Part shown: piece after piece, positions 1-32,279 of the stretch
How positions within the stretch are numbered: the first letter of the stretch is position 1
How the letters are laid out: each line of letters opens with the position of its first letter
Origin: a bacterium
Lineage (GTDB): Bacteria; Arandabacterota; Arandabacteria; Arandabacterales; JALGWA01
Direction: 5' to 3'
NCBI GenBank assembly: GCA_050125095.1
Contig: JASFEA010000015.1
Span: 1-32,279, forward strand
Length of the DNA: 32,279 nucleotides
Notes under the pieces: model-generated
The model's input: only the letters and a program-made list of their open reading frames with translations
The model's database searches: none
What the model was told of the DNA's origin: nothing
Made by a program: the position numbers and the translations under genes

Positions 1-168
1 AAGATGTATGGACTATGGGTCGACCGCATAGTCAAAACCGCCGTCCGGATGATCGCAAAATCATGCTAGGTATCACTTCCTGATGTCACTCCCCCCGGGA
101 CATGAACCACTCTCTCAATTCCCATAGGTAGAGCCCGGCGGCCTCCTGCTCTCTCACAGAGGGCATGT

Positions 169-198
169 AAAGAAAAGGGGCCCCGCTGGGGGCCCCTT
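169..198 (-). terminator. Intrinsic terminator downstream of the RRM protein gene
   Basis: Perfect 10-bp inverted repeat AAGGGGCCCC (175-184) / GGGGCCCCTT (189-198) with a 4-nt loop, running into TTTTCTTT on the minus strand, about 50 nt after the stop codon. Confidence 0.85.
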
Positions 199-248
199 CC
201 GTTTGAAGTCGCTAGCGGCCCTGATTCAGAGCCACTTCGCGGAAATCT

Positions 249-548
249 CTACCAGGATGATCTCCTGCCACCGCCACCGCCACGGCCGCCACGGTCGCCA
301 CGGTCGTTACGCGGCTTGGCCTCGTTGACGTTGAGCTCGCGGCCCTTGAGCTCGGTGCCGTTTAGGGCGCTCATCGCGGCGCGGGCTTCGTCATCCACCG
401 GCATCTCCACGAAGCCGAAGCCCCTGGACTTGCCTGTGTACTTGTCGGTGATCAGGTTCGCATTTGCGACCTGGCCATGAGCCTCGAAGGCTTCCTTAAG
501 ATCTTCCTGTGTCACTTCCCATGACAGATTTCCTACGTAGATATTCAT
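249..548 (-). CDS. RNA recognition motif (RRM) RNA-binding protein with Gly/Arg-rich tail
   Basis: RNP2 IYVGNL, RNP1 RGFGFVEM, LNVNEAKPR and a C-terminal RGG/Gly tract. A purine-rich SD (GGGAGATAGGA) lies before the ATG. Confidence 0.96.
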   Translation of the reverse strand: MNIYVGNLSWEVTQEDLKEAFEAHGQVANANLITDKYTGKSRGFGFVEMPVDDEARAAMSALNGTELKGRELNVNEAKPRNDRGDRGGRGGGGGRRSSW

Positions 549-853
549 TCCTATCTCCCGTTTATTTCGAACAGTTGTACTCTACCGGATTTGACTTGAG
601 CCTGAATGGGATCACGTAACCAGCCGCTTCTCGAGGGATCCAAGGGGTTCTAGGCAGTTCCGAGCGCAGATCTGTTCAAGTTTACCTTGATTTCGATACT
701 TCCTTATTCAATTTGTTTACTGCTTCAATGCATGAGGGTTGAGACCTGTCACCTCCGAACTCTCAAAGCCCTTTAGTTAAAACGCTATGCGGCTGTCCAA
801 CCACAGTCTATTCTGCCGGTGCATGTACTTAGCCCGCAGTCTGTAGTTACATA

Positions 854-882
854 ACTTTAATAAGATCTTCGGCAGAAGTCAA
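854..882 (-). promoter_or_regulatory. Sigma70-type promoter for the RRM gene
   Basis: TTGACT (882-877), 17-nt spacer, TAAAGT (859-854). Confidence 0.65.
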
Positions 883-928
883 GCAGAAAGAAGGTTTTTC
901 TGCAAAACGCCGGCCGCAAGCGAGGTGC

Positions 929-2446
929 CTAGTCCTGGAAGGCGCCGTAGCGGCCGGTGTTCTTACGATCATGCCGGAAGCACGGCCACGGAGACGCGGC
1001 ATAGCCCATGCTGGTCGTCTCTATAGCGTGCAGGCCCCCGTTGTTACCGTTTCTGATATGGTGGTCTCCGATATACAGCGTCCCGTCAGGCATTATCGCG
1101 GCGGAGGACCAGTTGATGGCGCCGATCTCGGATAGCCAGTTGAGGGATCCATCGGCATTGAGGGCATAGAAGTACTCGTTTTCAGCGCCGAAGTAGATTA
1201 TGCCGTCCGCTCCGACCGTGGGACTGGAATAGACGTCCTCCAACGGGGACGGGTCACCGGGCCTCTCGACGACATACTGCCAGATCACCGTACCGCCCGG
1301 GCTCAGTGCTGTCACACGCCCCTTGTTGGTCGGACAGGCCTTGGTCGGAACATAAATGGAGCCGTCGGCGCCTATTGTCGGAGTGCCGCGCACATGGCAG
1401 TATGAGCCGTCCACAGGGTATTTCCACTTGACCGTGCCTTCGGAATCGATTGCCCAGACCGTCGACTCTCCACCGCTCTCCACGCCGAAATAGAGTGTGC
1501 CGTCGGTGTCTATGGACGGCGAGGTGAATGACATATCCGTCTCATGATCGAACTTGATGTGCCAGCGCTCGGTGCCGTTGGGGTTGACCGCAAACAGGTC
1601 GTCCTGGTGGATGGTTACGTAAATGGTGCCGTCTTCGCCGATCACCGGAGACTGCCGGCATGACCTGGCGTTATACGGCGTAAATCGCCAGATGCGCTCG
1701 CCCGTATCAGGGTCAATGGCATAGAGCCCGTCCGCGGCTATGTACACCGTCCCGTCGGCGCCAATGGCGGGCACGCGCTGGCCCACGAAGTAGACCGGGT
1801 GCTCGGGGTACTCGAAATCGTCGAACTTCCATCTCAGGTCACCGGAGGGCGATAGCGCATATACTATATTTCTGAAGTCCTGCACATAGACTGTCCCGTC
1901 CGGACCGATGGCGGGGGAGTACGGGTTGTTCTCGCAGTCGTAAGACCACTTTATCGTGCCGCCCGGCGCCACCGCGTATACACTCCCCCAATCCGTGCCG
2001 ATATATATGCCTGTAGATACATATATGGTGCCGTCGTCCCCCACGGCCGGTACGCAGTAATAGACATCCTTCTCAAGCTGAAGCGTCCACTTCACTTTCT
2101 TGGAGCAGAATACCTCCAGGTTGTGATCGCGGTTCATGATGAAACTGCCGCTGTCGGGAACAGCAACGCTGTCGAGTTCTACCATCAGGCTGGAATAGCC
2201 GCGCCTGAGCGAGTACAGGTAATATATGGTCTCGACCCAGGTGTACTCAAAAACTATGGGTTCGGGATAACCCCATACCCCGCCGCAGGTCTCCACCGTA
2301 AGAAGGTATGATTCCTCCTCCTCGTCGGGAGCCGTAGCCTCCGAATCGCCACCGCAGCCCGTTGCAGCAAACTGGCAGCAGCCGAGAATGAAAAGCGCTG
2401 CCAGTAAGCGCAATCGTGAACGCGTTTTGCAGCAATAGTCCCTCAT
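929..2446 (-). CDS. PQQ-binding-like (BamB-type repeat) beta-propeller lipoprotein
   Basis: Repeated SPxIGxDGTIY...LYAxxPDGxxKW blades and a C-terminal SPWPCFRHDRKNTG. The start was moved from 3118 to ATG 2446, which gives a signal peptide with lipobox ATG-C and avoids overlapping gdh. Confidence 0.85.
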   Translation of the reverse strand: MRDYCCKTRSRLRLLAALFILGCCQFAATGCGGDSEATAPDEEEESYLLTVETCGGVWGYPEPIVFEYTWVETIYYLYSLRRGYSSLMVELDSVAVPDSGSFIMNRDHNLEVFCSKKVKWTLQLEKDVYYCVPAVGDDGTIYVSTGIYIGTDWGSVYAVAPGGTIKWSYDCENNPYSPAIGPDGTVYVQDFRNIVYALSPSGDLRWKFDDFEYPEHPVYFVGQRVPAIGADGTVYIAADGLYAIDPDTGERIWRFTPYNARSCRQSPVIGEDGTIYVTIHQDDLFAVNPNGTERWHIKFDHETDMSFTSPSIDTDGTLYFGVESGGESTVWAIDSEGTVKWKYPVDGSYCHVRGTPTIGADGSIYVPTKACPTNKGRVTALSPGGTVIWQYVVERPGDPSPLEDVYSSPTVGADGIIYFGAENEYFYALNADGSLNWLSEIGAINWSSAAIMPDGTLYIGDHHIRNGNNGGLHAIETTSMGYAASPWPCFRHDRKNTGRYGAFQD

Positions 2447-2457
2447 AGATGAAGACC

Positions 2458-2486
2458 ATTCTAGCAGAATGTGGTGGCATTTTGAA
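2458..2486 (-). promoter_or_regulatory. Putative sigma70 promoter for the beta-propeller gene
   Basis: TTCAAA, 17-nt spacer, TAGAAT with an extended -10 TG. It would give a near-leaderless transcript. Confidence 0.45.
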
Positions 2487-2600
2487 GGTTTTATGGGCGC
2501 GGGGGCATGCCTCACCCCAAGACATTGATGAGTCCCGGGGGAAACCGCCGAGCGGCCACGCCAGAGGATGCAAAAGCCCAGAAATTCGGTCGTGCGGGGA

Positions 2601-2629
2601 TTGACTTTCAGGGGTACTTTACCTATGTT
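2601..2629 (+). promoter_or_regulatory. Sigma70-type promoter for the gdh operon
   Basis: TTGACT (2601-2606), 17-nt spacer, TATGTT (2624-2629). Confidence 0.65.
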
Positions 2630-2773
2630 AAATGCTTGGTGAAATGAGTCAAGGTCGACTGCCAGAGACACGGATATCCACCCAGGGGAGTTCAGCGGAT
2701 TGTGGGTGTGGCCGTTCTGGCCGAGTGACGCAGGGCCCGGAAACGAGGCCGGAGCTCTAGAAAGGAAGCACAA

Positions 2774-4060
2774 ATGGCTACAAAGGCATACAATGCTTTT
2801 CAGATGGCTCAGGCGCAGTTCGACAGGATCGCCGATCTTCTGGATCTCGACAGGCCCACCAGAGATCTGCTTCGCAATCCCCTCAGGGAGTATCACGTGA
2901 GCATCCCCGTGAGAATGGACGATGGTTCTTTCCAGGTATTCCGCGGCTTCAGGGTTCAGCACAACGACGCCCGCGGCCCGGGCAAGGGCGGCATCCGCTT
3001 CCATCCCCAGGAAACCATCGACACTGTAAGGGCGCTTGCCACCTGGATGACCTGGAAATGCGCCGTTGTGGACATTCCTCTCGGGGGAAGCAAGGGCGGC
3101 GTAATCTGTGATCCCCATAATCTAAGCATGCGGGAGCAGGAACAGATATGCCGTGGATGGGTAAGGCAGCTGGCCAAGAACATGGGACCGACCGTCGACG
3201 TGCCGGCGCCGGATGTCATGACCAGTCCGCAGCATATGCTGTGGATGCTGGATGAGTTCGAGACCATTCACGGGCAGAAGCTTCCGGGCTTCATCACGGG
3301 AAAACCCGTGGGCATGGGCGGATCCCTGGGCCGTAAGGAAGCGACCGGCTACGGGGTTGTCTTTACCGTCCGCGAGGCGCTCAAGGAGATGGAGGTTCCG
3401 CCTTCGGAGACGACCGCGAGCGTCCAGGGCTTCGGTAACGTCGGCCAGTTCGCCATAGACCTCTACACTCAGATCTGGGGCAAGGTCATATGCGCGTCAT
3501 GCTGGGACCAGAGGGACCAGACCTCTTACTCTTTCCGGCGCGAAGACGGCATCGATCTCAAGGAACTCCAGTCGGTCACCGACCGCTTCGGTGGTATAGA
3601 CAAGGAGAAGGCGAAGGGACTCGGATATGAAGTGCTGCCCGGCGACGCATGGCTTGAGCAGGATGTCGACATCCTCATACCGGCCGCACTCGAGAACCAG
3701 ATCACCGCCGAGACCGCCGGCAAGATCAGCAGAAAAGTGAAGATCATCGCCGAGGGGGCCAACGGGCCCACCACCCCTGAAGCCGACGAAACGATCGCAG
3801 AGAGGGGCATATTCATGATCCCCGACCTGCTCGCCAACGCCGGAGGCGTCACCTGCTCGTACTTCGAACAGGTCCAGTGCAATCAGAACTACTTCTGGGA
3901 GAGGGATGAGGCGCTCGGCAGGCTCGATACCAAGATGACCTCGGCCTTCCTCGCCGTAAGCGAGCTGGCCAGGAAAAGGAAGCTATACATGCGCGATGCC
4001 GCCTATGTAATAGCGGTGAGCCGCGTCGCCCAGGCCTGCAGAGACCGCGGTTGGGTGTAG
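2774..4060 (+). CDS. gdhA: Glutamate dehydrogenase (Glu/Leu/Phe/Val dehydrogenase family)
   Basis: Motifs RGFRVQHNDARGPGKGGIRFHP, MTWK, GGSKGG, DVPAPD, Rossmann GFGNVG, EGANGP and NAGGVTCSYFE. SD AAAGGAAG. Confidence 0.96.
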   Translation: MATKAYNAFQMAQAQFDRIADLLDLDRPTRDLLRNPLREYHVSIPVRMDDGSFQVFRGFRVQHNDARGPGKGGIRFHPQETIDTVRALATWMTWKCAVVDIPLGGSKGGVICDPHNLSMREQEQICRGWVRQLAKNMGPTVDVPAPDVMTSPQHMLWMLDEFETIHGQKLPGFITGKPVGMGGSLGRKEATGYGVVFTVREALKEMEVPPSETTASVQGFGNVGQFAIDLYTQIWGKVICASCWDQRDQTSYSFRREDGIDLKELQSVTDRFGGIDKEKAKGLGYEVLPGDAWLEQDVDILIPAALENQITAETAGKISRKVKIIAEGANGPTTPEADETIAERGIFMIPDLLANAGGVTCSYFEQVQCNQNYFWERDEALGRLDTKMTSAFLAVSELARKRKLYMRDAAYVIAVSRVAQACRDRGWV

Positions 4061-4126
4061 CGCCCGGGGAATCATAGGTTTGGGACTGTTCCCGGGGATG
4101 CAGGGGTGCAGGAAGGATAGCGAGCG

Positions 4127-5887
4127 TTGAAGAGCAATGAATACAGCCCGCATCACCGGGAGCTGGTGCGTTTCAACCGGCATTTCTTCACCGCTGATGA
4201 GAAATTCACCTATATGGGTTCAGGGTCCCTGGGAGGCAAGGCCCACGGCCTGGCCAGGATGAGGGGCTTACTGGAGTCCGCCATCTGGGATGAGTTCAGC
4301 GCGGCGATGAGGGTCGGTCTGCCGGCCACCACCGTCATCTGCACCGATTACTTCGACCTCTTCATGAAGGAGAACGACCTCTACGACAGAGCCTATTCCG
4401 GCGAACGCGATGAAGTCCTGGCGCATGCGTTCCAGGCCGCATCCCTGCCGGTTCAGCTCCTGGGAGACCTGAGGTCCCTGGCCGAGCAGGTGCACAGGCC
4501 GCTGGCGGTGAGGTCCTCTAGCATGCTCGAAGACGCCATGTTTGAGCCCTTTGCCAGTGTTTACGGCACAAAGATGATCCCGAATAACCAGCCCGATGCC
4601 GACACGCGTTTCCGCAGACTCGACGAGGCCATCAAATACGTGTACGCGTCGACCTTCTTCAAAGATGCCCGCGATTACATGAAGGCAACTCATCATTCCA
4701 CCCGGGATGAGAAGATGGCGGTGATCATACAGGAAGTCGTCGGAACGCGATTCGACGAGCGATTCTACCCGCATATCAGCGGTGTCGCAAGGTCTCATAA
4801 CTTCTATCCCACGGGCAATGCGGAGGCGGAAGACGGCGTGGTTGACCTCGCCCTGGGCCTCGGGAGGACCATAGTAGACGACGCTACGGCCTGGAGTTAT
4901 TCACCTGCATACCCGGCCGCTGATCCTCCGTACAACACCATAGGCGAGCTCCTGAAGCAGACCCAGACGAAGTTCTGGGCGGTCAATATGGGTCGGCCTC
5001 CAGCATATGATCCCACGAGCGAGGTGGAATACCTGGTTCACAGCGACCTCAGGGCGGCGGAGTACGACGGCTCACTGAAATACGTCGCATCCACTTACTC
5101 GGCCGAGAGAGACAGGATCGTGATGGGAACGGGTACCAAGGGGCCGAGGCTCTTAAACTTCGCGCCGATCCTGTCCGGGGACGAGCTGCCTCTGAACGAC
5201 ATGATCAAGCTCCTTCTCAAGACATGTGAAGAGGCCCTGGATAGCCTGGTTGAGATCGAGTTCGCCGTGGTCATCGACCCTGCAGGCAGGCGGCCCGCGG
5301 AGTTCGCATTCCTGCAGGTAAGACCTATGGTGGTTTCGCGCGATGTAGTCGAGGTGGGGCCGGAAGAGCTCAGTGGGCCGGGCGTTCTCGCCGCATCCGA
5401 CATGGTGATGGGAAACGGCACGCGGGATGACATCCGCGATGTCGTCTACCTCAAGCCCGAGTCCTTCGACATAGATCACTCCAGGACAATCGCCGACGAG
5501 CTGGGTTCTCTGAACAGCCAGCTCCTCGAGTCGAAGCGCCCCTATGTGCTCATCGGATTCGGGCGCTGGGGCACATCCGACCCCCAGGGCGGAATCCCCG
5601 TCAAGTTCGGCCAGATTTCCGGCGCGCGAGTGGTAGTGGAGGCCACGCTGCCGGAGGTCGATTTCAATCTCAGTCAGGGTTCGCACTTCTTTCACAACCT
5701 CACCAGTTTCAAGATATTTTATTTATCCATACACCATTCGAGGGCCGATAGCATAAACTGGGAAGCGCTGGCCGCGCGGCCGGCGGTAAACGAAACGGAA
5801 TTCGTGAGGCATGTGGAATTCCCCTGTCCCTTGAAAATCAAGGTCGACGGCAGGAATGGCCGGGGGCTGATCCTATATGAAGCATGA
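4127..5887 (+). CDS. PEP/pyruvate-binding (PPDK_N, ATP-grasp) domain protein, PEP-synthase-like, with no PEP TIM barrel
   Basis: LGGKAHGL, LAVRSSSMLED, MAVIIQEVVG, GLGRTIVD, EIEFA...LQVRP, then C-terminal GRWG and SQGSHFFHN. TTG start with SD GGAAGGA. Confidence 0.9.
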   Translation: MKSNEYSPHHRELVRFNRHFFTADEKFTYMGSGSLGGKAHGLARMRGLLESAIWDEFSAAMRVGLPATTVICTDYFDLFMKENDLYDRAYSGERDEVLAHAFQAASLPVQLLGDLRSLAEQVHRPLAVRSSSMLEDAMFEPFASVYGTKMIPNNQPDADTRFRRLDEAIKYVYASTFFKDARDYMKATHHSTRDEKMAVIIQEVVGTRFDERFYPHISGVARSHNFYPTGNAEAEDGVVDLALGLGRTIVDDATAWSYSPAYPAADPPYNTIGELLKQTQTKFWAVNMGRPPAYDPTSEVEYLVHSDLRAAEYDGSLKYVASTYSAERDRIVMGTGTKGPRLLNFAPILSGDELPLNDMIKLLLKTCEEALDSLVEIEFAVVIDPAGRRPAEFAFLQVRPMVVSRDVVEVGPEELSGPGVLAASDMVMGNGTRDDIRDVVYLKPESFDIDHSRTIADELGSLNSQLLESKRPYVLIGFGRWGTSDPQGGIPVKFGQISGARVVVEATLPEVDFNLSQGSHFFHNLTSFKIFYLSIHHSRADSINWEALAARPAVNETEFVRHVEFPCPLKIKVDGRNGRGLILYEA

Positions 5888-8800
5888 AAGCGACAGTGAT
5901 CTTGTCCGTTTCCTTCAGGAGAGGGAAAAGGAACTGACATGTATCTACAGGCTCGAAGAGATTCTGAGCCGCGACGATTCAACACCGGCCGAGGTCTGCA
6001 GAGCCGCAGTCGACGCCATCCCGCCGGCCTGGCAGTACCCGGATATCTGCAGAGCCAGAGTTGTGCTTCAGGGGGAGGAGTATAAATCCGACGACTTCAT
6101 GGAGACCGACTGGGTCCAGACTTGCGACATAAAGATCCAGGATGAAGTAATCGGGACTATAAGCGTCTTCTATACCAAGGAAATGCCGCCCGCCGCCGAC
6201 GGTCCCTTCCTCAAGGAAGAGACCAAACTGCTGCAGACCATAGCCGACAGGATAGCTCAGTTCATGCTGCTCAGGCGCATCCAGCAAATGGCAGCCGATT
6301 ATGAGAACGGGGCCGAGCGTAAGCCGCCGGAGTGGCGGGCCGTACTGGAGATGTTACGCAGAACCGACAAGGACCTGTTCCTCAACATATGCCAGAAGAT
6401 GCTGAATTCTCTGTCCTGGACGGGTGTGAAGGGGGCGGAGGAGCTGCTCCGGTCTTCGGGTCTGGGTTTCATAGCTCTGGATGAGCAAGTGACGGACGGA
6501 GAAAACCAGCCGGCCCGCAAGAGAGCCATCAGGATTTCCGAAGACGTAATCGAAAAGGTGTTCGACATAGCGGACCGGAACCTCCCTGACGACCAGATAC
6601 TGGCCAGCGTTCAGAAGTGGGTCCAGGAGGACAGACTGAGATTTCTCACGCGGGCGGTCAACCGTAACTCGACCCTTGCCGAGGTCTCGGGAGCGATTCG
6701 CCAGTTCTACCGCATGTCTCCGGAAGGCGGCGAGATACCGACTGTAACCAGGAAGGGAATCGAGGTAGCGCTGATAAGGCGGCTGCTCTCAGAGCAGCTG
6801 CAGTACATAAACATCGCGAAGAAGTTCCTCGGCATAGATGAGATTCATGAGTTCATCGACCGCATAATCTCCACCACGGAGAACCACGGCAGGCTGGGCG
6901 GCAAAGGCGCGGGACTGTTGCTTGCGGAACAGATCATCCGCAAGTCGGGAAGAGAGCGCAAGGAACTCAGCAGCATCAAGGTGCCGAAGACCTGGTACAT
7001 CGCCTCTGATGTCGTGTTTCAATTCATCGATTTCAACAATCTGGGCGAGGTAGTCGAGCAGAAATACAAAGACATTAACCAGGTCCGGCTGGAGTACCCT
7101 CATGTAATACAGGCTTTCAAGAACTGCCACTTCCCGCCGGACGTGGTCCAGGCTCTGTCGATGGTCCTGGACGAGTTCGAGGGCGTGCCTCTAATCGTCA
7201 GGAGCTCCAGCCTTCTGGAAGACAGGCTGGGCGCGGCGTTTTCCGGCAAGTACCGGAGCCTCTTCATCGCAAATCAGGGAACCAAAAAAGAGAGGCTTGA
7301 CTCGCTAACCGATGCGATAGCCGAAGTCTATGCCTCGGTCTTCGGGCCCGATCCCATAGAGTACAGGGCGGAGAGGGGCCTTCTGGATTTCTCCGAAGAG
7401 ATGGGCGTCATGATACAGGAGGTGGTAGGCAACAGAATCGGCGAGTACTTCCTCCCGGCGTTTGCGGGGGTTGCCTTCAGCAGCAATGAATTCCGGTGGT
7501 CTCCCAGGATCAAGAGAGAGGACGGTCTTGTGCGGCTGGTGGCCGGACTCGGGACGCGTGCCGTCGACCGGGTGGCGGACGATTACCCCATACTGATTGC
7601 CCCGGGCCAGCCGGGTCTCAGAGTAAATGTCACGACCGACGAGATCATTCGCTACTCGCCGACCAAGGTCGACCTGATAAACCTGGAGACGGGTGTATTT
7701 GAAACGGTCGACTTGAAGGACCTTCTCGACAGGTATGGCAGTGAGATCCCCGCTGTTGAGAAGATGGTCTCGATCACGGACGGGCATCAGATTCGAAAGC
7801 CGCTCGGACGGAATATCGACTTCGGGAAGGATGATCTCGTTGTCACGTTCGAAGGCCTGATAGGGGATACCGCCTTCGTTAATCAGATGGCTGGCATGCT
7901 TAAACTGCTGGAGGACGAGCTTGAAACACCGGTCGATATCGAATTCGCCCATGACGGCAAGGACTTCTATCTGCTGCAGTGCAGGCCTCAGAGTTACTCG
8001 GAGGGAAGCAAACCGTCTCCCATTCCCAAGGACGTCCCCGAAGCGAGTGTGGTTTTCACCGCCAGGAAGTACATATCGAACGGAAAGGTGCCGGATATAA
8101 CCCATATAGTCTACGTAGACCCCGAGAAGTACGGCCAGCTTCCGGAACGGGCCGATCTCCTGTCGGTGGGGAGGGCCGTGGGCAAGCTCAACAATCTGTT
8201 GCCAAAACGGCAGTTCATATTGATGGGCCCGGGGCGATGGGGCAGCCGGGGGGACATAAGGCTGGGCGTGAGCGTAACGTACTCCGACATCAATAACACG
8301 GCAATGCTCGTCGAAATAGCCCGCCAGAAGGGCGAATACACGCCGGACCTGTCTTTCGGAACTCATTTCTTCCAGGACCTCGTGGAGGCGCGGATCCGTT
8401 ACCTGCCTCTTTATCCCGATGACAATGACACCATCTTCAACGAGATATTCCTGGCGAGGTCCCCGAATCTCCTTCCCGAGCTGCTGCCGGAGTTCGAGCT
8501 GATAGCCGATACGGTGCGGCTCATAGACGTTGGGGCCGCCGCGGACGGCCGGGTCCTGAAGGTCTACATGAACGCTGACCTTAACGAGGCTATCGGCATT
8601 CTGGCCGAGCCGTCTACGCCTTTGCCTGTGGGTAGAGAGGGCGAGGTCTATGAGGAGAGGCAGACCGGAGACTACTGGCCCTGGCGGCTGAGGATGGCCG
8701 AGCACATAGCCTCGGTGCTGGACCCCGCCAGGTTCGGCGTGGAGGGGATGTACGTGTTCGGCAGCACCAAAAACGCCACGGCGGGGCCCGGAAGCGACAT

Positions 8801-9041
8801 CGATCTTCTCATTCACTTCCGCGGCACGGATGAGCAGCGAAAGGACCTTGAAACCTGGCTTGATGCGTGGAGCCTGAGCCTGGCCCAGCTCAATTACCTC
8901 AAGACCGGGTACAGGTCAGACGGCCTCCTGGACGTGCATATCGTGACGGATGAAGACATAGCGCGGAAGACGAGCTATGCTTCCAAGATAGGCGCAATCA
9001 CCGACCCCGCGCGACCCTTGAAGATCAGGAAGCCCGGGTGA
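5877..9041 (+). CDS. Multidomain protein: GAF-like N-terminus, PPDK_N ATP-grasp, His-motif domain and C-terminal pol-beta-type nucleotidyltransferase
   Basis: EREKELTCIY...PPAWQYPD at the N-terminus; LGGKGAGL, IVRSSSLLED...AFSGKY, GLGTRAVD, DIEFA...LLQCRP; SFGTHFFQD; and YVFGSTKNATAGPGSDIDLLI...LLDVHIV. Overlaps the upstream gene by 11 nt. Confidence 0.9.
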   Translation: MKHESDSDLVRFLQEREKELTCIYRLEEILSRDDSTPAEVCRAAVDAIPPAWQYPDICRARVVLQGEEYKSDDFMETDWVQTCDIKIQDEVIGTISVFYTKEMPPAADGPFLKEETKLLQTIADRIAQFMLLRRIQQMAADYENGAERKPPEWRAVLEMLRRTDKDLFLNICQKMLNSLSWTGVKGAEELLRSSGLGFIALDEQVTDGENQPARKRAIRISEDVIEKVFDIADRNLPDDQILASVQKWVQEDRLRFLTRAVNRNSTLAEVSGAIRQFYRMSPEGGEIPTVTRKGIEVALIRRLLSEQLQYINIAKKFLGIDEIHEFIDRIISTTENHGRLGGKGAGLLLAEQIIRKSGRERKELSSIKVPKTWYIASDVVFQFIDFNNLGEVVEQKYKDINQVRLEYPHVIQAFKNCHFPPDVVQALSMVLDEFEGVPLIVRSSSLLEDRLGAAFSGKYRSLFIANQGTKKERLDSLTDAIAEVYASVFGPDPIEYRAERGLLDFSEEMGVMIQEVVGNRIGEYFLPAFAGVAFSSNEFRWSPRIKREDGLVRLVAGLGTRAVDRVADDYPILIAPGQPGLRVNVTTDEIIRYSPTKVDLINLETGVFETVDLKDLLDRYGSEIPAVEKMVSITDGHQIRKPLGRNIDFGKDDLVVTFEGLIGDTAFVNQMAGMLKLLEDELETPVDIEFAHDGKDFYLLQCRPQSYSEGSKPSPIPKDVPEASVVFTARKYISNGKVPDITHIVYVDPEKYGQLPERADLLSVGRAVGKLNNLLPKRQFILMGPGRWGSRGDIRLGVSVTYSDINNTAMLVEIARQKGEYTPDLSFGTHFFQDLVEARIRYLPLYPDDNDTIFNEIFLARSPNLLPELLPEFELIADTVRLIDVGAAADGRVLKVYMNADLNEAIGILAEPSTPLPVGREGEVYEERQTGDYWPWRLRMAEHIASVLDPARFGVEGMYVFGSTKNATAGPGSDIDLLIHFRGTDEQRKDLETWLDAWSLSLAQLNYLKTGYRSDGLLDVHIVTDEDIARKTSYASKIGAITDPARPLKIRKPG

Positions 9042-9043
9042 GG

Positions 9044-9907
9044 TCAGATCAGTTCGCGGCTTGCGCCCGCCGGATCCTCCAGGCCGAATCTCACAAGAGC
9101 TAGCTCGGGCCCCTGGTGAGCCGCGGATATCATGTGAGTTCTGCCCAGGCTCTCAATGTATTTCCCGGTGATCTCCACCGACTCATGTACATGCCCGTGG
9201 AGCGTAACCAGCGGCTGGCGAGCCTCGATAAACCTCTTTATGGCTATGCTGCCCACATGAACATCGAGCGGGACGCCATCGACCTGCCGTCCATCCAGAT
9301 CTGCCCGGTCGAGCGCGGTGCGATACGGGGGAGAGTGGAAAAGGAAGACGGCGTTCTCAAGGTCGTCGTCACCGACCAGTCTTTCCAGGTCATCCGCGAT
9401 GGTGGCATAGCGTTTCTTGCTGCGATCCGCCTCCACCGAGCGCACGCCCTCCTCGGGTGACAGGCTGCCGGGGTCCACATAGCGCGAGACATCGTAGCGC
9501 TCCCAGTCCTTGAGGCGGAACGGGGTGGGGGGGACATGCGAGTAGCCGTACACGGCCCAGCGGTCGAATTCGGCCTTCGTGTTGTGGACGTATGTCCAGA
9601 GCCCCCGCGCGGCCAGGGCACGGACCGCCTCCTCTTCCACCCGCGGGTCGTCATTGCCGAGTATCACGTAGAATTCCGGATATGCTTCTCCCATCTTCCG
9701 CTTGAGGTCCGTGAGGCGGGGCCCGACATAATCCAGAAGAAAGTCATCATGCTGGTCCTCAGGCCGGACCAGGCTGATGAGGCCTGAAGGCAGGATGTCT
9801 CCACCCATAAAGACCACTGAAGGTGCGGCGGACTCGATCTCCCCGAAAAGCTTCGAGTATTTATCCGAATCTCCATGGAGATCTGAAACGAAGAACGCTT
9901 CGGTCAA
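9044..9907 (-). CDS. Metallophosphoesterase (calcineurin-like, Icc-related)
   Basis: SDLHG, GGD, GNDD, FHSPP and LHGHVHES motifs. Probable TTG start at 9907 or 9910 after SD GGAGG (9920-9916). Confidence 0.92.
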   Translation of the reverse strand: MTEAFFVSDLHGDSDKYSKLFGEIESAAPSVVFMGGDILPSGLISLVRPEDQHDDFLLDYVGPRLTDLKRKMGEAYPEFYVILGNDDPRVEEEAVRALAARGLWTYVHNTKAEFDRWAVYGYSHVPPTPFRLKDWERYDVSRYVDPGSLSPEEGVRSVEADRSKKRYATIADDLERLVGDDDLENAVFLFHSPPYRTALDRADLDGRQVDGVPLDVHVGSIAIKRFIEARQPLVTLHGHVHESVEITGKYIESLGRTHMISAAHQGPELALVRFGLEDPAGASRELI

Positions 9908-10096
9908 CAAAAGTGCCTCCCCCTCGGGCCCGGCGAACGGGACCATCAAAGTATATAGACAATAGTATCTCTACGTCCACTGCCTGCAAAACGAAATATG
10001 GCGCCGGGGCGTACCTGCCGGCCACTGCGCGGGTCGGGCAGCTCTCAGCGCCGCAACCGGTGCCCGCCCTGACGCCCGGATTAGGCCTTCACCTTC

Positions 10097-10132
10097 AGAC
10101 AACCTCTTAAGACAACCTCTTAAGACAACCTC
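10097..10132. repeat. 13-bp tandem direct repeat AGACAACCTCTTA, about 2.8 copies
   Basis: Exact copies at 10097-10109 and 10110-10122, and a partial copy at 10123-10132. Confidence 0.95.
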
Positions 10133-10133
10133 C

Positions 10134-10162
10134 TTGACGCGTCCCGGGCGGCGTGGTAACAT
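10134..10162 (+). promoter_or_regulatory. Sigma70-type promoter with extended -10 for the phosphodiesterase operon
   Basis: TTGACG (10134-10139), 17-nt spacer ending in TGG, TAACAT (10157-10162). Confidence 0.7.
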
Positions 10163-10243
10163 GCTCTACTGAAACTCCGGGATTGCGAATGAAGGTTCCC
10201 TTAACGCATAAGCATTTGGCATCATGACCGGGGAGGTGCCGGA

Positions 10244-11842
10244 ATGAACCGGAGAGACGCTCTGCGCCTGCTTGCATACACCGGCGTCAACCTCACCAAT
10301 CTGGGCGCCGCCGCCTCTTTCCTCTCAGGATGCTCGCACCGGAGCTTCAACCCGACCCCCACGCTCAAGGACCGCTACGGCGTCATGATACTGGTTGACG
10401 GGTGGCGGGCCAGCGTTTTCCGGGACATGCTGGAATCGGGCGCCCTCCCCAATATAGAGCGGGAGCTCGTAGACCGTGGCACCTCTGTGGAGACCTGCGT
10501 AAGCACTTTCCCGTCCACCACCGGCCCCGCCCACCTCCCCTTCATAACGGGGGTCATGCCGGGTTACAACAACTGCCCGGGGATAAGGTGGGTGGATCGG
10601 AACCATCGCAAGATACGCGACTACTGCACGCTTGAGAGCATACTCATAAACGCCGATTTCCCTCAGTCGAACCACACCATTTATGAAGTTCTGTACGATA
10701 CGCGCACCGTTTGCATATACGACTTCGTGTCGCGGGGCGCCAGCGACAAGTTCGTAGTGCCCGTAGACACGCTGTGGTTCATGCTGACGGGCGGCAAGGA
10801 CGTGTGGCGGAAGATGGACGAGGATGCGGCTGAAACGTTCCGGAAGGCGTACCTCAGGGACGGCACCGTACCTGCCTTCACATTCGTATGGATGCCCGCC
10901 ATCGACCACCTGGCCCATTTCCACGGCTCGGAGGATCAGGTTATTTACGACAGGGCAAAGGACGTCGATGGCCACGTGGGCAAGATAGTGGACACGCTCA
11001 AGGAGGTGGGCATTTACGATAAGACCATGATCGCGCTCATAGTCGATCACGGCCTCCGCGACACCGAACGGCACGTGGACCTGACGAAGGCCCTGGAGCG
11101 CGCCGACCTCAGCGTGATGGGGGACCTTGACGAGAGCGACGAGTTCAACTGTCTTTACCAGCACAATGCCGTGCGGAGCGTAAGCGGGAACGCCTTCGCC
11201 CTGATGTATTTCGCCAAGCTGGAGAAGGAGAGACTCGGCATGAGGAGGTACGCCTGGGAGACGCAGCCGACCTATCATGAGCTCAGGGAATTTCCCCACG
11301 GCTCGGACCGCGTCGACCTCCTTGAGCTCCTTCGCAATGAGGACGGCATAGAGCTGGTCATGGCCGCCGACAGCGGGAACACTGTTCACGTTCTTTCAAA
11401 GGACGGGGAAGGCTATATAGAGCGCGACTATACTTCGCTGAAATACACCGCCCTGGAAGGCGATCCCCTGGGATACGCGGACCATCCGGAGGCGGAGCTC
11501 CTTATGAACGGCCTCCATCACGATAAGGACGACTGGTTCATGGCCACCCGAAATACCAGATACCCCGACGGCGTGTTCCAGATCGCGCAGCTGTTCGACT
11601 CCGAGAGATGCGGTGACGTTGTCGTGACCGCAAGCGACGGTTGGGACCTCATGGACCAGAAACACATAGCCTCTCACGGCGGCATGGACTACCACCAGAT
11701 TGTCGTGCCCTGTCTCATCGCCGGCCCCGGCATCAAACAGGGCACCATCCCGATTGCCAGAACCGTGGACATATACCCCACATTTCTCAAACATATGGGT
11801 CTACCCCGCTACGATGGAGAGGTGCTGGATGTCTTCATTTAG
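10244..11842 (+). CDS. Alkaline phosphatase superfamily, type I phosphodiesterase/nucleotide pyrophosphatase; predicted Tat-exported lipoprotein
   Basis: N-terminal MNRRDAL and lipobox LSGC. Metal and catalytic motifs VDG, FPSTT (Thr nucleophile), DHLAH, VDHG and SHGG. SD GGGAGGT. Confidence 0.92.
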   Translation: MNRRDALRLLAYTGVNLTNLGAAASFLSGCSHRSFNPTPTLKDRYGVMILVDGWRASVFRDMLESGALPNIERELVDRGTSVETCVSTFPSTTGPAHLPFITGVMPGYNNCPGIRWVDRNHRKIRDYCTLESILINADFPQSNHTIYEVLYDTRTVCIYDFVSRGASDKFVVPVDTLWFMLTGGKDVWRKMDEDAAETFRKAYLRDGTVPAFTFVWMPAIDHLAHFHGSEDQVIYDRAKDVDGHVGKIVDTLKEVGIYDKTMIALIVDHGLRDTERHVDLTKALERADLSVMGDLDESDEFNCLYQHNAVRSVSGNAFALMYFAKLEKERLGMRRYAWETQPTYHELREFPHGSDRVDLLELLRNEDGIELVMAADSGNTVHVLSKDGEGYIERDYTSLKYTALEGDPLGYADHPEAELLMNGLHHDKDDWFMATRNTRYPDGVFQIAQLFDSERCGDVVVTASDGWDLMDQKHIASHGGMDYHQIVVPCLIAGPGIKQGTIPIARTVDIYPTFLKHMGLPRYDGEVLDVFI

Positions 11843-12743
11843 GATCCGTTTGCATGAACCCGGTCGCGCCCTTATGCCCGTCGCGGCCTGCTGCCTTCTG
11901 GCCCTGGCTGCCCTGGTGCTGACCCCGGCCGGGCCCCGCGCGATGGAATTCGAAGCCTCCACACCGCCCAAGGGCGGCCTGGTTCTTGAGACGCATGCCT
12001 CCTTCTATTATGCGAGCGCTTATTTCGACCAGCACGGATATGTGAGGAACCTTGAGGAGACCACCGGCCTTCTGGTATTCAGAGTGCCGGTGTATGTGCA
12101 GTACGGCGTGACCAGCGCGTTTTCTGTGGGCGGCATGGTCCCGATCGACCTTGTGTACGGCGAGGCGTACTTCGAAGACGAAGACCGGCCATTGGAGCGG
12201 AGCCGCTTCACCGTGCACGAATTCTGGATAAATCTGCAGTATAAGTTCCTCACCAGTCCTTTCCTGGTATCGGTTTCGATGAGGACCAAAGTGCCGCTCG
12301 CAGAAAAATACGACTGGTATGACGGCCTCAGAGTCGGCGACGGACAGGTGGACCTTTTCCCCGTAGTGCACCTCGACTACTTCAGCAGGACGCACTACTG
12401 GTTCATCCAGACCGCATACGGCCACAAATACCGCTTGAAGAACGGCGACATCAATCCCCATGACGAGAGCCACTTCCATGCCCTGGGCGGAGTCGAGCTA
12501 TTCCCGGAACTCAAGATGCGCATGTTCCTTCTCACGGACATCATCAGGTTTAAAAAGGGTTCCTACCCTTATGAGGACCTCGAGTTCTACGAGAAAGACG
12601 GAAACCTGAACTCATTCGGATACGGAGTCTCCCTGTGGCCGCGGCCGACCATACGGATAGAAATCGCTACGGCCGGGGACCTCTGGGGAGAGAACCGGTA
12701 TCGCGGCATGTACTGGACCGTGGGCTTCACAAAGATCTTCTAG
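11829..12743 (+). CDS. Putative outer-membrane beta-barrel protein
   Basis: Signal peptide (PVAACCLLALAALVL...PRA), alternating aromatic-rich strands and a C-terminal WTVGFTKIF ending in Phe. ATG 11829 has SD GGAGAGG and overlaps the upstream stop. Confidence 0.7.
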   Translation: MSSFRIRLHEPGRALMPVAACCLLALAALVLTPAGPRAMEFEASTPPKGGLVLETHASFYYASAYFDQHGYVRNLEETTGLLVFRVPVYVQYGVTSAFSVGGMVPIDLVYGEAYFEDEDRPLERSRFTVHEFWINLQYKFLTSPFLVSVSMRTKVPLAEKYDWYDGLRVGDGQVDLFPVVHLDYFSRTHYWFIQTAYGHKYRLKNGDINPHDESHFHALGGVELFPELKMRMFLLTDIIRFKKGSYPYEDLEFYEKDGNLNSFGYGVSLWPRPTIRIEIATAGDLWGENRYRGMYWTVGFTKIF

Positions 12744-12828
12744 ACGGCTTCTCCCTTGAGCGTGGCATCCAGGCGCTTCGGTCGTTTATATCAGTAGTCC
12801 AGCCCCCAGCTTCCCGGGGCTTGGGGCG

Positions 12829-12857
12829 TTGACAGGGGGCAGGGCAACGTTTACAAT
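12829..12857 (+). promoter_or_regulatory. Near-consensus sigma70 promoter
   Basis: TTGACA (12829-12834), 17-nt spacer, TACAAT (12852-12857). Confidence 0.8.
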
Positions 12858-13046
12858 CTCAGCGAAATCCCGCAGACAACCGGGGCTGTGGGACGCGCCG
12901 TATCAGGGAGATCTGTAGGTCTGCTCCCCGCTTGAGGCGCTTCGCAGGATACACCCAGAGGGAATCGATGGAGCAAGGCGCGCCTTTCGGGAACATCCTC
13001 ACCACCCAACCCAACACTCGACATGTATCCTCAGGAGGCCGATAGC

Positions 13047-14375
13047 ATGATAGTACCGAGGCGATACCACGCGGGCGGTCACAAATGCGCACGCATCGTA
13101 TTTGCGGCGCTACTGATATTGGCCGCGTCGGCCCTACCGGCCGCCGGTGAGAAAGCGGGGGACTATGAGGGCCGGATGATCGACGAGATAAGGATCACCG
13201 GGGCGAAGCACACGAAGGAGTACATCATCACCAGGGAGCTTTCCTCCAAACCGGGCGAGCCGCTCACCGCAGAAAACGTTAAGCATGATGGGGAAAGCCT
13301 GGATGCCCTCGGCGTATTCAGCTCGATTAATGTCTATCCAAGCGATGAGGATGGGAAACTCATTCTCAATATCGATGTCACGGAGACCTTCCGATATCTG
13401 CCCACGGTGTCCCTCAAGATTGACGACGAGAACGGGATTTCAATCGGGGGCGGTCTCAAGTCGACCAACCTTTTCGGAAGGGCGATGTACCTGTCCGGCA
13501 CGGCCCTATTCGGAGGCGCGACGACAATCGAAGTCTGGGCCAGAGACAACTGGGTGATGGGCGACCATATAGGATACGATCTCAAGTACTCCCACAGGGA
13601 CAGGAAGAACGAGCTCTATGACTTCGGCGAGGTCGCCGACGAGGTATTCCTGCAGGTCGTAGGCCGCCTTCGAAGACGCGGCAGGCTTGGCATGCTGGGG
13701 TCCTTTCAGAGCCTCAAAAGCGATGCCGACGGCAAGACACTCAGCCCGGACAATCGGGACAACATCCTCTCAGTGGGATTTGCGGTGCGCTATGACAGCC
13801 GCGACTTCTTGTCCAATCCCCGCAACGGCTGGAACAGCGGCTTCGATATCTCGCGCGTCTGGTCGCTGGATACGGGCGCCTCGCACTGGAGCAGCAATGT
13901 CGATGTGTGGAGGTACATACAGCTTTCGGGCCCGCATATACTGGCGCTCTTCTCGTTAGTGACGTTTACCTCGGGCTCGGTCGGGGTCGAGATCGCCGAG
14001 TGGCAGCAGTACAGCCTCGGCGGGACGAGCACTGTCCGCGGCTGGGATATCGGGAAACGGTACGGCAAGAACCAGTTCATCAATACGATGGAGTACCGTT
14101 ACAACGTGATTGAGCCGCGGAACTTCGAGGCCTTCGGTTTGAACGCCTCTCTTGGCGTCCAGCTTGCCGCATTCTTCGACGCGGGCACCGTGTGGGACGC
14201 GGGGGAAGATTTCTCGGATTCATGGATAGCGGGAGGCGGGGTGGGCCTCCGCTTCATAATCCCATACCTGGGCCTCGCCCGGCTGGACTTCGGCTGGGGC
14301 GACAGCCGGTCGGGAATGCTGGTGCATCTCGGAGCTCTCGAGAAGGCAGAGAAGGCGCGCGTGCGCGTGAGGTAG
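13047..14375 (+). CDS. Omp85 (BamA/TamA) family outer-membrane protein with a single POTRA domain
   Basis: Signal peptide; POTRA (IDEIRITGAKHTKEYIITREL...LGVFSSI); NLFGR, YDSRD..SNPRNG, LGGTSTVRGW, FFDAGTVW, GVGLRF and RLDFGW. ATG 13047 follows AGGAGG. Confidence 0.88.
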   Translation: MIVPRRYHAGGHKCARIVFAALLILAASALPAAGEKAGDYEGRMIDEIRITGAKHTKEYIITRELSSKPGEPLTAENVKHDGESLDALGVFSSINVYPSDEDGKLILNIDVTETFRYLPTVSLKIDDENGISIGGGLKSTNLFGRAMYLSGTALFGGATTIEVWARDNWVMGDHIGYDLKYSHRDRKNELYDFGEVADEVFLQVVGRLRRRGRLGMLGSFQSLKSDADGKTLSPDNRDNILSVGFAVRYDSRDFLSNPRNGWNSGFDISRVWSLDTGASHWSSNVDVWRYIQLSGPHILALFSLVTFTSGSVGVEIAEWQQYSLGGTSTVRGWDIGKRYGKNQFINTMEYRYNVIEPRNFEAFGLNASLGVQLAAFFDAGTVWDAGEDFSDSWIAGGGVGLRFIIPYLGLARLDFGWGDSRSGMLVHLGALEKAEKARVRVR

Positions 14376-14517
14376 GTGCGGAGACGCATTGAGCGTCCTC
14401 CGGGCTCCCTGACCATCTCCAGCATTAGGAGCCTACAGTTCCCTTATGTCCCGGTTCCGACCACGATGATCGCCTTTCTGGGGGCGGCCTGCGTTGATAA
14501 CCGGCAAGAAGAAGGGC

Positions 14518-14575
14518 GCCGGGCATCCCGTTCATCAGGGTGCTGAGTGTATGAACGTTCTGGCTGATGCCCGGC
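14518..14575 (-). terminator. Long stem-loop just after the stop of the beta-helix gene (terminator or 3' stabiliser)
   Basis: GCCGGGCATC (14518-14527) / GATGCCCGGC (14566-14575) with inner CGTTCAT / ATGAACG, followed by CCCTTCTTCTT on the minus strand. It lies between convergent genes. Confidence 0.55.
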
Positions 14576-14587
14576 TCGCATCCTCTT

Positions 14588-16225
14588 CTATTTGATCAGC
14601 ATCATCTTGCGCATGCCTTCGGCTCCTTCGGCCCGGATGCGGCAGAGATAGACGCCCGGAGGGATGCCGTCACCCGAGTCGTCTCGACCATCCCAGGCAA
14701 TGGTGTGCGTCCCGGCGGCCAGGACGGAGCCCGCGACCAGCTGCCTCACCCGGCGCCCGCGCACGTCATATACCACAACATCCACAGGCCCCCGCACGGG
14801 AAGGTCGAATCGCAATTCTGTAACTGCGTGGAACGGATTGGGGCAATTGCCGACATAGAGAGCATCGCGCGACGATGGCCGGTCTCGCTCTGGTTCCGGC
14901 ACGCCCGCGGAGCCCTGAGGCCAGGCGCAGGCGAGGGGCCCGCCATAGGCGCCCATGTCATTCCGCCCGGTGCCCTGAGAGGGAGGGAAGCACTGGTCAT
15001 TGTATAAGGGGTCCGGATCGCCCGCGTCGATGCAGGGACTCAAGGCGGCGAGATGATAGAGCGAGTCCGAGAAAAGGGGATCGTGGTTGATGTTCCCGGT
15101 GCCGGCCCAGCCGCCCTCCACGTCTGAATAGAATATGTCGACCAGGGTGCTGGCGCTCAGGAGGCCGACGGATGAATCCCGGAACGACTCGTTGCCCCAG
15201 ATGATGGCGTTCCGGAGAATGGGGTAGTCGCTGCCGCCGTAGTTGAGAACGTACACGCCGCCCCCGCTGCTGTCGGCGCTGTTCTCCACGATGGTGTTGT
15301 TGGCAAGGTCCGTGCAGTCATAGCGGATATAGAAACCGCCGCCGTCGGCATTGGTCCAGTTGTCCGCGACGATGTTGTTGTTGACCTTCCTGGGGTGAAG
15401 GCCGTTGGTGTTCCATAATGTGATGCCGCCGCCCCCGAACCCGCCGGCCAGATTGCCTGTGACTATGTTGTTCTCGATGACGGGCGTCGAGAAGGCGCCG
15501 ACGTATATCCCGCCGCCGCAGTAGGGGGCGATGTTGCCCTCTATGGTGTTATTCCTGGCGACGGGGAAGCCGCTTGTGTCGGACTGGTCGTCCAGAAAGG
15601 CGATTCCGCCTCCGGAGTCCGCCTGGTTATCACGTATGGTGCAGTGCTCTATAAGCGGCCAGGCGTTCACTGAGACGACGCCCCCGCCCGTGCCGTTGTA
15701 ATTGCTGTTATGTGAGAGATTTTGCTGTATAAGGGAATGCCGCACCGTGAGCGAGCAGAGGTGGCAGTACACACCGCCGCCCCGGACGTCGGGGAACTGG
15801 GTGGCTGAAGTGACGTGCTCAATGCGGCAGTATTCGAGTATGGAGGTGCTGTCCGACCTCACGAATCGGAGCCCGCGCCATTCGTTCACCGTGGCGGGGG
15901 TGTCCCATGTGAAGATGATCGAGTCCTGGAAGGTGCCGGCGGCATAGAGCGCCCCGTTCACGAGAAACCTGTAATGTCCCCGGAAGCGGATCTCAACGCC
16001 GGGTTCGATGGAGAGAATGCTGTCGGCGGGAACCCAGAGGTCCCCTTCGACCCAGTAGGGGCTTCCGGGAAGATCCAAGACTCCGGCCACGGTCCCGCTG
16101 ACGACCGTCCCCGCGAGAGTGCAGGGTGCAGCGGCCAGCAGTGCGAGCAGGGTCAGGCTGCTCAGGCCAAGCCGGCCCGGCCTGAATACCGAAACGTAGG
16201 TGCGAAAACCAGGTAATCTGAACAT
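14588..16225 (-). CDS. Secreted right-handed parallel beta-helix (pectin-lyase-like) protein with C-terminal FlgD-Ig/T9SS-like domain
   Basis: Signal peptide; repeated GGG(I/V)Y and N-A motifs; SPCIDAGDP...RNDMGAYGG; NCPNPF...YDVRGRRV...WDGRD..G...GVY...KMMLIK. ATG 16225 follows AAGGAG. Confidence 0.88.
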   Translation of the reverse strand: MFRLPGFRTYVSVFRPGRLGLSSLTLLALLAAAPCTLAGTVVSGTVAGVLDLPGSPYWVEGDLWVPADSILSIEPGVEIRFRGHYRFLVNGALYAAGTFQDSIIFTWDTPATVNEWRGLRFVRSDSTSILEYCRIEHVTSATQFPDVRGGGVYCHLCSLTVRHSLIQQNLSHNSNYNGTGGGVVSVNAWPLIEHCTIRDNQADSGGGIAFLDDQSDTSGFPVARNNTIEGNIAPYCGGGIYVGAFSTPVIENNIVTGNLAGGFGGGGITLWNTNGLHPRKVNNNIVADNWTNADGGGFYIRYDCTDLANNTIVENSADSSGGGVYVLNYGGSDYPILRNAIIWGNESFRDSSVGLLSASTLVDIFYSDVEGGWAGTGNINHDPLFSDSLYHLAALSPCIDAGDPDPLYNDQCFPPSQGTGRNDMGAYGGPLACAWPQGSAGVPEPERDRPSSRDALYVGNCPNPFHAVTELRFDLPVRGPVDVVVYDVRGRRVRQLVAGSVLAAGTHTIAWDGRDDSGDGIPPGVYLCRIRAEGAEGMRKMMLIK

Positions 16226-16423
16226 GGCGTCTCCTTCCTGTACAGGCAATGACTTGGATTAGTCCCGTCTGCAGCGGCTCCTGCCGGAGCGTGCAGGTTG
16301 CGCCATATAGCGCAAGCCACATTGCACGGGATACCTTATGGGAGAGTTGTACGCCTTCGCGCTCCAGGGGGCCGAATAATGCAAGCCCCGTGCCACCGGG
16401 GGCGCAACATAATGAGGTTCATC

Positions 16424-17557
16424 TCAGAATAACATGGCCTTCTCGAGGCTCACCTCTGTTGAGTCACCCATGTGGAGAATCTCTACGGCGACAGACGGGA
16501 CGGCATCGTCCTTGAGGAGATTGATCAGGTCTATCAGATTGTCCTGTGTCACCTCCCGGGAGTCAAAAGAGACAATCCTGTCCCCGACCTCTATTCCCGC
16601 CAGGTCGGCCGGTGAGCCTTCCCAGACGCCCTCGACGATGGCCTCTTTCTCATCGGACAGGCCCGGGCGGAGCCCAGCCGAGAATGAGTTGCGCTCGAAG
16701 CGTGCGTCTTCATAGGGAGTCAGAAGCAACTCGTGCGACGCGTAGTCGATTACCATTCTAAACTGGGAGAGGAAGTCGTTGCCGATGAGAGGCATCGAGA
16801 GGGCGGGCGGCAGGTCTCCGAATAGGCAGATGACGCTGTCGAGCTTGACGTTTCCCAGTCCGAATGAGTTCAGCCTTGCCAGGTAGTTATATTCGGGATT
16901 CGTCATGGGCCATTCTTCGACAAGGCCCTCGGATCTTATGTAATCGACCAAGCATGAATCCCTGTGCTTCCCGAAAGCGCTCATGGGCAGGACGACCGGG
17001 TAGGGCTGTCCGGTGTCGATCATGCCTTTAAGGGTCTTTCCGCAGATCTCGAAGTCAACCATTGGCGCGCTGTTCACCATGTGGTTCGTGAACGGCAGCA
17101 GGGTGGCTCCTTCCGGCACGTCGAGCGATGTGGTGTCGCTTGAGAAGGTCAGGGTATGTGCCTTGAAGTCGAAGGTCATCCTGTATCTGTCCATCAGATT
17201 CGACCCGATGATGCCGTGTACGGGAGTGCCCAGGGCGTCGAAAAGCCCGAAGTCGAAAGTAGTGAAACAGAACACCTTGTAAATCTTTAAGCCGGACAGG
17301 TCCAGGCTGTCGATCTTGGCCATTGGCCCCTTCTCTTTGAGGTCGAGGCTGGCCGCAAGGCTCTTATCGATGAAGGCGACTCCTCCGGTATCCACCACGA
17401 AATTGTACTCCACTTCCGACCCGTTTATTCCGGCCCTGACAAGCAGAAGGTGACTCAGCGATTCGAAGGTGACGGTGTTCGCGCCGGGCCCGGCGGCAGG
17501 CGCGAGGTCAGTGACGACAAGAGTCAAGAGACAGAGCAAGAGAAACGATCGGCCCAT
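16424..17557 (-). CDS. Secreted two-domain retropepsin-like aspartyl protease with C-terminal PDZ domain
   Basis: Two catalytic motifs, VVDTGG and MIDTGQ, with psi-loop motifs GIIG and PLIG. PDZ segment VWEGSPADLAGIEVGDRIVSFD. Signal peptide and SD GGAGG. Confidence 0.9.
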   Translation of the reverse strand: MGRSFLLLCLLTLVVTDLAPAAGPGANTVTFESLSHLLLVRAGINGSEVEYNFVVDTGGVAFIDKSLAASLDLKEKGPMAKIDSLDLSGLKIYKVFCFTTFDFGLFDALGTPVHGIIGSNLMDRYRMTFDFKAHTLTFSSDTTSLDVPEGATLLPFTNHMVNSAPMVDFEICGKTLKGMIDTGQPYPVVLPMSAFGKHRDSCLVDYIRSEGLVEEWPMTNPEYNYLARLNSFGLGNVKLDSVICLFGDLPPALSMPLIGNDFLSQFRMVIDYASHELLLTPYEDARFERNSFSAGLRPGLSDEKEAIVEGVWEGSPADLAGIEVGDRIVSFDSREVTQDNLIDLINLLKDDAVPSVAVEILHMGDSTEVSLEKAMLF

Positions 17558-17639
17558 GTTTGCGATCCTCCCGGCTTACTCCAGGTTTCACGTTGCGGCC
17601 GGCTGGCCGCCCTGTGAAGCTCCTACCATACTTGGCGCT

Positions 17640-17683
17640 ATGCTACCAGACGTTTGCCAAAAAGTCATGTGTTGTGATAGGTT
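17640..17683. promoter_or_regulatory. Overlapping divergent sigma70-like promoters
   Basis: Plus strand: TTGCCA (17654), 18-nt spacer, TGn-TAGGTT (17678). Minus strand: ATGACT (17668), 17-nt spacer, TGn-TAGCAT (17645). Confidence 0.4.
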
Positions 17684-17716
17684 GGTGGGGAATAGACCGC
17701 CAGACGGGAGGATGAG

Positions 17717-18424
17717 ATGAGGTCAAAGAGGGTTGGGATTATCTTCATGATATTGATTGGACTGGCGCTTTACGGCCTCTCCTGCGGCAACGAGCCCGGG
17801 AGTGACTCCGGCCGCAGTCGGGCCGAAGCCGAGACCGGTGACGTTGCCCCGCTGGACAGCCTGGGCCAGAAGGTCCTTCTCGATTACGTCAGGGGGCACT
17901 TCGACGACATACACGACGTCACAATGCGATATCACCACAGAGACCACACCATCAACGGGCTCGTGGCCATAGAAATGGTCTGGGAGGGGGGTACGGTCCG
18001 GTCGGCGAAAGTCCTCACAAACGAGACGGGCGACGAAGACCTCCCCCTGGCAATGATTGAGAAAATACAGGGCTGGAAAGTGGAGGGACTCGACGGCCCG
18101 TCGAAGGTCGTGCTGCCGTTCAATGTGCGGCTCGTGGGAATGGATGACCCCGAGTTTCTGAACACAGGCATAATGACAGGAGAGGTGATGGATGCAGACG
18201 GCAATCCTCTCTCGGGCGCCCTCATAATGATAAGACCCCAGGTGGCGGGTCTTGTCCACAGGGCGGAGACCAACAGGGAAGGAATATTCGTGAGAACGCT
18301 CATTCCGCCCGGCGTGTGGGATGTTGAGTGCTCGCTTTCCGGATACGGCGCCGCCTCGAAGGTGGGGCTCAAGATCATGGGGGGAGAGCATTGCCGTGAG
18401 AAGTTCGTCCTGAATAAGAAATGA
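17717..18424 (+). CDS. Lipoprotein with a TonB-C/AgmX-like domain and a carboxypeptidase-regulatory-like (prealbumin-fold) domain
   Basis: Lipobox GLSC; NGLVAIEMVWEGGTVRSAKV...IQGWK...VVLPF; GIMTGEVMDADGNPLSGA...TNREGIF...IPPGVWDVECSLSGY. SD GGGAGG. Confidence 0.7.
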   Translation: MRSKRVGIIFMILIGLALYGLSCGNEPGSDSGRSRAEAETGDVAPLDSLGQKVLLDYVRGHFDDIHDVTMRYHHRDHTINGLVAIEMVWEGGTVRSAKVLTNETGDEDLPLAMIEKIQGWKVEGLDGPSKVVLPFNVRLVGMDDPEFLNTGIMTGEVMDADGNPLSGALIMIRPQVAGLVHRAETNREGIFVRTLIPPGVWDVECSLSGYGAASKVGLKIMGGEHCREKFVLNKK

Positions 18425-18511
18425 CAGGGGCTCCGCCACTTGCCCGGCACTCTCACGGGACATACCTGCAGGGGCACTTGCCGGCTAGCATAACCGGGGA
18501 GGTAGACGGTT

Positions 18512-19027
18512 CTGACTGAGGTACTCCAGCATATCGGCCTCGTACTCTTCTACGTGGTCCTTCTGGCGCTCAATGTCTGCATTTTCCTGGGGCTGCCCGG
18601 CGGCTGGATCGCCTACGGCGCCATGTTCGTATTCGACGCCATAACAGGCTTCTCCACTCTGGGCTGGAAGTGGCTCTCCATAATGGGCGCGGTCATGCTG
18701 GTTGCCGAGATCATCGAGTCCGTACTCGGTGTGGTCTACGTGGCGGCCAAAGGCGCCACCAAGTGGGGAGTGCTGGGAGCCTTCCTGGGCGGGATGCTGG
18801 GAGCTATCGGCGGATCTTTCATTATACCCTTCCTGGGCAGCATCGTATTCGGACTCGTCGGGGCCTTCGCGCTCGCCGTTGCCTTCGAGTACGTTTACTA
18901 CAGGTCCATGGACCGGGCGCTGCAGACAGGCTTCTTCGCCTTCATCGGCAAGCTCCTGGCCATGTTCGTGAAGTTCGCCCTCTCGCTATTCAATCTCGGG
19001 GTGTTCATCTACCTGAGCTGGAAGTGA
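18512..19027 (+). CDS. DUF456 (YqgC-like) membrane protein
   Basis: LGLPGGW, GATKWGVLGAFLGGMLGAIGG, PFLG...GAFALAVAFE. The start is either CTG 18512 (after SD GGAGG) or GTG 18554. Confidence 0.85.
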   Translation: MTEVLQHIGLVLFYVVLLALNVCIFLGLPGGWIAYGAMFVFDAITGFSTLGWKWLSIMGAVMLVAEIIESVLGVVYVAAKGATKWGVLGAFLGGMLGAIGGSFIIPFLGSIVFGLVGAFALAVAFEYVYYRSMDRALQTGFFAFIGKLLAMFVKFALSLFNLGVFIYLSWK

Positions 19028-19059
19028 AGGGACGTGCCGACCCTCCTCCGGCGCGCTCT

Positions 19060-20100
19060 CTACGGCCTCACACCAAAGCCCGAGAGACTCAGGTACCTCC
19101 GGGCGTATCCGGTTCCCACCGGCTCGCCCGTGTGAACGAGAAGGCGCTCGTATGAGGCCACAGGTCCGACCTCTGGGACGTAAGTAACCGTACCGTAGTC
19201 GAATGTCCTGCAATAGCCTGCGGATTGCTCACCGATGGGGGGCATAAATGCAACACCGTAGTCGATCATGTACAGGCATTCGAGACCTCTGGGGAAGGTC
19301 ATGATCTCGGTCTCAACAGAGGCCTCCTCCAGAACGCGGCAGTGCAGGAAAGCATCGTCGGTAAGCCCCGGAACCAGCTGATGCGTAAACTCGTGGCCGG
19401 GCGTGAGGTCGGCTTCCAGGAACTTCCAGGCGAGCAGTAGATCTATGTCGCCGTACGTGCCGATCCACTCGTCTGTCTTTTCCCAGACATAGCCATGCAG
19501 GAGTATGGGACACTCTATAGAGGCGCATACGGTCAGCAGAGGGCACCGACCGGTGCCCACGGACTCCGCTATGTTGCCAAGAGCGGGGCGGGCGGCGTCT
19601 TCCAGCGCATGCCTCAGGTCCGGCCGCGCTATGTAGAGGTGCTGGAGGAACGGATTGCCGGCGCTGCGGCGTCCGCTCAGAAGCGCCGGGTCGTCCTGCT
19701 TGTAGAGCGTCTCCCGGAGGTTCTGGCCGGTTGCGCCCGAGTGGCTGACTGTGTCTCCGTCGAATTCCTGTCCGTAATACGCCCCTATGGTCTCCACGGG
19801 GTAGCCTATGGGGTGCTCCCTGAGGAGGTCCTCTATCTCATCCAGCGTCGGAACGGGGGGGACCTCCTCCTCGGTTGCATACAGTGAATCGCAGATCGGC
19901 TCCGGAGAGCCCCATGTATGTACGGTCACTTTATAAGTCCAGAAGGTCCTGTCGGCGTTGGGCCAGATGTTCTGAATGGTCGGATCGGGGCCCTCGCAAT
20001 CCGGGCAGACACAGGGGTCGTCGGATGAACAGGAGCATATCGAAAGGACCAACAGGATAATCGCAATTAGGACTGAGCTCAGGCGATAATGTGAATGCAT
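19060..20100 (-). CDS. Hypothetical lipoprotein
   Basis: ATG 20100 follows GGGGAGG. Signal peptide with lipobox (LSICSC), a CVCPDC motif, and a C-terminal YVPEVGPV typical of beta-rich lipoproteins. Confidence 0.8.
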   Translation of the reverse strand: MHSHYRLSSVLIAIILLVLSICSCSSDDPCVCPDCEGPDPTIQNIWPNADRTFWTYKVTVHTWGSPEPICDSLYATEEEVPPVPTLDEIEDLLREHPIGYPVETIGAYYGQEFDGDTVSHSGATGQNLRETLYKQDDPALLSGRRSAGNPFLQHLYIARPDLRHALEDAARPALGNIAESVGTGRCPLLTVCASIECPILLHGYVWEKTDEWIGTYGDIDLLLAWKFLEADLTPGHEFTHQLVPGLTDDAFLHCRVLEEASVETEIMTFPRGLECLYMIDYGVAFMPPIGEQSAGYCRTFDYGTVTYVPEVGPVASYERLLVHTGEPVGTGYARRYLSLSGFGVRP

Positions 20101-20154
20101 GCCAGCACCTCCCCGCTGAAGACTTGCGCTCCGCCAATTGTGGCCTGGGTGAGT

Positions 20155-20184
20155 ATCATACCAGATTGTCCTGCCCGGCGGCAA
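20155..20184 (-). promoter_or_regulatory. Sigma70-type promoter with extended -10
   Basis: TTGCCG, 18-nt spacer ending in TGG, TATGAT (20160-20155). Confidence 0.55.
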
Positions 20185-20273
20185 TCACATTAAGCAGCCC
20201 ATGGCCGGCAAGCGGATAGTCGGGATTATGGCGGGCCCCGGGACGCCATCGGGTACACGCTCCATGTGGGGAA

Positions 20274-20302
20274 TTGAAAACGCCGGCCAACTGGTGTATC
20301 AT
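20274..20302 (+). promoter_or_regulatory. Sigma70-type promoter
   Basis: TTGAAA (20274-20279), 17-nt spacer, TATCAT (20297-20302). Confidence 0.65.
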
Positions 20303-20379
20303 GGAGGAAAAGAGATCTGCGGCGAGTCCGCCGAGCGCTTCGCCGCATGCTTGGGGAACACAGACCGGGAGGTATTATC

Positions 20380-21318
20380 ATGCTCTGTAACAGGCAATCC
20401 GGGCCCGGTTCATACGGCCCGGGCATTCTGGCTGCCGGTCTGGCGGCCGTCCTCACCTTCGGCTCCGTCGCTGTATTCGGGGAATGCCCGGAGGAGGACC
20501 CGCTTCAGCATTACACGGGTGCGGGCACCGTGGTGTGCCCGTGTTTCGCGGCCGGAGAGGAGGGGGGAGCGGTGTTCACCGCGCCGTCCGAGCACTATCC
20601 CATAGAGATCCTGCGCGTCGGAATCGGCTGGGGGTCTCTCTACGGGGGAACAGGATATTCACTTGAACAGTCCATCCACGTCTATGACGCCGGCCTCCCC
20701 AATCCGGGAAGCCCTATCTTCTCGCTGGACGGGCCCCAGCTTCTTGACGGCTATATAAATGAATTCGACCTGGAGCCGCTGCCCGGAGAGATAGTCATAG
20801 ACTCGGGCGCATTCACGGTTACTCTGGAGTTCATGAACGACAATGCCGGCATACCGTCCGCTCCGAGCATGATACATGACGGTAACGGTTGCCAGAGCGG
20901 CAAGAACGTGGTCTATGCCGTGCCAGGCGTCTGGTATGACGCGTGTCTTCTGGGCGTATCGGGGGACTGGATAGTCTACGTGATCTATCGCCAGGACGAA
21001 TGCGAGAGCGGAGTCCCCCAGGAGATGGTTGTGGCCAACGTGCCTGCGGTTCTCATGAATCCCCAGCCCAATCCCTTCACGCATGAAACCAGGGTCGAGT
21101 ACGTGGTGGCGAGCCCGGGCGTCGTGAGCCTGTCTGTTTATAATGTGCAAGGGCAGGAGGTCGCCGGGCTGGCCGATGGGCCGGTCGGTCCCGGGTCTTA
21201 TACGGTGACATGGGAGGGGCGCGCCGATGACGGCTCCCCGGCGGCGGCCGGAGTCTATTTCGTGAGGATGACGGCCGGGACGCACTCTTCCACGAAGCGC
21301 CTTATTCTCAGCAGGTGA
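20380..21318 (+). CDS. Secreted Cys-containing protein with C-terminal FlgD-Ig/T9SS-like domain
   Basis: ATG 20380 follows GGGAGG. Signal peptide, then NPQPNPF...VYNVQGQEV...WEGR..DG....GVYF...KRLILSR. Confidence 0.85.
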   Translation: MLCNRQSGPGSYGPGILAAGLAAVLTFGSVAVFGECPEEDPLQHYTGAGTVVCPCFAAGEEGGAVFTAPSEHYPIEILRVGIGWGSLYGGTGYSLEQSIHVYDAGLPNPGSPIFSLDGPQLLDGYINEFDLEPLPGEIVIDSGAFTVTLEFMNDNAGIPSAPSMIHDGNGCQSGKNVVYAVPGVWYDACLLGVSGDWIVYVIYRQDECESGVPQEMVVANVPAVLMNPQPNPFTHETRVEYVVASPGVVSLSVYNVQGQEVAGLADGPVGPGSYTVTWEGRADDGSPAAAGVYFVRMTAGTHSSTKRLILSR

Positions 21319-21358
21319 CGTAGGGAAAGCGGGCACAGCGGCGCGATTCTTGATGCAG

Positions 21359-21412
21359 GCGCGCAGGGGGCAAGCGCGCAGGGGGGCAGTCGCGCAAAGG
21401 GGCAGTCGCGCA
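21359..21412. repeat. Imperfect ~16-bp tandem repeat CGCGCA(G/A)nGGGGCA, about 3.4 copies
   Basis: gcgcgcagggggcaa / gcgcgcaggggggcagt / cgcgcaaaggggcagt / cgcgca, between convergent genes. Confidence 0.8.
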
Positions 21413-21453
21413 GCTACATCGCGCCCGTCCCCTTGCGCTTTAGTCCCGGCCCT

Positions 21454-22320
21454 TTACTTCCCCTTCCGAATGAAGATATCGCCGTTAAAGGTGCTGAAAT
21501 CGTAGTCGGGTCCGCCGCCGTTGATATTGCCGTAGAAGGCGTCCTCGATCCGCACGCTGTACCTGCCCTCGCCGGCGTCCTCGTTTTCCTCTATGACCTC
21601 CGCCGGCATCTTTATGGCCTTGATGTCGAAGTCGGTGTACGCATCGCCGGTGTGCGTGGAGAGCCTGACAGTCGCCTTCACGCTGGCGGGCAGGGTGACG
21701 TCCACATCCCCGTTGAATGAGGCGAAGGACATGGCCTTGCCGGGCGTGACGCTCTTCATCTCCGCCTCCAGCTCGCCGTTCTGGACATATGCGACCACGG
21801 ATCCCGAGATGCCCGCCAGGACGATGTCACCGTTGATATTCTCGGCTTCGATCTCTCCGGTAACGCCGCTCACTTCTATGTCGCCCGCGTTTATCGTGGT
21901 CAGGCCGAGGGAAGTGCGGGTGGGCACCTTGATTACAATATCAATGGGGCTCATCCACGATTCGGCGCTTATGATGACGTTGTTGTCGTCTTCCTCTACC
22001 TCGAAGGCCGAAGAGGACACGGGAATCTTCTTGAGCCCCTGCCTGGACATGGCCTCTTCTTCCTCTTCATCATCATCCCAGTCCACCCATTCCTCCGTTT
22101 CCCTCTTCCGGGCCTGCACCTTGACTTCCTTGCCTTCGTACGCCATTACGGTGATGCCGCCGCTTACGAGCGCGCACTCGACGTAGCAGGGCTTGTCGGG
22201 ATGCGTGAGTTCCACGCTGATTTCGCCGTCGTTATCGGCAGAGACGCCCGCCGCCGAGGCGACCGGGCCCAGCAGGCATACTGCCAGTGCCGCGATCAGA
22301 GTTGCCTTGAAGTGTCTCAT
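21454..22320 (-). CDS. DUF4097 (putative adhesin) beta-strand repeat protein
   Basis: Signal peptide; IKVP followed by repeated INAGDI / INGDI / QNGEL / FNGDV; ends INGGGPDYDFSTFNGDIFIRK. Confidence 0.88.
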   Translation of the reverse strand: MRHFKATLIAALAVCLLGPVASAAGVSADNDGEISVELTHPDKPCYVECALVSGGITVMAYEGKEVKVQARKRETEEWVDWDDDEEEEEAMSRQGLKKIPVSSSAFEVEEDDNNVIISAESWMSPIDIVIKVPTRTSLGLTTINAGDIEVSGVTGEIEAENINGDIVLAGISGSVVAYVQNGELEAEMKSVTPGKAMSFASFNGDVDVTLPASVKATVRLSTHTGDAYTDFDIKAIKMPAEVIEENEDAGEGRYSVRIEDAFYGNINGGGPDYDFSTFNGDIFIRKGK

Positions 22321-22394
22321 TGATGTCCTCCCAGTCTAATCGACAGTCTGAATCGTACATCGCTCGCGCCCATGGCGCTTATCAGTCTCCGCAT

Positions 22395-23255
22395 TCATCT
22401 CTTCTCCAGAATGAACATGTCGCCGTTGAAGCCATCGAGCTCGATCTCGGGCCCTCCCCGTCCGGCCCTTACCACAGTACTCTTTCCGGCCCGGTAGACG
22501 GTCCGGCCGTTGGTCTCCACTTCGGCGAAAGTCGCGGACGGCACGCTATCCAGTTCGAAATCCGTGTAGAAGCTGCCGTTAAAGGTCTTGAGATAAAAAT
22601 CGGCCGAAAGCCCGGACTCGAAGTACATATGCACGTCGCCGTTGAGCGATCCGAAGCGGCAGTCGCCGGAGGGGTTGTCTTTGAACTCAAGCGTGACGTC
22701 GCCGTTCACAGTGTACACCTCTCCGGAGCCCGATATGCCCTTCATCTCGATGTCGTCATTGACGTGGAAGATCTCGTAGTCGCCCGAGATGCCTTCTATC
22801 TCAATTACGCCGTCATTGACGCACTTGATCTCGATCCGGGTATCCGCGGGAACTTTGATTTCGAAGTCATAGTAGACCCGGTAATCCCTGTCGCGCCACC
22901 TGTCGCGCCCGCGTTTGCCGTGGCCGTCGCCGCGGAAGGGGCCGTCCACGTAGAGCTCCAGATAGCCGTCTTCCTCGGTTATATCGAGGGCGACCTCGTC
23001 CCGCGCTCTCTCGTATTCCCTTACCGAACCGGCCTTTATGGCTTTCTCGGCCACCACCTCCACTTTATCGCCCCGGTGGCCGCTCAACCTCACATAGCCC
23101 CATACGTTCTCGACGACAAGCGTCCTCTCGCCGCCTACGCGCCTGAGCGTGAAGGTCTTCTCGATTGTCTCTGTCTCGTAGGTCTTGGCCGCCATGGCGC
23201 CCGCGCTCAGTGCGAGCACCGCGGCAGCGATCAGCAGTGCTGTTGCGTTTCTCAT
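22395..23255 (-). CDS. DUF4097 (putative adhesin) beta-strand repeat protein
   Basis: Signal peptide; FEIKVP, VNGDV, LNGDV and FNGSF repeats; ends GRGGPEIELDGFNGDMFILEK. Confidence 0.88.
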   Translation of the reverse strand: MRNATALLIAAAVLALSAGAMAAKTYETETIEKTFTLRRVGGERTLVVENVWGYVRLSGHRGDKVEVVAEKAIKAGSVREYERARDEVALDITEEDGYLELYVDGPFRGDGHGKRGRDRWRDRDYRVYYDFEIKVPADTRIEIKCVNDGVIEIEGISGDYEIFHVNDDIEMKGISGSGEVYTVNGDVTLEFKDNPSGDCRFGSLNGDVHMYFESGLSADFYLKTFNGSFYTDFELDSVPSATFAEVETNGRTVYRAGKSTVVRAGRGGPEIELDGFNGDMFILEKR

Positions 23256-23274
23256 CTCTCAACTCCCATGTCTC

Positions 23275-24114
23275 TTAGAGCCTCTTTTCGATTCTCATGC
23301 GGGCATGCTCCCGAACCAGCGGGTCTGCATGCTCGTCCTGCGCTATAGACTGGAGAGTCCGGAGCAATTGCTCATCTTCTGCGCCTGACAGAGCTTCGAT
23401 AATAGAGACCTGCACCATAGGAGAGGTCTGGCTGACAAGTGCGTTATTCATCTCATCCCGGACGTATCGCTGGTCCAGGAAACCCGAAAGAGCGTCCACC
23501 GCCGCCAGCCGCACGTTCACGTTCGGGTCGGATTTTAACGTGAGTACGAGAGCGTCGACGGCGGGCTGGGCCGCTTCCCGGTTGTCGCGTATGCGGTTTA
23601 CAGCCGCGAGCCTGTCGGCGGACGCGGTCTGGTTGACGAGGGCAAGCGTCAATACCTGGCGCATGCTCTCTAGTTCACCCTTCATCATGGCGATTTCGAC
23701 GTCGCGGCCGTCGCCGCCCCCGAGGGCAAGGCCGATTGCAAGCCCCGCCGCGAGGACCACCACCGCGGCCCCGAACTGAAGAGCGGGTCGGGCGGGCCAC
23801 CAGCCCATGAGCCAGCCCTCGAAGCCCCCTGGCTTCTCCCGGCTGGCGCGCGGAACACGGGCCCCGTATCTCAATACCTCGGCCTCCTCCGCCTTGGCTT
23901 CTTCAAGCATGGCGTAGAAGCGGGCGCTGAGCTCGGGACTCGGCTCCTCCTCCGGAATGGTTCCCAGGGCCCGCCATGCCTCTCTGAGCTCGGCAAGCTC
24001 GGCGGCGCATTCATCGCAGCCGGCGAGATGGAGCTCTATCGCCCTTTGCTCATCATCCGGCAGGTCGCCTCTCAGATGATCCAGTAACCTCTTCTGGCAT
24101 TCTTCACATTTCAT
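23275..24114 (-). CDS. Zinc-binding anti-sigma factor (zf-HC2) with a TM helix and HEAT-repeat C-terminus
   Basis: MKCEEC...HLAGCDEC (HxxxCxxC), a single TM segment, and DPNVNVRLAAVDAL HEAT repeats. ATG 24114 overlaps the end of the sigma gene. Confidence 0.92.
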   Translation of the reverse strand: MKCEECQKRLLDHLRGDLPDDEQRAIELHLAGCDECAAELAELREAWRALGTIPEEEPSPELSARFYAMLEEAKAEEAEVLRYGARVPRASREKPGGFEGWLMGWWPARPALQFGAAVVVLAAGLAIGLALGGGDGRDVEIAMMKGELESMRQVLTLALVNQTASADRLAAVNRIRDNREAAQPAVDALVLTLKSDPNVNVRLAAVDALSGFLDQRYVRDEMNNALVSQTSPMVQVSIIEALSGAEDEQLLRTLQSIAQDEHADPLVREHARMRIEKRL

Positions 24115-24655
24115 TTTGAAGCTCCCGGTATTCTCGTGAGAGATCTTTGATCGCGCGGTGGACACGGGCCTTTACAGTGCCGACGGCACACCCGGCGACT
24201 TTGGCGATCTCCTCGTAACTCATATTCTCGAAGCGGCTCAATACAAGGGCTTCGCGCTTCTCCTCAGAAAGCCTGAGGAGGGCCCTCCGTATGAGGGTGC
24301 TCTCCTCGCGCTTTTCGAGGTCCGCCCCCGGAAGCGGGCCGCCGGAAACCACGATTTCATCGATCGGGACCTCGTCTTTGGAGTGACGGCGCTTCCTCTG
24401 ATGCGTGAGAAGCGCGCTTCTGGCTATGGTGAAGATCCAGGTCATGAACTTGCCGCCCTCCCTGTATGTATGCCTGTATCTCAAGATGCGGTGAAACACG
24501 TCCTGCACGAGATCCTCGCTCGTATGGGGGTCCCCCGTCTGTTTGAGGAAGAACCCGTATAGCCTCCTGTTGTAGCGCTCGAATATCATGGCCAGTTTGT
24601 CCAGGTCGCCCTCGCGGACGGCCACCATCAGGTCATCGTCAGGCAGGTCTCTCAA
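24104..24655 (-). CDS. ECF RNA polymerase sigma-70 factor
   Basis: Region 2 SEDLVQDVF...FMTWIFTIARS and region 4 MSYEEIA...GTVKARVHRA. TTG start after GGAGG. Confidence 0.95.
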   Translation of the reverse strand: MRDLPDDDLMVAVREGDLDKLAMIFERYNRRLYGFFLKQTGDPHTSEDLVQDVFHRILRYRHTYREGGKFMTWIFTIARSALLTHQRKRRHSKDEVPIDEIVVSGGPLPGADLEKREESTLIRRALLRLSEEKREALVLSRFENMSYEEIAKVAGCAVGTVKARVHRAIKDLSREYRELQNEM

Positions 24656-24698
24656 TTGGCCTCCAATGAACGCTTGCTCCTCAGCCTCTCCGGAATAG

Positions 24699-24725
24699 TA
24701 TACAGGGGTTTAATGCAAAGGTTGC
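24699..24725 (-). promoter_or_regulatory. Putative ECF-dependent (autoregulatory) promoter
   Basis: GCAACC (24725-24720), 16-nt spacer, GTATA (24703-24699). It matches the generic ECF AAC/GT pattern upstream of the ECF gene. Confidence 0.5.
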
Positions 24726-24779
24726 GAGCAAAAATGGGTGGCCTCTGAAAGCCAGCAGGTCCGCTGGCCCCCTAATCAT

Positions 24780-24808
24780 TTGACTTTACGGTTATTACCC
24801 TTTATAAT
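24780..24808 (+). promoter_or_regulatory. Near-consensus sigma70 promoter
   Basis: TTGACT (24780-24785), 17-nt spacer, TATAAT (24803-24808). Confidence 0.8.
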
Positions 24809-25051
24809 GATCATCCTCGGAGCTGGGCCATGCATGAGAGAGCAACAAAGTTCACGCACACCTTTGCATCAGTAATGCTGCCGTACCGCGCCACCTTTCA
24901 CTGGTGGAAGTTGCCGTCCTCACCCGGGCGCATGTCAATACTCACGGAAGGCCGCGTCCCCTGCAATAGAGTGGACGCCTGACAATAGACGGGGCCCGGG
25001 CGAAAGAATCCGGGCCTGAGCGCTGGACCATCGCTTCTAGGGGGTGCTCAA

Positions 25052-27727
25052 ATGCGAACCATTGCTATTCCAGTGCTGTTGCTCTCTGTAGTGACCTCGA
25101 TGCCTGCGGCTATTGCGCACATGCCTGATGAGAACAAGGCCGTGGAGTCGCGGAGGCATGAGGTATCACCTGGAAGCATATCGGTTGAGCAGGCCGCAAA
25201 GGGCGTCCGCGGTAACGACATGCTTGGGACGTGCAACCTCACGCCCTACGCTCCGTCGGGCTGGGCCCAGAGGATTGTGCCGCGCGACACCAATGACACG
25301 CGGCAGGACTACTGCCCTTGGTCGGACTCGCTCCCAGGCAATGTTGCCGGGACCTACATGAACCTTGCCTGGATCAACGAGGGACCGGACAGCTGCGGCT
25401 ACAATGAGACGCACCTATTCGTGGACGGCGAGGAGATTGCATGGGGCTATTACTCTGCGATGGGGCCCGGGGGCTGGATATTCGGCCCCAACTGGGGACC
25501 TTTTACCATTCGCGGCGGCAGGCATATCGTGAGCGATACCGTGGACTACTACGACCAGGTCGCCGAGACCGATGAGACCGACAATACATGGATGTGGGCG
25601 TTCAGCTGGACACCCATGATGCTCACCAATGAGGTATCGATATACAGGTCCGTGCCCCCCGAGCGCGGGCCATACCTTTACCCTGCCTGTGATGGCTTCC
25701 AGTTTACGGGAACGTGGTGGAGCGGCGTGGCAATGCTGCCTTTGAATCCCACCGACGACTTCGGGCTGCTTCTCTTCGAGCCCTACGATGGGACATTCAC
25801 GAGTTTCGACGTCAGCCTGGACTATTCGGATGACGTTGCGGGGAACTCGGAATTCGTTCTTATCAACGGCAATCACCCGGGCGTGGGCTATGGGGCCACA
25901 CGCGATGTGGGCGTCGTAAGAGATGGAATCGGGGCTGGAAGCGGTTTCTATATAGACCAGTCAAACGCCGCTGTGCTGATCGCGGCTCCCGGAACGACCT
26001 CTTATGATACACTTGAAGTCAATGAGATAATGGACTTACACACCATCGAATTCACATCCACCGGACTATATTCCGTTGAGCTCATCGTGGCGGACGGTGA
26101 CGCCGACCTGGGTTTATCCCTATACGACTGCGCGAGCGACTATATGGACAAGTTCGACCATGTGCCGGACGGCTTCGCCGAGGATAACGGGTCGGGGCAG
26201 GGAGAGACCCTGCATGTAGCAATATCTGCAACGGGATTCTACGCCGCCGCGATCTGGAAGACGGACTCGTTTGAACGTAACGAGACCGCGGTCTTCCGGC
26301 TTGAAGTCACGAGGTCGCTCCCCAATCTGATTCCTTACACGCCGGTGGGCTGGGACTTTCCGGTGGTACCGCGCGATACGAATGACACGCAGATGGACTA
26401 TGCCCCGCTGTCCGCGGAACTTCCGGGCAACATCGCCGGTACCTACATCAATTATGCATGGCGGAACGACGGACCGGGCGGCGCGGGGCCACACGAAACG
26501 TATTTCTATCTGGACTCGGGCTATCTCTTCCACCAGGGTTTCAGCGGTTTGAATCCGGGAAGCTGGTTCTATGGGCCCAACCAGGGCCCGATAGAGGTCA
26601 GGGGCGGCAGGCATACCATAAGCGAACACGTGGACTACCCGGACGCCGTGGTTGAAAGCGACGAAGGCGACAACTTCTGGGAGCATCAGTTTGTCTGGTC
26701 GCCTCTCGAGCTTACCGAGGACATACCGGTATTGAGACAGCCGCCGCCGGGGCGTGGGGCAGGACCCCATCCCAACTGCGACGGATACAACTTCCCCAAG
26801 CGCAACGACTACACGTACGTTACGGGTCTATGTCCCAGGGCCGATTATGACTACGATCTCTATCTTTATGACGACTATGCCAACAGCCAGTCCGGGTTCA
26901 GCAATCTCCTGGCGATGTCGGAAGCGGGCTCGGGCGAGACGGACTTCGTCGGAGTGCGATATGACCACTATGCCAGCTATCCAGCGGCCGTGGTTGGATT
27001 TGATCCGGGAACCGGCGGAGTTGAGACCAACATGGTTGTCCACGCCGTGACATCGCAGGGGTATGTCGTCTTTGCCTCCGACCTTCCGACGGAGCTCGTC
27101 CACCATATCAGCGCAGGACGAATACTCAGGGTATACAATGTGGAGCTCGGCGCCGGCACATACGACTTCCATCTCGTCAACCAGGCCGGCAATGCCGACC
27201 TCGCTGTGGCGTTAATGCCACCCGCTGCGGGTTTCTACGGGCGCGGTGACGCAACGCTGGAGGCGGATGCCGGCGGCCAGGGCGAAGACGAGGCGTTCTC
27301 GTTCACGTCTGGAGCCCATTACTGGTATGAAGTTGTCGTCTTCAAAACGGGGTACCAGGAGCTGAACAAGTACTGCACGTACCGCCTGAGAATCGGAGAT
27401 GAGGGTACGGCGGGCGCACGTGATGATGTCGCCCGCAGCATACCAGACGACCTGGTGATCGAGCAGAACACCCCCAATCCATTCGGCGCCTCCACATCCA
27501 TAATCTTCGGCGTGCCGGATGGGGGTGCGCACGCGAGCCTCATGGTCTTTGACGTTTCGGGGAGATACGTCGCAACCCTCGTAGATGAGTTCCGGGGGGC
27601 TGGCTACCACAGCGCTACATGGGACGGTACAACATACTTGGGCCTTGAGGCTTCCACGGGAGTCTATTTCTACAGGCTGGACGCAGGGGCCAGCTCTCTT
27701 GTGGGGAGGATGCTTCTACTCAGATAG
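25052..27727 (+). CDS. Large secreted protein with a duplicated CARDB-like/PPC-like module and C-terminal FlgD-Ig/T9SS-like domain
   Basis: Signal peptide; two ~363-aa repeats (NLxPYxPxGW...VPRDTNDT...LPGNxAGTY...RGGRH...VxExDExDN); QNTPNPF...WDG...GVYFYRL...RMLLLR. Confidence 0.88.
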   Translation: MRTIAIPVLLLSVVTSMPAAIAHMPDENKAVESRRHEVSPGSISVEQAAKGVRGNDMLGTCNLTPYAPSGWAQRIVPRDTNDTRQDYCPWSDSLPGNVAGTYMNLAWINEGPDSCGYNETHLFVDGEEIAWGYYSAMGPGGWIFGPNWGPFTIRGGRHIVSDTVDYYDQVAETDETDNTWMWAFSWTPMMLTNEVSIYRSVPPERGPYLYPACDGFQFTGTWWSGVAMLPLNPTDDFGLLLFEPYDGTFTSFDVSLDYSDDVAGNSEFVLINGNHPGVGYGATRDVGVVRDGIGAGSGFYIDQSNAAVLIAAPGTTSYDTLEVNEIMDLHTIEFTSTGLYSVELIVADGDADLGLSLYDCASDYMDKFDHVPDGFAEDNGSGQGETLHVAISATGFYAAAIWKTDSFERNETAVFRLEVTRSLPNLIPYTPVGWDFPVVPRDTNDTQMDYAPLSAELPGNIAGTYINYAWRNDGPGGAGPHETYFYLDSGYLFHQGFSGLNPGSWFYGPNQGPIEVRGGRHTISEHVDYPDAVVESDEGDNFWEHQFVWSPLELTEDIPVLRQPPPGRGAGPHPNCDGYNFPKRNDYTYVTGLCPRADYDYDLYLYDDYANSQSGFSNLLAMSEAGSGETDFVGVRYDHYASYPAAVVGFDPGTGGVETNMVVHAVTSQGYVVFASDLPTELVHHISAGRILRVYNVELGAGTYDFHLVNQAGNADLAVALMPPAAGFYGRGDATLEADAGGQGEDEAFSFTSGAHYWYEVVVFKTGYQELNKYCTYRLRIGDEGTAGARDDVARSIPDDLVIEQNTPNPFGASTSIIFGVPDGGAHASLMVFDVSGRYVATLVDEFRGAGYHSATWDGTTYLGLEASTGVYFYRLDAGASSLVGRMLLLR

Positions 27728-27814
27728 GTTTATGCGTCAGATAAGTCAACGCATCGGGCTGCACCGCTGATAACGGCGCTCTCAGGCGGTTGAGCGACGC
27801 AGTCCGAGCCGCCC

Positions 27815-28390
27815 CTATTTCCAGAGGGTCTTTATTCTGCCCCAGGTCAGCGGCTCCGACTGGATTATCCTGGGTTCGACCCCGGCGGTGGGGTCGATTG
27901 TAAGCGAAAGCCAGTCGAGCCTGGTCCTTCCGCCGTCCAGCATTTCGATTCTTATTATTATGGTGTCCGCAGGCATCAGTATCGAGCCGCTCCCGGCGAC
28001 TTCAGTGTACGACGCGCCCGATCACCCGAGGCCGTAGCCGTAGGTCATGTAGCTCGAGTACGCGAAGGTGGCTGAGCCCTCTCGCCTGAACCTGGCCCGG
28101 TGCTGGCTGAATTCAAAGAGCTCGCCGGCCGACCGGAGGGTATCGTCGTATTCGGCGACCATGTCCAGGACGACCCTGAGCTCGATAAAGTCGCCTGCGG
28201 TATCGTAGCCGTCCACGGCGTAGCCCCCGCTGGCGCCGCTGCAATATGTTACGTAGATCGGGTCGCCGCCCGCGTTATATGAGGCGACGTAGTCTTCGGC
28301 CTCAAGGATTATGGTCTCCGCGAAGGCGACAGAAGCAAGCATGGAAGTGAGGATCAGGATAAACCAAAAAACGAGCACAGATGTTCGCAC
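27815..28390 (-). CDS. Secreted CBM6/CBM35-like beta-sandwich protein with an in-frame TGA (codon 123); candidate selenoprotein of 191 aa
   Basis: GTG start after GAGGGG; signal peptide ending AFA-E; ILEAEDY...CSGASGGYAV. After TGA 28024-28022 the frame continues SGASYTEVAGSGSILMPADTIIIRIEMLDGGRTRLDWLSLTIDPTAGVEPRIIQSEPLTWGRIKTLWK to TAG 27817-27815. Confidence 0.8.
27971..28019 (-). promoter_or_regulatory. Putative bacterial SECIS element
   Basis: Immediately 3' of the UGA: basal GGGCG/UGCCU, UC/GA, GUA/UAC, upper stem AGUCGC/GCGGCU, and apical loop CGGGA starting 26 nt after the UGA. Confidence 0.6.
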
Positions 28391-28421
28391 GTGTCTTGCC
28401 CCCTCTGAAAGGTCAGCCATA

Positions 28422-28450
28422 AGCTTACCAGCCCGAGGCCGCCAAGTCAA
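28422..28450 (-). promoter_or_regulatory. Sigma70-type promoter with extended -10 for the candidate selenoprotein gene
   Basis: TTGACT (28450-28445), 17-nt spacer ending in TGG, TAAGCT (28427-28422). It supports the GTG 28390 start. Confidence 0.65.
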
Positions 28451-28471
28451 GGAATTCGGGGGGTGTCGTCC

Positions 28472-29182
28472 CTATCGCCGGCCGGAGGTGAAGCGATATC
28501 CCACCCCGTGGACGGTGAGAATGTGATGGGGGCTTGAAGGGTCGTTTTCGATCTTGCGGCGCAGCCGCGCGACATGCTGGTCCAGCGTGCGCGTGGTTCC
28601 CTCGTACTTGAGTCCCCACACCTCATCCAGTATGACAGAGCGGTCCAGAACCTTGCCGTCATGCTCGACGAAGAATTTGAGAAGCTGCACCTCCCTCAGC
28701 GTCATCGAAAACCCCGCGCCGCCCTTGCTGCCCTTCAGTGTCCCCGCGTCTATTCTAACGTCAGCGAATTCTATGGGCGTGTCGTCCCACCTCTTCCCGG
28801 CCCCGGCGGGCTCGCCGGAGGCGCGTCTCAAAGCGGCCCTTATGCGCGCAAGCAGCTCCCGGACGCTGAAGGGTTTTACGATATAGTCATCTGCGCCTAT
28901 CTCAAGCCCTACGACCTTGTCCACCTCCTCGCCCTTGGCGGTGAGCATTATGATGGGGGTCCTGCCGTCTGTGCGCCTTATTTCCTTGCAGACGTCATAG
29001 CCGCTCTTCTCGGGAATCATGATGTCGAGGAGGACGAGGTCCGGTCGTCTTTCGGTGTAGACGCTGAGGGCCTTCTTTCCGTCTCTTGCCGACCATACCC
29101 TGAAGCCCTCGCCTTCCAGGAGGTCGATAAGCCCCGAGAGTATGGCCGCGTCGTCTTCAACGACCAGGATCACTTGACTCAT
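28472..29182 (-). CDS. OmpR/PhoB-family response regulator
   Basis: VVEDD, LLDIMIP, IIMLTA, GADDYIVKPF, and winged-helix RTLDQHVARLRRKIE...ILTVHGVGYRF. Confidence 0.96.
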   Translation of the reverse strand: MSQVILVVEDDAAILSGLIDLLEGEGFRVWSARDGKKALSVYTERRPDLVLLDIMIPEKSGYDVCKEIRRTDGRTPIIMLTAKGEEVDKVVGLEIGADDYIVKPFSVRELLARIRAALRRASGEPAGAGKRWDDTPIEFADVRIDAGTLKGSKGGAGFSMTLREVQLLKFFVEHDGKVLDRSVILDEVWGLKYEGTTRTLDQHVARLRRKIENDPSSPHHILTVHGVGYRFTSGRR

Positions 29183-29201
29183 CTAGAACCTGTCCTTCAT
29201 T

Positions 29202-31406
29202 TCAATCCTGTCCTTCAACCCCGGCCAGCGGCAGGACGATAGAAAACGTGCTGCCGCCGCCCTCACGAGCAGCATAGCGGATGTCCCCGCCGTGGTCAGC
29301 AATGATCTTGCGTGCGATCGTAAGCCCGAGACCTGCGCCTTTGACCTCCGATGTCAGCGAGTCGTCGACGCGGTAGAACTCGTCGAAGATGTTACGTACC
29401 TCTCCGGACGGTATGCCGATGCCCCTGTCGCTTATGCTGACAACGGCACGTCCTTCGTCATGCCCCACATCCATTTCTATTTGCCTGACGTCGGGCGAGT
29501 ACTTCTCCGCGTTGGAAAGCAGGTTGACGACGGTCTGCTTGATGGCCTCCTCGTCGGCGCCGACCTCGAGTATGCCGGAGCGCGTCGTGAATTTCACCTC
29601 GAAGCCGTTCTGCTCGAGCCGGGCGCGCTCGCTCTCGACAACGTCGCGGGCGAGGGCGACCAGGTCGCAGGTCCTCATATTGTACCTTTTCTCGCCCCGC
29701 TCCATTCGCGAGAAATCCAGGACGTTGTTTATGAGCCGGGTCAGCCTCTCTGTCTCGGCCGTCATGACTTCGAGGTAGTGTTTCTGCTTCTCGGGGTCGG
29801 CCTGGCGCCCGTCCCGGAGCATCTCGGCGAACATGCGTATGGAGGTGAGCGGCGTCTTGAGCTCATGGGAGACGTTGGCGACAAAAGACGTTCGCTGGCG
29901 GGCGAGCCTGACCTCCGCATATGCGGATCTCAGGACGAGCACGCTTCCCGTGAGAATGGAGACGAACAGGATCAATATGAGTATCCACATCACGGTCGTG
30001 GTCGCCCGCGCCCTTGAGGTAATTGCGTCGGGCGCGGTAAGGTACGCGGCGCTCTCCCAGCGGGGGAGAAGCTCGCTGATTTCCACGGCGACGAATGGTC
30101 GCTGCCAGTCGCGGCCTTCCTCGCCCTGCGGCAGTATAAGCGGATTCCCGCTCTCATCCAGAACCGTGAGGATGCGGACGGGCGAGTAGATATTGGGAAG
30201 AGCGCCCACTATGCGCTCCCTGAAGGCCCCCGAATCGATCAGGCAGCCCATGATTCTGCCGCCCGGCAGCCTCCGCCAGTATATATGCCTGAGCGCGCCG
30301 TCTATAGTCCTCGGGATGATGCCGCTCTGCCGGTCGGCCACGATTTCGCTGAAGCTGAGGGGCTGCTCGACGAAGATCGACCTTATCCTGCCGGCCCCCG
30401 CCGGCCCCACGGCCCCAGCCTGGCCTGCCCTGGGCGCCTCCGGGCGCTTCTCATCGGAGTCAAGACCGGACTCCCGCGTTGCCGGAACCTCCCGCCCCTT
30501 ATCTCTCGTGTCTCCCGCAGCCATATCGTGCGCCGGGGCTGTCGGCTCCACCGCTTCCTCTTCCGCCGCGGCTCCGGCTTCCTCGGCAAGGTACTCCTCG
30601 CCGACCTGGGAGGGGGCGACATTCCTCAACATGACTTTCTGGCCCTCGTCATCGGCCCTGTCGAACACCTTCTGGCGCACTTCTTCGCTTCGCTGGAATT
30701 CCGCGATTGCGCTCTGCTTCTTCGTTTCCACGCCCTTTGCCTGAGGCGCGGCGCGGCCCGTGACCTCGGGCACGCTCCCGGGCAGGGTCGGGTCGTAGGC
30801 GCGCTCCCGCTCTGCCGCGGCCCTCTCGCCGGCCCCAGCCACCGATTCGGCCGCGTCCACGAGCGCCTCCGTCCTGGCGGAAGGCGCCTCCTCACTCTCG
30901 TACACCGTGCTCTCATCAGCTTCTCCCAGGATCTCGTCCTGGAAGGCCACGGCGATGTTCTCGTAAACCAGTATTTCTTCCCTGTCGCTGAAGAAGGCCT
31001 CCTGCTCGGCGGCGAAGGAGTCCTCCTTTGTTTCGCTTTTTTCAGCAGCGCTGCGGGTAGCCGCGGGCCAGAGGATATGGTGTTCCGGTGAGAGCAGGAA
31101 TGGAATCTCCACAAGCGCGGAGGTCCGCTTCCAGGCCTCGAAGACATTGGACGGGTCGCCCGTCTCGGGTGGCGCGTCGGCCGCCGCCAGCTCGTTCTGC
31201 ATGGCGTCCATCTCCGTTGCCACAACGGAGGCCACATGGGTGACATCGGCGGTGAGCGTGCCCTCGAGCTGCTTCTCTATATATGCCTCTTCGTGGCTTA
31301 TTGCTCTTATGGCGAGGAGACTCAGTATTACGGCAGGCACTATTATCGCGGCCATGAAGACTATGCCGATATACTTCCTGATCCCGTATGCCGCCACCGG
31401 TCTCAC
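29202..31406 (-). CDS. Membrane sensor histidine kinase
   Basis: Two TM helices; H-box VSHELKTPLTSI; N-box NLLSNAEKYS; G1 DRGIGI; F-box IFDEFYRV; G2 GAGLGL. Confidence 0.95.
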   Translation of the reverse strand: MRPVAAYGIRKYIGIVFMAAIIVPAVILSLLAIRAISHEEAYIEKQLEGTLTADVTHVASVVATEMDAMQNELAAADAPPETGDPSNVFEAWKRTSALVEIPFLLSPEHHILWPAATRSAAEKSETKEDSFAAEQEAFFSDREEILVYENIAVAFQDEILGEADESTVYESEEAPSARTEALVDAAESVAGAGERAAAERERAYDPTLPGSVPEVTGRAAPQAKGVETKKQSAIAEFQRSEEVRQKVFDRADDEGQKVMLRNVAPSQVGEEYLAEEAGAAAEEEAVEPTAPAHDMAAGDTRDKGREVPATRESGLDSDEKRPEAPRAGQAGAVGPAGAGRIRSIFVEQPLSFSEIVADRQSGIIPRTIDGALRHIYWRRLPGGRIMGCLIDSGAFRERIVGALPNIYSPVRILTVLDESGNPLILPQGEEGRDWQRPFVAVEISELLPRWESAAYLTAPDAITSRARATTTVMWILILILFVSILTGSVLVLRSAYAEVRLARQRTSFVANVSHELKTPLTSIRMFAEMLRDGRQADPEKQKHYLEVMTAETERLTRLINNVLDFSRMERGEKRYNMRTCDLVALARDVVESERARLEQNGFEVKFTTRSGILEVGADEEAIKQTVVNLLSNAEKYSPDVRQIEMDVGHDEGRAVVSISDRGIGIPSGEVRNIFDEFYRVDDSLTSEVKGAGLGLTIARKIIADHGGDIRYAAREGGGSTFSIVLPLAGVEGQD

Positions 31407-31466
31407 CCCCGCGGGACGGCGGGAACGGGAGACGAATCGCCCCCGCGCCCGCTCGCCCCAAGAGTC

Positions 31467-32279
31467 TCACTTACTGTCTTCTGCATCCTTGTCCTTGTCT
31501 TCCTCCGACACGTAGCCCTGCTGCGTGGACTGCGTAAAGGCGTCGTTCATGACGCGCTTGCGCTGGAACTTGCTGAAGCCGACGTTGGCCTCGACATCGA
31601 CCGATATCTCGTCGCACTCCTCAGCTTCTTCCAGGAGCTCAACATCGTTATCGCACCGCGCGGCCGCCTTTTCAAGCTCTAAGGCGTTCTTCTTCAATAC
31701 GGCGGCGGCACCCTTGTGATCGCCCTCATCCGCCAGCGCGATGGCCTCGCGCTTGGCTTCGGACGTTCTGGTCAGCACGGCCTGCTTTGTGACCTCGATA
31801 TTCTCCTCCTCGAGAACGACCTTCTCGTCGCGGTCGAATGTGACGCTGAGGCTCTGCCGGTCGTTCCTGGTCTCGTTGGTATAGGGATCCACATATTCGA
31901 CGTCCACCCTGGCCACCTCGAGCGCTTCGCGGCCTTCTTCACCTGCTACTTCGACTTCAAACAGGGCGTATTTCTCATTCTTGCCGTAGAGCTTGCCGAC
32001 CTTGACCGACATGGTCTGGCCCGATGTCTCGCCCTCCCGGCCGATTACGCGTATGGGCTTCACGCCCCCGGGGCAGTCGACCTTGATCCGGATGTCCCTG
32101 GCCGTAAGCGTCATGGCCTCTCCGATCTCCTCGGCGAATATGGTGGGAAGCTCCCGGCCTGTGCTCGCGAAGTAGGCGTTGCCGCCGCTCTCGGCCGCCA
32201 GCGCCGTCATGAGGTCCTCATTGTAGTCGAGGCCCACCCCTATGGTCGTGACCGTGATGCCCTCGCTCTCGAGCTGGCG
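31467..32279 (-). CDS. vWA domain protein (YfbK-like), 5' part outside the window
   Basis: The frame is open to the window edge: GITVTTIGVGLDYNEDLMTALAAESGGNAYF, followed by an Ig-like segment and a helical C-terminus. Confidence 0.88.
   Translation of the reverse strand, partial: RQLESEGITVTTIGVGLDYNEDLMTALAAESGGNAYFASTGRELPTIFAEEIGEAMTLTARDIRIKVDCPGGVKPIRVIGREGETSGQTMSVKVGKLYGKNEKYALFEVEVAGEEGREALEVARVDVEYVDPYTNETRNDRQSLSVTFDRDEKVVLEEENIEVTKQAVLTRTSEAKREAIALADEGDHKGAAAVLKKNALELEKAAARCDNDVELLEEAEECDEISVDVEANVGFSKFQRKRVMNDAFTQSTQQGYVSEEDKDKDAEDSK

Follow-up and report, generated by a model that had tools for sequence, protein, structure and literature searches.

A candidate exported selenoprotein with a carbohydrate-binding-module-like fold, read through an in-frame UGA and belonging to an apparently undescribed family

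Bacterial selenoprotein genes with a SECIS inside the ORF, of which E. coli fdhF is the type case, are close described counterparts of the gene reported here. They combine an in-frame UGA, a stem-loop just downstream of it in the coding region, homologues with Cys and the presence of sel genes, and the same features recur at this locus. In the bSECIS model, such a stem-loop has a loop of 3-9 nt, a stem of 4-16 bp, a G within the first two loop positions, a spacing of 16-37 nt between UGA and loop, and a minimum free energy (MFE) of -7.5 kcal/mol or lower (PMC13188914, Fig. 2 legend). As far as the catalogue in PMC13188914 describes them, most characterised selenoproteins adopt a thioredoxin-like fold with a redox motif, and the exported bacterial members listed there include a TonB-dependent receptor, an outer-membrane barrel and substrate-binding proteins. 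The protein described here has neither a thioredoxin-like fold nor a UxxC/CxxU motif. Its closest structural counterparts are instead the CBM6 and CBM35 modules (PDB 2cdp, 2w1w, 5fui, 3zm8), with which it has the beta-jelly-roll in common; in contrast to those modules, the selenocysteine (Sec) domain is attached to no glycoside hydrolase and stands alone or after two Ig-like domains.

The gene lies on the minus strand of the window, the whole stretch of 32,279 nt that was analysed. It starts at a GTG (28390-28388) and reaches an in-frame TGA (28024-28022) at codon 123, directly after TYGYGLG. The preliminary description had claimed that the frame "ending" here runs on for 68 sense codons; translation reproduced this, with a TAG at 27817-27815 closing the extension. 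ORF calling with table 11 divides the same region into a 142-residue ORF up to the TGA and a separate 53-residue ORF within the extension. The open frame past the TGA far exceeds chance, and the gene's homologues align end to end with the 191-residue read-through product, in which C50 is the only Cys, as originally stated. The features discussed below are as follows.

27815..28390, minus strand: the whole candidate selenoprotein gene, with a GTG start, 191 codons, Sec as codon 123 and TAG at 27815-27817.
28399..28405, minus strand: Shine-Dalgarno-like GAGGGGG, 8 nt 5' of the GTG, read from the sequence.
28319..28390, minus strand: putative signal peptide, residues 1-24, with a hydrophobic helix and an AFA/E cleavage-like site.
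27896..28318, minus strand: CBM6/CBM35-like beta-sandwich, residues 25-165, spanning the TGA, as modelled by AlphaFold2 and compared by Foldseek.
28241..28243, minus strand: Cys50 codon TGC, the sole Cys and candidate partner of Sec123, invariant in 21/21 subfamily-1 sequences.
28022..28024, minus strand: UGA codon 123, very likely read as Sec, in the motif G-x-G-[ILV]-G-U, with TGA in 41/41 homologues and Cys in 15/15 relatives.
27985..28001, minus strand: SECIS-type hairpin with a 6-bp stem (28001-27996 with 27990-27985) and a CGGGA loop (27995-27991).
27818..27850, minus strand: C-terminal tag LTWGRIKTLWK, residues 181-191, identified through a genome-wide motif count, with W183 and K187 invariant.

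The signals around the start codon agree in part with what had been claimed for them. The Shine-Dalgarno-like run fits a ribosome-binding site of the gene's own, and in homologues the equivalent site upstream of the start translates as K/E-E-V, which would correspond to an AGGAGG-type site. A promoter of its own had also been proposed, but a consensus scan gave no sigma-70-type promoter upstream of the gene; the sole promoter-like site from the scan lies inside the coding region (27985-27957), and no intrinsic terminator was found after the gene by the same scan. The N-terminus forms a helix over residues 2-19 followed by AFA/E in the AlphaFold2 model, and a similar N-terminus is present in all 21 subfamily-1 homologues. 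Residues 1-24 are thus probably a signal peptide, in agreement with the earlier claim.

The decoding of codon 123 was examined through its behaviour in homologues. A six-frame search in which stops were read through compared the 191-residue query with 61 related genomes and gave 44 match rows from 18 of them. The TGA lies inside 41 of these rows; among the other three, one begins just after the TGA at a contig start, one ends just before it near a contig end, and the third spans residues 148-190 only. In the joint alignment, the TGA occupies the identical column in 41/41 complete matches from 18 genomes, following G-x-G-x-G/T/S, and conservation is equally strong after it as before. Residues invariant in the 21 closest homologues are found on both sides: C50, G118, G120, U123, Y128, A132, G133, S134, G153, R157, D159, W183 and K187. 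In an unrelated uncultured bacterium with a 3.6-Mb contig (L098:601-1026), TGA serves both as the Sec codon and, after GSVKALYR, as the true stop.

The same position was also followed in public proteins. A profile built from 21 close Sec-form homologues was scored against 1.84 billion cluster representatives (50% identity clusters), matching 439 proteins with an E-value cut-off of 0.001 and 151 with a cut-off of 1e-10. Among the best 150 representatives, 112 end in G-x-G-x-x, precisely at the TGA position; these are products cut by gene callers. Another 15 cross the column, and every one of them has Cys there; the ratio of Sec to Cys forms, 112:15, is biased towards Sec because only Sec forms went into the profile. 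Fragments, long multi-CBM6 proteins and sequences that diverge ahead of the column account for the other 23. A word-based search gave 21 matches, all of them likewise cut at G-x-G-x-x. A search with residues 124-191 gave no close full-length relatives, and the public protein records of close relatives that were examined are all cut at the UGA. The preliminary description had taken TGA or Cys at position 123, with conservation on both flanks, as the mark of a Sec codon, and this is the pattern observed; Trp, Gly or Arg, which it regarded as signs of a nonsense mutation, were never seen there.

Downstream of the UGA, the RNA itself appears to be constrained. The hairpin begins 20 nt past the UGA and reads A-G-U-C-G-C, loop C-G-G-G-A, G-C-G-G-C-U. 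With a 5-nt loop, a G at loop position 2, a 6-bp stem and 26 nt between UGA and loop, it agrees with the constraints given in the figure legend of PMC13188914. Twelve consecutive hairpin nucleotides are invariant in 21/21 close homologues, synonymous sites included. Among 40 conserved codon columns, defined by an identical residue in 19 or more of the 21 sequences, a single codon is used only at V131 (GTC), A132 (GCC), G133 (GGG) and S134 (AGC), whereas the other 36 columns use two to five codons. This absence of synonymous variation in the four hairpin codons points to selection at the RNA level, and as the hairpin lies within coding sequence, protein constraints also contribute to its conservation. 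Cys forms do not keep the A-G-S motif, which fits a constraint present only where the UGA needs recoding.

Covariation in the stem is consistent with this picture. Across the 41 Sec forms, the stem varies with pairing kept (GUCGC/GCGAC, GCUGC/GCAGC, GCCGC/GCGGC, GCCAC/GUGGC and GCUAC/GUAGC); 94.2% of cells are paired in these 41 sequences, compared with 78.7% in shuffles, and five of the six stem pairs show compensatory changes on both sides. Double-change cells number 53, against 14.6 expected from shuffles, a count in which independent events are fewer than cells, since kin share changes and part of the covariation goes back to a single change that a whole subfamily inherited. None of 500 shuffles equalled the hairpin score, and slid controls reached at most 0.158 against 0.551. 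The 55-nt region downstream of the UGA has an MFE of -16.4 kcal/mol, no better than shuffles (z 0.34), and because this folding energy is not significant, the case for the hairpin rests on conservation and covariation. Rfam, searched at E up to 1, has no RNA family that matches here.

The sel genes on which the original proposal depended are present in the host genome, which is 91% complete. It encodes selA (561 bits), selB (380 bits), two selD genes and a tRNA-Sec (75.5 bits), with selA, selB, selD and the tRNA all above curated cut-offs. One of the selD genes, directly upstream of the tRNA-Sec (G000:C59:10192-11321, locus L019/L024), itself contains an in-frame TGA (CSGU ASK), followed by an 8-bp stem and a CGGGC loop that closely resembles the CGGGA loop of the gene studied. 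In a sample of 18 genomes of the phylum, the family occurs in 17, always with TGA, and selA also in 17, the exception being a genome that is 57% complete. G052, the one distant genome in which a TGA form occurs, has selA as well. Elsewhere in the host, TGA acts as an ordinary stop, as had been noted before, terminating 981 of 2267 long frames. A change of genetic code with TGA read as Gly or Trp was rejected on this count, and the lack of internal stops in selA and selB also speaks against it. Considering the TGA/Cys pattern, the SECIS-type hairpin, the Sec machinery and the standard code, all of which support the earlier inference, UGA-123 very likely encodes selenocysteine.

Independent DNA was available from two public runs of different studies (X2 and X4), whose contigs of about 6.3-6.5 kb cover 27806-28500. 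They represent a related strain with 26 differences (22 of them listed), none at the TGA and without indels, so that the check for a sequencing error suggested earlier comes out in favour of the TGA. Downstream of the TGA, 15 codons differ, with 10 synonymous and 5 replacement changes and no new stop, and four of the five replacement codons fall in the linker; the extension is under protein-level purifying selection. Similarity to X2 and X4 ends at 27806, 9 nt beyond the TAG. As a separate observation, 21 of the 22 listed differences lie in the 130 nt after the hairpin (27836-27965), and none is listed in the 366 nt preceding the TGA (28025-28390), a pattern that may reflect a recombination boundary inside the gene. 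An identical 153-nt contig from a further run (X3) crosses the TGA with only 12 nt on one side and was not counted as bridging. A contig from an RNA library (X7) is identical over 27817-28018 and ends 4 nt short of the UGA; for this reason it proves neither transcription nor read-through.

The read-through product is confidently predicted to fold as a single CBM6/CBM35-like domain. AlphaFold2, run on the 21-sequence alignment, gave a model with a pLDDT of 86.8, rising above 90 for residues 31-160. The model is one beta-sandwich of eleven strands, three of which (residues 128-165) are supplied by the extension, and U123 sits in the loop that connects strand 108-117 to strand 128-139, at the end of the Gly-rich loop GxGxGU. 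A linker with pLDDT below 50 and a short helix follow the domain. Foldseek ranked CBM6 and CBM35 structures first: the top match was CBM6 2cdp_A (E 2.8e-7, TM 0.75 by target), with CBM35 2w1w_B also leading, E values ranging from 2.8e-7 to 1e-6 and TM scores by target of 0.67-0.80 for CBM6/CBM35 (0.75-0.80 for 2cdp, 2w1w and 5fui). According to the model, the fold needs the extension for its completion, which agrees with the earlier description of a CBM6/CBM35 jelly-roll finished beyond the UGA.

At the level of sequence, the relationship is more distant. Pfam, searched at E up to 1 with the full-length sequence and with each half, gave no match, and NCBIfam returned 0 families at the same threshold. 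The 15 Cys forms likewise have no match to Pfam CBM_6 or CBM_35 at E up to 0.01, and none in NCBIfam. This indicates a CBM6/35-like fold and not sequence membership of those families. With a natural Cys form as query, the ESM Atlas returned unnamed clusters at 0.85 or below, along with a weak lead to CBM_6 (22% of members). Features in common with the CBM6 consensus are E-A-E-D-Y at the N-terminal start and a strand reading G-D-W-I-E, and the conserved Cys and Sec presumably replace loop residues that line the CBM6 ligand cleft. An enzyme domain is present in 0/41 Sec forms.

The extension also supplies the C-terminal TWGxIK tail that had been pointed out, here placed at residues 181-191, and without decoding of the UGA this tag would not be made. 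In the genome, about 50 further ORFs end in EPxTWGxIKx[LM]Y[RK] (for example C3:14800-15471, C8:33827-36097 and C117:3930-6137). In ten tag carriers that were scanned, the start resembles a signal peptide and the domains are of surface type but unrelated to one another (DUF11, PMP repeats, lamin-tail), and no Pfam or NCBIfam model covers the tag. TWGxIKxLY[RK] is probably a sorting or processing signal. The T9SS type A sorting domain (PF18962 Por_Secre_tail / FlgD_ig-like) is likewise a C-terminal element on many unrelated secreted proteins, but it is a beta-sandwich of about 75-80 residues, whereas the tag here comprises about 10-11 residues after a low-pLDDT linker. The read-through protein has no match to the T9SS sorting-domain models PF18962 or TIGR04183, and one Cys-form relative (P0030) has a Por_Secre_tail/FlgD_ig domain in place of the short tag.

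The family falls into two subfamilies. Subfamily 1 consists of 21 sequences of about 185-200 residues, with signal peptide, domain and tag. Members of subfamily 2 are for the most part lipoproteins, about 360-410 residues long and with a lipobox, in which the Sec domain is C-terminal and the tag absent; its model shows two Ig-like sandwiches followed by the Sec domain, and Foldseek matched this model to surface glycan-binding lipoproteins and again to CBM6/35. Surface glycan-binding lipoproteins with an Ig-like stalk and a distal binding domain, such as SGBP-B of Bacteroides ovatus (PDB 6e57/6e9b), are similar in layout to paralogues such as G000:C30, which combine a lipobox, two Ig-like sandwiches and a C-terminal binding-module-like domain. 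SGBP-B is among the best Foldseek matches for the whole model, with low TM scores (0.18-0.19) that reflect domain arrangement only, and it differs in that the paralogues carry Sec in the distal domain and no SusC/SusD-type context was seen around them. Every searched genome of this uncultured phylum that carries the family has several paralogues. The host (G000) has four copies, on C15 (the gene studied), C80 and C30, with a fragment on C124.

The neighbourhood of the gene was also inspected. Directly upstream, separated by an 81-nt gap, are genes for a response regulator of the OmpR type and for a histidine kinase of 734 residues (28472-31406, minus strand). The two recur in only 1 of 7 loci checked and the neighbourhood is kept only within the genus; no functional inference was drawn from it. 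Convergent with the gene is that of an 891-residue secreted protein (25052-27727, plus strand), which has an internal duplication with two blocks of the form PRDTNDT..DY.P.S..LPGN.AGTY.N.AW.N.GP, a CARDB match and a FlgD_ig/T9SS-like C-terminal domain.

Other explanations for the interrupted frame deserve consideration. Read-through of the UGA might involve no selenium: Trp, Cys, Arg or Gly would then be inserted by a near-cognate or suppressor tRNA, with the hairpin as a general stimulator of read-through. The frame is clearly translated past the UGA, the inserted residue is assigned by sequence comparison, and the site is Gly-rich (GxGxG-UGA), all of which this explanation accommodates. It is nevertheless improbable: full-length relatives have Cys in every case and never Trp, Gly or Arg, selA is present in every tested genome with a TGA form except the one that is 57% complete, TGA is a common stop among the long frames of the genome, and the hairpin both fits the SelB-type bSECIS model and has a loop resembling that of the selD hairpin of the same genome.

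Alternatively, the gene might really stop at the TGA. Gene callers end the protein there, as do all the word-search matches and the 112 truncated representatives, and a few C-terminal pieces of 51-53 residues have been called, with an ATG at 27976 in the present gene; a functional 122-residue product would then be accompanied by a separate small gene or a complementing polypeptide. However, M138 is not conserved, so that a second gene would lack a conserved start or ribosome site, a single TGA is all that ever interrupts the frame, and the Cys forms are single chains. In addition, half a jelly-roll short of three strands is, on the AlphaFold2 model, unlikely to fold, which makes a genuine stop here highly improbable. 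The assembly is fragmented (268 contigs), which might suggest a pseudogene or an assembly or sequencing error at 28022-28024, but the recurrence of the TGA across 18 genomes, at 41 loci, and in contigs from two further runs, along with purifying selection downstream, led to the rejection of this explanation, whose likelihood is negligible. The best explanation overall, and one held with considerable confidence, is that the gene is single and intact, encodes an exported protein of some 19 kDa, and has its UGA-123 decoded as Sec.

If UGA-123 is a Sec codon, Cys50 is its natural candidate partner. C50 is present in 39/41 Sec forms and in 15/15 Cys forms. The two Sec forms without it are tandem copies in one genome (G017) that have a Cys two residues before Sec instead (C-T-U and C-G-U); one of these copies lies inside a 734-residue protein with many Ig-like repeats (G017:C6:46399-48266, locus L057), and the hairpin stems of the two differ by compensatory changes. 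One truncated database form without C50 ends in G-G-C-S right before the stop, and about 4 of the 112 truncated Sec-type representatives have no Cys in the C50 loop. This relocation of Cys next to Sec suggests that the two act together. Cys50 and Sec123 may, with about even chances on the sequence evidence, constitute a reactive site, either a selenenylsulfide redox switch or a soft-metal or sulfur/selenium site. Both the C50 and the Sec loops may border the canonical CBM6 ligand cleft.

A working mechanism can be outlined on this basis. The SelB/tRNA-Sec machinery very likely decodes UGA-123 as selenocysteine, the signal being the in-ORF SECIS hairpin with its GUCGC/GCGRC stem plus one pair and its CGGGA loop 20 nt 3' of the UGA. 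The product consists of a putative signal peptide, a CBM6/CBM35-like jelly-roll, a variable linker and the short tag. Within it, Sec123 would work with Cys50 as a reactive pair, and what was once a glycan-binding surface module would now bind by covalent or redox chemistry. A more speculative and rather doubtful extension of this idea is that the ligand cleft was rebuilt around Cys-Sec into a surface 'chalcogen-binding module' for sulfur, selenium, soft metals or thiol partners. Under that tentative proposal, the module would use selenenylsulfide chemistry, would be displayed free or on an Ig-like stalk, and would be delivered by an undescribed C-terminal sorting tag. If true, this would be the first lectin-fold selenoprotein, and its family one in which Sec forms prevail over Cys forms.

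The earlier statement that this is not a described family holds for the sources compared. No curated model in Pfam or NCBIfam matches, and Table 1 of PMC13188914 has no such fold or motif among its 119 families and subfamilies; Table S2 of BSepDB (PMC13326102) and the supplements of deep-Sep (PMC12013277) lay outside the comparison. Among the matches listed for selenocysteine or selenoprotein together with carbohydrate-binding module or CBM6, no title or abstract concerns such a family, and no literature was found that joins selenoproteins with Eisenbacteria. An exported CBM-like selenoprotein had been called unusual, which stands for the fold and the family, both new; export itself has precedents among the surface proteins catalogued in PMC13188914. 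The selenoprotein family is thus apparently undescribed, with a recoding mechanism of known kind, whereas its fold, its location and the dominance of Sec are new. Sec forms outnumber Cys forms (112 versus 15 among the best 150), subject to the bias of the profile towards Sec.

These findings bear on both selenium biology and annotation. Sec is here placed in a lectin-type jelly roll, and in view of the export signal the protein probably acts as a surface-displayed one, exposed to the exterior. That the family is large is shown by the 112 of the best 150 clusters (50% identity) that end at the UGA, and with the public records of close relatives cut at the same point, annotation pipelines miss both the family and the tag that follows the UGA. 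It offers a training example for selenoprotein predictors where Cys homologues are rare, and a test case for selenium chemistry at the bacterial cell surface.
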